From Longimicrobiales bacterium (GTDB lineage: Bacteria > Gemmatimonadota > Gemmatimonadetes > Longimicrobiales > Gaopeijiaceae): a stretch of DNA of 64,000 bases. The DNA lies in the NCBI GenBank assembly GCA_963422615.1, contig OY730414.1, forward strand, positions 2,402,302 through 2,466,301. Reading direction: 5' to 3'. The notes beneath the pieces were generated by a model. That model was not told where the DNA came from and searched no databases. It saw only the letters and a program-made list of their open reading frames with translations. The position numbers were made by a program, and so were the translations under genes. Shown here in pieces: positions 1 to 64,000 of the stretch; the first letter of the stretch is position 1; every line of letters begins with the position of its first letter.

Positions 1-416
1 GGATCATGGAACTCGTTCGGCCCCGGTCCCGAACGCCCGAACGCACCAAGAAACTCTCCTTGAAAGTCGAATATCCGCACCTGACGATTCCGTCTGTCAA
101 GCACATATACATTTCCGTCTTTATCCAACTTGACATCAGAAATCAACCCAAAAACTTGCGGGTCTTCGCCACCGGAACTGCCAAGCCGGCCAATCTGCAC
201 CACCGGTTGTGCCTCAAGCAAGGCACCCCGGACCTGTACCCAATCGGACAAAGCGCTCGGAGTCAGTCCCTCCGGAATCGAATCTTTCCGGACGCTGAAG
301 CCACTCCGGGATGGTGTGTTTTCGTGCGTTGGATGGACGATCTCATTCCGCTGTTGCTCGCAGGATCCGAGAACTCCGCAAGCGATTACCGTGGCAACGA
401 TCCGCTGGGCACCCAC
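1..416 (-). CDS. NHL-repeat / 6-bladed beta-propeller lipoprotein (partial, runs off the window start)
   Basis: Not in the ORF track; translated by hand from GTG 416 with upstream GGAGGG: MGAQRIVATVIACGVLGSC (lipobox) ... FGLISDVKLDKDGNVYVLDRRNRQVRIFDFQGEFLGAFGRSGPGPNEF, a typical NHL blade with the G-x-GP-x-EF motif. Confidence 0.85.
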   Translation of the reverse strand, partial: MGAQRIVATVIACGVLGSCEQQRNEIVHPTHENTPSRSGFSVRKDSIPEGLTPSALSDWVQVRGALLEAQPVVQIGRLGSSGGEDPQVFGLISDVKLDKDGNVYVLDRRNRQVRIFDFQGEFLGAFGRSGPGPNEFHD

Positions 417-544
417 TTCCTAACCCTCCATGAACGGGTTTCGCCTCCCGGCCTCTCCGGGAACGGCGCCGACAGCACACACCCTGCCGTGCCAAGTATT
501 GAGGTCACGTCTCATGACAGGGCTTGGCTAACAACAGCATGTGT

Positions 545-794
545 CTATTTGTGACCGCAGGCGCTAGTTGTGCAACCATCTTGGCCTGCCCTGCAGGCGG
601 TCAGTTCTCCGGGATTGTCCTCGCAGCGTTCCCAGAAAATCAGGAAGCTATCGCACTCGTTTGATTCGCAGTCATGGGCTACCGTCGGGGCAGGAGCGAC
701 CAAAGACGGATGCGGCCGATCCGACCAGCCCGCCTATCGCCACCGGGACGAGGAACCCCAAGAGGATCCCTCGCACGCGTCGTTTGATTGTCAT
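545..794 (-). pseudogene. Small secreted cysteine-rich peptide (82 aa if restored), interrupted by a +1 frameshift (real lesion or sequencing error)
   Basis: AAGGAG RBS and ATG 794 give signal peptide MTIKRRVRGILLGFLVPVAIGGLVGSAASV, with a premature TGA at 672-674. Removing one base from the A3 run at 702-704 continues LVAPAPTVA-HDCESNECDSFLIFWERCEDNPGELTACRAGQDGCTTSACGHK to TAG at 545-547. Confidence 0.7.
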
Positions 795-1038
795 CGGCTA
801 TCTCCTTAAGAGAAAGTATTGGAAAATGGGGAAGTTCAAGCGCCGCACTTTAATGCGGCTGATGTAGAGACGCTCCCTCTGTGCTCCGGCGATGGGTCAG
901 AATCGGACAGAACGTCCAAGACAGCGCTTACCAGGGCCGAATCAACTTTGGCATCGGAGGGATGCGCTCAAGAGATTACGAGGAGGCAGGGGACGTGGCA
1001 GACTCGTTCCGGCGGGACATGGTGTCAGGATTAAACCG

Positions 1039-1845
1039 TCATGACGCGGAGGTAGAGGCCGGACTTGTGATTTTCCCGAGGATGACGGACGCCACGTAGT
1101 CCGGCCCACCCCGCCGAACGATCACGGAAGGGGGCTGACCCAGTTCACGCCGAACCGAACGCCGATAGTTGGCGTAGTCGGAAAAGCCGAGTGCCAGGGC
1201 GACGGCGCCCGACGGTCGGCCGCTCCACTTGGCCAGCCTTTCCACGTGGAAGATCCGTGCGAGTGAGATGAGCCTCTTGGGCGGCGGCACTTCGCTGGCC
1301 ACACACCGCCTTCTCAAGGTCCGAACGCTGATGCCGAGACTTCGGGCTAGCTGATCAACCGAACACGGGGTGACGGTTTCGCGGAAAACGAACTCCAGAA
1401 GCGTGTTTGTGGAGACAGGAGTAGCGCGTTTCAGGCACTCCACCAGAGCGCGAACTTCCCTGTTGCCCGTGCCGCGGAGCGCGGCGGATCCGACCGCACT
1501 CAGACGGTCGTTGGCACCGGGATCCAGGCGCTCCACGAAGACGACATCCGTTTCCGCAAGTTGCCAAAGTTGGGCCGTGTTCAAGTCCGCATAGCAGATG
1601 ACAGAGCACTGGGGACACTCACGGCGAAACGAAAGGAAGGCCCCCAGAGAGGTGCCGCCGGAAGGGAAAAAGGGATCCACGAAGGTCGGCGAACAGGGGA
1701 ACCGCCCGACCAGCGTCCGGAGGTCCCGCCAAGCCGACGCAAAGCGAACGGGGCCAAGAAGCTCGTGAGCGCCACCTACACGTACCCCTGCCCGGATCCG
1801 GTCCCGAATTCTCGGACTGCCTTCGAGCGCGAGCACAGCAATCAT
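1039..1845 (-). CDS. AraC-family transcriptional regulator
   Basis: C-terminal double HTH (SVDQLARSLGISVRTLRRR ... VALALGFSDYANYRR..GQPPS); N-terminus resembles a degenerate receiver-like domain. Confidence 0.85.
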   Translation of the reverse strand: MIAVLALEGSPRIRDRIRAGVRVGGAHELLGPVRFASAWRDLRTLVGRFPCSPTFVDPFFPSGGTSLGAFLSFRRECPQCSVICYADLNTAQLWQLAETDVVFVERLDPGANDRLSAVGSAALRGTGNREVRALVECLKRATPVSTNTLLEFVFRETVTPCSVDQLARSLGISVRTLRRRCVASEVPPPKRLISLARIFHVERLAKWSGRPSGAVALALGFSDYANYRRSVRRELGQPPSVIVRRGGPDYVASVILGKITSPASTSAS

Positions 1846-1854
1846 CGAACGGCT

Positions 1855-2421
1855 TCAGTCGGTGTCCACCATCAGTTCCATCACTTCGTCCATTTTTCCG
1901 AGCTTGCGGCACGCTCGGTGAATCAGGGAGCGGACGGCCGTGTCCGTCACCCCCATCGTACGTGCGATCTCCCGCGTCGTCCGCTGCTCCATGTACATAC
2001 CAATGATCGCAGTACGTTCCCGTTGTCCGATCCTGCCGATGGCGGAGTTGAGCACTTCCCTGCGACGGTGCTCTTCCAAATCGTCTGCGGGATCGGGAGC
2101 CTGATCCCGGATTTCCTTAACGTCGTCCAGCCTCACCATCCGCTTCGGCCTTTTCCTTCGCGACGCCGTGTTGCAGACGTTTCTGCTGACCGCTACGGCC
2201 CATCCCACGAAGGAACCGTTGCCGCTGAATTTCTTCCGCCGAAGCCAAATCCGAATCCAGCACTCCTGGAGAAGGTCGTCGGCGTGGTCGTCGTCCCGGG
2301 CGAAGCCGCGAACGAACCTCCGGAGGTGTGGTGACACGGTTTGAAACAGCTCCCGGAACAGCGCCGTATCACCGGCCCAGAAACGCGAAAGGTGGATTCC
2401 ACCATCAGAGCTGTGGGCCAT
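1855..2421 (-). CDS. ECF (sigma-70 group IV) RNA polymerase sigma factor
   Basis: Region 2 (ADDLLQECWIRIW, SFVGWAVAVSRN) and region 4 (TREIARTMGVTDTAVRSLIHRA); start placed at ATG 2421 after GGAG. Confidence 0.9.
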   Translation of the reverse strand: MAHSSDGGIHLSRFWAGDTALFRELFQTVSPHLRRFVRGFARDDDHADDLLQECWIRIWLRRKKFSGNGSFVGWAVAVSRNVCNTASRRKRPKRMVRLDDVKEIRDQAPDPADDLEEHRRREVLNSAIGRIGQRERTAIIGMYMEQRTTREIARTMGVTDTAVRSLIHRACRKLGKMDEVMELMVDTD

Positions 2422-2452
2422 GTTCCCATCTCCACGATGGGCCAAGATGGGC

Positions 2453-4978
2453 TTAAGAATCCTGTCCTCCGATGGGGTCCCCCGGCGGAAGCTGTAGCGA
2501 CGGCCCCGGAACCGTGTTTTCGATCCTGTTCTGCCAGCGGCGAATGTCGGCAGCCACGAGGCGCCGGTGAGGCGACGGCTCGGTCAGGCCCTCCAGACGG
2601 CCAGCCAGCCGGTCCAAGCGGTCCGAAAGGACGGCGCGGGCCTCCGGGAGGGTGGCCGCGCTCCCTGCGTGCTGCATCATTCGGTCCACAACCGCCCGCT
2701 GGATCGCGTGAAGGACCTGCTGCCCGTACTCCCCGGAAGCGTCCGGGGCGCTCCAGGTGACCTCCATCAGGCGATCCGTCACTTCTTCCAGGTCGGGATA
2801 GTCACCCATACTGCCGTATACAACCAGTCGCGCCATGCGCCGGGGGTGCAGAATCTCTCCCACCGTAAAGACCGCAGCGGCCTCTGCCGCCCCGATGGGA
2901 TCAAAGAGAAGCCCCGTGTGCCTCCGAAACGCTTCTCCCTGCTGGTGCCGGTAGGCGGGCGGAGGGATCATGGCGATCACTTCTTCGGGGAGGGCAAGGA
3001 AGTCCGCAGAAAGGGTCGACAGGATGGTCTCCAGCGCGTCCCGCTGCTCCTCCCCCGGAACGATGGTGACCGGCGTCTGGCCGTCTCCCTTCAAGGCGTA
3101 GGCGTAGTCCGCACCGCCCAGGCTCTGGGCCGCGGCGCGCAACTGAAAGCGGTGGTGCATGTACAGGGGCAGCAGAACGAACTCGAGGTCCGAAAGGGGC
3201 CTGCCCGCGCGAATCAGGTCTTCCCCGAAACTCCCGAGCCCGATGTTCCGCACCCGGATCTCGTGCTTGAGGTGGTCGACCAGGTTGGCGCCGTTGTCCC
3301 AAACGCCGGCGTACGGGTGCCCGGCACCGATGAAGTTGTTGTTGTTGTGGGCCATGAAGAGCAGGCCATCCCGGATCCCCTGCTCTACGATCTGCTCTAG
3401 GGCGCTGGATTCGTCGGTCCCCTGGGGGAACTCCCGATACAGCCAGTTCACGGAGAGCTTGTCGTATTCGCCGATCCGCTGAACGTAGGCGTTGGACAGA
3501 TCCAGCGTCCCGTCGGCGGCGATTTCCACGAACGGGGCGGGATAGTCCATAACGCTCTCCCGTCCGTACGTGCTGGCTAGGTAGTTGTGGGGGAAGCCCA
3601 GGGTGTGCCCGACCTCGTGAGCGGAGAGCTGACGGACCCGGGCCAGGGCCATTTCGACGGCGTCGGAATTGTTCGAGACCTGGGCCAGGTATTCAAAGTC
3701 GGGAAGCTCCGCCAGGCACGCCCAGCCGTGGGATGCGTCACTCTCGTCGGTTGGAAACGGTGGGACCATGCCCTGGCCCAGAAGGTAGTCCTGGCGAAGG
3801 CGAAGACTGCCCAGGTTGACAACCCCGCGAATGATCTCTCCGGTCCTAGGATCGATGACCGAGTTCCCGTAGGAGTACCCGCGGGTCCGGCGATGCGTCC
3901 AATGGATCATGTTGTAGCGGATGTCCTGCGGGTCCACCCCGTCGGGGAGAACTTCGACGCGGTAGGCGTCGACGAATCCGGCCGCTTCGAAGGCGTCGGC
4001 CCACCACTGCGCGCCCTCGACCAGAGCACTCCGGACGGGCTCCGGCGTTCCCGGGTCCACGTAGTAGACGATGGGTTCCACGGGCTCTGACGGCTCGGGT
4101 CCCGGGTTGCGCTTCTCGAGGCGGTGGCGGGCCGCAAGGCGGAGTCGGAGGTCGTCGTCGATGGGTGCGGCGTAGTCGTAGAGGGTCGGACCGTTGACGC
4201 CGATCCTGGGATCCGCCACCCGGATGCGGTACCCCTCCTCGGGAAGCCGGATGAAGGAGTGGTGTTGCCGCAACGTCACCGCCTCGGGGTTGACGGCAAC
4301 GCCCCTCACCAACCCGCCCGGATTCCTGCTCGTGAAGGTGAGCAGAGCCTCCACTTCCGTGTTTTCGGGGAAGGATCGGGTTGCCGGCAGGTGGAGGGCG
4401 GATCTGGAACGGTCCATCTGGAACGTCCCCTGGTTCCGCTGGGCCATCTGGCCGATCACGTTCCGGGCATCGCGGACGAAGAACGGGGTCGCATCGACCA
4501 GAACCCGCCCGTCCGTCTGGGCAACGATGTCGAACCCCCAGTAGACCGACGGTGCGAAGGCGTCCCGAACGGCCTGCACCTCCGAGGGGTTGTCGCTCCT
4601 GGCCTGGAACTGGTAGTTGGGCTCCATGAGAAGGATCCGGGGCCCCACCCGCCGAGGTTCGAGGACGTGGGTGCCGCGAAGCTGTCCCCGGTCAATCCCC
4701 ACAGGATTGGACCCCAGCCCCGAGCCCATCGACACCTGGTAGAGGAACTCCCCGCCGGACGGGTCCAGCTCCCAGTAGAGGACCCCTCTCCCCTCGTCCC
4801 AATAGAGGTTGAAGAAGCCCTCCATCACCGTTGTACCGCGGGTCTTCTCCTCAATGCCCGGCAGGGGATCCTGATCCTGGGCGGCCAACGGAAACGGGAG
4901 CGTCCAGGGGACGACTGCCGCGACGACTGCCAGGGCTGCGACTGGGAAGAATCTTGCGGAGATGCTCGGAAGAGACAT
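2453..4978 (-). CDS. Secreted zinc-dependent metalloprotease (DUF5117/DUF4953, metzincin-like)
   Basis: Signal peptide; HEVGHTLGFPH zinc motif; SVMDY Met-turn; DPRTGEII and PIVYYVD motifs. Confidence 0.9.
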   Translation of the reverse strand: MSLPSISARFFPVAALAVVAAVVPWTLPFPLAAQDQDPLPGIEEKTRGTTVMEGFFNLYWDEGRGVLYWELDPSGGEFLYQVSMGSGLGSNPVGIDRGQLRGTHVLEPRRVGPRILLMEPNYQFQARSDNPSEVQAVRDAFAPSVYWGFDIVAQTDGRVLVDATPFFVRDARNVIGQMAQRNQGTFQMDRSRSALHLPATRSFPENTEVEALLTFTSRNPGGLVRGVAVNPEAVTLRQHHSFIRLPEEGYRIRVADPRIGVNGPTLYDYAAPIDDDLRLRLAARHRLEKRNPGPEPSEPVEPIVYYVDPGTPEPVRSALVEGAQWWADAFEAAGFVDAYRVEVLPDGVDPQDIRYNMIHWTHRRTRGYSYGNSVIDPRTGEIIRGVVNLGSLRLRQDYLLGQGMVPPFPTDESDASHGWACLAELPDFEYLAQVSNNSDAVEMALARVRQLSAHEVGHTLGFPHNYLASTYGRESVMDYPAPFVEIAADGTLDLSNAYVQRIGEYDKLSVNWLYREFPQGTDESSALEQIVEQGIRDGLLFMAHNNNNFIGAGHPYAGVWDNGANLVDHLKHEIRVRNIGLGSFGEDLIRAGRPLSDLEFVLLPLYMHHRFQLRAAAQSLGGADYAYALKGDGQTPVTIVPGEEQRDALETILSTLSADFLALPEEVIAMIPPPAYRHQQGEAFRRHTGLLFDPIGAAEAAAVFTVGEILHPRRMARLVVYGSMGDYPDLEEVTDRLMEVTWSAPDASGEYGQQVLHAIQRAVVDRMMQHAGSAATLPEARAVLSDRLDRLAGRLEGLTEPSPHRRLVAADIRRWQNRIENTVPGPSLQLPPGDPIGGQDS

Positions 4979-5217
4979 GTGACGGACCTCTCTGATCCAT
5001 TGTTAAGGGGTTTCCAGACGTCGCCACCGGGAGCCCGACAGGGCAGCGGGACCGGGGCAGATGGCCAGATGGGATATTCTCGGAGCCGGCACCCCGGCGC
5101 AAGAAGCCGAACGGGGACGTCCTCGGGGTCGGAGACTCCGGGGCCTGGCGGATGATTCCAGGCGGTAAGGTGCGGATTATGAATGCGCGACGCCGGCGCG
5201 GGCGCGGGCGCTTCCCG

Positions 5218-6984
5218 TCATTTCCGGGCAGCTTCCACGAGCTGCGGTGGGACCCGCCCTTTCGTGGCCTGTTCGAAGTCGTAGGCGTATGCCAGGAGTG
5301 CGGCATCGTCCCAGAGGTCCCCGATGAACGCCAGGACAAAGGGCGTCCCGTCGTCGTAATACGAAAAGGGGACGGTCACCACGGGAAGCCCGATGTCGTT
5401 GATGATGTTGCTCGGCAACTCGGCGTGGTTGTTGGGCCTGTATTCGGGCCGCTCCGGGTCCTCCACCAGGGGGCGGATGGGTTCTCCGGCCTGGGGGAAG
5501 AACAAGCCGTCCAGCCGATGGTCGGCCAGGACGGCCCGGAAAAGGGCTCGCATCTCTTTCCGCCAGGCTTGGAACGCGTCCCCCTCCTCGGTGGCGGTCG
5601 GCGCAGCCGGAGGCCGACCCACCCGCCCACCCCGCAGCTCCCGCCCCGAGAGGGCTTCCCACGCTTCGACGGTGCGGAACGCCGCTCCTTCCCCCAGACC
5701 CTGAAGGTAGACCACGAAGTCGTGGCTCCCCACGGAGGGCACGGAGGGGCGTTCCTCGTACAGCTCGGTCCAGCCCCGCCCCGAGAAGGGATCCGCCACC
5801 ACCCGGGCACCCTGGCCCTCCAGGGCACGAACGGCCTCCCGGTAGTGACGATCGGTCTCCGGCGCGAGGGGCAGATAGGACTCCCGCCAACCCGGACCCA
5901 CCAGCCCGAAGCGCTTCCCGCCCAGGGCCGCCGTGTCCAACCCGGCCGCGTAGCCGCTCTCGGGGATTCGGCCGGCGGCGGCGTAGGTGGCCAAGTCCTC
6001 GACCGCCGGCCCCGCGATCACATCCAGGGTCACCGCCGCGTCGCGGACGGTCTTCGCCAGGGGACCCACCACATCTCGGTAGGTGGCGTCGATGGGGACG
6101 ACGCCTTCGAGGGGCACCAGCCCGAAAGTCGGCTTCACCCCGACCAGGGCCTGGGCGGCCGCCGGGTTCTGGATCGAACCCCCCGTCTCGGTGCCCAAAC
6201 CCAGGACAGCGAAGCTGGCGTTGACGGCCGTCGCAGTCCCTCCGCTCGAGCCGCCCGGCACCCGGTCCACCGCATAGGGATTGAGGGTTTCCCCTGCCAC
6301 CGTGCTCCGGGTGCGGGTTCCGTGACCGGCGAAGTCGGGCATATTGGTCTTCCCCAGGATGATCGCCCCCGCCGCTTTCAGGCGCTCCACCACAGCAGCA
6401 TCGTCGCTGGGGATCATGTCGATCCCCCCGGCCGCAGAACTGAATCCGTCGAAGCCGGCCGTGGTGACCAGCCCCGCGTAGTCGAGGTTGTCCTTGATGA
6501 CGACAGGAACGCCGTGGAGCGGCCCCCGGGGGCCCGTGATTCGGGATTCCTCGTCAAGCGCCGCCGCCGTCGCCAAGGCGTCCGGATTCATGGAAATGAA
6601 GGCGTTGTAGTGGTCCTCGTAGCGCGCGATCCGGTCCAGGAAGGCTTGAACAAGCTGGACGGCCGTGTACTTGGCGGTGGCGTAGTCTTCCTGGATGCGG
6701 ACCGCCGTCAGCCCCACCACGTCAATAAAGGGCAATGTATCCGCCCCGGCGCGCCACACGATAGCTTCCCGAGCGCGCCCGGTCCGAGAGGGTTGGGAAA
6801 CCCTGGACGAATCGACCCTTGCGGAGCGCATCGCAGTATCCTGGAGCGGGACCCGCGCCGCCGCCGATCGGGTCGGGTAAACCGACGTGATCCCCAAAAC
6901 CGCCGCAAGAAGCCCGAACCTGGCCTCCCAGACAAGCCACCCCCGGTACCGCGCAGACCCTGCGTATCTTCGGAAACGAATCAT
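5218..6984 (-). CDS. Amidase-signature family protein (secreted)
   Basis: PLHGVPVVIKDN, GKTNMPDF, GGSSGG and GTETGGSI catalytic motifs; start position uncertain. Confidence 0.9.
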   Translation of the reverse strand: MIRFRRYAGSARYRGWLVWEARFGLLAAVLGITSVYPTRSAAARVPLQDTAMRSARVDSSRVSQPSRTGRAREAIVWRAGADTLPFIDVVGLTAVRIQEDYATAKYTAVQLVQAFLDRIARYEDHYNAFISMNPDALATAAALDEESRITGPRGPLHGVPVVIKDNLDYAGLVTTAGFDGFSSAAGGIDMIPSDDAAVVERLKAAGAIILGKTNMPDFAGHGTRTRSTVAGETLNPYAVDRVPGGSSGGTATAVNASFAVLGLGTETGGSIQNPAAAQALVGVKPTFGLVPLEGVVPIDATYRDVVGPLAKTVRDAAVTLDVIAGPAVEDLATYAAAGRIPESGYAAGLDTAALGGKRFGLVGPGWRESYLPLAPETDRHYREAVRALEGQGARVVADPFSGRGWTELYEERPSVPSVGSHDFVVYLQGLGEGAAFRTVEAWEALSGRELRGGRVGRPPAAPTATEEGDAFQAWRKEMRALFRAVLADHRLDGLFFPQAGEPIRPLVEDPERPEYRPNNHAELPSNIINDIGLPVVTVPFSYYDDGTPFVLAFIGDLWDDAALLAYAYDFEQATKGRVPPQLVEAARK

Positions 6985-7170
6985 TACGTATCCCTGCTCC
7001 TGGGCCCGCTCCACAGTGCCCCTGGGCCCGCCCGCTCCACAGGGCCAGGGGCAAACACTCTCTGGTTCGCGGTGGGAGAAAAGACGAGCCGCGCCGAACC
7101 TACGCCGCCAGCCGGACACCGACAAGCCTGGCCTCCCGGATTGACCCCGGGAGGGCTCTGCAATTACGAG

Positions 7171-7202
7171 TAGTAGTGCGGTAAACTAGTAGTGCGGTAA
7201 AC
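7171..7202. repeat. Perfect 16-bp tandem duplication TAGTAGTGCGGTAAAC x2
   Basis: Units at 7171-7186 and 7187-7202 in the divergent intergenic region; preceded by inverted repeat CCTCCCGG-N7-CCGGGAGG at 7132-7154. Confidence 0.9.
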
Positions 7203-7279
7203 GTTTAGTAGGCGCGACAACGCCCAAGGTCTTGTCGCCTTCCCCAAGGCTACCGCTCCCCATTACGGACCGGCACGAT

Positions 7280-7801
7280 ATGCGTGAGCGATTCCAGGCT
7301 GCCCTGCCATTTTCCAGCTATCTCGACACCGTGGTGGAGAACGAAGCGCTTTGGCGCGGCGTCTCCGAACGCGTGCGGCTCCCGGACGACCTGGTCGAGG
7401 AGGCCCGCGCCCTTCCGGGAACATGGCATCTCCTTGCCCTGAGCGAAGACTGGTGCGGGGACGCAGCCAACAGCCTCCCCGCCCTCGCACGGTTTACGGA
7501 CGCCCTTCCCGGAGCGGACTTCCGTGTTCTGTCCAGGGACGAGAACCCGGACCTCATGGACGCCCACCTCACCAACGGCGGGAGCCGTTCCATCCCGGTG
7601 GTCATGCTTCTGGACGAAGACTACGGGGAGCGGGGTTGGTGGGGTCCCCGACCCCACGCCCTCCAGCGGTGGGTGATGGAGGAGGGGTTGAAGATGGAAG
7701 CCGGGCCCCGCTATCGGGAAATCCGGAAGTTCTATGCCAGAGACAAGGGACGATCCACCCTGATTGAGATTCTGGAGCTGATGCGATCATCGGCCCTTTG
7801 A
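7280..7801 (+). CDS. Thioredoxin-like protein (Thioredoxin_9 type)
   Basis: SEDWCGDA motif, GSRSIP cis-Pro loop, WGPRP; start could be 7232 or 7280. Confidence 0.85.
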   Translation: MRERFQAALPFSSYLDTVVENEALWRGVSERVRLPDDLVEEARALPGTWHLLALSEDWCGDAANSLPALARFTDALPGADFRVLSRDENPDLMDAHLTNGGSRSIPVVMLLDEDYGERGWWGPRPHALQRWVMEEGLKMEAGPRYREIRKFYARDKGRSTLIEILELMRSSAL

Positions 7802-7826
7802 CCCATCCCACAACCGGTAGCGACAG

Positions 7827-9335
7827 ATGACAAAGAAGATCCGACGGACTCTTTCTGCCACCTTCCCGGCTCCCGCAGGCCTGGACGTACCGGCGCCTCC
7901 TCCCGGCGCCCAGCCAGCGCCTCTTGTCCGGACAACACCGGCCCCTGTAAATCGGGCAATTCCCGCATCCCTTGGACGGGTGATCCTGCCGCTTCTGTTC
8001 GGGGCCGTGGCGACGTCCGCGGGTGTCGTAGAGGCGCAAACCCGCGATTACCAGCCCGACCGTCCCTTCGGCACCTTACGGGAACAGGCCCGCGTACAGC
8101 AGGCCTGGTTGGAGGAACGCCTCGAAAAGAATCTCCCCATGCTGATGCGCAAACACGGTGTGGACATGTGGGTCGTTGCAATGCGGGAGTACAACGAAGA
8201 CCCCGTGTTCCGGGCCCTCGTGTCCCCCACAACCTTCGCTGCCAGGCGCCGGACGATTTATATCTTTCACGACCGGGGTCCCGACGGAGGAGTGGAACGG
8301 CTCGCTTTGGGGGGGACTTCCCAGGGCGGCGTGTACAACGCCGTGCGGGCCACTGCAGAAGCCCCCGACGGCCGGGCGGCGGAGCTCTGGGGCAAGGACC
8401 AATGGGACCTCTTGGCCCGCATGGTTCGGGAGCGGGACCCGGAGCGGATCGCGGTGAATATATCCCACGAGCACAACTTCGCCGACGGACTCGCGGCTGG
8501 AGAGTGGGAGCAGATGGAGGAAGCCTTCGGGCCGGAGCTGGCAGGCAGGGTGGTGCGGGTGCCGTTGCTGGCCATCGAATACTTGGCGATGCGCGTACCG
8601 GGCATGACCCCCGTCTACCGCCGAATGCAGGCCATCGTCCACGAGATTATCGGAACGGCGTTCTCCGAGGTCGTGATTGTCCCTGGCCGGACCACCACCG
8701 CCGACGTCGTCTGGTGGATGCGGCAGCGGGTGCACGACCTGGGGATGGGGTCCTGGTTCCAGCCCTCCGTCTCGGTTCAGCGCAGGGGGGTTGCGATGGC
8801 CGACTCCGTGGCCCCGGTCATCCTTCGGGGTGATGTGCTCCACTGCGACTTCGGGATCTTTGCCCTGGGAATGGCAACCGACACCCAGCACATGGCCTAC
8901 GTTCTGCGGGACGGGGAGGCCGAGGCGCCCGAGGGCCTTCGTAAGGCATTGGCAAACTCGAACCGACTCCAGGACATCCTTTTCGAAGAGACCCGGGTCG
9001 GCCGAACGGGAAACGAGATCCTGGCGTCCGTGCTGGAAAAGATGAGGGCGGAAGGACTGAACGGGACGATGTATACCCACCCCATCGGGGATCACGGTCA
9101 CGGTGCCGGGCCCCTCATCGGGTTATGGGACTACCAGACCGGCGTCCCTGGGCGGGGCGACCCCTACGTGATTCCGGGCATGTGGTTCTCAAGCGAACTG
9201 CAGGTGACCACGGCCGTTCCCGAGTGGGACGGCCAGCCCGTGCGGATGGCCCAGGAGGAAGAGGCCGAAGTCACCCTGGAAGGAGAGATGCGATGGGTCC
9301 TGCGACGCCAGACCGAACTTCACCTGGTGCGATAG
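7827..9335 (+). CDS. M24 family metallopeptidase (Xaa-Pro aminopeptidase-like), secreted
   Basis: GDVLHCDFG, TDTQH, HPIGDHGHG and E ligands of the pita-bread fold. Confidence 0.85.
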   Translation: MTKKIRRTLSATFPAPAGLDVPAPPPGAQPAPLVRTTPAPVNRAIPASLGRVILPLLFGAVATSAGVVEAQTRDYQPDRPFGTLREQARVQQAWLEERLEKNLPMLMRKHGVDMWVVAMREYNEDPVFRALVSPTTFAARRRTIYIFHDRGPDGGVERLALGGTSQGGVYNAVRATAEAPDGRAAELWGKDQWDLLARMVRERDPERIAVNISHEHNFADGLAAGEWEQMEEAFGPELAGRVVRVPLLAIEYLAMRVPGMTPVYRRMQAIVHEIIGTAFSEVVIVPGRTTTADVVWWMRQRVHDLGMGSWFQPSVSVQRRGVAMADSVAPVILRGDVLHCDFGIFALGMATDTQHMAYVLRDGEAEAPEGLRKALANSNRLQDILFEETRVGRTGNEILASVLEKMRAEGLNGTMYTHPIGDHGHGAGPLIGLWDYQTGVPGRGDPYVIPGMWFSSELQVTTAVPEWDGQPVRMAQEEEAEVTLEGEMRWVLRRQTELHLVR

Positions 9336-9629
9336 CGGAAGGTACGTATCGGACTCCGGGTAGGCGACGGATGGCCTCCCCGCCCAAGTACATGCGTGCG
9401 GGTGGGTGTGACTGCGCGGGAGCCCGCGCCTCGGGGAGCCCCCCGGGGTCAGAACGGGGGCCCCGGGTCTGCGGAAGCATGGTGAGCCCGCAGGGACGCA
9501 ACTTATTAAGACGTCAAGGTGCGCGGGAGACCTGGGCGTACTACTGTGTTCCCGTAGCTTGTGTGTCTTGAGTGCTTGGGGGAGGAAACCGAAGGAGTCT
9601 CCGTTGAAGTTCATGTGGAGGGAACGCCG

Positions 9630-10475
9630 GTGGAAACGCTACGTCTGATCGTCTCTGTTGCCGTCTTGTGCGCGGCCCAGGGGGCCCCCGACCCGGGATC
9701 GGCCCAGGTCCCGTTGGGCATCGCCACAGCCCGCGGCCAAACGGTGACCCCCGTGTATGAGGGCTGGTACCCGAATTCCGACGGCAGCTATAGCCTGTCC
9801 TTTGGCTATTTCAACCGGAACTTTGACGAAGTGATCGAAGTTCCTGCGGGAGCAAACAACCACATCGTGCCGACGGCCCTTGACGGCTTGCAGCCTACGC
9901 AATTCCACCCAAGGCGCCACTGGGGTGTCTTCACCGTGACGATTCCTTCGGGCTTCGACGACCAGGCCATCGTTTGGACCCTCGCCTTCCGAGGAGAGCG
10001 CTATTCGATCCCCGGCAGGTTGCACCCGGACTGGCAGATTGACGCGCTGGCCGGGGAAGTCGGGTCCGGGAACACCCCACCGGTGCTGGCCTTTTCCGAA
10101 GACGGCCCCGAAGGTGTCGGTCCCGGAGGCGTTACGAGCGAGTCCGAGTCGGTGGGGGTGGGAGTGCCCCTTGCCCTGGCGGTGTGGGCAAAAGACGACG
10201 GACGGGCGTCCGGCAGCGTGGCAAGGACGGGGTCCGCCGGTGTGCCCGTCACCTTGACCTGGTTCAAGCACAGCGGCCCCGGAGCGGTTTTTTTCAGCGA
10301 GGCCACGGCAAAGGTACTGGCTGAAGGCGGCAAAATGACCCTTACGGCAACGTTTGCCGAGCCGGGAGCGTACGTGTTGCGCGTGCGGGCGAACGATGCT
10401 TCGGGCGTGGCGGGTGCGGGACACGCCCAGTGCTGCTGGACCAACGGATTCGTGAAGGTGCAAATCACCCGCTGA
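9630..10475 (+). CDS. Secreted hypothetical protein with C-terminal PKD/Ig-like domain
   Basis: GGAGG RBS with GTG 9630; signal peptide; PVYEGW..FGYFNRN; ATFAEPGAYVLRVRAND; C-terminal QCCWTN. Confidence 0.7.
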   Translation: METLRLIVSVAVLCAAQGAPDPGSAQVPLGIATARGQTVTPVYEGWYPNSDGSYSLSFGYFNRNFDEVIEVPAGANNHIVPTALDGLQPTQFHPRRHWGVFTVTIPSGFDDQAIVWTLAFRGERYSIPGRLHPDWQIDALAGEVGSGNTPPVLAFSEDGPEGVGPGGVTSESESVGVGVPLALAVWAKDDGRASGSVARTGSAGVPVTLTWFKHSGPGAVFFSEATAKVLAEGGKMTLTATFAEPGAYVLRVRANDASGVAGAGHAQCCWTNGFVKVQITR

Positions 10476-10492
10476 CAAGGGATGAGTTCCGG

Positions 10493-11920
10493 ATGGGCAA
10501 GAAAAACTCAGGGCTCGGCAGACGACCCTTGGTTCACAGCGCGGCGATCTCGAGGGGACGAATCGGAGTTACCCCCACCTGGGCGGTGATGGCAGTTGTC
10601 GCAACCATTGCCTTTGCATCGAATCCTGTCCTCGCCGGGGCCCAGGAGCGTCCGACATTCGCAAAGGACGTGGCCCCGATTCTTCAACAGAACTGCCAGA
10701 TTTGCCACCAACCGGGATCCATAGCCCCCATGTCTCTCATGACGTACGAAGCGGTCAAGCGCTACGCACCCAGGATACGGGACAAGGTCGCCTCAAGGAT
10801 CATGCCCCCGTGGCACATCGATCGGTCGGTGGGGATTCGGGACTTCAAGAACGACCGCGGGCTGGCGGATGAAGAGATCCGGACTCTGGTCACGTGGATC
10901 GACACCGACATGCCCTTCGGAGACGAAAGGGATCTGCCGCCCCCGGTCGACTTTCCGGACCAGCAGTCATGGCGCTTCGCTCCGCGGTTTGGCGAACCCG
11001 ACCTCGTCGTCCGCTCCGACCCCTATACGCTGGCCGCCGAAACCCAGGACAAGTGGTTCCGCCCGGAGGTCGAGACCGGCCTAAGGGAAGAACGCTGGGT
11101 GAAGGCCATTGAGATTCGGCCTTCTTATCCCGACGGATGGGCGGTTGTGCATCATGCCCTCGCCTACCTGGTGCAGGAAGAGAATCCGGAGGAGATGACC
11201 GCCCGCAGTGCCGCCATCACGAGTGGCGGGTCCGCCATGGGCGGCCCGGGCCTCTTCATGGAGTGGGCCGTGGGCAAGGTAGGGGAAATTTTTCCGGATG
11301 GTGTAGGGAAACTTATGCTGCCGGGCGCTCGGATCCGCTGGGAAGTGCACATGCATGCCTTGGGAAGGGAAGTGAAGGACAGCTATGTGGAGCTGGGGGT
11401 TTGGTTCTACCCGAAGGACCAGATCCCCCGGAACCGGACCCGCTTGCGGATGTTCGACGCTCGGGGCCGGTCCGGCCTGGACATCCCCCCCGGGGAGATC
11501 GCCGTGACCCAGGACTTTCACGTCCTGAAGTGGCCCAGCCGGCTCGAGAACTTCCAGCCCCACATGCACATGCGGGGCAAGGCCATGACCATGGAGGCCA
11601 TCTTCCCCGACGGTCGCAAGGAGATTCTCAGCCAGGTCAACGACTTCCAGTGGAACTGGCACGTCAACTACATCTACGCCGACCACGCGGCACCGCTGCT
11701 CCCTGCGGGAACGACGATCGTGATCACGGCGTGGCACGACAACACGCCCGAAAATCCGAACAATCCCGACCCCAGCCAGTGGGTCGGGTGGGGAGATCGC
11801 ACGGTCGACGAAATGGCCCACGCGTGGGTGGACGTTACCTATCTGAGCGAGGCGCAGTTCGCGGAAGAGGTTGCGAAGCGGGAGGCCATGGCGGAGGAGA
11901 AGGAGGGGATGGAGCCGTAG
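10493..11920 (+). CDS. Heme-c binding domain fused to PHM/DBH-like copper type II monooxygenase domain
   Basis: CQICH heme motif followed by MPPW; VVHHA, EVHMH, PHMHMRG and DEM copper-ligand pattern; FQWNW. Confidence 0.75.
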   Translation: MGKKNSGLGRRPLVHSAAISRGRIGVTPTWAVMAVVATIAFASNPVLAGAQERPTFAKDVAPILQQNCQICHQPGSIAPMSLMTYEAVKRYAPRIRDKVASRIMPPWHIDRSVGIRDFKNDRGLADEEIRTLVTWIDTDMPFGDERDLPPPVDFPDQQSWRFAPRFGEPDLVVRSDPYTLAAETQDKWFRPEVETGLREERWVKAIEIRPSYPDGWAVVHHALAYLVQEENPEEMTARSAAITSGGSAMGGPGLFMEWAVGKVGEIFPDGVGKLMLPGARIRWEVHMHALGREVKDSYVELGVWFYPKDQIPRNRTRLRMFDARGRSGLDIPPGEIAVTQDFHVLKWPSRLENFQPHMHMRGKAMTMEAIFPDGRKEILSQVNDFQWNWHVNYIYADHAAPLLPAGTTIVITAWHDNTPENPNNPDPSQWVGWGDRTVDEMAHAWVDVTYLSEAQFAEEVAKREAMAEEKEGMEP

Positions 11921-11948
11921 GGGGGCAACGCCGTCCCACTCAAGCCCG

Positions 11949-13499
11949 ATGGCAATCGAGAACCGAACGTCCGGCGGAAGACGCGCCCTGGGCCTGTGGC
12001 TCGGGGTTGCGGCGTTCGCCTTGCTCCTGCTCTTCCCAGTGGACCCGGACAACCCGGCGGCCAGCCGGTTGGCGGCGGTCGCCTTCCTCATGGCCATTTG
12101 GTGGGTGACCGACGCCATTCCCCTCTTTGCAACGGCCCTGGTTCCGCTGGTCCTCTTCCCGTTCCTGGGCATCATGAGCGGCCGGGCGACGGCACCCATC
12201 TACTTCAACAGCACCATCGTGCTCTTCATCGGGGGGTTCATGATCGCCTTGACGATGGAGAAATGGAACCTGCACCGCCGCATCGCGCTGAACATCATCC
12301 GCGTAGTGGGGGGCGGTCCGGCGCGCATCGTCCTGGGGTTCATGATCGCCGCGGCCTTCCTGTCGATGTGGATCTCCAACACCGCTACCGCGGTCATGAT
12401 GGTTCCCATTGGTCTGGCCATTGTCCTGCAAATCGAAGATCAGGCAGCAGGAGACGAGGCCCGTCCCCTCTCCGTCGGGCTCATGCTGGGGATCGCCTAC
12501 GGCTGTTCGGTCGGAGGACTCACGACCCTGGTGGGCACGCCTCCGAACCTCTCCTTCGTACGCATCTTCGAGATTCTCTTCCCCGATGCTCCCACCATCG
12601 CGTTCGGCCAGTGGATGATCGTCGCCCTTCCCATCGGCATCGTCCTGTTGGCCGTGGTCTGGCTTTTCCTCACGCAAGTGTTCTTCCGGGTGCCGGAAGG
12701 CGTCTCCGTTGACAACACCGTCGTCGAGCGGGAGCATGCGCGCCTGGGGCCGGTCTCGTTCGAGGAACGGTGGGTTCTGGCCGTCTTCGCCGTGACTGCG
12801 CTTCTGTGGGTGTTTCGCGTCGATCTGCAGATCGGCCTTTTCACCGTTCCCGGATGGTCCCGCTTGCTCCCTGCACCGGAGCTCATCGACGACGGCACCA
12901 TCGCGATCACGATGGCCACGGTGCTTTTCCTTATCCCGGCGCGCAACCGGAAGAAGGGCGACACCCGGGTCATGGGTCCGGACGTGATTCCCAGGCTGCC
13001 GTGGAACATTGTGCTCCTCATCGGAGGCGGCTTCGCCCTGGCCGCCGGCTTTCAGGAAACCGGGCTCGCACAACTCGTCGGGAACCAGTTCGGGGGGCTC
13101 GGAGCCCTGCCTACGTTCGTGATGATTCTGCTGGTCTGCCTCGCCCTGACCTTCCTCACCGAACTGACCAGCAACACCGCCACCACGGAGATGATCCTTC
13201 CGATCCTCGCCTCGGTTGCCGTCGCCACCGGCACGCACCCTCTGGTCCTCATGGTCCCCGCCACCCTGTCGGCATCGTGCGCGTTCATGATGCCGGTCGC
13301 GACGCCCCCGAACTCGATCGTCTTCGGGAGCAACCGGATCTCGGTCCGGGAAATGGCCCGAACGGGTATCTTGCTGAACCTGATCGGCGTGGTGGTGATC
13401 GCCACGATCGTCTATACGGTGGGACTGGTGGTATTCGACATCAACCCGTCCGTGGTCCCCGACTGGGCCGGGTCGATTTCCGGTGAAATACCCAGATAG
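11949..13499 (+). CDS. SLC13/DASS sodium-coupled dicarboxylate/sulfate transporter
   Basis: SMWISNTAT, GTPPN, TELTSNTAT and PVATPPN motifs; many TM segments. Confidence 0.92.
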   Translation: MAIENRTSGGRRALGLWLGVAAFALLLLFPVDPDNPAASRLAAVAFLMAIWWVTDAIPLFATALVPLVLFPFLGIMSGRATAPIYFNSTIVLFIGGFMIALTMEKWNLHRRIALNIIRVVGGGPARIVLGFMIAAAFLSMWISNTATAVMMVPIGLAIVLQIEDQAAGDEARPLSVGLMLGIAYGCSVGGLTTLVGTPPNLSFVRIFEILFPDAPTIAFGQWMIVALPIGIVLLAVVWLFLTQVFFRVPEGVSVDNTVVEREHARLGPVSFEERWVLAVFAVTALLWVFRVDLQIGLFTVPGWSRLLPAPELIDDGTIAITMATVLFLIPARNRKKGDTRVMGPDVIPRLPWNIVLLIGGGFALAAGFQETGLAQLVGNQFGGLGALPTFVMILLVCLALTFLTELTSNTATTEMILPILASVAVATGTHPLVLMVPATLSASCAFMMPVATPPNSIVFGSNRISVREMARTGILLNLIGVVVIATIVYTVGLVVFDINPSVVPDWAGSISGEIPR

Positions 13500-13531
13500 A
13501 CCCGGGGTCGGCAGATAGACGCGGTCGGTTT

Positions 13532-15745
13532 CTAGAACGCCTTCAAGTAAGTGAGCTTCATGACGCCGGTACGCCTACGCCAGCGATCCGTTCTCGGGTC
13601 CAGAAGGTCTCCCGTCAGATAGCCAGTGTCGAACACCAAGAAGAGGTCGCTGCCAGGCGTGTGGATCCAGTTGATCCGGATGTTGGCCTGGACGACGTTC
13701 GATACGTCGTCGTACTGGAGCAGGGCGTTGGCGAAGAGGGACCGGCTCACAGCTCCGAGGAGGGTGAGCCCGAAAATCCGAGTGTTGAAGCTCCCATCCT
13801 CCACGGGCAGACGAATGTCGTTCCAGGTGTAATCCGCGCCCAGCGTGAGGTATGGCCCCGTCTTCCAGGCCGCGCCGCCCGAAAGTTCGGTCCGAGTGCC
13901 CCCCCAGAAGTCTCCCATGGAGACGCCCCCACGCCCCGAAAAACGCCGGCTGTCGTTCGTAGTGAACTGGAAATCGGCGCTGGTGAATCCATAGTCTCCG
14001 ACCCCCAGCTCCCGGCCTTGAATCCGTACAGGATTCCGGAGGGCTTCGGAACGGCGACGAAGGTTCACAATGACCCGGTCGCCGGTCTGAAACAGCAACA
14101 TGTTGTGGGAAAGCAGGGTCGTGCTCTGCCGGACGCCATCCAGACCCTCGGTGTACGCCCCATTGAGCACGGTAAAGAGCTGCCGAGCCCATCGGCTCTC
14201 TTCGAAGCGGGGGAAGGCCACGAGGGACCCGGCATAGCGTTGCATATCGTCGCGGCGGACAAAACCCAAGGCCGGGTCGAAGCCCGACGGCACTCGAGTG
14301 AACTCCGCCCCCGCCGACGCGCGGCTGTTGCGGAGGTTAAGCCGGACGGATCCGGCCGTCGCGGACGAACCCTCGCCTCGGGATGACCGGGCAACCCAGC
14401 CCGTGAAAGCGCTGGATCCCCCAAACCGGATCTGAGCATCCAGACCCGCAACCCGGCTCCCGCCACCGTCGGCATCGAGCGACGTAAAGATCCCGCCGAT
14501 GGTCGTCCTGGGAAACGGATCGGTGCGCAGGCGAAGAACCGAGTTGAGCCCGCCCCGGAGGAGCTCCCCTTCGGGGCTGCGGGCGTCATCCGTAAGCAGG
14601 CTGAGGGCCCCGACGGAAAAGGGGCCTGCCTGGCCTGTGAGCCGTCCGCCCCCGACGATGTCGTTCGCGATGCCGATCCTTCGACTGAAGAAAATCTCCG
14701 TTTCCCGCGGGTCCCCAAAGTTGAACAACCCGGCCCGTTCAAGGAAGAACTCCCGCTTCTCCGGGAAGAACAGACTGAATCGCGTCAGGTTGATCTGGAC
14801 GTTGTCCGCCTCCACCTGCGCAAAGTCGGGGTTGAGGGTCGCATCGAAGGTAAGGTTCGACGTGACGGAGTACTTGAAGTCCAGCCCAAGGTCGTTGAGC
14901 GTCCGGGTGGCTTCGGCCGCTTCGCCCACCCCGCCTTCCCTGGAACGTCCGGTAATGGCAAAAGGCTTCACTTCCATGTACCGGCCCCGGCGAAGGCCCT
15001 CAAGGCCGGTCAGGGTGGCGTACTGGGAGACCTGGGTGAGGCCCGATTCGAACTCCTGGCCGACGTGGGGAAAGTAGGCCCGCTCGTTCTTGCGCCGGAT
15101 GGTGCGCTCCAACAGGATCCCCATCGTCGGCGCGTTCTCTGCCGAAAATCGGATGGTCGTGAAGGGAATCGCCGCTTCAACGACCCATCCGTCTTCGGTG
15201 ATCCGGCCCTCGCTCTCGTAGATGCCCTCCCAGTTCCAATCCGAGAGCGTCATGGACTCATCGGTGATGAGCGCGTCGCCTTGGGTGCCGAAGGGATTGA
15301 TCTCGAAGATGTAGGCGTTGCGCCGGTCGTGATACGTGTCCAGACCGATACGAATGTTGTCGTCCTGATCAATCCTGCCTTCCCGATGCAGAATGCTACG
15401 CCGGATCCCGTCCGGGTCCGAGTCGTAGAGCATGACGGCGAAATAGAGGTTGTTTTCGTCGAAGGCAACCCGGAGTTCGGTCCGTTCCGACGCAGGGTCC
15501 CCGTCGACGGGGACCCGCTGCCTGAGGTCCGTGACGGGCTCCACCTCGTTCCAGAAGGGCTCGTCCAGAACGGCGTCAATGACCGGAGGACGATCCGTGT
15601 AAACCGCTTGAACCGTCGGGGCGCTAGGCGAAAGCCCACCGCCGGACTGAGGGTTCTGGGCGGAGAGCACCGTCGGAGAACTCCCCGCCAAGGAAAGGGC
15701 GACGGCCAACAAGACCGCGCGCCGCCCCCTTCGATCCGCGGTCAA
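13532..15745 (-). CDS. DUF5916 / CBM9-like outer-membrane protein
   Basis: N-terminal DOMON/CBM9-like part; NPDFAQVEAD and FFPEKREFFLE motifs; C-terminal F. Start probably TTG 15745, overlapping the upstream stop (TTGA). Confidence 0.85.
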   Translation of the reverse strand: MTADRRGRRAVLLAVALSLAGSSPTVLSAQNPQSGGGLSPSAPTVQAVYTDRPPVIDAVLDEPFWNEVEPVTDLRQRVPVDGDPASERTELRVAFDENNLYFAVMLYDSDPDGIRRSILHREGRIDQDDNIRIGLDTYHDRRNAYIFEINPFGTQGDALITDESMTLSDWNWEGIYESEGRITEDGWVVEAAIPFTTIRFSAENAPTMGILLERTIRRKNERAYFPHVGQEFESGLTQVSQYATLTGLEGLRRGRYMEVKPFAITGRSREGGVGEAAEATRTLNDLGLDFKYSVTSNLTFDATLNPDFAQVEADNVQINLTRFSLFFPEKREFFLERAGLFNFGDPRETEIFFSRRIGIANDIVGGGRLTGQAGPFSVGALSLLTDDARSPEGELLRGGLNSVLRLRTDPFPRTTIGGIFTSLDADGGGSRVAGLDAQIRFGGSSAFTGWVARSSRGEGSSATAGSVRLNLRNSRASAGAEFTRVPSGFDPALGFVRRDDMQRYAGSLVAFPRFEESRWARQLFTVLNGAYTEGLDGVRQSTTLLSHNMLLFQTGDRVIVNLRRRSEALRNPVRIQGRELGVGDYGFTSADFQFTTNDSRRFSGRGGVSMGDFWGGTRTELSGGAAWKTGPYLTLGADYTWNDIRLPVEDGSFNTRIFGLTLLGAVSRSLFANALLQYDDVSNVVQANIRINWIHTPGSDLFLVFDTGYLTGDLLDPRTDRWRRRTGVMKLTYLKAF

Positions 15746-15999
15746 CGCTCGTCGTCGTCCGTCCCGCCGTTTTCCGGTTCCGGGCATGCTTCGGGGTCGG
15801 GACAACACGCATCGCAGCGCTCACCGCACCGACAGAATCTCCAGCACGAACCGTCGCGGCGGAGCCGCCAACACCCCTTCTTGCGGAGCCAGTAGATCAC
15901 GAGGATGAGGATCAGGATGTGGCGAATTCGGATCTGAAACATCGATCCCCAGAATTCCGCCAGAGAGAAAAAGTACCAGCCGAAAAGATCTCCCAACAT
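15742..15999 (-). CDS. Small membrane protein with 8-Cys C-terminal tail
   Basis: AAGGGA RBS; hydrophobic ILILILVIYWL followed by RKK; tail GCWRLRRDGSCWRFCRCGERCDACCPDPEAC; stop overlaps the next start. Confidence 0.65.
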   Translation of the reverse strand: MLGDLFGWYFFSLAEFWGSMFQIRIRHILILILVIYWLRKKGCWRLRRDGSCWRFCRCGERCDACCPDPEACPEPENGGTDDDER

Positions 16000-16157
16000 G
16001 TATCAGTCCCTTGAAGCTAATGTGAGGGTCATGTCCGAATGTGGGCGCGTCACGTCCGACCCTATACGCCCCTCCCACTTCCGGGGTTTCGCCCCTTGAG
16101 GCGGGCGGGCAGCCCGGGTGCGCAAAGTAGCCGGTGAGCCCGAGCCATCATCCGGCG

Positions 16158-16328
16158 CTATTCGAATGGATCTTCGGTCAGACGGTACACCGCGAACCCC
16201 AGCCAAACTCCGAACACCGCAGCCCCCAGCGTGGCCCAGAGCGTCCTAGGGAAGAAGATGCCCGAATGAGCGACTCCCGCGAGCAAAAGGGCGCCTCCGG
16301 CGCAGAAAGGGACCAGTTTTCCCTTCAT
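16158..16328 (-). CDS. 56-aa small two-TM membrane protein (below the ORF-track cutoff)
   Basis: GAGGAG-aaaatt-ATG 16328; MKGKLVPFCAGGALLLAGVAHSGIFFPRTLWATLGAAVFGVWLGFAVYRLTEDPFE; TAG 16158-16160. Confidence 0.7.
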   Translation of the reverse strand: MKGKLVPFCAGGALLLAGVAHSGIFFPRTLWATLGAAVFGVWLGFAVYRLTEDPFE

Positions 16329-16370
16329 AATTTTCTCCTCTGGGGACGATCAGGACCCCGACCCCAGGCG

Positions 16371-17405
16371 TCATTCGCCGGGCTCCTGCGATCCGGGCCG
16401 ATTCCTGACCAAGGCAATCCGGGAGCCATCCGGACTCACGGCAATGCGGGAGATGTCCCCTGCGTCTTCCCGGGCCAAGTCCCGGATCCGGGCCCAGCCC
16501 CCACCCGCCCTCCATGCGTACAGCACCGCGCCATCTCCCATCAGGATCTCGCCTTCGGGCGTCCAGGCGTAGTCTTCCCGACCGGTCAGCGTCCGGGTCA
16601 GGGGTTCGGTATTCCCGGAAAATGGATCGAAGCGTTCGATCCACCACGCGTCCTCCGACTTCCGTACAAAGGAAACGGCGGCGGTGCCCGGGATCCGGTG
16701 GATCGAGCGTCCAGGATTCCGCGCAACGACGCGAATCTCCCCCGACAGCGCGTCTCCGGCCTGTAGGGTCGGGGGATCACCCAGGATGAACATGACGGCC
16801 GTTCGTTCGTCGGCCCACGCATGATACCCCACGGGCTCCGCAGTGGAAAAAACGGCCTGCCGCTCCGACCCGTCGGTCCGGTAACGCCAAAGGTACTGTT
16901 TGCCGTTCTGCTCCCGGATCGCAGAAAGCGCGTCCTGTCCCGGAATGACGGTGGGAGAGAATTCGCTGGCGTCCGCAGTGCGGGTCACCCGTTGGGAGAC
17001 GCCGGTCGCAAAGACGTACCGAAAGACCTCGGTCTGGGTTGAGTCCACCGCCGAGGTGTAGTACAGGACCTCGCCGCCAGGATCGAAGCTCGGCTGGTTG
17101 TCGTAACCGTTCCGGTCGGTTGCGTTGAAAAGATCTCGCACGACTGGCCTTCCGCCCACCCGATCAAGGACCCCGATCCAGATGTCGGTGGCGGGGGCCC
17201 CGGCCGCGGTAGGCCGATAGTCTTCGGGCGGGGGTCCGATTTCGGGGAGGGGGCCGTCTAGGGGGGTACCGGCAAAGGGATCACCGTCGTCGGACGGCCC
17301 TCGAGAGCCGTCGTCCTCGGGCCTCGTACAGGAAAATACAAGTCCCGAGAGCAACAAGACGAGTCCCGGGGACACCGCTCCGACAGCCCGAGAACCGCGC
17401 TTCAT
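16371..17405 (-). CDS. TolB-like/PD40 beta-propeller lipoprotein
   Basis: Lipobox-like VFSC; GYDNQPSF, SEFSP, EPVGYHAW and ISRIAVSPDG motifs. Confidence 0.8.
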   Translation of the reverse strand: MKRGSRAVGAVSPGLVLLLSGLVFSCTRPEDDGSRGPSDDGDPFAGTPLDGPLPEIGPPPEDYRPTAAGAPATDIWIGVLDRVGGRPVVRDLFNATDRNGYDNQPSFDPGGEVLYYTSAVDSTQTEVFRYVFATGVSQRVTRTADASEFSPTVIPGQDALSAIREQNGKQYLWRYRTDGSERQAVFSTAEPVGYHAWADERTAVMFILGDPPTLQAGDALSGEIRVVARNPGRSIHRIPGTAAVSFVRKSEDAWWIERFDPFSGNTEPLTRTLTGREDYAWTPEGEILMGDGAVLYAWRAGGGWARIRDLAREDAGDISRIAVSPDGSRIALVRNRPGSQEPGE

Positions 17406-17840
17406 CTACCCGGCTTCCTCAAGGGCAGGCATCCGTTGCAGTTCCCGTTCCAGGTCCCCCGCCATCAGGCCCCAGTCACTCAGTACTCGCGCGGTCTCCG
17501 GATCGCCGTTGCGCGCGACGCCTAGGAGCAGATGGACGCTCGTCGTGGTCGGATGGCCGCAGGAAGAACTGGCCGCCACCGCCGCCGCGAGCACTTCATG
17601 GGAGGAGGGCGTAAAGGGAAGGTGATTCTCGTAGGTGACGGGCAGGTTCAGCATAGGCGGGGGAAGGTCATCCACTTCAAGCCCCAGCCTCCGACAGGCA
17701 TCCCGGAGGGCCGAATCGCCCTGAGACAGGACGCCGGCGAGAATGTGGGGCGGCTCCACCGCATCGGCACCATCCCGGGCTGCCGCTGCGGCAGAGCGAT
17801 TGAGGGCATGAATTGCGTCGTCGGCAAGGTTGATGCTCAT
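17406..17840 (-). CDS. Stand-alone Clp N-terminal (Clp R) domain protein
   Basis: Two repeats: VEPPHILAGVL and LPFTP...TTSVHLLLGV; no ATPase domain. Confidence 0.8.
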   Translation of the reverse strand: MSINLADDAIHALNRSAAAAARDGADAVEPPHILAGVLSQGDSALRDACRRLGLEVDDLPPPMLNLPVTYENHLPFTPSSHEVLAAAVAASSSCGHPTTTSVHLLLGVARNGDPETARVLSDWGLMAGDLERELQRMPALEEAG

Positions 17841-18142
17841 CGCTCTTGACTGTGGGGTAACGGGTGGCCAGGAATATTAAGGGACAAATCGGAACGAAGT
17901 GATTGTGGCGGATTTCGGGCGTCCCCTCAAGGGGTGCCGGAGCCCGCGGGTGCGCCCTGGAATGGGTCGCCGCCGCCCTTGCCCACTGGAAAAAGCGCGA
18001 ATTTGGGGTAGGTTTTTCGCGTGATCGGGCGTATTGTCCCCAAGAACATGAGGGGCCAGGTACCGACGCCGTGGGCAGCGCGCCCCGAACCTACAAGCGC
18101 CCCGAAACCTACCAGGTAGGGGACCGGATTTGGGGGACCTGA

Positions 18143-18541
18143 TTGATTTTAGCGACCTTCCGGTGGGTGTCGCTGCTTGGGCTGGTGCTCTTTGCCTGTT
18201 CCCCCAGGGAGGGCCGAAGCCTGGATGATTTAGTCGTGCGGGACCGAACGTACGTGGATCCGGAAACCATGACCCCGTACTCGGGGCAGGTTTTCAGATT
18301 TTTCCCCGGCAAGGAGGAGACAATTCAGCTGCGGGCATCGCTTCGCAACGGAACGTGGGAAGGCGAACTTACCGTTTACCATCCGACCGGCCGAATCCGG
18401 TACCAGGGAGAGATGTCGGAAGGCATGCAGTGTGGTGGCTGGACCGAAAACGAACGTCCTGCTGCTCCGGAAAGCCTTTACGAGGAGATCAAGGAGGACT
18501 TGGCGTCCCTGGTCATGTATCCGCCCTGTCCCAACAAGTAA
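18143..18541 (+). CDS. Lipoprotein with MORN-variant repeats
   Basis: Lipobox LFAC; PYSG..., LRNGTWEGELTVYHPTG, GMQCGGW. Confidence 0.7.
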   Translation: MILATFRWVSLLGLVLFACSPREGRSLDDLVVRDRTYVDPETMTPYSGQVFRFFPGKEETIQLRASLRNGTWEGELTVYHPTGRIRYQGEMSEGMQCGGWTENERPAAPESLYEEIKEDLASLVMYPPCPNK

Positions 18542-18561
18542 CCTCCTCGGCGACTCCTTCC

Positions 18562-19032
18562 TCATTCGTACGGCATCTTCGGCACCTTGCCCAGGAGGCG
18601 CGCGTACACCGCGAGGGAACCGCGGTGGTGGGCCGTGTGGTCAACAATGGCACTCACGATAGCAGCCCTCGGGGCTCCGGCCATAATCCGGCGATCCGGG
18701 ATGGACGCAAACAGCGTCGCGTCGGAAGCGGCACCCACGGCTTGGGTGACGCCGGCATAGGCCCGATCCAGCCATTCGGTCGCCTCTTTCAGGGAGGTAA
18801 CGGCCCGGGCCGCGGTGATGAGGGCCTCAAAGTCCATGTTCCAGCCGTCCCCGAAGGCGCCCTCTACGAACCAATCAACGGAGTCGGCCGCGTGCGCGAC
18901 ATGCGCCGCCACGGTGTAGAGTTCCGGCCGGGGAGTGAATTCGGAATCGCTTTCGTCGAAGATCGAAAGCGTGGTCTTGATGTACTTCAAGGATGTTTCC
19001 AGTTCGGTAACGAGACCGGCTGATGCCGACAT
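18562..19032 (-). CDS. DinB/YfiT family protein
   Basis: TVAAHVAH and DHTAHHRGSLAVYARLLG metal-binding motifs. Confidence 0.9.
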   Translation of the reverse strand: MSASAGLVTELETSLKYIKTTLSIFDESDSEFTPRPELYTVAAHVAHAADSVDWFVEGAFGDGWNMDFEALITAARAVTSLKEATEWLDRAYAGVTQAVGAASDATLFASIPDRRIMAGAPRAAIVSAIVDHTAHHRGSLAVYARLLGKVPKMPYE

Positions 19033-19183
19033 GGCTCACGCGCTCCTTAGGTCGCCTGCGGTGGCTCCTCTTACCTTCCGGTAAGGCTGAAACAAACCGA
19101 CCGTACTCCGAGTCGGGACTTGTCGGAGCGGGCCGAAGGTCCCAATATGCAACGTTTCCTTCAACCTGCAATGGGCTGCCCCC

Positions 19184-20281
19184 TTGATTCTCGTGGATCG
19201 GCGCAAGAACAGCGAAGAGGGTCCTTTCCAGGCCACGCTCCGGATCAAGCCGGCGTCTCGGATTGATCTCATTGACGTGCGTGGGAAGCTGGCGAGAGAG
19301 TTTGGAGCGGACTTCACCCGATACCCGAAGGCCCTCTATGTGTCCGACCACACGACGGCGGGGTACTTGGACCAGCGTCTGGCGCAGCGCTTGAATCACG
19401 ACGGCAAAAACGTTCAGGAGTTCCTTCAAGTCTTCCGTGAGCTCTTCCCCCCGGATGCCGGATACACTCACGATGAGCTCCACCTTCGCACGGAGCTCTC
19501 CGAAGAGCAGCGAGCCAGCGAACCCCGAAACGCCGACTCTCACCTGACCTTTATGGGAGCGGGACTCAGGAACTGCGTGTCCTACGCGCAGGAAGGGGAC
19601 TATCCGGTTTGGTTTGTGGAGCTGGACGGGGTTCATGACGCCGGCACTCGCCGCCGTCGGACGACGATTGTGGGGTACGGGGGCGAAGAGGAAGTGGCTC
19701 GTATGCGGGTAGAGGTAGGGGCTTCCCCCCACGCCATTGACGCCCTGAACCTTCGCGACCCGAAACACGGATTCATGGAGCAGCTCCGGGAGCTGGCCCG
19801 GAGGCACGGCGTGTCCTTCGGGCGTCTGGATGTGTACCTCCCTCAGGACGAACGCAACGTAGGCCTGACCGTCAACGAATACGAAACCCTGCTCATGACT
19901 CACGATCTTCGGGAGGTCTTGGCCAACCCCCTCCGTTTCATGGCAGAAAGGGGGAAGAACGCCTTGAGGGATCCTCGCGCCATTCCCGCGAAGACGCTCA
20001 ACTACGCCCAGTTCGACGCGGTACAGGTCCTGAACAAACTGTTGGACCGCATGGGGGTGCGGCAGTCCGTGGTGGAGCGAATCGTCAACCGCGCCCTGGC
20101 CGTTCCCGTGTCTCATTTCCTTCGCATGAAGAGGAAGATCAGCCTCCCGGTTCTAGACCGCCGAGGGGATGGAACCGGGGAGATTCCCAGAGGCACGTAT
20201 CAGAGCCCGATCCTGGTCCAGTGGAAGGGGACGGAACAAGACACCCGAGCCCTGGATGTGCGCCTGGCCCGCTTCGTTTGA
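19184..20281 (+). CDS. YjbQ/UPF0047-like protein, apparently two tandem domains
   Basis: HTTAG, YTHD, NADSHL and VELDG in the first half; VGLTVNE and GTYQS in the second half. Confidence 0.65.
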   Translation: MILVDRRKNSEEGPFQATLRIKPASRIDLIDVRGKLAREFGADFTRYPKALYVSDHTTAGYLDQRLAQRLNHDGKNVQEFLQVFRELFPPDAGYTHDELHLRTELSEEQRASEPRNADSHLTFMGAGLRNCVSYAQEGDYPVWFVELDGVHDAGTRRRRTTIVGYGGEEEVARMRVEVGASPHAIDALNLRDPKHGFMEQLRELARRHGVSFGRLDVYLPQDERNVGLTVNEYETLLMTHDLREVLANPLRFMAERGKNALRDPRAIPAKTLNYAQFDAVQVLNKLLDRMGVRQSVVERIVNRALAVPVSHFLRMKRKISLPVLDRRGDGTGEIPRGTYQSPILVQWKGTEQDTRALDVRLARFV

Positions 20282-20381
20282 AAGCAGGAGCGATACTCCA
20301 TGGCGGCGTGAAGCAGGCGGGGCCGATGGCCGCGTTCATTGACCGTCTCGTCTTGCAAGACGTCAACCATCGGTGTCCTGC

Positions 20382-21158
20382 CTAGATCAACGACCGTCCC
20401 TGGGCACCGTCAACGGCGATGCAGGCCCCCGTGATCAGACTCGCGCGCTCCGACGCCAGGAAGGCCACGACATCGCCCACTTCCTGGGCGCGACCAAAGC
20501 GGCCAAGGGGCAGATTCGATTCAACGAAGGTCTTCATTCCCTCCGGGTCGGCCTTGACCCGCCGGTCCCAGCTGCCTCCCTTGAATCGAATTGAGCCCGG
20601 AGCGACGCAGTTCACCCGGATTCCCGCCCCGGCCAACTCCAGGGCCATGATCCCCGCCGCCGAAATCAGCGCCGACTTGGTGGTATTGTAGATTGACAGG
20701 CCGGGACCCCCCTTTTCCCGCCCGAACACCGAAGAAACGAAGACGATCGACCCTCCGCCTCCTGCCCGCATCAGGGGAATGGCGCCCCGGCTGGTCCGAA
20801 ACGCCGACAGAACATTGAGATGGATGATGTCCAACCAGTCCTGGTCGGTCGCCTCTTCGAATGTCCTGCGCCGGTTGCCGCCGACGTTGTTCACGAGCAC
20901 GTCCAGGCGACCGTAGTCCTTCTGGACGGCACCCAGGAAAGAGACGGTTCCGGCTTCTGTCGCGACATCCGCCGGGACAGCGAGAACCTCTCCTCCGTCC
21001 CTGCGGAGGGTGGCCGCAGCCTCCTCCAGGGATCCGGGGTCCCGGGCACAAATCGCAACGTGAGCGCCTTCCGCCGCCAAAGAACGAGCGATTGCGAAGC
21101 CGATGCCCCGGCTGGCGCCGGTGACGGCGGCAACCTTCTTGTTGAGGTTCAGGTCCAT
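20382..21158 (-). CDS. SDR family oxidoreductase
   Basis: TGASRGIG, LVNNVG, YNTTK and VNCVAPG motifs. Confidence 0.93.
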   Translation of the reverse strand: MDLNLNKKVAAVTGASRGIGFAIARSLAAEGAHVAICARDPGSLEEAAATLRRDGGEVLAVPADVATEAGTVSFLGAVQKDYGRLDVLVNNVGGNRRRTFEEATDQDWLDIIHLNVLSAFRTSRGAIPLMRAGGGGSIVFVSSVFGREKGGPGLSIYNTTKSALISAAGIMALELAGAGIRVNCVAPGSIRFKGGSWDRRVKADPEGMKTFVESNLPLGRFGRAQEVGDVVAFLASERASLITGACIAVDGAQGRSLI

Positions 21159-21254
21159 GTTTTTTTTCGCGCGGGTTGGGGGGTCTGGAGGACAGAGAAT
21201 TCTGGGGCCCCCTCCAGAGGACATCCAGCGGGCCCGGAGGTCAAGGGCAGGGGA

Positions 21255-22952
21255 TTAGGAGCCCCCCGGACGGGCGCGCGCAGACGCCGCCACGATGGCG
21301 TCCAGCTTCTCCTTCACTTCGGAGTCGATGGCTTCCGGCTTCAGGAACTTGACCAAGCGGTAGTAGTCCGACTTTTGCATCGTGCCGGAAACACCGATTC
21401 TTTTGTAGAAACACTTGAAGAGCGGGTCAAGAAAACGATCGCTGGCTTTGATGTCCGGCCCCCATGGCGAGGGCTCCCCCAGGGTCGAAAGCGCTCGCTT
21501 GACCTCCTTGATGCACTCGCCCATCTCTTCCCGCCACAGAGTGGCAAACAGCCCCAGGCCGTTCGCTTCCGCTTCCGCGAAATCGAGTAGCACCTCGGGC
21601 CGACAGAGGTAGTTCTCGATTTCGCGCCTGCGCCAAGTGAGCTGCGTCAGATTGGAATCCTTGGGCGCAGGCGAGCCCAGCCGGTCGTAGATCGCAACGC
21701 CTGCAAGATCGGGTTTGACTTCACGCACCCCATAGAAGTGCTCTTGCGCCTTGCGCGGCTGGTTGGCGACGTAATGAACATACGGGGCTTCCAGCAGTTT
21801 CGCCGCCGGATGCTCCAAGCGGCGCGCGAGGGCCAGGAGAACCGCCAAGTCGGTGGAGCCCTCCAAGTAGAGGACCCATCCCCTTTCTTCGGCTTGAAGG
21901 TAGTGCTCGAAGCCGATGCTCTTGAGCGCTTTGGCGACCTGGCTGCCCCGGTGCGCCATGCGATGCGGCTTGCCCACAAAGGCAATTAGCACATCATCTC
22001 CGCCGGCCGCTTCGTTGAGCAGGACCTCGGAGTGGCTGGCGGCGATGATCTGGCTGCGGGTTTCGGCCGCGGTTTCGCGCAACAGCTGGTAGACTTGGCG
22101 TTGGCGGAGGATTTCGAGGTGGGCGTCGGGTTCGTCAAGGAGGAGCACGGATCCGGGGTTGGCCGTCATGTGCGCCAGGAGCAACATGGTCTGTTGCTGG
22201 CCCCTTCCGCTGGCTGAAAGGTCCAGGCGCACACCGCCTAGATTTCGATAGGTCATGACGACTTCGCCCCGTTCCGGAACGTACTTCGGATCGTCGAGGC
22301 GAATGCCGAAGAGGCAATCAATGCGCTTGCAGATTCCTTGCCACTTGCCGTTATCGCCGCCTTCGGCGATCCGATAACACAAGTTCCGCAACACCTCGGC
22401 CGTTCGGCCTTCCCCGACCCGGACGTTGATGGCCCCGGGATCGAGCCGCGTCTCGTTCGCGGCGAGGCCCGACATCGGTGGCAGGTAGGCCACCCTTATG
22501 TCACGGGCATCTTCTGGAACCGGTTCGTGCCCGCCGTCCTTGCGCAACAGGCGGCAGTAGAACGATTCGGGGTTGGCGTAGTCGAACTCCAGCCCGCACG
22601 ACCAGTCGGGGCCGTCTACAACGATTTCGATCCGCACGTTCTCCGTGCGCGTCTTGCCTTCTTCGTGCCGACCGACGCGGGTACGCAAGTTGCGCCAGAG
22701 GAGGTTGGCCGCGGGAACCGGCAACGAGACCAAGTCGCGCCGGTTGATGGTGACGCCGGGCCGCTTCTTTGGCACCTCCCCCGTGCCGCGCTTTTCAACC
22801 CAGCGCTGAAGCCCGATTTGCCACAGAGCCAGCGCCTGGAGGGCGGCGGTCTTGCCTGCGTTGTTGGGGCCGATGAAGACGGTCATCCGGCCCAACTCCA
22901 CGTCAATGTCGTCAAAGAGCTTGAAGTTGCGCACCCTCAGCCGCGTCAGCAT
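21255..22952 (-). CDS. ABC-type ATPase plus TOPRIM-like domain (OLD-family-like ATP-dependent nuclease)
   Basis: Walker A GPNNAGKT, signature SGRG, Walker B LLLDEPD, H-loop ASHS; C-terminal YLEGSTD, YDR and RREIENYL. Confidence 0.75.
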   Translation of the reverse strand: MLTRLRVRNFKLFDDIDVELGRMTVFIGPNNAGKTAALQALALWQIGLQRWVEKRGTGEVPKKRPGVTINRRDLVSLPVPAANLLWRNLRTRVGRHEEGKTRTENVRIEIVVDGPDWSCGLEFDYANPESFYCRLLRKDGGHEPVPEDARDIRVAYLPPMSGLAANETRLDPGAINVRVGEGRTAEVLRNLCYRIAEGGDNGKWQGICKRIDCLFGIRLDDPKYVPERGEVVMTYRNLGGVRLDLSASGRGQQQTMLLLAHMTANPGSVLLLDEPDAHLEILRQRQVYQLLRETAAETRSQIIAASHSEVLLNEAAGGDDVLIAFVGKPHRMAHRGSQVAKALKSIGFEHYLQAEERGWVLYLEGSTDLAVLLALARRLEHPAAKLLEAPYVHYVANQPRKAQEHFYGVREVKPDLAGVAIYDRLGSPAPKDSNLTQLTWRRREIENYLCRPEVLLDFAEAEANGLGLFATLWREEMGECIKEVKRALSTLGEPSPWGPDIKASDRFLDPLFKCFYKRIGVSGTMQKSDYYRLVKFLKPEAIDSEVKEKLDAIVAASARARPGGS

Positions 22953-23044
22953 GGCTCCGCTCCCGATGCCGTCGGTGGACGAAAAGCGGGGCCTACTGCG
23001 CGGTCAAGCCGCCTTCCTCCCCACCGAACCCCGTATTCGACGTA

Positions 23045-26000
23045 TCAGGACACCGTGGCCCGCAAAAGCCGCTCCAGGGTGCGGATGTGTTCCTCCAGCG
23101 CGGTATTCAGCTGTTCGTACCGCCGAACCGCATCCTGTCCCGGCTCCTGGTCCGCCCGGGTCAGGTTGCCGTACAGGTACTGGAGTTGGTCCACCAGCAT
23201 GGGCCGGGAGTAGCGGACGGGGGCCGTGACCAAGTCCCGTTCCACCGCCTCCACTTCGGCCGAAAGGCTCCCTCCCCGATCCTCCCGCGCTAGGCCAATG
23301 CGGTGGGCTGCCAGCCTGGCTTCGCTCAGCGCGTCCCTCACCTGCAGCGCCAACTCCACCTGTCGTCGCACCGTTTCCACGCCGGTGCCCTCGGCCACGA
23401 CCCGGGGGTCCATGAGAACCTGGAAGGTCCGGCTGGCGTTCCACTCTCCTGAGGACAAGCGGGCCGTGTAGTGCCCTGGCGGCACCATAGGGCCTCCCCT
23501 GCCCGCCCGCATCGGGTTCGAATCCCAAGGACCGGGGTACGACAGGTCCCAGGTAAAGCGGTTCGCCCCCGGATCGGCGGGCAGACGGGGCGTTCCAAAG
23601 CGCTCCAGGCGCCACTCCCTCATCCCGGGCTCGGCGGGCATCTCGTACTCTCCCGGTGCCTCACTGGAAAAGGATCGGATCACCTCGCCCCCGGCGTCTA
23701 CAATTTCGAGGGTGACCGGCCCGGGCACATCAACGGGCAGCACATAGTCCAGGTTCGCGCCCGGCTCCGGGTACTCGGGCAGGTGGGGAAGACGGCTTCC
23801 GAAGCGAAAGCCGCCGCCATAGCGCAACCGATACGCGTCCCGGACCGGGAAAAGGTAGGCGCGTGCATCGGCGACCCCGTCGTCCAGAGCGTGGAGGGGT
23901 GTCAGGTTGTCCAGGATCCAGAAGCCTCGCCCCATGGTCGAAAGGGCCAAGTCTCCGTGCACGACCTTGATGTCGGTAATCGGCGTGACCGGAAGGTTGA
24001 GCTGGAAGGACTGCCAGTTCGCGCCGTCGTCGAAGGAGACGAACATCCCGAACTCGGTGCCCAGGTACAGGAGGCCTTCCCGGGCCGGGTCTTCCCGAAC
24101 GACCCGAACCGGGTGGTCTCCTGGGATCCCGTTGGCGCCCGTCGTCATCCGTGTCCAGCTCTCCCCGTAGTCTTCCGTCCGGTACGCATAGGGAGCGAAG
24201 TCACCCAGCTGGTAGCGCAGAATGGCCACGTACGCCTTGGCGGGATCGTGATGGGAAACCTCGATGTTCTGCACCCGTCCGTACGGGCCGATCCCCGGCG
24301 GTGTCACGTTATTCCACTCTTTACCCCCGTCCCGGGTCACGTGGACCGGCCCGTCGTTGGCCCCCGCCCAGATGACGCCCGGCTCCAGAACCGACTCCTG
24401 GATGTCGTAGAGCACCGAGAAGTGCTCCTCCCCGGTGACGTCCAGGGTGATGGGGGTGCCCGAAATGACCTGGGTTTCGGGGGTGAAGGCGGTCAGGTCC
24501 GGGGAAATCGTCTCCCAGAGCTGTCCGCCATTGGTGGTCACGTGGACAAACTGGGAACCGTGGTAGACCTTGTTCGGGTCGTGCGGCGAAACGTGAATGG
24601 GCACGACGCGCTGAAATCGGAACTCCAGGTCCCTGGGGTTGTGTCCGTACAGGTTGGCGAAGCCCACGTAGTACTGCTTCTCCTGACCCGTCCTCCGGTT
24701 GTAGAGCCCGAACCGTCCCTTGCAGTTGGCATAGACGATGTCCGGGTCTCCGGGCTTGGGCACGACGGGGCCCGTTTCACACCCGCCGTGGGCTTCCCAG
24801 GCAGACCGGGGACCCCCTGGCTCGGAGCGCTCAGGCAGGCTGGGCACGGAGATTGTGGAGTTGTCCTGCTGGCCGGCGTAGAGCCGGTACGGAAAGTCGT
24901 CCGACACATCCACTTGATAGAGCTCGGCCGTGGGCTGGTTGTACTGGGTCGACCAGGTCACTCCGCCGTCAAGGGAGACGTTGGCGCCGCCGTCGTTGGA
25001 CTGGATGAGGATGTCCGGGTGGTCCGGGTTGATCCACATGTCGTGGTTGTCGCCGTGGGGGACCGGTCGGGGTGACCAGCTCTCCCCGCCGTCGTCGGAT
25101 TTCCAGAAGCCTTCGGTCATCCCCCAGAGGACGTCGGCGTCGGCCGGGTGGGCGTCCAGGTTCGTGTAGTAGAAGGCGCGGGTGCGGATGGGCGCGAAGT
25201 CCGTGACCTGGCGCCACGTCACCCCCCGATCATCGGAGCGGTAGACGCCGCCGGTGTCGGCGGGAGCCTCCATGAGAAGGTAGACCCGGTCCGGATCCGC
25301 CGGGGTCACCGCCAAGTCCGACTTCCCCCGGAGGCCGGAGGGAAGGCCGGTGGTGGCCTGCTCCCAGCTGTCGCCGCCGTCGGTGGAGCGGTACACCCCG
25401 CCTTCCAATCCACCGGAGATGATGGTCCACGGCTTGCGTTCCGCCCGCCACATGCTCGCGTAGAGGGTGTTGGGGTCGTTGGGGGCGAATTCAATGTCCA
25501 CCGCACCGGTGCTGTCGGAGACGGAGAGGATGTTCTCCCAGCTCTCCCCCCCATCCCGGCTTCGGTAGACCCCCCGCTCCGGGTTCGGGGTGAAGGGATT
25601 GCCGATGGCAGCGACGTACACAAGGTCCGGGTTCTCGGGGTGGATCAGGATCGCGCCCGTGTTTCCCGTCTTTTCCAGGCCCATGTGGCGCCACGTCGTT
25701 CCTCCGTCGGTGGACTTGTAGACGCCGGTGCCGATGATCACGTTGCTGCGGAGGCCATCGGAGCCCGTGGACACGTACACGATGTCCGAGTCGGACTGGG
25801 CGACCCGGATCGCACCGATCGAACCCGTGGCAAAGTACCCGTCCGAAATGTTGTGCCAGGTGTGACCGTAGTCTTCGGTCTTCCAGACCCCTCCACCCGT
25901 GGCCCCCATGTAGAACGTGGACCGCTGCTCCCGATGCCCGGCAACGGCGGTGACCCGTCCCCCCCGGGCTGGCCCCACATGCCGGTACCGGAGACTGCCG

Positions 26001-26134
26001 AACAGTTCTTCGGCATAGCCCTGGTTCCCGTTTTGAGTGCTGGCGGAAAGGGGCTGGAGGAGCCCCGCCCCGGCCGTTACGGCGAGGGCACCCAGAACCA
26101 TGGTGGTACTGCGCGGACCAGAAATCGTTCTCAT
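23045..26134 (-). CDS. VPS10/sortilin-like BNR-repeat glycosyl hydrolase-like protein, secreted
   Basis: GPARGGR N-terminus; many S-x-D-G-G-x-T/S-W Asp-boxes; HGDNHDMWINP and GQQDNS. Confidence 0.9.
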   Translation of the reverse strand: MRTISGPRSTTMVLGALAVTAGAGLLQPLSASTQNGNQGYAEELFGSLRYRHVGPARGGRVTAVAGHREQRSTFYMGATGGGVWKTEDYGHTWHNISDGYFATGSIGAIRVAQSDSDIVYVSTGSDGLRSNVIIGTGVYKSTDGGTTWRHMGLEKTGNTGAILIHPENPDLVYVAAIGNPFTPNPERGVYRSRDGGESWENILSVSDSTGAVDIEFAPNDPNTLYASMWRAERKPWTIISGGLEGGVYRSTDGGDSWEQATTGLPSGLRGKSDLAVTPADPDRVYLLMEAPADTGGVYRSDDRGVTWRQVTDFAPIRTRAFYYTNLDAHPADADVLWGMTEGFWKSDDGGESWSPRPVPHGDNHDMWINPDHPDILIQSNDGGANVSLDGGVTWSTQYNQPTAELYQVDVSDDFPYRLYAGQQDNSTISVPSLPERSEPGGPRSAWEAHGGCETGPVVPKPGDPDIVYANCKGRFGLYNRRTGQEKQYYVGFANLYGHNPRDLEFRFQRVVPIHVSPHDPNKVYHGSQFVHVTTNGGQLWETISPDLTAFTPETQVISGTPITLDVTGEEHFSVLYDIQESVLEPGVIWAGANDGPVHVTRDGGKEWNNVTPPGIGPYGRVQNIEVSHHDPAKAYVAILRYQLGDFAPYAYRTEDYGESWTRMTTGANGIPGDHPVRVVREDPAREGLLYLGTEFGMFVSFDDGANWQSFQLNLPVTPITDIKVVHGDLALSTMGRGFWILDNLTPLHALDDGVADARAYLFPVRDAYRLRYGGGFRFGSRLPHLPEYPEPGANLDYVLPVDVPGPVTLEIVDAGGEVIRSFSSEAPGEYEMPAEPGMREWRLERFGTPRLPADPGANRFTWDLSYPGPWDSNPMRAGRGGPMVPPGHYTARLSSGEWNASRTFQVLMDPRVVAEGTGVETVRRQVELALQVRDALSEARLAAHRIGLAREDRGGSLSAEVEAVERDLVTAPVRYSRPMLVDQLQYLYGNLTRADQEPGQDAVRRYEQLNTALEEHIRTLERLLRATVS

Positions 26135-26720
26135 GGAGCTGCCTTTCACAGAAGTGCCGGTCTTTCGGGAGTCGTCAGTTCGCTCCGGCCATGACGCCCA
26201 CTCTATTCCAAGGGCACGGACGGACGTGAACTGGCGCCGCCGGGCGCCCCGAGGCTTGGCGGGGGTCCCAGGGACGGATTCGCAACTTACGGCAGAAAAC
26301 CCGGCGCGAAAAGCGCAAGCGGGCGAATGGGCCCGGACGTCGTATCCGGGGACGGGATGTCGCGCCCGCAGGGATTCGGATTTCAGAGGGGTGCCAGGAG
26401 GCCTGCGGCCAAATCCCCGCGGCTGACGTGCGCTTCAAGGTTGGCCGCGGCAACAGCCCTCAATTCGTCCGATGATGGGAGAGCGTCCAGCAATCTGCAG
26501 GCCTTCCGGACGTCCGCACGCATTCCGTTGCCCCGAAGCTGAACGGCCCGGATGCGGATCGGAACACCACTGTGCTTGCGATCCGGCGTACTCCATCCCC
26601 ATGTTGGAAGAGAAACCTGCTGAAGACTGTGGTGTTCTTCGGTCGGTGACGAGGACCGCGGACGAATGGTCGCGGCATTTCCACAACGCCATTACTCACA
26701 ACCATTAGGAGTGAATCGGG

Positions 26721-29700
26721 ATGGGAGTTCCATTGTTAAGCGCTGGCGGAAGCAGGGGCTTCCGCAACAAAAGGGGGGGGGGCGCCATCGTGACCTTTGC
26801 TCTATTGCTAGGGTTCGGGCAGGCGCAGGGCCAAGCAGGCTCCATCACGGGAACCGTTTCGGACATCGCGACGGGCCAGGTGCTGGAGTCCGCTTTGGTC
26901 AGGCTGGACGGCGCCGGGTCGGGCGTATTGACCACAGACGCCGGGCGCTACCTCATTCTCGGGGTATCACCCGGTTCGCACTCCGTAACCTTCGAAATTC
27001 TGGGGTATGATTCCCAGACGCTCACAGTCCAGGTCTCCGCCGGGGAGAGCGCGGTGCTTGACGCCGAGCTTGCCAGCGGGGCCCTGGGGCTGCAGGAACT
27101 CGTCGTCACGGGGGTGGCCAGGGCGACCCCGAGGGTCAAGCTGCCCTTTACGGTGGAGAAGCTCGATATCGCCAACACGCCTGTGCCGGCCGTGTCCGCC
27201 GAGAATTTCCTGATCGGAAAGGTGCCGGGCGTCAAGGTTGTCGGCGGTAGCGGCCAGCCGGGCAACTCGGGCGACATCCTGCTCCGGGGTGCCACCTCGA
27301 TCAACGGGTCGCAGGCTCCCCTGATCATCATTGACGGGGTGATCACGACCAACTCGTTCGATGACGTCGTCGCACTGGACATCGAATCCATGGAGATAGT
27401 CAAGGGCGCGGCAGGTGCCTCACTGTACGGCTCCCGCGCAGCGAACGGTGTGGTTCAGATCCGCACCAAGCGTGGTACCGGCTTTGGAGGCCGTGACTAC
27501 AACCAGCTTGTGCTACGCAACGAAACCGGCCAGGAGCGCATTGCTGGGGACATCCAACTGTCCGAATACCATCCCTGGGAGGTCGACGCGAGCGGCAATC
27601 TCGTCGATGTTGGCGGCAACGTGATCACCGACATTACCGATCCCGACATGGAGAACCCGGCGTTGAACGGTGATGGTGTGTTCAAGTCCTTTCAGGATAA
27701 CCCATGGCCCAGCTCACTTCCGACGTATAACCAAGTGGATCGAGTCTACACGGCCGGTACTTTTATGTCCAACTACGCTGTCGTTGAGGGTCGAAACGGA
27801 GACACCAGCTATCGGTCGTCTTTCGAGTGGCAGACCGATCGCGGCGTCCTGTCACGGTGGAACGACGGGTTCGACCGCAAAGGCTTTCGGATCAACCTTG
27901 ATCATAATGTGCGAAGCAATTTGACCGTGGCCCTCAGCACCGCCTACACCGAATCGGAGCAGGAGGATCTCGGAAGCGCACCCTTCTACGACCTCACCTT
28001 CATGGGTCCCTATGTAGACCTGCTCCGCAGGGATCCCAGCACGATTGGAGAGCGTCACTGTCCAGCCAACGGGTGCCTGTTCGTGAACCCCGACCCGCTT
28101 TCGAATCAAGACAACCCTCTCTACCATTTCGAATTGATCGACAACCGGGACTGGAGCGAGGATGTGAAGGCCAGCGTAACCGCACGCTGGACCCCGTTCG
28201 CCTGGTTGGACATGGAGGGTGTTTTCGGGCTGGATCGCAACGCTTTCCTCCAGTCGAATCTGTCCCCGGCCGGCCGGGAGACAGCGGAAGGAAGCGTCGT
28301 CAACGGCTCCCTGTGGAAACGGCAGGATCACCGGCAAAACATTAATAGCGAGTTGACCGTGTCGTTGAACAAGGCGTTCGGTGACTTGGCCACCCGAACC
28401 CGCCTGCGCTACCTGCAGGAGAGCTCCCATTACGAATGGTTTGACGCGTATGGTACCGACTTCGCAGCTGCAGACGTGCCACGGTTAAACAATCTCAACA
28501 CGGAGTCGTATGAAGCGGAGTCCTTCGTCCGGGACATTCGCTCGGAGGGTTACTTCCTTATTTCCGCCCTGGACTACAAGGGCAAGTACATCGTTGACGC
28601 CCTCGCCCGCAGGGACGGCTCCAGCCTGTTCGGCACCAACGAGCGCTGGCACACTTACTATCGCACTTCGCTGGCGTGGCGAATGGCGCAGGAATCCTGG
28701 TGGCCCCTGGCGGACGTCAACGAGCTCAAGTTGCGCTGGTCGCTGGGCACGGCGGGCCGCCGACCCCGGTTCGAGGCCCAGTACGAGACCTACAGCGTGG
28801 GCGCTGGTGCCATCACACCCCAGACCCTTGGCAACAAGGACCTGAAGCCTCAGCGGTCCACCGAGACCGAATTCGGGCTGGACATGGTGCTCTTCAACAC
28901 CGCCAGCTTGGGGGTGACCTACGCAAACACCATATCGGAAGATCAGCTTCTATTCGTCCCGCTGCCCAAGGCGGGCGGATTCTCGTCGCAGTGGCAGAAC
29001 GCGGGCGCCTTGGATTCCAACACCTGGGAGTCTTACCTGGAAGTCCCCATCATCAGCACCGACGAGGTCGGCTGGAACGTACGGTTGAATGTGGACAGAA
29101 CCCGAATGGAGATCACGCGTCTGGACCGGCCCGCGTATCGCAGCGGATTCTTCTACTTCCGTGACGGCGAGGTCTTCGGCGCATTCTACGGAGCCAAATG
29201 GGCCACCGCATGTGCTGATCTTCCCGTTGGTACGCCCTGTGACCAGTTCAAGCTGAACGACGACGGTCTGCTTGTTTGGACGGGAGGATCCGATTACACC
29301 AATGGCATCTCAGGCGATCTCTGGGGCACAGACAGCGAAGGCCAGACGGGCGACGACGTATTCCAGTGGGGAATGCCGGTTCGGATGTTCGGGGAGTGCC
29401 CAGCCCGCCGTCAGGGCGAAATGGGATGCAAGGACTTTCTCTACCTTGGAAACTCCACACCCGATCTCAACCTCAGCTTGGTGAATTCCTTCCGTTGGCG
29501 CGGACTTTCGCTCTACGTCCTCTTGGATGGTGAGTTCGGAGCCGACATTTACAATCAGACACGTCAGTGGGCGTATCGTGAAAACCGCTCCGGCGACCAG
29601 GATCAGTTTGGTAAGCCGGACGGAATGAAGAAGCCGGTCGCATACTACCAAAGGCTGTACAACACCAATGCGATGAACGGTTGGTTTGTGGAAAAGGGAA

Positions 29701-29963
29701 CGTTCGTGAAGCTCCGGGAGCTGTCGCTCCGTTACTCGCTGAACCCGGAGTGGCTTGACTCGGTGTTCCAGGGTCGGGTAACAGGGGCCGAGTTGAACCT
29801 GATCGGCCGCAACCTGCTTACGTTTACCAACTACACCGGATACGATCCAGAAGTGGGATCGGCTGGTGATTCTTCGGGTGGATCGGAAGCTGTCGGACGA
29901 GTCGACGACTACCAGTACCCGAACTTCCGAACGTTCACCGCAAGCCTGCAGCTGATCTTCTGA
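26721..29963 (+). CDS. susC: SusC/RagA-family TonB-dependent outer-membrane receptor
   Basis: CarboxypepD_reg-like N-terminus; DIESMEIVKGAAGASLYGSRAANGVVQIRTKRG plug; FTNYTGYDPEV; C-terminal F; AGGAG RBS. Confidence 0.95.
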   Translation: MGVPLLSAGGSRGFRNKRGGGAIVTFALLLGFGQAQGQAGSITGTVSDIATGQVLESALVRLDGAGSGVLTTDAGRYLILGVSPGSHSVTFEILGYDSQTLTVQVSAGESAVLDAELASGALGLQELVVTGVARATPRVKLPFTVEKLDIANTPVPAVSAENFLIGKVPGVKVVGGSGQPGNSGDILLRGATSINGSQAPLIIIDGVITTNSFDDVVALDIESMEIVKGAAGASLYGSRAANGVVQIRTKRGTGFGGRDYNQLVLRNETGQERIAGDIQLSEYHPWEVDASGNLVDVGGNVITDITDPDMENPALNGDGVFKSFQDNPWPSSLPTYNQVDRVYTAGTFMSNYAVVEGRNGDTSYRSSFEWQTDRGVLSRWNDGFDRKGFRINLDHNVRSNLTVALSTAYTESEQEDLGSAPFYDLTFMGPYVDLLRRDPSTIGERHCPANGCLFVNPDPLSNQDNPLYHFELIDNRDWSEDVKASVTARWTPFAWLDMEGVFGLDRNAFLQSNLSPAGRETAEGSVVNGSLWKRQDHRQNINSELTVSLNKAFGDLATRTRLRYLQESSHYEWFDAYGTDFAAADVPRLNNLNTESYEAESFVRDIRSEGYFLISALDYKGKYIVDALARRDGSSLFGTNERWHTYYRTSLAWRMAQESWWPLADVNELKLRWSLGTAGRRPRFEAQYETYSVGAGAITPQTLGNKDLKPQRSTETEFGLDMVLFNTASLGVTYANTISEDQLLFVPLPKAGGFSSQWQNAGALDSNTWESYLEVPIISTDEVGWNVRLNVDRTRMEITRLDRPAYRSGFFYFRDGEVFGAFYGAKWATACADLPVGTPCDQFKLNDDGLLVWTGGSDYTNGISGDLWGTDSEGQTGDDVFQWGMPVRMFGECPARRQGEMGCKDFLYLGNSTPDLNLSLVNSFRWRGLSLYVLLDGEFGADIYNQTRQWAYRENRSGDQDQFGKPDGMKKPVAYYQRLYNTNAMNGWFVEKGTFVKLRELSLRYSLNPEWLDSVFQGRVTGAELNLIGRNLLTFTNYTGYDPEVGSAGDSSGGSEAVGRVDDYQYPNFRTFTASLQLIF
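26773..26782 (+). repeat. G10 homopolymer in the susC 5' coding region
   Basis: AAAAGGGGGGGGGGCGCC, encoding KRGGGA. Confidence 0.9.
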
Positions 29964-30012
29964 CGAGATCGGGGAACAGGAACAAAGAGGCATAAGGGAG
30001 GTATACAACTCT

Positions 30013-31671
30013 ATGTCTACGAATAAGACAACTACTATGGGTGGCCTATTGGTCGCCGTTGTGACACTATTGGCCGCCTGTGTTGACCTGGAAGTCACCA
30101 ACCTCAACGACCCCGACCGCGACCGTGCGATATCAAGTCCCTCCGACGTTGAATCGCTCATCTCGGGGGCGTACCAGTCCTGGTGGGCGGTTGCGCATCA
30201 CAGCTATCCCGATGCCGCGCTCAGCACGGCGGCTGACGCCCATTCCTCGTCGTGGGGTAACTGGGGCATGCGCGACTCCGGTTGGGAGCCTCGCAAGGCC
30301 TACAACAACGACCCGGCCTACAGCTACAACAACATGGCCGAGACACCGTGGCAGAACTCCTATCGTGCTCTGGCCGCGCTCAGGGATGGTATGCTGGCTA
30401 TCGAAAGCGGCGTGCAGATCCAGGAAGGTGACGGTCCGGACAACACCGATAGGGTGGTTGCGTTCGGCAAGTTCATTCAGGCTCTTTCCCTGTCCAACCT
30501 AGCGGTGCTCTTTGATAAGGCCTTCGTCGTTGACGAGACGGTGGAAGACGTCTCTTCATTGGAGCTACAATCCTACACCCAGGTCTGGGCCGCAGCAGAG
30601 GCCAAGTACGCCGAGGTGATCCAGATGGCCAGCGGTGGGTTCACCATCCCTTCAACCTGGGTGGGGTTCAACGGAGATTGGTCGGCTTCTTATTTGGGCG
30701 AACTGGCCCGCGCTTACCGGGCCCGCTACCGTACCCAAGTGCCCCGCACACCCGCGGAGCGGGAAGCCGTTGATTGGAGCGCGGTGCTTTCGGACGTCTC
30801 CGGCGGCATCTCGAAGGACTTCGCCGGATACTACGAAGAGGGCGGTAACTGGGCCTGGCACCGCAAGAAACACCACACCGCCCACTATACCGGGTGGGCC
30901 CGTATTGATTATCGCACCGTGGGACCCGCAGACGCGTCTGGTGCCTGGGAGACGTGGATCTCCGCAGGGCCGAATGACAAAATTCCGTTCGACATTGACA
31001 CCGACGACCGCCGCATCACAGGTGGAGCTCCCGACGTCAGCGGAAAGTACATTCGTTACATGGGCAACAGCCCCTTCCCTGCCGACAGGGGCATCTACCA
31101 CTATTCGAACTACATTGACTGGCGGTGGCGTCCCCTGTATGACGCCGGCTGGGTCGGCGAGTATCCCGACATGACCTCCAAGGAGCTGGATTTCCTTGCG
31201 GCGGAGGCGAACTACCGGATGGGTGACAGGGCGTCCGCCATGGCCGTGATCAACAAGTATCGCACCATGAACGGGGAGCTCCCTCCCTTTACCGACCCCA
31301 ACGGTGAGGCTCCTGGTGGCAACCGGTGCGTGCCACAGAAGAGCAACGGCGCCTGTGGTGACCTTTGGGATGCGTTGAAGTACGAGAAGCGGATTGAGCT
31401 ATTCCACTACGGTCTTGGCACCGAATACTTCGACGACCGTGGCTGGGGTGACCTAGTGCAATACAGCTTTCTGCAGCTTCCGGTACCCGGAAGCGAGCTG
31501 GAAATTCTGCTTCAGGAAATGTATACCTTCGGCGGTCCGGGAGGAGACAGCGCGTCTCCCGACATCATCAACGACGTCAGCCCTCGCGCCCTGCGAAACA
31601 AGGCGAGGTCGTTTGATTTGTGGCGCCTCGCCAACACAGAGCGCATTGACGACGTAGGAGTGCGTAGATGA
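30013..31671 (+). CDS. susD: RagB/SusD-family lipoprotein
   Basis: Lipobox LAAC; directly downstream of susC; AEANYR, LKYEKRIEL and DDRGWG motifs. Confidence 0.92.
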   Translation: MSTNKTTTMGGLLVAVVTLLAACVDLEVTNLNDPDRDRAISSPSDVESLISGAYQSWWAVAHHSYPDAALSTAADAHSSSWGNWGMRDSGWEPRKAYNNDPAYSYNNMAETPWQNSYRALAALRDGMLAIESGVQIQEGDGPDNTDRVVAFGKFIQALSLSNLAVLFDKAFVVDETVEDVSSLELQSYTQVWAAAEAKYAEVIQMASGGFTIPSTWVGFNGDWSASYLGELARAYRARYRTQVPRTPAEREAVDWSAVLSDVSGGISKDFAGYYEEGGNWAWHRKKHHTAHYTGWARIDYRTVGPADASGAWETWISAGPNDKIPFDIDTDDRRITGGAPDVSGKYIRYMGNSPFPADRGIYHYSNYIDWRWRPLYDAGWVGEYPDMTSKELDFLAAEANYRMGDRASAMAVINKYRTMNGELPPFTDPNGEAPGGNRCVPQKSNGACGDLWDALKYEKRIELFHYGLGTEYFDDRGWGDLVQYSFLQLPVPGSELEILLQEMYTFGGPGGDSASPDIINDVSPRALRNKARSFDLWRLANTERIDDVGVRR

Positions 31672-32153
31672 GCAGGTGCCGGGAAGTGTGGCGGATGCTC
31701 GTGGCCGGGGGCGTTCTCCTGTCCGTCCTGACGGTAGGATGCGCCAGCGGCGGAGTGTCGTCGCAGTCCGCCAACCACTGGCGGGAGGACATGGGGCGGA
31801 TGTCAAGTGCGACCCTGAATGCCGGACTTGACAAGATCGTGCGCAAGTACGCCCTGCAGATTGCCCGAAGGACATCAAGCTCTCATGAGATCTACTACGA
31901 GACGACCTGGACGGAACGTGAAGTGCTGGCCCAGGAGCAGATGCGCGGCGTGACCCACGCGCGGAATCGTATTGTTCTCAGGGGCCGCAGGCTCATGAAC
32001 GTCTACCGCGTCACTTGGGATTTGGAAAACGAGACCGTCACCGCAGGTGTTGAAGGCTGGCACCCCGATCCCGTGCCGGATGAGGTGGTGGAGGAATTCC
32101 GCCCCATCTACTCGGACTTGTTGTTGGAAGTACGGACCGGCGTGATACGTTGA
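31668..32153 (+). CDS. Hypothetical lipoprotein, translationally coupled to susD
   Basis: ATGA overlap with the susD stop; lipobox TVGC. Confidence 0.75.
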   Translation: MSRCREVWRMLVAGGVLLSVLTVGCASGGVSSQSANHWREDMGRMSSATLNAGLDKIVRKYALQIARRTSSSHEIYYETTWTEREVLAQEQMRGVTHARNRIVLRGRRLMNVYRVTWDLENETVTAGVEGWHPDPVPDEVVEEFRPIYSDLLLEVRTGVIR

Positions 32154-32159
32154 CCTTGT

Positions 32160-32197
32160 GCGGGGGCTTGGGTGGATACGTTCCCCCAAGCCCCCGC
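32160..32197. terminator. 13-bp GC-rich stem-loop between convergent genes (putative terminator)
   Basis: GCGGGGGCTTGGG (32160-32172) pairs with CCCAAGCCCCCGC (32185-32197); no clear U-tract. Confidence 0.6.
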
Positions 32198-32272
32198 TGG
32201 CCAGGGCCGGACAGGCAGGTCCCTCACGCGGGGGAGGTGGAAAGGTTCGGGAGGGGTACCGCCGCGGGGTCC

Positions 32273-34261
32273 TTAGTATTCGAGAAGTCGAACGGGGGTT
32301 GCCCGAATCCGGGTAACCCCCGTTTCACGGTCGGTGACCCGCAAGACCACCTGCAGCAGGCCCGGGCGCTCGTTGCGCAGGTCAAGATCGAAGAAATGCT
32401 CCCCTCGAGTTGACGGGGACTCTATCGACAGGGCAATATCGGCCGTCTCCAGATCCCGTTCTTCTACCTGGGGAAGGGGGATGCCAGGATTGGGGAGCGT
32501 CACGGGAGCCAAGTGCGCTCGGAGTTCCACGGGCCCGACGTCAACCGCCGCAGGACGGTATATCTCGAAATAGATGCGCAGGGGATCGTCCTTCCAGAAC
32601 CGGGTGGCGGGCAGGAGCGGGACCGGAAGATCGCCGAGATCGAGTTCGGGTCGGGGGGCGATGCCCACGACCAGGTCACTAACCTCAAACTCGGCAAGGC
32701 CCCGCACCGCTTCCCCACCCTCGGCGCGATCCGAACCGCCCGCATCAGGGACGCGGTCGTCCGCTTCCACCCGCACAAGGGGTGCTTCCACCTGAACGTG
32801 CAGCTGTCCCGGCAGGCGCTCCCCCTTCGCGGAATCGGCCACCTCCTGGACATCGTGCCGGGCCGACACGGATAGATGGCGGATTCGCTCCCTGTGGCGG
32901 AGTACCAGGGTGGAGAGGTAGCCCGGCCCGTCAACGGGAAGCATCTCGGCCCGTGCAACCTCGGCGAGCCTTGCGTTCCGCAGGATAACGGTATGGCTGG
33001 CCGTCCAGGGAGCCAGAACGAGGCTGTCCCGGATCGCTTCGCCCTCCCCGGAGGGCATCCAAACGGGAGAGGATACCGCCATGACCAGCAGCCTGGGCTC
33101 CCCGTCCTGGAGAACGCGCACTGCCTGAGCCGACAGGGCACTTCTGGGCCTGTCATCGAACGCCGAGATGGCAGGCGGTGACGGTTGCCGGGAGGCCCAC
33201 TGGTCATCGGCGATGTGGCGGCGCGAGATGGCCTCAAGGGAGCCCTCATGCGGACGCCGGGCCGAATTCCAGAGCCTCTCGAGCTCTCCGAACCTGAGCC
33301 CGTAGGGCCCACCCATCCTGGCAAGATCCTCGTAGTAGAAGAGCTCAAGGTAGTGCTGGGCCCGGACCCCGGCGTAACGGGCCTCTCCGGACACCCGTGC
33401 CGAAGCGGGGATGATCTCGTGAAGACCCTGGACATGCCGAAAGGGGCCGGTGCCCTGGGTGTTGCCGAAAAGGAAGTACGTGAATTCTCCCGGGTGCATG
33501 GTGGCGTAGCGCCAGATCTCGTACTGGGGCTGCTGGTCGAAGCGGGCGATGTAGTCAAGCGGCAGATTCCGGGAGCGACGCTCGAATTCGCTCACGCCCA
33601 GGTGGCCGCGCGTCACCCGGTCCGGCAGCCCGTACTTCACATAGAAGGTCCCGCGGTCGTCGGTGCCGTAGACCGACGATCGATTGTAGACGAAGGTCCT
33701 CCGAGCGTAGGCGATCCGCTTCCAGTGTTCGACCAAGCGCTCGTTGACCAGCGTCGACGGGGTCGGATCGCGCTCGATCCAGAACTGCTTGACCGCGAGC
33801 GCGAGAGCACCTGAATCCCCCCGACCTGCCGCCTCCCAGTACTCGGTGGCTGTCGAGTCGACAAGCGTGAAGGTGCGTCGCGCCTCGGCCACGATTTCGT
33901 CCCGCGCTTCCTCATCAACCGCACCCGAGAAACCCCAGTAGAACATGACGGTGGCGATCTCCTCGTATCCCTCGAGATCGTTTTCCGTAACGATCCGAAT
34001 GAAGGCTGTGCCGATGCGGGCATCTTCGGCGCTCTCGCCTGAGAGGCTGTCGCGCACAGCGATCCAGAACCGAAGGGCGCCCTCGGGGTCGCCGGCGTCA
34101 ATGAACGCCCCGCCGAGCTCGTAGGCATTGGCTGGAGGCACCTGTGGAACGCCGGGGATGGGCACAACGGCCGGGACGACGGACAAAAGCGCCAGCCCGA
34201 GACCCACCTTCCGGAAGCTTGTCCACCGGCGGCGAGCCACAAGAACCACAAACCCGATCAT
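32273..34261 (-). CDS. GWxTD domain-containing protein
   Basis: FWIERDPTPSTLVNERLVEHWKRIAYA followed by YGTDDRGTFYVKYG and YEIWRY. Confidence 0.85.
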   Translation of the reverse strand: MIGFVVLVARRRWTSFRKVGLGLALLSVVPAVVPIPGVPQVPPANAYELGGAFIDAGDPEGALRFWIAVRDSLSGESAEDARIGTAFIRIVTENDLEGYEEIATVMFYWGFSGAVDEEARDEIVAEARRTFTLVDSTATEYWEAAGRGDSGALALAVKQFWIERDPTPSTLVNERLVEHWKRIAYARRTFVYNRSSVYGTDDRGTFYVKYGLPDRVTRGHLGVSEFERRSRNLPLDYIARFDQQPQYEIWRYATMHPGEFTYFLFGNTQGTGPFRHVQGLHEIIPASARVSGEARYAGVRAQHYLELFYYEDLARMGGPYGLRFGELERLWNSARRPHEGSLEAISRRHIADDQWASRQPSPPAISAFDDRPRSALSAQAVRVLQDGEPRLLVMAVSSPVWMPSGEGEAIRDSLVLAPWTASHTVILRNARLAEVARAEMLPVDGPGYLSTLVLRHRERIRHLSVSARHDVQEVADSAKGERLPGQLHVQVEAPLVRVEADDRVPDAGGSDRAEGGEAVRGLAEFEVSDLVVGIAPRPELDLGDLPVPLLPATRFWKDDPLRIYFEIYRPAAVDVGPVELRAHLAPVTLPNPGIPLPQVEERDLETADIALSIESPSTRGEHFFDLDLRNERPGLLQVVLRVTDRETGVTRIRATPVRLLEY

Positions 34262-34274
34262 CCCCCGGCCCATT

Positions 34275-35030
34275 TCAGTAGACGGACACGCGGGTCGACA
34301 TTTCCACCCGAAGATCGTGGTACCAGTTGCCGTCGGTCCGATCCGAGCCTCCGCTGTAGCGGCCCGTGGTCCCGACAGTCTCCAGCCCCACGGAAATCGG
34401 GCCGCCACTTGTCTTCAAGCCGATTCCCGCACGAAGCAACATGTGAGGCCGGGCATCCTGGTACATGTCTGTCACCGCCCGACAGATCAGCGCCTCGTCC
34501 CCAATGGAACGGGGCAGACATCTCGGAATCTCGAACTCGAACCAACGCACGCCGAACCCTCCCGAGAGCACCGGGCGAACCCGCGCCCCCGGATTACCCG
34601 CGAGCAGACGCACGACCGAGGTGAGCGAACGAACCTGCACGGGGGCGATCTGGGGCGTGCAAATGTTGCCGACGACCAGGTCGCAGATCGCAATCCGGCC
34701 CGTGACCTCCGCCCCCGAGGTCGCTTCGAACCCGACTCGCGCGGAGAGCTCTTGCGAAGGGAACCGCACCTCGACCCCTCCGCCGACCACCGGTGAAGGG
34801 TTCAGCTCGGCCACGGTTTGGAGCAACCCGAGGTTGGGGTTGTCCGAGGCGGTGTTGTTGGCGAGCCTGCCCGTGGGCCACTGGTATCCACCGGCCATCC
34901 AGAGGCCGAAGGTCCAGCCGCGGCGATCCGGCTCTTCCTGCGCCGAAAGCGTCCCACCCGGAACCACCGCCAGGAGCACCGCCAAGGTGAGCACGGAGAG
35001 AAAACCTGCGGTGTCGGTGCGAAGTGCCAC
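34275..35030 (-). CDS. Putative outer-membrane beta-barrel protein
   Basis: GAGG RBS with GTG 35030; signal peptide ending LSA-Q; alternating beta-strand pattern; C-terminal aromatic Y; two Cys pairs. Confidence 0.65.
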   Translation of the reverse strand: MALRTDTAGFLSVLTLAVLLAVVPGGTLSAQEEPDRRGWTFGLWMAGGYQWPTGRLANNTASDNPNLGLLQTVAELNPSPVVGGGVEVRFPSQELSARVGFEATSGAEVTGRIAICDLVVGNICTPQIAPVQVRSLTSVVRLLAGNPGARVRPVLSGGFGVRWFEFEIPRCLPRSIGDEALICRAVTDMYQDARPHMLLRAGIGLKTSGGPISVGLETVGTTGRYSGGSDRTDGNWYHDLRVEMSTRVSVY

Positions 35031-35280
35031 GTAGGTTCCTCTCTCAAGGGATAACCAGGGACGGATCTGGTCGCCCGTCTTGAACCCGACGGAGATTCTA
35101 ACCCGACCCACCCTGTCGCGCCACCGAAGTTGTTCGTCTTCGGCATCGAGTGGGCTGACTGCGACTCGCAGCCGCGCCCATGGCCGCTGTTGCATCGCGC
35201 GCTTGGGCCGCTACCCTTTGGGGTGCACCATGGTCGACCCCACCAGCGACCCGAAGTCGAACGGGCCAGGAACCAAGAAG

Positions 35281-36879
35281 ATGAACAAGATGACCGCATA
35301 CGCTCCCCGCGCAACCACCGCCGTTGTAGCCCTCCTCGCCACCTCCCTTCCCCCCTTTGCGCCCCCGCTCCCCGCCCAGACCTTCCCTTCCGACGACCCG
35401 GTGATTCGGGCCATATGGGACCAGGGCATGGGCGACGGCAGCCAAGTCTACGATCTGGCCCAAGCGCTCGTGGACTCCATCGGTCCCAGGCTCATGGGGT
35501 CGCCGGCCTACGCCCGATCGGCGGACTGGCTCGTAGCCAACTACGAGAGGTGGGGCATCCCGGCGGAGCGACAAGCGTACGGAACTTGGACCGGCTGGGA
35601 CCGGGGGATCACCCACATCGACCTTCTGGAGCCCCGGGTGCGCAGCTTGGAGGGGATGATCCTTGCGTGGAGCCCCGGCACCGAAGAACCCGTTGAGGGC
35701 GAGGTCCTGGTCCTTCCTATTCTAACGGGTGCCGAAGCGTTGGAAGCCTGGCTCCCGACTGTGGAGGGCAAGTTCGTGGCCACCACTTTCGCCGAAACCA
35801 CTTGCCGGGAGGATCGGTCCTGGCAGGACCACGCGACCGAAGAATCCTTCCGGCGGATGAACTCATCCCGGGAAGAGGCCCAACGGGCATGGCAGTCCAG
35901 CTTCGGCCACTTCATGCGTAACGGCGGTCCGGCCCGGTTAGAGGAGGCCGGGGCTCTGGCGGTCCTGACCGGCCGGTGGTCCCGGGGCTGGGGCGTGGAC
36001 AAGATTTTCTCCTCCCAGACCCGACAGATTCCCTCGGTTCACCTCTCGTGCGAGGACTACTCCCTCGTGCACCGCCTGGCGTCCCGGGACCAGGGGCCCC
36101 GCGTTCGCCTGGAAGCTCATGCCGAATTCCTGGGGGAAGTCCCCGCCTTCAACGTGATGGCCCGCATACCGGGCACGGAGCTTCCAGACGAGTACGTGCT
36201 CCTGAGCGCGCACCTGGACTCGTGGGACGGAGCCTCCGGGGCCACCGACAACGGGACCGGGACCATCATGATGCACGAAGCAATGCGGATCCTCAAAGCG
36301 ACGTATCCGAATCCGCGCCGGACAATCCTTGTGGGACACTGGGGAGGGGAGGAACAGGGGCTGATCGGATCCACTGCCTTCGCCACGGACAACCCGGAGG
36401 TCGTGGAAGGGCTACAGGCGGCATTCAACCAGGACAACGGCACCTGGCGGGTTGACTACATCCGCATGCAGGGGTTCTTGGGGGCGGGGAAGCACTTCTC
36501 CCGCTGGTTCGACGTGATCCCTCCGGAGATTACGGGACACATCGAGCTTGACATCCCGGGCGTCCCGGAGCGAGGCGGCTCGGACCACATGTCCTTCATC
36601 TGCAAGTCCGCCCCCGGATTCCGGCTTCAGTCCAACTACCCCGATTATCGACAGTATACGTGGCACACGAACCGGGACACCTTCGACAAGATCGTCTTTG
36701 ACGACCTGCGCAACAACGCGACCCTGGCCGCCATGCTGGCCTACGCAGCGTCCGAGGATCCGGAACGGGTCACCGTAACCCCCCGCGTCCTACCTGCCGA
36801 CGAACGAACCGGCCAGCCAGGCGTATGGCCCGCGTGCCGGCCGCCCCAGCGGAATCCAGGGGGCGCCGCCGGAGGATAG
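35281..36879 (+). CDS. M28 family peptidase (carboxypeptidase Q-like), secreted
   Basis: IGPRLMGS, SAHLDSW, GATDNGTG, GEEQGL, GSDH and WHTNRDT. Confidence 0.92.
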   Translation: MNKMTAYAPRATTAVVALLATSLPPFAPPLPAQTFPSDDPVIRAIWDQGMGDGSQVYDLAQALVDSIGPRLMGSPAYARSADWLVANYERWGIPAERQAYGTWTGWDRGITHIDLLEPRVRSLEGMILAWSPGTEEPVEGEVLVLPILTGAEALEAWLPTVEGKFVATTFAETTCREDRSWQDHATEESFRRMNSSREEAQRAWQSSFGHFMRNGGPARLEEAGALAVLTGRWSRGWGVDKIFSSQTRQIPSVHLSCEDYSLVHRLASRDQGPRVRLEAHAEFLGEVPAFNVMARIPGTELPDEYVLLSAHLDSWDGASGATDNGTGTIMMHEAMRILKATYPNPRRTILVGHWGGEEQGLIGSTAFATDNPEVVEGLQAAFNQDNGTWRVDYIRMQGFLGAGKHFSRWFDVIPPEITGHIELDIPGVPERGGSDHMSFICKSAPGFRLQSNYPDYRQYTWHTNRDTFDKIVFDDLRNNATLAAMLAYAASEDPERVTVTPRVLPADERTGQPGVWPACRPPQRNPGGAAGG

Positions 36880-37066
36880 CCGGACAACGCCACCGTCCAG
36901 GCACAATTTGCAATTTGCTCCCCCCAGGACCCCGGTCGGGCCATCGGCCCCCGAAGGGCAGCGGATAGGGGCGTTGAGGCTTTCAGCCACTCCTCCGCCC
37001 AACCCCACCGATTCGGGGCTTGTTGCCGGGTCCATCGGCCCGCGAAAGGGAAGTCCCGTAGCTTCT

Positions 37067-37906
37067 TCATCCCCCGGGCTTCATCGCGTGGATGACCCCG
37101 CCCCAGATCGATTGCGTGAAAGCGCGGGCTTCGGCTTCCCTGTCCGGATCGTCCCGCACGATGGCCTGAACCTGCGGGTCGCCGAAGATGTGCTCTGACG
37201 GGTAGGGTTGGCCCTCCTCTACCCGAATGCGGGTGAACCCCGCGTTCGCAAGGTCGCGCTCGTATTCGGGCACCCGAACCGGAAGGCAGCCCACCAGTGC
37301 CTCCTTGGAAGCGGCGATGAAGTCCGGCACGGCAAGGGTCGAGACCAAATCCGAGATCATGAGCCGCCCGCCCGGCTTCAAGACTCGCAGGGCCTCCGAA
37401 AGCACTTTCGGTCGGTCGGCAGAGAGGTTGAGGACGCAGTTGGAGATGATCACGTCGGCCACCCCGTCGCGGGCGGGCAGGGCTTCGATCTCCCCGAGCC
37501 GGAACTCGACGTTCTCGAACCCGCCCTTGGACGCGTTGGCCCGGGCGCGCTCTATCATTTCGGGCGTCATGTCCACCCCGATGACCCTACCCGCCGGACC
37601 GACCCGCTCTGCCGCCAGGAAACAGTCAAAACCGGCGCCCGACCCCAGGTCAAGCACGGTCTCCCCCGCGGTCAGGGAGGCCAGGGCAACAGGATTGCCA
37701 CACCCCAGCCCCAAGTTGGCCCCCTCGGGCACGCTCGCGAGCTCAACCTCCTCATATCCCACGGCGCGGCTGATGTCGTCGGCACTGCCCGGGCCGACTT
37801 CGCAACAAGAGGGCCCACAACAGCCTCCTTCTTCCACCGCCTTGCTTCCATAACGTTCGCGAACGGCACGACGGCGCTCGCCCGGATCAATGGCCATCTT
37901 CGTCAT
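37067..37906 (-). CDS. arsM: Arsenite S-adenosylmethyltransferase
   Basis: GCCGPSCC, NLGLGCGNP, LDLGSGAGFD, GVDMTPEM, ISNCVLNL and VGCL; GAGGAGG RBS. Confidence 0.88.
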   Translation of the reverse strand: MTKMAIDPGERRRAVRERYGSKAVEEGGCCGPSCCEVGPGSADDISRAVGYEEVELASVPEGANLGLGCGNPVALASLTAGETVLDLGSGAGFDCFLAAERVGPAGRVIGVDMTPEMIERARANASKGGFENVEFRLGEIEALPARDGVADVIISNCVLNLSADRPKVLSEALRVLKPGGRLMISDLVSTLAVPDFIAASKEALVGCLPVRVPEYERDLANAGFTRIRVEEGQPYPSEHIFGDPQVQAIVRDDPDREAEARAFTQSIWGGVIHAMKPGG

Positions 37907-38024
37907 CGTCACCTCCTCAAGTCGTCTGCGCATCCTCCTTGATGCAATCAAGATATACAATCACGTTTCGGTTGGGGGGAACACGTGGATAAAGGCCCGG
38001 GGGCGAAAACAGGGGAGACACAGC

Positions 38025-39128
38025 ATGGAGTGGAAGGAACGGCTTGAGCGAATCAGGACCAGGATCGAGCGGGAACGGGACGAGATCCGCTTGAAGGTCA
38101 ACCTGGCCAAGATGGACGCCCGGGACGAGATGGCCGGAATGGAGCGCAAGTGGGAGACCTTCAAGGCCAGGATGTCCGAGGTCGAGCTCAGCGACGTGAC
38201 CGAAGAGGTTCGGGAGGCAGCGGACAAGCTCGCCGGAGAGCTGCGGGAAGGGTACGACATCCTCAGGGCCAAGATCGGGGAGCACACAGGGAAAGGGCGC
38301 GAAGAAGGCACCCCGGAGGAGGACGCCGAATCGGTCTACACCATGGGATACGGGGAGGAGTTTCGGCGAGTACTCGAGCGCCGAAACGCCCAGAGCCATG
38401 CCGCCCACTTGCTGCCCCACCTTCGGCCGGGAATGCGATTGCTCGACTTTGGGTGCGGGCCAGGGACGATTTCGGTTGGCCTCGCAAAAGCAGTAGCGCC
38501 CGGCGAATTCCACGGCATCGATGTGGAGGAATCGCAAGTCGACCTCGCCCGGAGGACAGCCCGGGCCGCGGGCTGCGAAAATGTCGAGTTCCGGATGGGC
38601 AGCGTTACCGACCTTCCTTTCGACGACGGATGGTTCGACGTGGCCCACTGCAACGCCGTACTGATGCACGTCCCCGACATCCGGGCCGCCTTGAACGAGC
38701 TAGAACGCGTGCTGAAGCCCGGCGGCATCGTCTCCGTTCGGGAACTGATCACCGCTGCTTCGTTCTCCGCCCCAGACTTCGGAAACCTCAACGGGATGTT
38801 CGACACCTTCGCAAAGGTACTGAGCGCCACCGGGGGGCATCCTCAGCTGGGGAGGGAGATCAAGAATGTGCTCTACGAGGCGGGGTTCGTCGACGTTGAG
38901 TCAAGCCTTTCGTTCGAGGTCTTCGATTCGACCGAGGATCGAGCCCTCTTCCACGGCTTCGTCCGGGACTGGTTCTTCGCGTCCGACATGGTGACTGCAG
39001 CCACCCAATACGGGTTTGCCACCCCAAGACAGTTCGAAGGGTGGCGGCGTTCGGTGGACAAGTGGAGGGATCATCCTGGCGCGTTGGCGACCTTTGCGTG
39101 GGGTGGCGCACTGGGCCGCAAGGCGTAG
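38025..39128 (+). CDS. Class I SAM methyltransferase with N-terminal coiled-coil domain
   Basis: Charged helical N-terminus (ERDEIRLKVNLAKMDARDE); LLDFGCGPG, FDVAHCNAVLMH and VLKPGG. Confidence 0.85.
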   Translation: MEWKERLERIRTRIERERDEIRLKVNLAKMDARDEMAGMERKWETFKARMSEVELSDVTEEVREAADKLAGELREGYDILRAKIGEHTGKGREEGTPEEDAESVYTMGYGEEFRRVLERRNAQSHAAHLLPHLRPGMRLLDFGCGPGTISVGLAKAVAPGEFHGIDVEESQVDLARRTARAAGCENVEFRMGSVTDLPFDDGWFDVAHCNAVLMHVPDIRAALNELERVLKPGGIVSVRELITAASFSAPDFGNLNGMFDTFAKVLSATGGHPQLGREIKNVLYEAGFVDVESSLSFEVFDSTEDRALFHGFVRDWFFASDMVTAATQYGFATPRQFEGWRRSVDKWRDHPGALATFAWGGALGRKA

Positions 39129-39300
39129 GGCGGCAAGGCATAGGGCTCTCCGTCCGGGAAGGACACCACCCCCGGGACTGTCCCCTAATTCTTCGGCGGA
39201 TCCGGCTCCCGCGCGGGGGCGCGTAGGATGAGGAAGAGCGACGTCGACTCCCCAAGCGTCGGCGGCTGACCGTCCGCCTCCCAACAAGCGTACGCGCCGA

Positions 39301-40608
39301 TCAGGCCGCCCTGGGATCCCCCGCCCGCTGGAGCAAGACAAGCCCGATGACGAACAGAGAAGCGAGAACCAGGAAGCCGGGGCGCTGGTTGCCCCCCGCC
39401 AGGTAGACTGCTCCCCCGAAGAGCAACGGCCCCAGAACCGAAGAAGACTTGCCGCAAAATGCGTAGAAGCCGAACATCTCGGCCTCCTTGCCTTCCGGAA
39501 TCAACGAAGACATGAAAACCCGGCTCGCGGACTGCACAGAGCCAAGACCAAAGCCGGCAACCACCGCCAGCACGTAGAACGCCGTCTGGCCCTCCACAAA
39601 GTATGCCGCTATGCACGCGGCAATCCACAGGGACAGCATCCCGTTCAAGACCTTTTTCGGCCCGAGGCTGTCGGTAGGTTTTCCCAGGGTGAGGGCGCCG
39701 GCCATGGCCGAGCACTGCACGATCAGGAAAAGGACGATCACGCCTTGCCGAGTGAATCCGAAGGTTTCTTGCGCAACCACGCCCGCCATGACGATGATCG
39801 TCAGGACCGCGTCAATAAAGAAGAAGTAGGCGATCAGAAAGTTCCTGAGATCCTTCAATCGCCACACTTCTGCAACAACCTGCATGAGGTTCGACGCACC
39901 CCGTGCGGCAGCTTGCGATACCCTCATTTCACCTACATTGTCGGCGGGCAGGTAACGAAAAGCGGGAATCGAGAAGAGCAAGAAGAAGCCGACGACCAAC
40001 AACCAAACGACCTCAATGCGGTCGCTGGCAAACGGAAGCACCACAAGTAGGCCCAGCGTCGATCCCAGGTAACCCAGTCCAAAACCCAACCCGGACACCC
40101 GGCCTTGTTGTTCGGGAGGAGCGATGTCGGGGAGATACGCGTTGTAGAAGACAAGGGCGCTCTCGAAACCGATGTTGGCAATCACGAACAGGAGGAACCC
40201 CCGGGCGAGCATGCCGGCCTCCAGCGTCGGCATCATCGCCACGCCAACCAGGCAAATCGCGACAAAGGAGATCAAAAACCTCTTGCGCGCCCCGCTTCGG
40301 TCGGCAATCGCACCGAGTAGCGGAGAAGCAAGGGCAACCACAAGGGCCGAAAGCGAAACGGCCCGCCCCCACCACAGCTCTCCCCTCCCGTCGTCGCTAC
40401 CGACCACCACGTCAACGAAGAAGATGGAGAATACCGTGGCGGTGACGACCGCCGGATAAATCGAATTCGCGAAGTCGAAAAACGCCCAGGCCCCCACCGT
40501 TCGCCGGTCCACCCGAACGGTGGGGCTGGCTTCGTTGGCCCGGATCAAGCGGTCGTCCAGTCCGACCCGGCGGTGGAGCGCGAACGAGCGGCCGGGGTCC
40601 ACCCCCAC
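39301..40608 (-). CDS. MFS transporter (UMF1/ATG22-like)
   Basis: WAFFDFANS, VFYNAYLPDI, GRVSGLGFGLGYLG and EMFGFY; true start may lie downstream (e.g. GTG 40512). Confidence 0.9.
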   Translation of the reverse strand: MGVDPGRSFALHRRVGLDDRLIRANEASPTVRVDRRTVGAWAFFDFANSIYPAVVTATVFSIFFVDVVVGSDDGRGELWWGRAVSLSALVVALASPLLGAIADRSGARKRFLISFVAICLVGVAMMPTLEAGMLARGFLLFVIANIGFESALVFYNAYLPDIAPPEQQGRVSGLGFGLGYLGSTLGLLVVLPFASDRIEVVWLLVVGFFLLFSIPAFRYLPADNVGEMRVSQAAARGASNLMQVVAEVWRLKDLRNFLIAYFFFIDAVLTIIVMAGVVAQETFGFTRQGVIVLFLIVQCSAMAGALTLGKPTDSLGPKKVLNGMLSLWIAACIAAYFVEGQTAFYVLAVVAGFGLGSVQSASRVFMSSLIPEGKEAEMFGFYAFCGKSSSVLGPLLFGGAVYLAGGNQRPGFLVLASLFVIGLVLLQRAGDPRAA

Positions 40609-40624
40609 CCGGCCGAGCGGAGGG

Positions 40625-40903
40625 TTACGCCTCCCGAGCTTTTTTGGCCCCCAGCTCGACTCCCGTACCGACCCCTACGCCGACGATCAGCGCCGTGCCT
40701 GCTGCCGCACCGGCCCCAACCAGGGGCAGCAAAGCAATGGCGGGTGCAGCGGCCAGAGCAGTGGCGAAACCGGCGGCCAACCCGATCCCCCGCTTCTCTA
40801 CGAATCGAGTATACCGGAGTTTCCGGCGTACGAAGTTCTTCGACTTCACGTGCCCGAACACCCCGGCAGCCCCCGCGATTCCGATGCCAATCAACTCGAT
40901 CAT
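40625..40903 (-). CDS. Small hydrophobic membrane protein
   Basis: MIELIGIGIAG...FVRRKLRYTRFV followed by Gly/Ala-rich TM segments; co-oriented in the operon. Confidence 0.7.
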   Translation of the reverse strand: MIELIGIGIAGAAGVFGHVKSKNFVRRKLRYTRFVEKRGIGLAAGFATALAAAPAIALLPLVGAGAAAGTALIVGVGVGTGVELGAKKAREA

Positions 40904-40980
40904 GATCCCGGTCTCCGTTTCTGGAAGAGCCTTCCGCATTTTCGCTTGTACGCAACCCAGCTCCAAATCGTTTCTTCATT

Positions 40981-41508
40981 CTATGAAGAATGTCCCATTT
41001 CCGCCCACAGTCGACTCATCTGAGTGGAAACATCCTGAAGAGCAAAGATGGCTGCGGCGTCCAGCTTCTGACTGATCCTCCGGCCCACAAGCCTCCGGAG
41101 GAAACGAAGGGGTTCCTCGAAATCCGCATCGAAAAGAGGCTCGGCGCCGCGGTTGAGATTCTCCAGGATCCGGATTGCCAGATACGTGTCATCAAGGAGC
41201 CCCGCCAGACCTTGGGTCATTTCGGGAATCAGGTCGACGGGATTGACGAAGTATCGGGTAACCTGCTCCAGAAGGGGCATGACCACCACCTTCAGATGGC
41301 GTTGTTCGGCAGCCTGATGGGCTCTTGCCAGAAGGACCGGCACGGTTTCGATGACCTCAACGGCCAGATCGGCGGCTTCGTTCACCTCCTCCCGGGTCGT
41401 GCCCGGCGCCACGCTCCGAATGAACTCTTGGAGCTTGCCGTTGTCTCGCACCTTGGCGCTCTCAATGACCGCTTGAACATCTCTAAGGTTCAAATCGGCA
41501 AGGTTCAA
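40981..41508 (-). CDS. DUF1232/YkvA-like protein
   Basis: YFVNPVDLIPEMTQGLAGLLDDTYL motif; GGAGGAG RBS with TTG 41508. Confidence 0.75.
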   Translation of the reverse strand: MNLADLNLRDVQAVIESAKVRDNGKLQEFIRSVAPGTTREEVNEAADLAVEVIETVPVLLARAHQAAEQRHLKVVVMPLLEQVTRYFVNPVDLIPEMTQGLAGLLDDTYLAIRILENLNRGAEPLFDADFEEPLRFLRRLVGRRISQKLDAAAIFALQDVSTQMSRLWAEMGHSS

Positions 41509-41514
41509 ATCGGC
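41485..41514. repeat. Perfect 15-bp tandem duplication AAGGTTCAAATCGGC x2 across the DUF1232 start
   Basis: Units at 41485-41499 and 41500-41514. Confidence 0.9.
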
Positions 41515-41541
41515 TCCTCCGGGAAACGGCTCTTCAGCGGC

Positions 41542-43443
41542 TCATCGACGACGGTACACGATGATTCCGCCCCCGCGACCGCCCGTCAATAAATCGTAGT
41601 CTCCGTCCCCGTCCAGGTCGACGAACTCGGGAGTGGTGAAAGAGGGAACTTCGGGCCCGAAGGACTCGGTCCGAACGAAAAGAGGATCCGTGGGAGATCC
41701 TTCATTCAGAAACAGCAACAGCCCGGATGCCTCCGACCCCACGGCCAGGTCCAGGTCCCCATCCCCCTCCAGGTCCACGACGGCCGGGACGCTCCGACGA
41801 CCTACGTCGATGCCTTGGAATTCGTCCGAAACCAAGCGAAAGTCCGGGGTCTGGGGGCCGCCTTCGTTCCGGTAAAAGTTGAGCGCGCCCGAGGACTCCC
41901 CGACCAGGAGGTCCAAGTCTCCGTCTCCGTCCAGGTCCGCGAGCTCCGGCGTGGTGTTGCGGCCCCGAGTGAGGGTGATAACGGCCGAATCGACCAGCGT
42001 CCAGCGGGGCATGATTCCTTCGCCGTTTCCGTCGTTCCGGTAGTAGGCGACCCGGTCCCGCCATTCTCCCATGAGGACATCGTCGTCGCCGTCGCCGTCC
42101 AGGTCACCGAAGGCCGGCGCGTAGTGATATGCCTGCAACAGCCCCGGAACCGGCCCCCGGGCAATGAAGACGGGAGCCAGATGGGAGCCGGAGTTTTCGA
42201 AGAGATACAGCCGGGCCGATCCCGGGTCGCCGGGCTCGATCTTGTTGGAAACCAGCAGATCCAGGTCCCCGTCCCCGTCCAGGTCGGAGAGGGAGGGCAA
42301 CGACTCGCTGCCCACATCCAGGGTGCGAATCAACCGGGAGGTGACGGCTTCGAAGTCACCGCTCTCGTCCTGCTCAAACCGATACAAGTTCTCGACGCTG
42401 GTGAGGCTGGGATTGAAGGCCCCCCCCAAAACGCCCATGACGAGGTCCATATCCCCATCGTTGTCCGTGTCGCCTAGCGCCGGGGCGTTGTATCCGGACG
42501 TCCTCACCGGGTCCCGAAGCGGGAAGGGCCGGGGCTCCCCCCGGAGCACCGGGCGGGAGCAGGTTCCGGTGTTCTCTATGTACAGCAACCCGGCTTCGAA
42601 GAAGTCCCCCCAAAAAAGGTCGGGGTCGCCATCCTGGTCAATGTCCCCCAGGGCCATGGTATTGGCCCCGTGGAGGCTCCCCTGGATGGCACCGATGATC
42701 TCGATTCCCTCGAATGCATCCGTCACGTGGCGAAAGCGCGGGACGCCCCGGTCGTCCATGCTTTCCGCTTCGTACCTTGTGATCGTCCCCGTGAGGCGGC
42801 CGATGAGCAAGTCAAGGAAGCCGTCGCAGTCGATATCCGCAGCATTCGGGATGTTTTGACGGTCGGAGAAGACAGGCGCGCCCGCGATGTCCCTCAGGGT
42901 ATCCGCCGCCAGGACATAGGACGCCGGTCCCGAGCCACCATCGTTGCGATAGTAGCGAATGTGGCTGAAGGGCTCCTCGGCAAGGAGGTCCAGATCCCCA
43001 TCCAAATCGACGTCCGCAAAACGAAACCACTCTCCGACGGCCAGGCCTTCGAAGGCGTCGGTGACCCAGCGGTATTCGCCCTGAGCTCCGGGTCCCATGC
43101 TCTCGAAGAACATGACCTGACCGGACAGCTCCTGGATGAACAGGTCCAGGTCTCCGTCTCCGTCGGCATCCGCAAGCTGGGGCCGAGGGACATTGAACCC
43201 CCCCAGGAAGGGGTGGTCCAGGGTCCGGCCGTCCTGGTCCCGGACCTCGATCCCGTACACGACCCGCTGCCACTCCGGTAACCGGTCCCCACCGGCGGGG
43301 GCGCGGGAGCCCTGGGGTGGGGCGCAAGCCCCGAGTAGGCCGGCGAACAAGAAGACGGCGAACAAATTCTGCCCTCCGAGGGCCCCGATCCGGCAAACCT
43401 TCCCCGACCGAATCCCCTCCGTCGAACGAACCCGGAGATTCAT
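41542..43443 (-). CDS. FG-GAP/VCBS repeat lipoprotein
   Basis: Lipobox LGAC; many D-x-D-G-D-G-D-x-D-L repeats; ATGA overlap with the upstream stop. Confidence 0.9.
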   Translation of the reverse strand: MNLRVRSTEGIRSGKVCRIGALGGQNLFAVFLFAGLLGACAPPQGSRAPAGGDRLPEWQRVVYGIEVRDQDGRTLDHPFLGGFNVPRPQLADADGDGDLDLFIQELSGQVMFFESMGPGAQGEYRWVTDAFEGLAVGEWFRFADVDLDGDLDLLAEEPFSHIRYYRNDGGSGPASYVLAADTLRDIAGAPVFSDRQNIPNAADIDCDGFLDLLIGRLTGTITRYEAESMDDRGVPRFRHVTDAFEGIEIIGAIQGSLHGANTMALGDIDQDGDPDLFWGDFFEAGLLYIENTGTCSRPVLRGEPRPFPLRDPVRTSGYNAPALGDTDNDGDMDLVMGVLGGAFNPSLTSVENLYRFEQDESGDFEAVTSRLIRTLDVGSESLPSLSDLDGDGDLDLLVSNKIEPGDPGSARLYLFENSGSHLAPVFIARGPVPGLLQAYHYAPAFGDLDGDGDDDVLMGEWRDRVAYYRNDGNGEGIMPRWTLVDSAVITLTRGRNTTPELADLDGDGDLDLLVGESSGALNFYRNEGGPQTPDFRLVSDEFQGIDVGRRSVPAVVDLEGDGDLDLAVGSEASGLLLFLNEGSPTDPLFVRTESFGPEVPSFTTPEFVDLDGDGDYDLLTGGRGGGIIVYRRR

Positions 43444-44525
43444 CGGGTCCGTCCTGCCAGCCCGATGGCGATTCCTGCCGGGTAGGCCCCGACCTCGATG
43501 GTCCGGACCACCTCGTGGGTGCGGGTGTCGATCTTCACCACAGTTCCCACCTCCGCGCTGCCCGCTGCGGCGCCTCGGGGCGTGTAGGCGCCCTTCTGAT
43601 TTCGATTCGAGACGAACAGATAGCGCCCGTCGGCCGTCACCGCACTTCCATGGGGCTCGACGATCCCGGGGGCCCGGATCCGCTCCAAGACGCGCCAGGC
43701 CTCCGTTTCGACCACGACCACCGCGTCGTCGTCCTTGGCCCCGAAGTAGACCCGGGTGCCGTCGGGGGAAAAGACGGGGTGCCACGGCTGGCTCCCCACG
43801 TCAGTTTGCGCGATGAGCTGGAGGCTGGGACCCGTGGCGTCGAAGACGAGAAGTTTCCCCGTGAGCTGGGCCGTCGCGACCAAGCGTCGCCGGTCCGGGG
43901 AGAGGGCAAACTGCACGAAGGTGTGGACCGGACCGTCCACATCCACGAGCTCCATGTCTCCGGATTCGCCGTCCATGACCGCAATCCGGTTCTCCACGAG
44001 GGAGGCCGCGAAGATCCGATTGCCGCCCGCGTCCACCGCCAGCGCGTGAGGGCGCGGAAAGAAGACGTCCACCTCGTCCACACTCATGTCCACGCGGTCA
44101 ATGACGCCGAGGCGCCGAGGCGGGTCCACCGCCATCATCGAACGACCCACGTACAAGAGGTTCGAAGAAGGGTCCACCGCCAGAAGGCCCGGGGTTTCGA
44201 AGGGAGCCCGGGCCATGAGGTTTTGGGCGGCATCGAACTGCAGAACCTGGCCCCCTCCGATGAGCGACACGTACCAGTGACCGCCATCCGGGTCCACGGC
44301 CGTGTGATGGGGACGGGAGTTGGCGTCGAAGCCGTACTCCGTCAGATCAACGGTGTGTATGACCTCGCCCGCCGCAGCGTCGATGACCGACACGCTGGCC
44401 GAAGCCTGGTTGGCCACGTAGACCCGCTCTTCCCAAGCCCCCGGCCCCGGCTGGCCCGCCGTCCCCGACCCTCCGGCACTGCACCCCAGGAAGACGACGA
44501 ATCCCACCGCCCCCACTCTGCCCAT
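43440..44525 (-). CDS. YncE/YVTN beta-propeller lipoprotein with repeated His motifs
   Basis: Lipobox FLGC; RVYVANQ..SVSVID; RPHH, RPHAL, QPWH and EPHG; C-terminal VGAYPAG. Confidence 0.85.
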   Translation of the reverse strand: MGRVGAVGFVVFLGCSAGGSGTAGQPGPGAWEERVYVANQASASVSVIDAAAGEVIHTVDLTEYGFDANSRPHHTAVDPDGGHWYVSLIGGGQVLQFDAAQNLMARAPFETPGLLAVDPSSNLLYVGRSMMAVDPPRRLGVIDRVDMSVDEVDVFFPRPHALAVDAGGNRIFAASLVENRIAVMDGESGDMELVDVDGPVHTFVQFALSPDRRRLVATAQLTGKLLVFDATGPSLQLIAQTDVGSQPWHPVFSPDGTRVYFGAKDDDAVVVVETEAWRVLERIRAPGIVEPHGSAVTADGRYLFVSNRNQKGAYTPRGAAAGSAEVGTVVKIDTRTHEVVRTIEVGAYPAGIAIGLAGRTR

Positions 44526-44770
44526 TCGCCACCCCTTATCCAATGAACCGGTCGCTTTCCTGAACCAGTCGTTTCCTGAAGAAAATGCAAATCCCAGCTT
44601 TCTTGATTCCCCGGACTGCATTCCCCGGGACTCCGACCCGACCCCGGCGATGCGGGTAACGCTGGCACCATCGCCTTCGTCGGACAAGGTATCGACGCGT
44701 TTCGGTCCGGCGAAATGGCCCTCAATGAAGGCCCTGACCCGATGAGCGAGTCCGCTTGCCATAACGCAAG

Positions 44771-46231
44771 CTAGCCGCCCCCGGTGCGATTCGGCCCAAA
44801 GAAGGTTTCCAGTCCTTTGGCGGCGGGGGGCTTGGTCAGCCGGGAGACGACGACGAAGAGGACAAGGCTGGTCGCCACACCCACTTCGACGGCGTCAATG
44901 CCGTGGCGGGAGAAGCCTTCCTGCCACGTCAGCTCCCAGACCAAGCAGGCCACGAAGCCTCCCAGCATGGCGGCGATGGCTCCGGGGGCGTTTCCGCGCT
45001 TCCAGTTGAGACCGATCACCACCGGCACGAAGAAAAACGACGCGATGAACTTGGCCTGCTCGATCACGATGCCCTGGACATCTCCCAGCTTGAGAAGCGC
45101 GAAGTACACGGGGACGACAGCGAGAACGACAATGGCGACTCGGTTGACCGCTACCAGGTGCTTCTGGCTCGCCTTCCGGTTCAGAAACTTCCCGTAGAGG
45201 TCGTGGGCCACCCCGGCACCCGTCACAAGAAGTACGGAGTTCACGGTAGACATGATGGCCGAAAGCATGGCCACGAGAAGAAGCGCGCCGATGACCGGAG
45301 GCAGAATCTGAAATGCCATGATTGCCGTGGCTTGATCCTGGGACGGAAGGGACGGAAAGAGTACCCGGGTCATGAGGCCGATGCATAGAATGCACGCGCT
45401 GATCACCAGCTGAAGGCCGATGGAAATGAAAATCGCCTTCCGGACGGTCTTTTCGTCCCGCATCGAGTAGAAGCGGGTCAGCTCGTAGGGAGCCGCCGCG
45501 ATACTCAGGCCGAAGGAGGCCGCGAAGGCAATCAGCTCCTGGGGCTTGTAGTACCACCCGGTCAACCGGGGATCCAGTTCGGACAGATAGCCGAACGTCT
45601 TCTTGAACCCCTCCAGGAAGTCGAAACCCGCAACATGGATCAGCAAGACCGGAACCGAGACGACCAGGGCGCCGACCATGATCAGGGTTTGAAGAAACTC
45701 GATGTAGGAGCTGCTCCGGACGCCCCCCAATAGGGTGTAGAGGGAGGTGCTGGCGACGATCAGAAGCATGGCGGTGATGGGCCGTATCCCGAAGACGACT
45801 TCGGCAATTTCCCCGCCAGCCTGGAACTGGGCGACCAGATAGATGGAGTACGACACCACGATCAGGACCCCGGCGAGTGCGCCCGCCAGGTCGCTGCCAA
45901 AGCGATGGGAAATGTAGTCGGGCACCGTAAGGGCATCCTGGCGGCGCAGCTTCGGCGCGACGAAAAACGCCGAAACCAGCCAACCGCTCCACAACCCCAG
46001 CCAAGGAATCCACCAGGAGATCCCCGCCAGGTAGTGGCGTCCTGCCGAACCGACGAAGGTGCCCGCGCTGATCTGGGTCGCTGCCAGCACCGCCCCGCCC
46101 ACGAGCGGACCGATTGAGCGCCCCGCCGCCAAGAAATCCACCTCCGTTTCGGTCCTGAAGTAGCTCCAGACGGAGATGCCCATGATCACGGCCACGTACA
46201 CCGTGAGCACGACCGCGAAGGTGGCCCCCAA
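44771..46231 (-). CDS. Sodium:solute symporter (SSS) family protein
   Basis: DFLAAGRS, SAGTFVG, TVPDYISHRF, YTLLGG and SAIMSTVNS. Confidence 0.92.
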   Translation of the reverse strand: MGATFAVVLTVYVAVIMGISVWSYFRTETEVDFLAAGRSIGPLVGGAVLAATQISAGTFVGSAGRHYLAGISWWIPWLGLWSGWLVSAFFVAPKLRRQDALTVPDYISHRFGSDLAGALAGVLIVVSYSIYLVAQFQAGGEIAEVVFGIRPITAMLLIVASTSLYTLLGGVRSSSYIEFLQTLIMVGALVVSVPVLLIHVAGFDFLEGFKKTFGYLSELDPRLTGWYYKPQELIAFAASFGLSIAAAPYELTRFYSMRDEKTVRKAIFISIGLQLVISACILCIGLMTRVLFPSLPSQDQATAIMAFQILPPVIGALLLVAMLSAIMSTVNSVLLVTGAGVAHDLYGKFLNRKASQKHLVAVNRVAIVVLAVVPVYFALLKLGDVQGIVIEQAKFIASFFFVPVVIGLNWKRGNAPGAIAAMLGGFVACLVWELTWQEGFSRHGIDAVEVGVATSLVLFVVVSRLTKPPAAKGLETFFGPNRTGGG

Positions 46232-46234
46232 GGG

Positions 46235-46927
46235 TCAGTCCTCCGCCTCCCGCCTCCCGGCCCGCTGGCCCCGGAGCCAGGCCCCTGTGGCCCCGCACAC
46301 CAGCAGGACCACGGCGAGGTCAAAGAGATCCTTGTCGGTCATGCCGAATCGGAGGGGAGGGATCATGACGAAGGAAGGAACGTTCGCCAGCGTCGCCGTG
46401 GCAGCGTCACCGCGGCGGATCAGTTTGGGGAAGGCTCCCCGCACGTCGGAAATGCCGGTGACGGTGATTCGGACCCCTGCCGGGCCCCCTGGGACGGGGC
46501 GGGCCGGAACAAAAAGAGGAACCCGGCGAATTGCCCCGCCGCCCAGGTCCCTCACCCGGTAGCGGATGGGCGTGGAGGACGGTATGGAAAGGCGCAAGAT
46601 GTTCTCCTGTTCCCTGCGCAATCCGCCCTCCGGCTCCAGAAGCTCAACCTGAACGCCCGAAAGACGGATCTGCGTGAGGTCAAGTCGGGCGATGCCGGAG
46701 AAGTGCCCTTCCACGTTGGCGACATCTTCCGACACCCGGATGTGGTACCGGACAGCGCTGGGTGCCGCACCCTCCTGGCCCCGCGCAAGACCGGGCAGGA
46801 GGACCGCGAGCAAAAAGAGGCCGGCCAGACGAAAACGAGCCGGCGCGCCCGTATCCGTGATCCCGGCCCGTTCGCTGTCGAGTGGACTCTGGGGCAAAGT
46901 GCCGCCGGGCGGCCAACCTGCGATCAC
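46235..46927 (-). CDS. Hypothetical protein with signal-like segment and C-terminal TM
   Basis: Fills the gap between the M28 and SSS genes; probable GTGA overlap with the M28 stop; hydrophobic segments near both ends. Confidence 0.55.
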   Translation of the reverse strand: MIAGWPPGGTLPQSPLDSERAGITDTGAPARFRLAGLFLLAVLLPGLARGQEGAAPSAVRYHIRVSEDVANVEGHFSGIARLDLTQIRLSGVQVELLEPEGGLRREQENILRLSIPSSTPIRYRVRDLGGGAIRRVPLFVPARPVPGGPAGVRITVTGISDVRGAFPKLIRRGDAATATLANVPSFVMIPPLRFGMTDKDLFDLAVVLLVCGATGAWLRGQRAGRREAED

Positions 46928-48687
46928 ACGGATGCTCGGTCCGTGTCCGCCCGGATCAGGATCCGGGACGCCTCCAGAAGGCACGCGTGCACCTTGTTGA
47001 CCTGGCGCCTCAGTTCCGTGAAGAGGAACGGAAGAAGTTCCGGAGAAGCTTCCTCCGCGTTCTTCAGCTCGTGAATTCGCGCCAACTTGGGGATGGGAAC
47101 CCGAGGCGTTGCCGGATCGTGATCGAAGCGATCTCCCTCGGCGTACCCCAGGTGGACGAGAATTCGGCCCACCTTGAGTAGCGCTTCGTTTGCCGCGAAG
47201 GAGTCGATCCGACCCTCCTCGATTCGCTTGTAGAACGCATTCAGTCGAGACACGAAAGCGTCAAAGTCTTTGCGAACGGGTTTCAGGTTCAGTCGCTTCT
47301 TGTCGACAGCGGCTTCGTAACCATCCAGAGCTTGGCACAGTTCGGCCGCCGTTTTGCGAAAATCAAGGGGGATGATCTCGTCCGTCAGAAGGCGCCCGAT
47401 TGCGGTGAGGTACACTCGAAGATCCCGCTCCAGGTTTGCCCGATCGGCGATGTCGATCCGGTCCTTCTCCGTGTGCCACGCAATGTTGCCACCGCATCCA
47501 CCCACGGGATAGAAGCCCAGCCGCTCCCGCTCTTCCTTCGGAATGTTTGAAAGAAGCATGAAAAAAGACGTGAGGCCCAGCTGGTTGAAGGAGTAGTCAC
47601 CCGCCCGAAGGGGCCGCTGGCGTTCCGGCTCCACACCGGCAACGGACCGGATGGAGGAGCGGCACACCTCGTCGGCCTCCGCCATCCAGGGAACTTCATC
47701 GTATTCGGTCGCCCTCCAGCAGCCGGGCGAATCGATGTTCACCGTAGCGACACAACGCCGGGACAGGTCGAGGGCGAAGGCGTCGGCGTACCAGGTCGAC
47801 CCGCCGTATCGCCCCGTAGAGTGGCCGGGCCACCAAGCCACCCGCACAGAACGGCGCAGCTTATCGCGATTCGCGTGGAAGATCCGAACCAGTTCCAAAA
47901 GGGTGGCATCGCCCACCGCATTGTCGCCGATCCCTACGTCCCAGGAATCGTAGTGCCCATGCGCAAGGACAAAGTCCTCCTCGGCCCCGTCAATCCGGGC
48001 TACCGGCAGGAGGCACGGGTACCAACCTTCGTCCAGCTTCGCGTGCAAGCTGATCCGGTCCGCTCCCTCGTGGATGGCTTCGAGCACCGCGTCGCCTTCC
48101 GGACGGCTTATCGCCATGACGGGGGTGGAAGGCTTCCGGTCCATTTGCGACACTCCCGGCGCGCCCCAGATCGTCGTGCAGATTCCCCAGTGGGTTCTGC
48201 TGCCCGGGTTGACATAGACCTGACCAGCCGCACCCGCGGCTTCGAAGCGAGCCACCGACGCAGGCATGGGGAAGCCCTCGGTGACTACAATTTTCCCCTT
48301 GACCTCGGGCGGGGGACCGTCGTCGGAGGCATCGAACAAGTCCGCGGAACTCCGGGCCGGAACCGAGGGGACGTAGATCGGGGGTTTGGACACCCCCCTG
48401 GATCCCGTTGAAGCCGAAAAAGCAGTCGGCTTGGCCTCGATGCACGTTCCCGCAAGTTCGACGGAAGCACTGCGGGGAATCGACAAATACAGGTCCGGCT
48501 CATAGACATCAAAAGGCACGTCCATCGATTCCAGGCGGGTAACAATGAAGTTGGCGGCGGCGCGTTCCTCGGGAGAGCCCGATTCCCGTACGAGGATTGC
48601 GAAGCGTTCGATCAGGCTCCAACCGAGGTCGAAGGAGACATCCGAGAGCAGGGACTGGATGGCAGAATCATTGACGGGTTCGGACAT
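46924..48687 (-). CDS. M28 family peptidase with PA domain
   Basis: RESGSPEE, AHGHYDSW, GDNAVG, GHSTGRY, NIDSPG, GDYSF and WHTEKD. Confidence 0.88.
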   Translation of the reverse strand: MSEPVNDSAIQSLLSDVSFDLGWSLIERFAILVRESGSPEERAAANFIVTRLESMDVPFDVYEPDLYLSIPRSASVELAGTCIEAKPTAFSASTGSRGVSKPPIYVPSVPARSSADLFDASDDGPPPEVKGKIVVTEGFPMPASVARFEAAGAAGQVYVNPGSRTHWGICTTIWGAPGVSQMDRKPSTPVMAISRPEGDAVLEAIHEGADRISLHAKLDEGWYPCLLPVARIDGAEEDFVLAHGHYDSWDVGIGDNAVGDATLLELVRIFHANRDKLRRSVRVAWWPGHSTGRYGGSTWYADAFALDLSRRCVATVNIDSPGCWRATEYDEVPWMAEADEVCRSSIRSVAGVEPERQRPLRAGDYSFNQLGLTSFFMLLSNIPKEERERLGFYPVGGCGGNIAWHTEKDRIDIADRANLERDLRVYLTAIGRLLTDEIIPLDFRKTAAELCQALDGYEAAVDKKRLNLKPVRKDFDAFVSRLNAFYKRIEEGRIDSFAANEALLKVGRILVHLGYAEGDRFDHDPATPRVPIPKLARIHELKNAEEASPELLPFLFTELRRQVNKVHACLLEASRILIRADTDRASV

Positions 48688-48769
48688 GGCATCTCCGGAT
48701 GGGGAAACGTCGAGATAGAAGTAGAGTCAACACAATTCCTGTCCGGGGCGTCCTTCCTCCGAGCAAGTT

Positions 48770-49297
48770 CTACCGAGTTCCGGCGAGCCGGGAGAAGTGG
48801 TATTGCACCACCTTCCAGGTGCCTTCGGAAGGGATTCGAGTCTCCGAGTACCTCCATGTGCCGCTGATGGTCTGTTCTCCACCCGGCAAGGACACGGATC
48901 CGTCCAGGTAGGCTACGGAAACCGCAACTTCACCATACACGCGGACATCCAGGTCCCGGACCATAACCTGGGCCTTCATTCCCGCTTCGTATGCCATTCC
49001 AAGCGTCGCGGTGTCGAAGCCGCGGGTGAGGGGCGCCCCCTCCAGGAAGAAGCCTCTGACGTCTTCATGATAGTGGGAAGTGAAGCTGTCGAAGTCGCCT
49101 TGGGTCCACGCCGCTAGCGTCGCCGTCACGGCGGCTCGCACGTCCGCTTCCTGGCCGCGGAGGGACGGGAGTCGAACCGATGACGCCAGGAACAGCAGCA
49201 CCAAGAGCACCAGCACCCGGACGAAGGTCGGTGTGCATTGCGATGGACGCTCCACAGCCGCAGGAAAACCCGATGTACCCACCAACCCTCCTTGCAT
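48770..49297 (-). CDS. Secreted NTF2-like/SnoaL (DUF4440-like) protein
   Basis: AWTQGDFD, LDVRVYGEVAV and WKVVQYHFS; start uncertain. Confidence 0.8.
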   Translation of the reverse strand: MQGGLVGTSGFPAAVERPSQCTPTFVRVLVLLVLLFLASSVRLPSLRGQEADVRAAVTATLAAWTQGDFDSFTSHYHEDVRGFFLEGAPLTRGFDTATLGMAYEAGMKAQVMVRDLDVRVYGEVAVSVAYLDGSVSLPGGEQTISGTWRYSETRIPSEGTWKVVQYHFSRLAGTR

Positions 49298-49403
49298 CTC
49301 GCGCCGCTACCGACGGGCTACCGACGCTCTCTTGACAGGATTCCTTTAACTATAATCCGTCTCCGCCGGACGCGTCCGCAACCCGGTTCACGAACCCGCC
49401 CCC

Positions 49404-51587
49404 ATGCCCGATCTGCCCAAATCCAGCTGGCGTCTTCCGATAGCGACGGGCGTGGTTGCATTCGGCCTTGCCATCGGTGTTGCCACCGGCGTGGATTTGA
49501 CGCCACATGTGGAAGCAGACTTCTTTTTCGCTCCTGGCGACCCCCAGCTTCGGGAGTCCCGGGCGCTTGAGGCCCGCTACCCCGCCGGGGAGCTGTTGAT
49601 CGTACGGGCCCAGTCCTCCGACATTACCGCCGAATCGTACGAAACCCGGGTGGTGGATTTGCACGCCGCCCTGAACGCGATCCCTGGCGTGGCCGCCGTC
49701 TACTCCGTGGCCGACCAAGATTCGTCCAGTCCCCTTTGGGGCCGCGTTCTAACGCCGGCCGCGGCGGCGGCCACAAATCTGGTGGTCCAGCTGGACGTGA
49801 CGGACCCCGTCCCGCTTGCGCAACAGCTGGAATCGGTGTTGGCAGCCCACCAGCGCCCCGACTTCCGGCTCCTTGCGTCGGGCGTCCCGTTGATCGTGGA
49901 GCTGATTCGTCGGGGGCTCACTAGGGACCTCATCGTCTTCAGCACCACGGCGCTCCTGCTCTTCGGTCTTATCACCACCCTCATCTACCGCGATGGACGC
50001 GTCGTCGCGGGAACGCTGCTGTCCTGCTTCTGCGCCTGTGCAACCGTTGCCCTCGTCATCGGCCTGACCGGCATTGGCGTCGGGCTGCTCACCGCGAACA
50101 TCATCACCATCGTATTTGTTCTCACCCTGTCTCACACCGTGTTCATCACCGCCAACTGGCGTCGGGCCGCAGAAAAGAACGGCCCTGCAAGTACGAACAG
50201 CCAGGGAGGGGCTTCGGCGGCAGCCCAGGCGGTCATCCAAACGATCCGGCCCTCGTGCTGGTGCATGCTTACAACGTTGCTCGGGTTTCTGAGCCTCCGA
50301 ATGGCGGCGGCGGAGCCGCTGCGGGAGTTGGGGACCGCGGGGGCCGCCGGCACCGTAATCGCCCTGGTCTGCGCCTTCGGCATCCTTCCCGTTTGGCTTG
50401 GGAGCGCCGGACCGAACCCGACCGCAGCTAGGCCCTCCGAACCATCGGACGCCTCCGGTATCCTGCGGAAGTTGCGCCTGCGACCGGTTGGGGACCGCGT
50501 CGCCTCCCGCTTGTGGCCCCAGGGCCTCTCCCAGCCTTCGCCCGGGCGCCTGGCCATTGGGGGACTCATCGTCGCGATCTTGGGCACCGGCATTTTTCGA
50601 CTCAACACCGACCCCAGCCTCCTCAGCTACTTCGACCCTGACGGCCCGATTCGGTCGGGACTCCAAGTGGTCGACCGGGAAGGAGGCAGCAGTCCCCTTC
50701 TCTTTGCCGTGGCCGACCCCGCCGGACAACCCCTGGACAACATCGGCGGCTACGAAAGGATGTGGGAGTTCCAAGACTCCCTAGAGGCGGATCCGGCGAC
50801 GGGGATCGTGTTGTCTCCTGCGCCCATCCTGGCCCACGCCCGAACCCTCCCTCTGGCCGGATTCCTACCGATCTCCTTTCTCCTGGACCTTCTGGAACGC
50901 CCGGAGTTGGACGGCATCGCGGGGGGGTTCGTTCTTGAGGACCGTACGGAGGTCCTCTACTCCATCCGCATGATTGAGGACGGCAGAACGGAGCCTCGGA
51001 GCGCCGTAGTCGCCCGATTGGCGGCGCATGCCCAGACGGCTGGTCTTTCCGTCCAATCCACGGGCGGGCTCTACGAACTCCAGGGGCGACTGGGGACCCT
51101 GATCGCCGGGAGCCTGAAGGCGGGCCTGGGCGGGCTCCTGATCCTGTTTCTGGTGATCGGCGTATTCGTTTCGCGCTCGGGGTCCACCACCCTGGCCATG
51201 TTCGCGTGTCTCCTTGCGGTTCCGGCCGTGGTCCTCGGGGTCTTCGGCCACCTGGGCGTCGCCGTGGACATCATCACCTCTCCGGCAGCCATTGTGGCCT
51301 TGGCCTTGGGGGTGGACTCCATGATCCACCTCGTGAATCGCGAAAGGCAACTCGCGGGGGACCCCACCCGGAAGGGAACCTCGTGGCATGCCGCCAGGGC
51401 CCAGCTCACAGCGCCCATCGTCATTGCGTGTGCCATCATTTGCGTCGGGTTCGGGATCTTCGCCCTTTCGGACTTCCCCCCCACCCGACGCTTCGGCTTC
51501 GCGGTCATCCTGGGAACCGCTTCGGCAGCGGCAACGGCCCTGATTGCCCTTCCCGGCATCGTGGCATGGAGGCGGTCCCGGGATTGA
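49404..51587 (+). CDS. MMPL/RND-family transporter
   Basis: Two repeated TM halves; LTTLLGFLSL, ALGVDSMIH, VGFGIFALSDFPPTRRFG. Confidence 0.88.
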   Translation: MPDLPKSSWRLPIATGVVAFGLAIGVATGVDLTPHVEADFFFAPGDPQLRESRALEARYPAGELLIVRAQSSDITAESYETRVVDLHAALNAIPGVAAVYSVADQDSSSPLWGRVLTPAAAAATNLVVQLDVTDPVPLAQQLESVLAAHQRPDFRLLASGVPLIVELIRRGLTRDLIVFSTTALLLFGLITTLIYRDGRVVAGTLLSCFCACATVALVIGLTGIGVGLLTANIITIVFVLTLSHTVFITANWRRAAEKNGPASTNSQGGASAAAQAVIQTIRPSCWCMLTTLLGFLSLRMAAAEPLRELGTAGAAGTVIALVCAFGILPVWLGSAGPNPTAARPSEPSDASGILRKLRLRPVGDRVASRLWPQGLSQPSPGRLAIGGLIVAILGTGIFRLNTDPSLLSYFDPDGPIRSGLQVVDREGGSSPLLFAVADPAGQPLDNIGGYERMWEFQDSLEADPATGIVLSPAPILAHARTLPLAGFLPISFLLDLLERPELDGIAGGFVLEDRTEVLYSIRMIEDGRTEPRSAVVARLAAHAQTAGLSVQSTGGLYELQGRLGTLIAGSLKAGLGGLLILFLVIGVFVSRSGSTTLAMFACLLAVPAVVLGVFGHLGVAVDIITSPAAIVALALGVDSMIHLVNRERQLAGDPTRKGTSWHAARAQLTAPIVIACAIICVGFGIFALSDFPPTRRFGFAVILGTASAAATALIALPGIVAWRRSRD

Positions 51588-51722
51588 ACACAAGAGCCCC
51601 AGAAAACGTGCGCATCCGCGGCTCTACCCCCGAGATGTTCGTGACCGTCGTGACCGCCTTGGCATGAACGCGGGAGATCGGTATCCGCAAAGATGCCAGG
51701 ATCAAGGGGGACAAATCGCCGG

Positions 51723-52340
51723 TTACAGGGCTCCCAAGGCAGCCACGATGTCGGCGTTCGAGGGGCGGACCCGGTAGTCCACCTCCACGAACCGCCAGCG
51801 CACGATACCATCCTTTCCGATGACGAAGGTCGCCGGATGGGGAACGGGACGGTTGGGAGGCGCGTCCGCGTTGAAGAGTCCGTAGCGGTCAATCACCTGG
51901 TGGTCCGGATCCGACAGCATGACGAAGTCGGGGACGGGAGCTTCCTGGGCGACGATGCGGTTGATCATCTGCTGCATCCCCTCCCGGTCGTCCACCGATA
52001 CGGTGACAATCTCCGTATCGTCCTTCATCTCCGGTGTCAGGACGGCTCTCAGCTCCCCGAGCTGACTGGCGCAGTAGGGTCACCAGTGTCCCCGGTAGAA
52101 GACCAGAACCACGTTCTTCTCCCCCCGGAAACGGGCCAAATCCACGGTGTCGCCCCGAAACGATTCAAGGGCAAAGCGCGGCGCTTCGTCCCCTACGGCC
52201 ACGCGTTCCAACTGGGTGGCGGAAAGGTCTCGCCCGTCCGCCGGCCCCAGGGCCACCTTCCGGGTTTCGGGTTGGGGCGTGCATGCGGCAAATGCGGCGA
52301 GGAGGAAACCCGTCGCAAGGGTTCGAAGCGAAGTTTTCAC
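51723..52340 (-). CDS. Selenocysteine-containing peroxiredoxin-like (AhpC/TSA/redoxin) lipoprotein, U-x-x-C
   Basis: Track ORFs 52080-52340 and 51723-52028 are in the same frame. Reading through TGA 52080-52082 gives VVLVFYRGHW-U-PYCASQLGEL...PHPATFVIGKDGIVRW (205 aa); lipobox FAAC. Confidence 0.88.
52049..52065 (-). promoter_or_regulatory. Putative bacterial SECIS hairpin
   Basis: On the mRNA, UCAGCUC-GGG-GAGCUGA forms a perfect 7-bp stem with a G-rich loop, starting 14 nt after the UGA. Confidence 0.7.
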
Positions 52341-52455
52341 GGATGCAAAGTCCTTATTCCCGAGGCCACGCCGAGCGAATCGCCGGCCAAGTGTGTGTAG
52401 GTATCTCTACGCGCTGTTCCTCCCCCAAGGCAAGTGGGGCCGCATGCGCTGATGA

Positions 52456-52472
52456 CCGGGATAGTATCCCGG
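52456..52472. promoter_or_regulatory. Perfect 8-1-8 palindrome CCGGGATA-G-TATCCCGG (possible operator)
   Basis: Intergenic, about 115 nt upstream of the selenoprotein start. Confidence 0.35.
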
Positions 52473-52596
52473 CGTCTCCAAATGTGGAACATGGCCCCGG
52501 GGCGACAAGGCGGCGTCACGGCCATTCCGATGAACGAATCACTTGCCACCCTCTCCACGGCCGCAGCCTGCCAACTCGGCTGTCGCTCCTCCCGCC

Positions 52597-53991
52597 CTAC
52601 ATCGTCGGTCGGCCGGCCTCCAGATAATCCAGCAACAGGTTTGTCATGGCCCGGATGCCCACGGGAACGGCCGAGTTGTCCGCCTGGAAGTCGGGGGTGT
52701 GATGGCCGCCCGAGGTCCCGCCGGGCTTGACTTGGCCTAGTCGGAAGAAGAAGCCGGGGACTTCGTTGGCGAAGTAGGCGAAGTCCTCGCCGCCCATGGT
52801 GGGATCCAGGTCCAGGACGTTGTCGGCTCCTAGCACCCGCTCCAGCGTCGGTCTCATCTGGGCGGCCAGAGCCGGATCGTTGATCGTCGCCGGCGTCCCC
52901 CGGTCGTAGTCCAGCTCGAAGGTACCGCCTCCGGCACTCGTGATCCCCGCCAGGATCTCCCCCATCCGCCGCTCCACGGCGTCCCGTACGTCCGGGTTGT
53001 AGGTGCGCACCGTACCCTCCATCTTGACCACGTCCGGGATGATGTTGAAACGGGTTCCGCCCCGAATCATCCCGACGGTAACCACACTGGGCTCCAGGGG
53101 ACTCAGGTTGCGCGACCGGATGGTCTGGAACGCGGTGACGGCCTGCGACGCCATGACAACGGGGTCGACTCCCAAGTGGGGCGCGGCTCCGTGGGACTGC
53201 TTCCCCACGACCCGAACCTGGAAGTGGTCAACCGCGGCGAGGGCCGGGCCCACCGAAAACCCCACCTTCCCCACTTCCATCTCGGCAAAGCTGTGGAGAC
53301 CGAAGATGGCGCTCGGAGCGGGAGCGGCGAGGACACCTTCCTCCACCATCAGCTTGGCGCCACCCTCTTCGCCCGGGGGCGGTCCTTCCTCCGCCGGCTG
53401 AAAGATGAACTTCACCGTTCCCGGCAGTTCGTCGCGCATGGATGCCAGGACCGACGCGACCCCTAGCTGTACGGCTACGTGAATATCGTGCCCGCAGGCG
53501 TGGGACACGCCAACCTCCTGGCCCAGATAGGTGGTACGCACCGTGGACTTGAAGGGGAAGGGCGTGTCCTCGGTGACGGGGAGGGCGTCCATGTCCGCCC
53601 TCACTGCAACGACGGGACCGGGCCGACTTCCCCGCAGGATCCCCACGACGCCTGTGTGGGCGATTCCCGTGTGGACCTCGTCGAAGCCGAGACCCCGAAG
53701 ATGGTTCGCGACGAGCTCGGCCGTCTTGAACTCCCGGTTCCCCAGCTCGGGGTTCTGGTGAATGACTTCTCGAAGCCGGATGATCGAGTCCTGGACGCGG
53801 GCCACTGCGGCGGTGATCTCCCCTTCCTGGGCGCCGAGAAAGGCCGGAGGCGGCACGACCACGGCGGCGGCCAAGCCGGCCGCAACAGCAACCGACCCGA
53901 AGACCGGGATCCGACCCCAATGTCTCATCCGGCCCACATCCCTTGCCGCATCCACCGCGGCACCCAGGAGGTTTCTCTTCATCTCCATCAT
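52597..53991 (-). CDS. M20D family amidohydrolase
   Basis: HQNPELG, RADMDALP, HACGHD, FQPAEEG, GEDFA and HHTPDF; start uncertain (53991, 53982 or later). Confidence 0.93.
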   Translation of the reverse strand: MMEMKRNLLGAAVDAARDVGRMRHWGRIPVFGSVAVAAGLAAAVVVPPPAFLGAQEGEITAAVARVQDSIIRLREVIHQNPELGNREFKTAELVANHLRGLGFDEVHTGIAHTGVVGILRGSRPGPVVAVRADMDALPVTEDTPFPFKSTVRTTYLGQEVGVSHACGHDIHVAVQLGVASVLASMRDELPGTVKFIFQPAEEGPPPGEEGGAKLMVEEGVLAAPAPSAIFGLHSFAEMEVGKVGFSVGPALAAVDHFQVRVVGKQSHGAAPHLGVDPVVMASQAVTAFQTIRSRNLSPLEPSVVTVGMIRGGTRFNIIPDVVKMEGTVRTYNPDVRDAVERRMGEILAGITSAGGGTFELDYDRGTPATINDPALAAQMRPTLERVLGADNVLDLDPTMGGEDFAYFANEVPGFFFRLGQVKPGGTSGGHHTPDFQADNSAVPVGIRAMTNLLLDYLEAGRPTM

Positions 53992-54137
53992 GAATTTCCT
54001 TGGCAGAAGCACTGAAGGTGAACGGTAAGGGAGAACCGGATCGGCGGTCCTGATCCGCATCCCCCCGCCGGCGCGGCGGCCGTCGGTCAATGTTACGGAT
54101 TTCAGGCACAGGGGCCAGTCGGTATATTCCCGTGCCC

Positions 54138-54824
54138 ATGTCCGCCACCCCGCCCGCACTCCGCCTCGAATCCGCGACGAAGCGCTATCCGCAGCCCGGT
54201 GGGCGGTGGCTTGTCGCTCTCCAGCCGACCAGCTTGGCCCTTGAGCCGGGTTCCGCGACCGCCGTGGTGGGCCGGAGCGGAAGCGGCAAGACGACCCTCC
54301 TCCACCTGGCGGCCGGGATCGACGTACCCGATTCGGGCCGGGTCCAGGTCCTGGGCAGGGATCTTTCCAGGATGGCGGACGGGGAAAGGGCGGTATTTCG
54401 GCGGGACCACTTGGGACTGGTCTTCCAGTTCTTCCGCCTCCTCCATCACCTGACTGTGGAGGAGAACGTCTCCCTCCCCGCTCTCATCGCCGGCGACCTC
54501 TCCAGGCACCGGCGGCGGGGAAGGGAGCTGCTGGAGCGGGTCGGCTTGGCGGACCGGGCCCAGGAAAGGATCGACGCCCTGAGCGGGGGCGAGCAGCAAC
54601 GGGTCGCGATCTGCCGGGCGCTTTTACGGAGGCCGTCCCTTCTCTTGGCCGACGAGCCCACGGGTAACCTGGACGACGAAGCCAGTGCGGTCGTCATGGG
54701 CCTGATCTTCGACCTCGTCGGAGAAAATGGAGGAACCCTCCTCGTCGTCACCCACAGCACCGAAGTCGCGGCCTTGGCGGACCGGAAGCTGGAACTTTCC
54801 AGCGGGGTCCTGATTCCTTCGTGA
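54138..54824 (+). CDS. ABC transporter ATP-binding protein (LolD/MacB-like)
   Basis: GRSGSGKT, LSGGEQQRVA, LLADEPTGNLD and VTH. Confidence 0.93.
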   Translation: MSATPPALRLESATKRYPQPGGRWLVALQPTSLALEPGSATAVVGRSGSGKTTLLHLAAGIDVPDSGRVQVLGRDLSRMADGERAVFRRDHLGLVFQFFRLLHHLTVEENVSLPALIAGDLSRHRRRGRELLERVGLADRAQERIDALSGGEQQRVAICRALLRRPSLLLADEPTGNLDDEASAVVMGLIFDLVGENGGTLLVVTHSTEVAALADRKLELSSGVLIPS

Positions 54825-54834
54825 CCGGCCGCCC

Positions 54835-57501
54835 ATGACGGGGTACCTCCGGTCGGTCCTCCGACACCGCCTGGCCACCGAACTGTCCCTCGGCCTTGTC
54901 GCCGTCGGGGGCATCGCCGTGGGCACGGGCTCCGTTGTCACGGTGCAGATCCTGACCGCCGGGGCCATTTCGGCCTTCGACAGGACGGTGGATCTGGTCA
55001 GCGGGGACGCCGACGCCGTGGTCCTGGGACACGGAGGGAAGCTGGACGAAGAACTGTATCCCGTCGTCCTCGCCACCGAGGGAGTCGCTGCTGCAACGCC
55101 CGTTTTGGAAACAACCCTACTTGTCCGCGCCCCGGCCCCGAATCCGGACGCAAAGGCACCGGACCTCCATGCTCCGGCTCCGTTCCGTCGGGTCCAGCTC
55201 TACGGCCTGGACCTCCTCTCGTCACCGGAGATCCCCCGATACCTGGCCGGTTCGGACGCTCAGGCCGCCGGCAGACAGAGTGGATCCTTCGGCGCCATTC
55301 CAGACTCGCCACCCCACATCACCTCTCTCGGCGACGCCGCTATTTCGGGAGGACTGGCCCGAGAACTGGGCCTCCAAGCTGGTGATTCCATGGAAATCGG
55401 CTATGGCCCGGCCCGAACCTCTCTGATCGTATCCCGGGTCCTGACGGACCAGGCAGGCCCCGGAGGCGGTCCCGCCCTTGTCATGGACATGCACGCCGCT
55501 CAGGAAGCTCTCGGAGGGGCGGAATGGATCACCCGGATCAACGTTCGCTTCCGATCCGGCTATGCGCCCCAGGAGGTGCTGGCGCGCCTCGCCGACAACC
55601 TGGACGGTGGAGCTCTCCTCTCTAGCCCGGAAGAGCAGCGCCGGGAGGCCGAACGGTTGCTGGCCTCGTTTCGCACCAACCTGTCCGCGCTAAGCTTCAT
55701 ATCCGTTTTCGTGGGCTTGTTCCTGGTATACGGGACCACAAGGGCGTCGCTAATCCGGCGGCGGGAAGAGATGGGCGTCCTGAGGAGTCTGGGCGCGACC
55801 CGGAGCCAAGTGCTGGTCGTGGTCTTGGCCGAAGCCGGGGTACTGGGTCTTCTCGGGGCGGCCCTGGGCGTCCCCCTCGGGTTCTTGGCGGCCCAAGCCA
55901 ACCTGGAGTCGGTCAGCGGGACGGTGACCGACCTATACCTGCTATCGGCGATCCAGAACCTCGAAGTCCCGGGCTCGGTCTGGATACTCGCGGTCGTCGG
56001 GGGGCTGGTAGGGACCCTCGTTGGCGCAGCCGGACCTGCCGCCGAAGTCTGCTTGACCCCGGTGACGGCTTTGCTCACCGAACAGCGCGTCCGGGGGCGC
56101 TGGCGCGCGTGGGCGAAGTGGTTGTGGCGGGGCGGATGGCTGCTTCTGGCCGTCCTTCTGGCTTGGTTCGCCGCCGGTGGCCGGCGCTGGCAACACGCAG
56201 GCTTCGTCGTGGCCGGCGGAATCATGGTCTGGACGGCCCTCGTTACGCCCAAGTTCGTGTCGGCGTTGTGCGGACGCGTCAACCCCCGGGGCTTCGGATG
56301 GCGCTTTGCGCTGCGGAGTCTATCGGTGCGGGTGCATACCTCCGGTGTCGCCGTCGCCGGCGTTGCCATCGCAGTCGGCACGCTCGTGGGAATCACGGTC
56401 ATGGTGGGCAGCTTCCGGGACACTTTCACGACTTGGCTGAACCGTACGGTTCGCGCCGATGTGTACCTGTCGGCTGCTGCATGGAGGGGTGAAGCGGATT
56501 CGGGCGGGATCGGCGGCAACCTTGCAAGCGAGCTCCGAAAGCTGTCTGGCGTCGCCTTCGTGGACCGCTTGCGGGGCTTCGGGGGCTACGCTGCAGGCCT
56601 CCCCGTGGCTCTGCGAGGGGTGGATTTCGGGCTCTCCGCGCTCAACGGACGGTACTCCTTTCTGGACGGGGACCCGGGAGCCATCGCCGGGAAGGTCAGG
56701 GCCGGCAGTGTGGTGGTTAGCGAGCCGCTGGCCCGCCGCACCGGACTGTGGGAGGGCGACTTCGTTCCCGTGCTTACCAAGACCGGGCCGGTCAACGCAG
56801 AGATCGCAGGAGTCTACTACGAATACGGTTCCGAGCGCGGATCCCTCGCCATGGACTTGGCGACGATGGATCGATGGTTCGGCCCGGGAGATCCCCACGC
56901 CCTGGCCGTGTATCTGGCCCCGGGGATCGACGCGGAGGCGGGCGCGACGGTCGTGCGGCAGGCGGCATCGTCGTACCCGGTTACAATCCGGACGAACCGG
57001 AGCCTTCGGGAGAACGCGGTCCGGGTCTTCGACCAGACCTTTGCGGTCACTCTGCTGCTCCAGGGCATGGCCTTGGCCATGGCCGCCGCCGGTGTCGCCT
57101 TGTCCCTGCTGGTCATGGCGCGGGAGGAGTCCCGCGAGACCGCCGTCTACAGGGCCCTGGGCGCCACCCGACGGCAGGTCTTCCGCTTCTTCCTCGGCAG
57201 GGGCATTGGGCTGGCGAGCCTGGGCGGCCTGCTGGGGTTGGTGGGGGGCGCGGGGCTGGCGCTGACCCTCGTCTACGTCACGAACCGGGCGTACTTCGGC
57301 TGGACGGTCCAGTTCGGCATCCCCACCTTCAACTTGCTCCAGCAAGGGGCCACCCTGGCCCTGACTGCGGTAGCGGCCTCCTGGCTGCCGGCACTCCGGG
57401 CCTCTTCCGACGGGGCGGCGGAAGCACGCTACCGTGCGCCCGCCTCCGGAAGGCTGCGGGCCGCGACCGGTCAGGACCCGGAAGGAGGGGAGTTGAGGTG
57501 A
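54835..57501 (+). CDS. FtsX-like ABC permease (two-half, AttFG-like)
   Basis: RREEMGVLRSLGA and RETAVYRALGA repeats; SFRTNL, GSFRDT and VFDQTFAVT. Confidence 0.9.
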   Translation: MTGYLRSVLRHRLATELSLGLVAVGGIAVGTGSVVTVQILTAGAISAFDRTVDLVSGDADAVVLGHGGKLDEELYPVVLATEGVAAATPVLETTLLVRAPAPNPDAKAPDLHAPAPFRRVQLYGLDLLSSPEIPRYLAGSDAQAAGRQSGSFGAIPDSPPHITSLGDAAISGGLARELGLQAGDSMEIGYGPARTSLIVSRVLTDQAGPGGGPALVMDMHAAQEALGGAEWITRINVRFRSGYAPQEVLARLADNLDGGALLSSPEEQRREAERLLASFRTNLSALSFISVFVGLFLVYGTTRASLIRRREEMGVLRSLGATRSQVLVVVLAEAGVLGLLGAALGVPLGFLAAQANLESVSGTVTDLYLLSAIQNLEVPGSVWILAVVGGLVGTLVGAAGPAAEVCLTPVTALLTEQRVRGRWRAWAKWLWRGGWLLLAVLLAWFAAGGRRWQHAGFVVAGGIMVWTALVTPKFVSALCGRVNPRGFGWRFALRSLSVRVHTSGVAVAGVAIAVGTLVGITVMVGSFRDTFTTWLNRTVRADVYLSAAAWRGEADSGGIGGNLASELRKLSGVAFVDRLRGFGGYAAGLPVALRGVDFGLSALNGRYSFLDGDPGAIAGKVRAGSVVVSEPLARRTGLWEGDFVPVLTKTGPVNAEIAGVYYEYGSERGSLAMDLATMDRWFGPGDPHALAVYLAPGIDAEAGATVVRQAASSYPVTIRTNRSLRENAVRVFDQTFAVTLLLQGMALAMAAAGVALSLLVMAREESRETAVYRALGATRRQVFRFFLGRGIGLASLGGLLGLVGGAGLALTLVYVTNRAYFGWTVQFGIPTFNLLQQGATLALTAVAASWLPALRASSDGAAEARYRAPASGRLRAATGQDPEGGELR

Positions 57502-58700
57502 TGCGGGTGATTGCCGGAACCCTTGCGGTGATTGCCGGAACCCTTGCGGCGTGCGGCCCCCGGGGGGAGCACCCGGCCGGCGGCGAAGTGCAGGCGATGC
57601 CTGGTAACGAAGCCGAGGCCGCGGCCGACGCCTCTCCCTGGCTCACCGCCGACTCCGCCTACCCGTGGTCCTTTCCCCGAGATCACGGTCCCCACATCGG
57701 ATACAAGACCGAGTGGTGGTACTTCACGGGAATCGTGACGGCAAGGGAAGCCGGCGGTGGCCTCCGCAACTTCGGCTACCAGTTCACGATCTTCAAAGTG
57801 GGGGTGACCCCGGAGAGCACTCCCGCCACCTCCCGCTGGGCCGCCAACTCCCTCCTGATGGGACACGCGGCGGTGAGCGACCCCAGCTCCGGGGAGCATA
57901 TCTTCTCCGAAGTCCTCTACCGGTCAAGTCCACTCCTAGCGGGGTTCGGCCAGGGAGCGGATTCGGTGATCGCCTGGACACGGGCGCCCCCGGGCACAAG
58001 CGCCCCGTGGCGGCTAGTGCGGCAGGACGAAGGCTTCACCCTCGAAGCCGGCGACCGGGGAGCGGGGATGGGGATCGCGCTGACCACCAAGCCGACACGT
58101 CCCATCGTCTTTCAGGGTCCCAACGGGTACAGCCGGAAGTCCCGAACACCGGGGCGGGCCAGCATGTACTACAGCCACACCCGTCTCGCCACCGCGGGCA
58201 CGATCCGCTACCGCGGGCAGGAGTACACCGTCACCGGCACGAGTTGGATGGACCACGAATTCAGCTCGAACCCCCTGGAGCCGACCCAGGTCGGTTGGGA
58301 TTGGCTGGGCCTTCGCTTCGAAGACGGGCGAGACTTGATGGCCTTCCGGATCAGAGAAAGCGGAGGGGAGCCCAACTTCACGGCCGCCACCTTGACCGGA
58401 GCCCGGGGTCGTACCCGTCACTTGGCGCCGGACGAGTGGTCCATCACCCCAGGGAGGCGCTGGACCAGCAGCAGAACCGGCACCCGCTACCCCGTGGAAT
58501 GGACCCTCACCCTCCCCGGAGAGCCCCGGGGGCTCATCGTCCGGGGCCGCTCCCATTCCCGGGAGAACGTCTCTGCCCGCCTGCCGAAGCTGTACTACTG
58601 GGAAGGCGCTGTGGACATCTTCCGGGTCTCCGGCGAACGGATCGGCGAAGGATACCTTGAAATGACCGGATACGGCACGGGCACCCGGCCGGCCCTGTGA
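57501..58700 (+). CDS. AttH-like / lipocalin-like (CrtC-family) lipoprotein
   Basis: FPRDHGPH..TEWWYFTG, SMYYS, WMDHEFS, GWDW, YWEG and GYLEMTGY; lipobox LAAC. Confidence 0.9.
   Translation: MRVIAGTLAVIAGTLAACGPRGEHPAGGEVQAMPGNEAEAAADASPWLTADSAYPWSFPRDHGPHIGYKTEWWYFTGIVTAREAGGGLRNFGYQFTIFKVGVTPESTPATSRWAANSLLMGHAAVSDPSSGEHIFSEVLYRSSPLLAGFGQGADSVIAWTRAPPGTSAPWRLVRQDEGFTLEAGDRGAGMGIALTTKPTRPIVFQGPNGYSRKSRTPGRASMYYSHTRLATAGTIRYRGQEYTVTGTSWMDHEFSSNPLEPTQVGWDWLGLRFEDGRDLMAFRIRESGGEPNFTAATLTGARGRTRHLAPDEWSITPGRRWTSSRTGTRYPVEWTLTLPGEPRGLIVRGRSHSRENVSARLPKLYYWEGAVDIFRVSGERIGEGYLEMTGYGTGTRPAL
57507..57548 (+). repeat. Perfect 21-bp in-frame tandem duplication encoding VIAGTLA x2
   Basis: GTGATTGCCGGAACCCTTGCG at 57507-57527 and 57528-57548. 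Confidence 0.9.
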
Positions 58701-58725
58701 TCCGGTGCTCGCCGGTCCGGCCACG

Positions 58726-59637
58726 CTATGACCCGGTGAGGCTCCTGTAGACCCCGCGGACGAAGCGCTCCGGGTTCTCGCCCCACTCCGCATCCAGCTC
58801 CGATGTCGGTGTTGCGGCGACGACTTGGTCTTCCGTTCGTCCGTCTGCAGCCATGGCGGCCACCCGCAGGCGCACGGTCTCCAGCATGTCGCGGTAGGCA
58901 CGAAGGTCTCCCGGCGACGCCAAACCGCCGTGGCCCGGGATGATGCGGGTCTCCTCGGTCGAATGTTCGAGGACAAAGTTGGCCGCGGCGATGACTCCGT
59001 CGATCCCGCCCCCGCTGTCCACGTCAATGAAGGGGTAGCGGCCCCGGAAGAAGGTGTCACCCATATGGAAGACGTTGGCCTGGGGAAAGTGGATGATGGC
59101 GTCTCCATCCGTGTGGGCCTTGCCAATGTGGGTTACCCGGATGTGGCGCCCGTTCCAGTGGAACCGAACTCCGTCGTCGAAGGTGACGACGGGCAGGGCC
59201 CGTTCCGGAGCTTGGTCGGAACGACCCAACAACTCCGGGAAGTCGGCCGGATTCATCCTCCGGTAGACGTTTTCGTGGGCAACGATCATGGCGCCGGCGC
59301 CGCCCAGATTCTCGTTGCCGCCCGTGTGGTCCCCGTGCCAGTGGGTGTTGAGCACCCAGCGGACAGGCTGGTCCGTTACTGCCGCAACGGCGGCCAGGAT
59401 CTTGTCCGTGAGCGGTGCAAACTGGTCGTCGATCAGGAAGGCGCCGTCCTCCCCCACCGACAGGCCGATGTTCCCACCCCGGCCGACGAGCATGAAGAGG
59501 TCGTCCTCGAGCTCGATGGTCTCGATCTCCACCCCGGACATGTCCTGCTGGCTGGCAAGGGGCGCCGCCGCGACCCCAGCGATAAGGACCGCGCCCGTCA
59601 CACCCGTGACGCCGGTCCGGTTCCATGAAGCCTGCAT
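58726..59637 (-). CDS. MBL-fold metallo-hydrolase (cyclase-like), secreted
   Basis: NTHWHGDHTGGN, HTDGD, HMGD and IPGHG. Confidence 0.92.
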   Translation of the reverse strand: MQASWNRTGVTGVTGAVLIAGVAAAPLASQQDMSGVEIETIELEDDLFMLVGRGGNIGLSVGEDGAFLIDDQFAPLTDKILAAVAAVTDQPVRWVLNTHWHGDHTGGNENLGGAGAMIVAHENVYRRMNPADFPELLGRSDQAPERALPVVTFDDGVRFHWNGRHIRVTHIGKAHTDGDAIIHFPQANVFHMGDTFFRGRYPFIDVDSGGGIDGVIAAANFVLEHSTEETRIIPGHGGLASPGDLRAYRDMLETVRLRVAAMAADGRTEDQVVAATPTSELDAEWGENPERFVRGVYRSLTGS

Positions 59638-59799
59638 AATTTCAAATTCTCCACTTCAGTCGGATTATCCGGGTCGAAGATCCGCCTCCAGCAGACCGCG
59701 ACGCACTTCAGGTAATATGATGGCGAACCGGCCGCCGGATTGCCAATGAATAGCTCTTAGCGGGCAACCGGGCAGGCGCGTCGCCAAACGGGGGCCACG

Positions 59800-61329
59800 C
59801 TAGAGTTTTCCGCCCGGTCTCATTGCCGATCCCGGCAGGGTGTGCCGACCGGCGTGGTTTACCATTTTCGGCCTTCCGCTACGGCAACATATCCCGTGGC
59901 GCCTTGCGCCCTTCAATCGCCTTTGCGAGCCTACCTGTTCCATTGTTGGAACCATCACACCGAGACCGCAGAACCTGCCGTCGCCGATGATCAGAGGGCC
60001 TGGAACCGCAGTGGAGAATCGCAATTCCACGTGCCAGAGCGCGTGCTTCGAGAATCGGGACCCGTTCGCGAACCGCTCTGCCATCACCCCCCTATGCTGG
60101 AAGGGCTCGCGCTGAACCCGGATACGGGTCGGTCGCGCGCGAACGCCAGCGTGGCGTAATGCCTGAACAACCGCTGCGGCAGCCCGCGCCTCTTCCCGAA
60201 TCCGCTCATCGGCGTTCTTGGTCAGGCTGCTCTCGTCAGCGCCAAGACGCCGCCGTATGGCGGCGGACAGTGCTACCGCGGTCACGCTGCGGAAAACCCG
60301 GGCGTCTTGCAAAAACCGATCCGCCATGCGTGAGTCTTCCGTCGACATGAGGCGTCCCGGCCAAGTTTCCCCGGTTTCCGGGTCGGACGGTGCAAGACCT
60401 GCGAAGGCCCACCGGAGATCATCGGCACGAATGGGACATCGGGCCGGAACGTCGATCATGACCCTGCGAATCGATGGGTCCGTATGCACGGCGCCGATGG
60501 ACGGTATCGGCGTTATCCTTATGCGCCGATCGAGATCCCGAGGGCCGGCACCGCGGCCAATGACCAGCTTTTCGAACAGCGTCGCTTGTGCAGGTAGGGA
60601 ATCCCGCAGCTTCCCTGCCGCAGCATCACGCAGACCGGCGATCAACGGCGCCGTGAGTCGTAGCGGTCGGGGTGTGAAGCCCGATCCGTCCCTCAGTTCG
60701 AAGTGCAGACGCCGCGGCGGCATCCGGTAGCCGACGCCGCGGAAAAGCGCCTTCGGCGGCTGGTTGAACAACTGACGGGGCTTGCCATCCGATCCGCTCC
60801 AGACCAACCGCTCTCGGGCCTGTACGTGTCTATTGATGAGGCTGGCGAGTGCTCCAGATTGGGGACAGGCCACTTCGCCGACGCCACCAGGAACGTAGAG
60901 CGCACCCACGTGGGCGGCCAGTACGGCTTCCGCCCGGTCTCGGGTAAGGATGTCCGCAACTGCCCACGCCATATCCACACCCCGCCCAAGCTGGTACACG
61001 CGGGCAGCGATGCCACGGACGCACTCCGCCTCGGCCCCGCCCGAATCGAAGTTCCAGACATAGACCGCCGGTTGGTCGGGATCGAAGAAGCAGGGCCGCC
61101 AGCGTTTGTCGGTGCGGATTTTCCCCACCCGCTGCGGGTCGCCGCCGACCGCGTCCAGGTCGTTGTTGGGAACGTACATCTTGACCGACTGCCCGCGCAG
61201 CACCTGCGGCGCAGCGATCCTGGGCGGCTCAAGCTGCTCCAGCCAGCATAGTGCCCGTTGATCCTCGGGAAGCACGTGCACCCCCCGTGCCGCCGCGGCT
61301 ACGAGGGCCTGGAAGAGGCGGCCGGGTGA
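59800..61329 (-). pseudogene. csb2: Type I-G (I-U) Csb2 (Cas5/Cas6-like), 5'-truncated
   Basis: SPGRLFQALVA, WLEQLEPP, YVPNND, LGRGVD, and G-loop GPLIIGDGRFCGLG; the N-terminal segment up to the usual (E)WPP is missing. Confidence 0.8.
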
Positions 61330-62299
61330 CAGCGACGGTGCGACTGTGGCAGTACACGAGTACACGTGCCGGGCCGTTTGTCTCCATCGAATCGAACAAG
61401 GGCAACGACCCGCGCTGCGGAGCCGAAGCCGATCGACGCTGACGGCCGAGTTTGACGGCGCGTTCGGCGAGACGTACAGGCAACTCCTTCGGATCGTCCA
61501 GTTCGATCACCTTCAGCCGCTTGCGCGCCGTCAACCGTGCGCGTACCACCGGCTCCTGTTTATCGGCTTCCGTCAACCGAAACACATCCGCCGAGTGCGT
61601 TTCCGCCGTCGTCCGTCCCGTCGCCGACAAGGACATCACGCAGAAAGGTGGCGCCGTTTCAGCGGCGGCTTCGTCCGCCGGGCCGAGTGCGCCATTCCGT
61701 TGCACCTCGATCTGCCGTAGCAGCCGTTCGAACGGAAGACACAAATGCGCCTCGTCAAGCAGGACCAGGGTATCGACGCCCAGAAGACCGGCCTGGAAGG
61801 GGCGCATCCCCCTGCGCCTTGATACGCCGTAGCCTCCGAACAGGAGCCGGGAGCCAATCATGTCGACGGTTCCAACCAGCAACGCCGGCCTGGAAGGATC
61901 ATCAAGCCAGTCCCGGTTGTCGACGAATCCGCCGCGCAGTGTGGAGATGGGAAGCCTCCGCTTCCCGTCGCGCCAACCGAGCCTGAGCCGATCCGCGAGA
62001 TCGGCCGGCAGGTTCGCGCGCAGCCGTTCCGCGAACCGCGTGGCCTGATCGACCACCGCGCGCCGATCGACGACATAGACCAGCCGGCGCGGCAGGCGCG
62101 TGCCCTCCCCGAGCGCGATCAGCCACAACGCCATGACGGAGGTCTTGCCAAGACCGGTGGGCACATCAACAGCAGCGGGCAAATCAGCATCGATGAAGCG
62201 GCGGAGCAAGCGCCTTTGCCAGCGGAACGGCGCATGCCCTGGTCGTCCTTCTTCCCAGGTCAGACACTCGAAGACGGCGTCCAATCGGTTCTTGTCTAA
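61330..62299 (-). pseudogene. cas3: Type I-G (I-U) Cas3 helicase, 3'-truncated
   Basis: PFRWQ, VPTGLGKT, PRRLVYVVDRRAVVDQ, TLRGG, GTVDMIGSRLLF, LDEAHL, LSAT and VLVYCHSR; similarity then stops, with no later helicase motifs and no HD domain. Confidence 0.85.
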
Positions 62300-62436
62300 G
62301 ACAGGACTCCTTTCCGTATAGTATACTTCTCTTATGGCTTGGTGTCTCGGCTTCCGGGCGATTCGCATGGAGGCTGAAACTAGACCAACCCCCCAAGAGC
62401 TAACCAACTTCCGTCCCCGATGACAGGAACCTAAGC

Positions 62437-64000
62437 ATGAAACGCACCGCCCTCGTCGCCCTCGCGACCACCACCCTTTTCGCATGCATCGATGCCGAAC
62501 CCGACGATGCATCTTCCGCCCCGCGCGTTCCCCTTGCCCCCACCGCCGACGACGAACTGCCACCCGCAGTCATCGGCCAGGGCGGTCCGCTGCAAGGGCA
62601 GGATCTGCGCTACGTGGACGGTGACACCCTTACGACCGGCTACCTCTCCGTGCCGGCCGGAGAGGGGCCGTTCCCGGCGCTGGTCATCATTCACGAGTGG
62701 AACGGACTCCAGGAGCGGGTCCGGCAGCTCGCCGACGACTTTGCCGCCGAGGGCTACGTGACGCTCGCCGCGGACCTCTTCCAGGGGCGTACGGGCGCCA
62801 ACCCCACCGAGAACATGGCGCTGGTGCAAGAAGCACAGGAGGATCCCGCCGCCATGATCGCGAACCTGAACGCGGCAGTCGCCTACCTTAAAGTCCGGCC
62901 GGACGTCACCGGCCGCATCGGAGCCATGGGTTGGTGTTTCGGCGGTGGTGTCGCCCTGTCCTTCGGCCTCGACGGTGCAAACCACGAGGCCACCGCCATC
63001 TTCTACGGCCGTCTCGTAGACGACCCGGAGGTGGTCGCGGCGCTGGACCATGAGGTCTACGGAACTTTTGCCGCCCTGGACCGGGGTCCGTCTCCTGAAT
63101 CTGTCGCCGCATTCGAAGCCGCTCTTCGGGCCGCCGGCATCCAGAACGACCTTCACATCTACGATGAGGTGAATCACGGCTTCTGGCTCCGGGTGGACGG
63201 CGACCCCGCGGTCCGAACCGGTCCCGCTACCGACGCTTGGCAACGCCTCAAGTCGTACCTGCGCCGGACGCTGGGGGAATCGAACCCCGGGAGCGGAACC
63301 GAACCCCAAGCATACTCCCTCTTCGGCGAAGCCCTGTACGAGATGGAGGATACGACTGGCGCGGTAGCCGGAGCCGACGCCGCCCTCTCCGCCGCCCCGG
63401 ACCAGGTGGAGCTCCTGATCGAGGCAGGCCGCGTGCGTCGGAACTTCTGGCAGTACCGGCAAGCAATCGAACTGTACACGCGGGCCGCGGAGTTGGCGCC
63501 GGAGGACTGGCGGCCTCGCCGCTTCCGGGGGCACCGCTACATCTCCTTGCGGCAATTCGACGACGCGGTCGCGGATCTGGAGGCAGCCCGCGATCGGGCA
63601 CCCACGAACTGGGACGTAGCCTACCACCTGGGTCTGGCCTACTTTCTGGCCGGGCGCTTCAACGATGCCGCCGACGAGTACCTTCGCTGCCTGGAGGGTG
63701 CCGGAAGCGAAGTACCCCTCGCAGCGGAGGCCCAAACCCCGGATTTCCGAAGCTGTTCCCGGAACGAGGACGACGCCGAGTCCACCGTGGCCATGGTGGA
63801 ATGGGCCGTTCGCGCGACCCTGCGAGCCGGGCGGACGGACGAAGCAGAAGCCCTTCTGAACCGGATCGGTCCCGAAATGCCAGTGGAGGAAAACGTGGCT
63901 TACTACCACGATCTTCTCTTCTACAAGGGACTGAAGACGGAGGAAGCGTTGCTCAATCCGGGTGAGGACGCACCCTATCGTTTCGAGACCGTGGGGTACG
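62437..64000 (+). CDS. Dienelactone hydrolase-family lipoprotein fused to TPR repeats (partial, runs off the window end)
   Basis: Not in the ORF track. ATG 62437 gives MKRTALVALATTTLFAC (lipobox), IIHEWNGL, GAMGWCFGGG and NHGFW, then TPR-like helices (YRQAIELYTRAAELAP, YHLGLAYFLAGRF). Confidence 0.88.
   Translation, partial: MKRTALVALATTTLFACIDAEPDDASSAPRVPLAPTADDELPPAVIGQGGPLQGQDLRYVDGDTLTTGYLSVPAGEGPFPALVIIHEWNGLQERVRQLADDFAAEGYVTLAADLFQGRTGANPTENMALVQEAQEDPAAMIANLNAAVAYLKVRPDVTGRIGAMGWCFGGGVALSFGLDGANHEATAIFYGRLVDDPEVVAALDHEVYGTFAALDRGPSPESVAAFEAALRAAGIQNDLHIYDEVNHGFWLRVDGDPAVRTGPATDAWQRLKSYLRRTLGESNPGSGTEPQAYSLFGEALYEMEDTTGAVAGADAALSAAPDQVELLIEAGRVRRNFWQYRQAIELYTRAAELAPEDWRPRRFRGHRYISLRQFDDAVADLEAARDRAPTNWDVAYHLGLAYFLAGRFNDAADEYLRCLEGAGSEVPLAAEAQTPDFRSCSRNEDDAESTVAMVEWAVRATLRAGRTDEAEALLNRIGPEMPVEENVAYYHDLLFYKGLKTEEALLNPGEDAPYRFETVGY

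Follow-up and report, generated by a model that had tools for sequence, protein, structure and literature searches.

An AhpC/TSA-type redoxin gene on the reverse strand of the window (the whole stretch of 64,000 nucleotides that was analysed) carries one in-frame TGA, which raises the question whether this codon is read as selenocysteine (Sec) and, if so, what kind of enzyme is made. The coding sequence (51723..52340), assigned from sequence, Pfam and a structural model, runs from GTG to TAA and encodes 205 residues of a peroxiredoxin (Prx)-like redoxin; a possible ribosome-binding site, AAGGA, proposed from the sequence, lies 10 nt 5' of the GTG (52351..52355). The TGA (52080..52082) falls at residue 87 in the context FYRGHW-TGA-PYC, where it occupies the first position of U-P-Y-C, and its partner is Cys90 (52071..52073). 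A sequence-only reading had noted that the TGA replaces the first Cys of a FYRGxW-C-P-x-C motif and that a redoxin fold continues past it. Both observations were confirmed: 100 Cys homologues carry C at this position, 118 codons remain open 3' of the TGA, and the Pfam model AhpC-TSA (PF00578) spans the codon (residues 49-182, E 9.5e-29, 100.3 bits against a cut-off of 26). In an NCBIfam scan of the protein no model reached its cut-off, the best being SelL_rel_redox (51.5 of 120 bits); matches to the ResA/StoA/MauD models were weak and below cut-off (ResA, 43.8 of 170).

The TGA itself is not a base-calling error. This possibility was excluded by identical independent contigs: a contig from a separate study's run (X5 record 4, 51914-52126) crosses the codon with zero letter differences and also has TGA, rather than the TGC or TGT that would have undone the sequence-only reading. 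A further sequence (X3), which possibly comes from the source study of the present DNA, agrees at the TGA as well, and raw reads (X10) give scant coverage of the stretch.

The genome (G000; one contig, 98.1% complete) was then searched for the selA, selB, selC and selD genes that the same reading had predicted. All were found above curated cut-offs, with 497 bits for selA, 308 for selB, 378 for selD and 79 for tRNA-Sec, and the objection that the genome might be without Sec machinery does not apply. The 97-nt tRNA-Sec (G000:C1:2035115-2035211 (-), L001:1501-1593) is the only UCA tRNA among 50 ARAGORN genes, and a relaxed ARAGORN run returned only noise. Visual inspection of this tRNA's fold and of its Rfam alignment shows a G-A mismatch at the would-be eighth acceptor pair. 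Elsewhere in the genome, 17 tRNA genes are arrayed within 2.3 kb (G000:C1:287968-290279 (-)).

Other recoded genes were sought with a coding-model scan, in which 29,691 TGA codons with open flanks were reduced to 89 candidates, most of them resembling ordinary gene junctions. Five of these were picked by eye and SelD, which the scan missed, was added from a separate search, giving a possibly incomplete list of six further recoded-TGA genes whose matches to redox families extend over the TGA or lie directly after it: FdhA, SelD, two OsmC-like proteins, an AhpD-like protein and a second AhpC/TSA protein. A hairpin lies downstream of the TGA in the FdhA gene (U-H-A-P; G000:C1:2308502 (+), L072), in the Sec-type SelD gene (G000:C1:390643, L017) and in the AhpD-like gene (C-F-Y-U; G000:C1:1471934 (+), L071). 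The two OsmC-like genes (G000:C1:874638 (-) and 1009307 (+); L069 and L070), with the motifs A-G-G-U and A-A-G-U, share a near-identical hairpin 26 nt downstream of the TGA and score far under the cut-off of the NCBIfam model OsmC_like_Se (35.1 and 19.9 of 95). The second Prx-fold gene (G000:C1:2470501-2471085 (-), L073:702-1322) encodes a signal peptide and R-V-R-T-R-G-U, that is, T-x-x-U with a downstream Arg, and lies convergent to a ccdA-like gene (2469067-2469693) and to one of TlpA/ResA type. The arrangement is reminiscent of the envelope TlpA-PprX pathway, with Sec as the difference.

The TGA is widely retained among relatives. The search of 60 relatives (one of which, the unpublished G056, counts only toward the genomes searched) gave 18 strong orthologues (E below 1e-50), and in each of them the same codon is TGA. 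The 16 loci taken from the relative search comprised 13 strong ones with TGA, one without coverage of the site, and two distant ones (28-29% identity) with Cys. Named relatives belong to Gemmatimonadota (the closest being a Longimicrobiales genome, 66% identity), Acidobacteriota, Methylomirabilota and Syntrophobacteraceae. A phylum sample of 251 genomes, searched with a Cys homologue, yielded 61 matches, 59 of them with one TGA, whose position was directly checked in 29 of the 59 and in 4 more; the remaining two were a TGA beside a frameshift (G206) and a Cys form (G200). Frameshifted orthologues that keep both TGA and hairpin occur in G003 (L033, before the site) and G206 (L107, just after it), and reflect either assembly error or decay. 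Two distant paralogues, L046 (G032:C74) and L047 (G013:C234), have 31-32% identity and one TGA each; L046 reads FFRGRW-U-PYC and has a different hairpin.

Carriers of the TGA also tend to carry the machinery. The selA gene was present in 28 of 30 tested carriers vs 15 of 32 non-carriers, and in all four further carriers; these counts are given without a test statistic because kin are not independent. In two carriers, G007 (78% complete) and G067, neither selA nor selB was matched, though a selD with a TGA is present in each and a tRNA-Sec in G067. The complete genome G200, with the Cys form, gave no selA or selD, and its borderline tRNA-Sec match (50.4 bits) was rejected as an ordinary tRNA-Ser.

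These data bear directly on how the codon is decoded. Public gene calls treat the TGA as a true stop, which would make the locus a pseudogene or two short genes, and C-terminal pieces of 112-119 residues, some carrying the NCBI name 'redoxin domain-containing protein', do make up 18 of the best 120 database rows. Such a stop would cut the active site, however, and the codon persists in several phyla among proteins that are 45-73% identical and intact on either side of it, while its carriers track the Sec machinery and the hairpin described below covaries; we regard a true stop as very improbable. Even more remote is a reading of UGA as Trp or Cys through a variant code or suppressor tRNA. Six public homologues (P0020, P0089, P0108, P0116, P0117 and P0121) do show W at the site, but they keep Q-L-G-E-L and group with the Sec forms, and thus look like, and probably are, products of TGA=W gene calling on short contigs. 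In addition, the sole UCA tRNA detected is tRNA-Sec, and ordinary genes of this genome end in TGA (e.g. 49404-51587). On the comparative evidence, the TGA at residue 87 almost certainly encodes Sec.

The sequence-only reading also described a SECIS-type hairpin behind the UGA. A perfect 7-pair stem (UCAGCUC/GAGCUGA; 52049..52065) encodes Q-L-G-E-L and closes a GGG loop (52058-52056) that starts 21 nt past the UGA, with an energy of -8.6 to -9.4 kcal/mol. This structure agrees with the bSECIS consensus as outlined in PMC13188914, which has a stem of 4-16 pairs, a loop of 3-9 nt with G in first or second place, a distance of 16-37 nt from the UGA and an energy of at most -7.5 kcal/mol. In single-sequence folding, three stretches starting at or just past the UGA were indistinguishable from shuffles (z 0.13 to 0.43), and a longer stretch gave z -1.78; at likely ordinary TGA stops of the genome, a similar hairpin was present in 22 of 388 cases and an equally good one in 4 of 388. 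The hairpin is thus unremarkable when folded alone, and the case for it rests on comparison.

Across 31 distinct orthologue rows, the stem was 95.4% paired, compared with 28-49% in slid registers, and both-side changes occurred at three of the seven pairs (15 cells). None of 500 shuffles reached the observed values for these cells or for the covariation score, and 90 and 112 of 500 did so for two pair-count measures, in a test that is inflated by related genomes. RNAalifold found the same stem and no other. Examples of covariation are TTC with GAA in Q-F-G-E-L forms (3 rows) and the outer pair, which is UA in 19 rows and GC in 6. In all 28 loci fetched afterwards the five core pairs are retained and the loop begins with G (GT in 17, GG in 11). 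At the protein level, the residue encoded by the loop is G or V in every one of the 59 Sec forms vs 3 of 100 Cys forms, and the codons CAG and CTG are fixed in all 59, although CTG makes up 147 of the 389 Leu codons in the upstream part of these genes. DNA for a Cys form, from one locus (L075), has AAG at the loop codon and one core pair broken. Protein constraint accounts for some of the stem conservation, given that four of the seven pairs are invariant and that Cys forms likewise always have Q-L. The perfect stem and G-rich loop of the sequence-only reading are therefore upheld by covariation and by the additional loci, with the reservation that the hairpin alone folds no better than shuffles.

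The N-terminus points to an exported protein. Residues 1-19 form a predicted signal peptide that is followed by a lipobox Cys20 (codon 52283-52281; signal and lipobox together, 52281..52340); Cys20, in LLAAFAAC, fits a Prosite-style lipobox pattern, and a basic n-region, a hydrophobic stretch and a lipobox Cys within residues 15-35 are all present. Residues 6-18 are helical in the AlphaFold2 model, and the genome encodes lspA (signal peptidase II). Among intact rows, all 57 Sec forms and 76 of the 78 Cys forms have a hydrophobic N-terminal stretch; the counts exclude two Sec rows that are truncated and 22 from the Cys set that lack the anchor motif or a sufficiently long N-terminus. The lipobox was present in 17 of 57 Sec and 0 of 78 Cys forms with a strict pattern, and in 19 of 59 and 4 of 100 with a looser one. 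Judged from these sequences, export is a family trait and lipidation is probably optional. The present protein is very likely exported and probably carries a lipid anchor at Cys20, so that the exported Sec enzyme read from the lipobox stands on a family-wide export signal, with the lipobox itself a minority feature.

With C in place of U, the AlphaFold2 model had a mean pLDDT of 88.1 and was structurally closest to Bcp and AhpE, with a query-normalised TM-score of about 0.6 against about 0.5 for ResA. In the alignment with AhpE, U87 lies at the Thr, C90 at the peroxidatic Cys, R83 at the Pro, and P169 (51834..51836) at Arg116. The protein accordingly lacks the PxxxT/SxxC(U) motif, having R-G-H-W-U-P-Y-C where AhpE has P-L-A-F-T-G-I-C, and it lacks the catalytic Arg, for which it has Pro169. 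Both Cys90 and Pro169 are invariant in the homologue alignment A3; the catalytic-Arg site of peroxiredoxins is also Pro in the TlpA/ResA-like structure 3hdc. The Cys forms retain the same triad-less arrangement. The 'peroxiredoxin-like' identity given earlier thus holds for the fold, through AhpC-TSA and the Bcp and AhpE matches, but with the Prx triad absent the protein is probably no classical peroxidase. The missing triad and the Pro in place of the catalytic Arg make a thiol-disulfide oxidoreductase likelier than a peroxidase.

The reading that we favour, with somewhat better than even confidence, is that the locus is one gene for an exported selenoenzyme that performs thioredoxin-type disulfide exchange, is decoded through SelB and is re-reduced by a CcdA/DsbD-type partner. 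SelB bound to the hairpin 3' of the UGA would deliver Sec-tRNA and make residue 87 selenocysteine, and the chain would then be exported and lipid-anchored at Cys20. Outside the cytoplasm the Sec87 selenolate, acting like the first Cys of a thioredoxin CxxC, would attack a disulfide or oxidised thiol of an envelope protein; Cys90 would resolve the mixed bond to leave a Sec87-Cys90 selenenylsulfide, which a CcdA/DsbD-type membrane carrier, perhaps via a TlpA-like protein, would re-reduce. We infer incorporation, lipidation, chemistry and electron donor alike. The genome has two DsbD_TM genes, one of them followed by a TlpA/ResA-like gene, about 15 kb away. Within the window, no dsbD/ccdA or substrate gene adjoins the Sec gene, and its neighbours, an M20 amidohydrolase gene upstream and a convergent MMPL transporter gene, give no pointer to the substrate. 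Clustering of neighbours at 60 loci, which was noisy and swamped by shadow frames, showed no family-wide partner (M20 amidohydrolase adjoining in 4, M28 peptidase in 7), and a promoter and terminator scan of 51400-52800 found nothing. Further along the window, an ABC ATPase and an FtsX/MacB-type permease (54090-58700 (+)) precede an ORF that we presume to resemble an AttH/lipocalin-type hydroxyneurosporene-synthase-like protein, and an ORF at 59800-61365 (-) may, to judge by its motifs, encode a type I-G/I-U CRISPR Csb2 protein.

Two other functions of the same selenoprotein have to be weighed against disulfide exchange. As an envelope peroxidase, it would reduce H2O2 or lipid hydroperoxides with Sec87, without the triad, and Cys90 would resolve the product. 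Selenolates are good peroxide reductants, the nearest folds and sequences include Bcp/PrxQ and AhpE, R83 and R192, both invariant, might stabilise the transition state, and a gene for heme-copper oxidase subunit I in the genome indicates that the bacterium probably meets oxygen. Nevertheless, the triad is absent and Pro stands at the Arg site in Sec and Cys forms alike, and the second exported Sec protein, with its T-x-x-U and downstream Arg, suits a peroxidase role better. Caulobacter PrxL, described in PMC3322552 as exported, Prx-like and triad-less, is kept reduced by the DsbD-class ScsB and showed no peroxidase activity, which also argues against this function; PrxL falls in another CDD class (cd02969) and has distant cysteines, so the analogy is loose. 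On balance, we consider a peroxidase unlikely, though less so than the second possibility.

In that second possibility, U-x-x-C would bind or hand over a metal (copper, mercury or arsenic) or serve a narrow reduction such as cytochrome c maturation. The weak sub-cut-off matches to ResA/StoA/MauD models and the name SCO1/SenC on some N-terminal fragments in JGI are consistent with it, but the SCO names sit on truncated fragments of 80-87 residues, the SCO motif is CxxxC rather than UxxC, and the window neighbours include no cytochrome c maturation or metal genes. Exported Sec proteins that are thought to bind metal do exist, as outlined in bioRxiv 10.1101/2022.07.06.499078. We consider a metal or narrowly reductive role improbable.

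The coexistence of Sec and Cys forms also raises the question of which came first. In a first tree of 169 rows, made with a quick method, most Cys forms fell in one clade and two small Cys clades lay among Sec forms; this tree included the SECIS-encoded columns, and its distant outgroups were unstable long branches. In a second tree, the site and the next 11 residues were masked, and 39 of 59 Sec, 22 of 101 Cys and 6 W rows were used, the Cys rows having been chosen after the first tree so as to include the small clades, which are known from proteins alone. Cys here needs four changes, forced by the starred branches and constant over the whole 5-95% bootstrap range, one of them being the long branch P0120. 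Holding 21 Cys rows together, with P0120 free, was only modestly rejected (p-AU 0.037), and the root, on two Acidobacteriota Sec forms, was chosen rather than inferred from the tree. A single hairpin, in the same register throughout, is common to all Sec forms, which makes repeated Sec gains less likely than repeated losses. We give about even weight to the view that this is an unnamed, ancient, exported Sec subfamily of Gemmatimonadota, Acidobacteriota, Methylomirabilota and Thermodesulfobacteriota, in which Sec and one homologous SECIS were ancestral and two to four Sec-to-Cys reversions followed, at least one of them in a lineage without Sec machinery. Sec-to-Cys changes are described as rare and mostly limited to FdhA and SelD in PMC13188914 and PMC1794560, and ancestral Sec with repeated reversion, if true, would run counter to that picture. 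If true, the present protein, together with the second exported Sec-Prx and its neighbours ccdA and a tlpA-like gene, would also make up a selenium-based envelope reducing pathway in an oxygen-respiring bacterium.

The findings leave the knowledge of Sec decoding itself unchanged. Their interest lies partly in annotation, since a widespread Gemmatimonadota selenoprotein stays uncounted: its family has no NCBIfam model, and public gene calls either split it or take the codon for Trp. They also provide paired Sec and Cys orthologues that are about 50% identical, the hairpin being fixed in Sec and relaxed in Cys forms, as a natural test of the benefit of Sec to an envelope redox enzyme and of the frequency of Sec-to-Cys reversion. 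A literature search by titles and abstract openings returned no paper on the subfamily or on Gemmatimonadota selenoproteomes; supplementary sequence sets (PMC2398784, sources of PMC13188914) may contain it. What is mildly new is a subfamily in which Sec predominates and Cys forms branch off at several points of the tree.

Among known systems, the protein belongs, by its features rather than by comparison with the type sequence WP_010940744.1, to the Prx-like thiol:disulfide oxidoreductase selenoproteins (PF00578, UxxC/UxxU), a family catalogued as predicted rather than verified in PMC13188914, PMC9312934 and PMC2398784 ('Prx-like 1'). It shares with them PF00578, U-x-x-C, a coding-region SECIS and Cys homologues at the site. 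The family descriptions seen in PMC13188914 mention no signal peptide, lipoprotein or Gemmatimonadota (0 occurrences), and exported selenoproteins as such are already known from bioRxiv 10.1101/2022.07.06.499078. The present subfamily is mostly Sec with nested Cys forms, in contrast to the 2006 table for the Prx-like family in PMC1794560, which lists three Cys-to-Sec events and no Sec-to-Cys event. PRX_like2 (CDD cd02970), matched here through its description in PMC3514251, likewise has CxxC with the second Cys at the position of the peroxidatic Cys and the other triad residues missing, but the present protein differs in its Sec and its export signal. With AhpE and Bcp/PrxQ it shares the fold, about 160 columns superposing at an rmsd of about 3 A with identities of up to 31%; unlike true peroxiredoxins, whose Sec forms read PxxxTxxU, it has neither PxxxTxxC/U nor the catalytic Arg, and its Sec stands at the Thr position. 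With the envelope thiol-disulfide reductases TlpA, ResA and CcmG it has in common an exported thioredoxin fold, W-C/U-x-x-C, a Pro at the matching site and probably reduction of the DsbD/CcdA type, and it differs from them in lying under the NCBIfam cut-offs, in its longer Prx-type fold and in its Sec.
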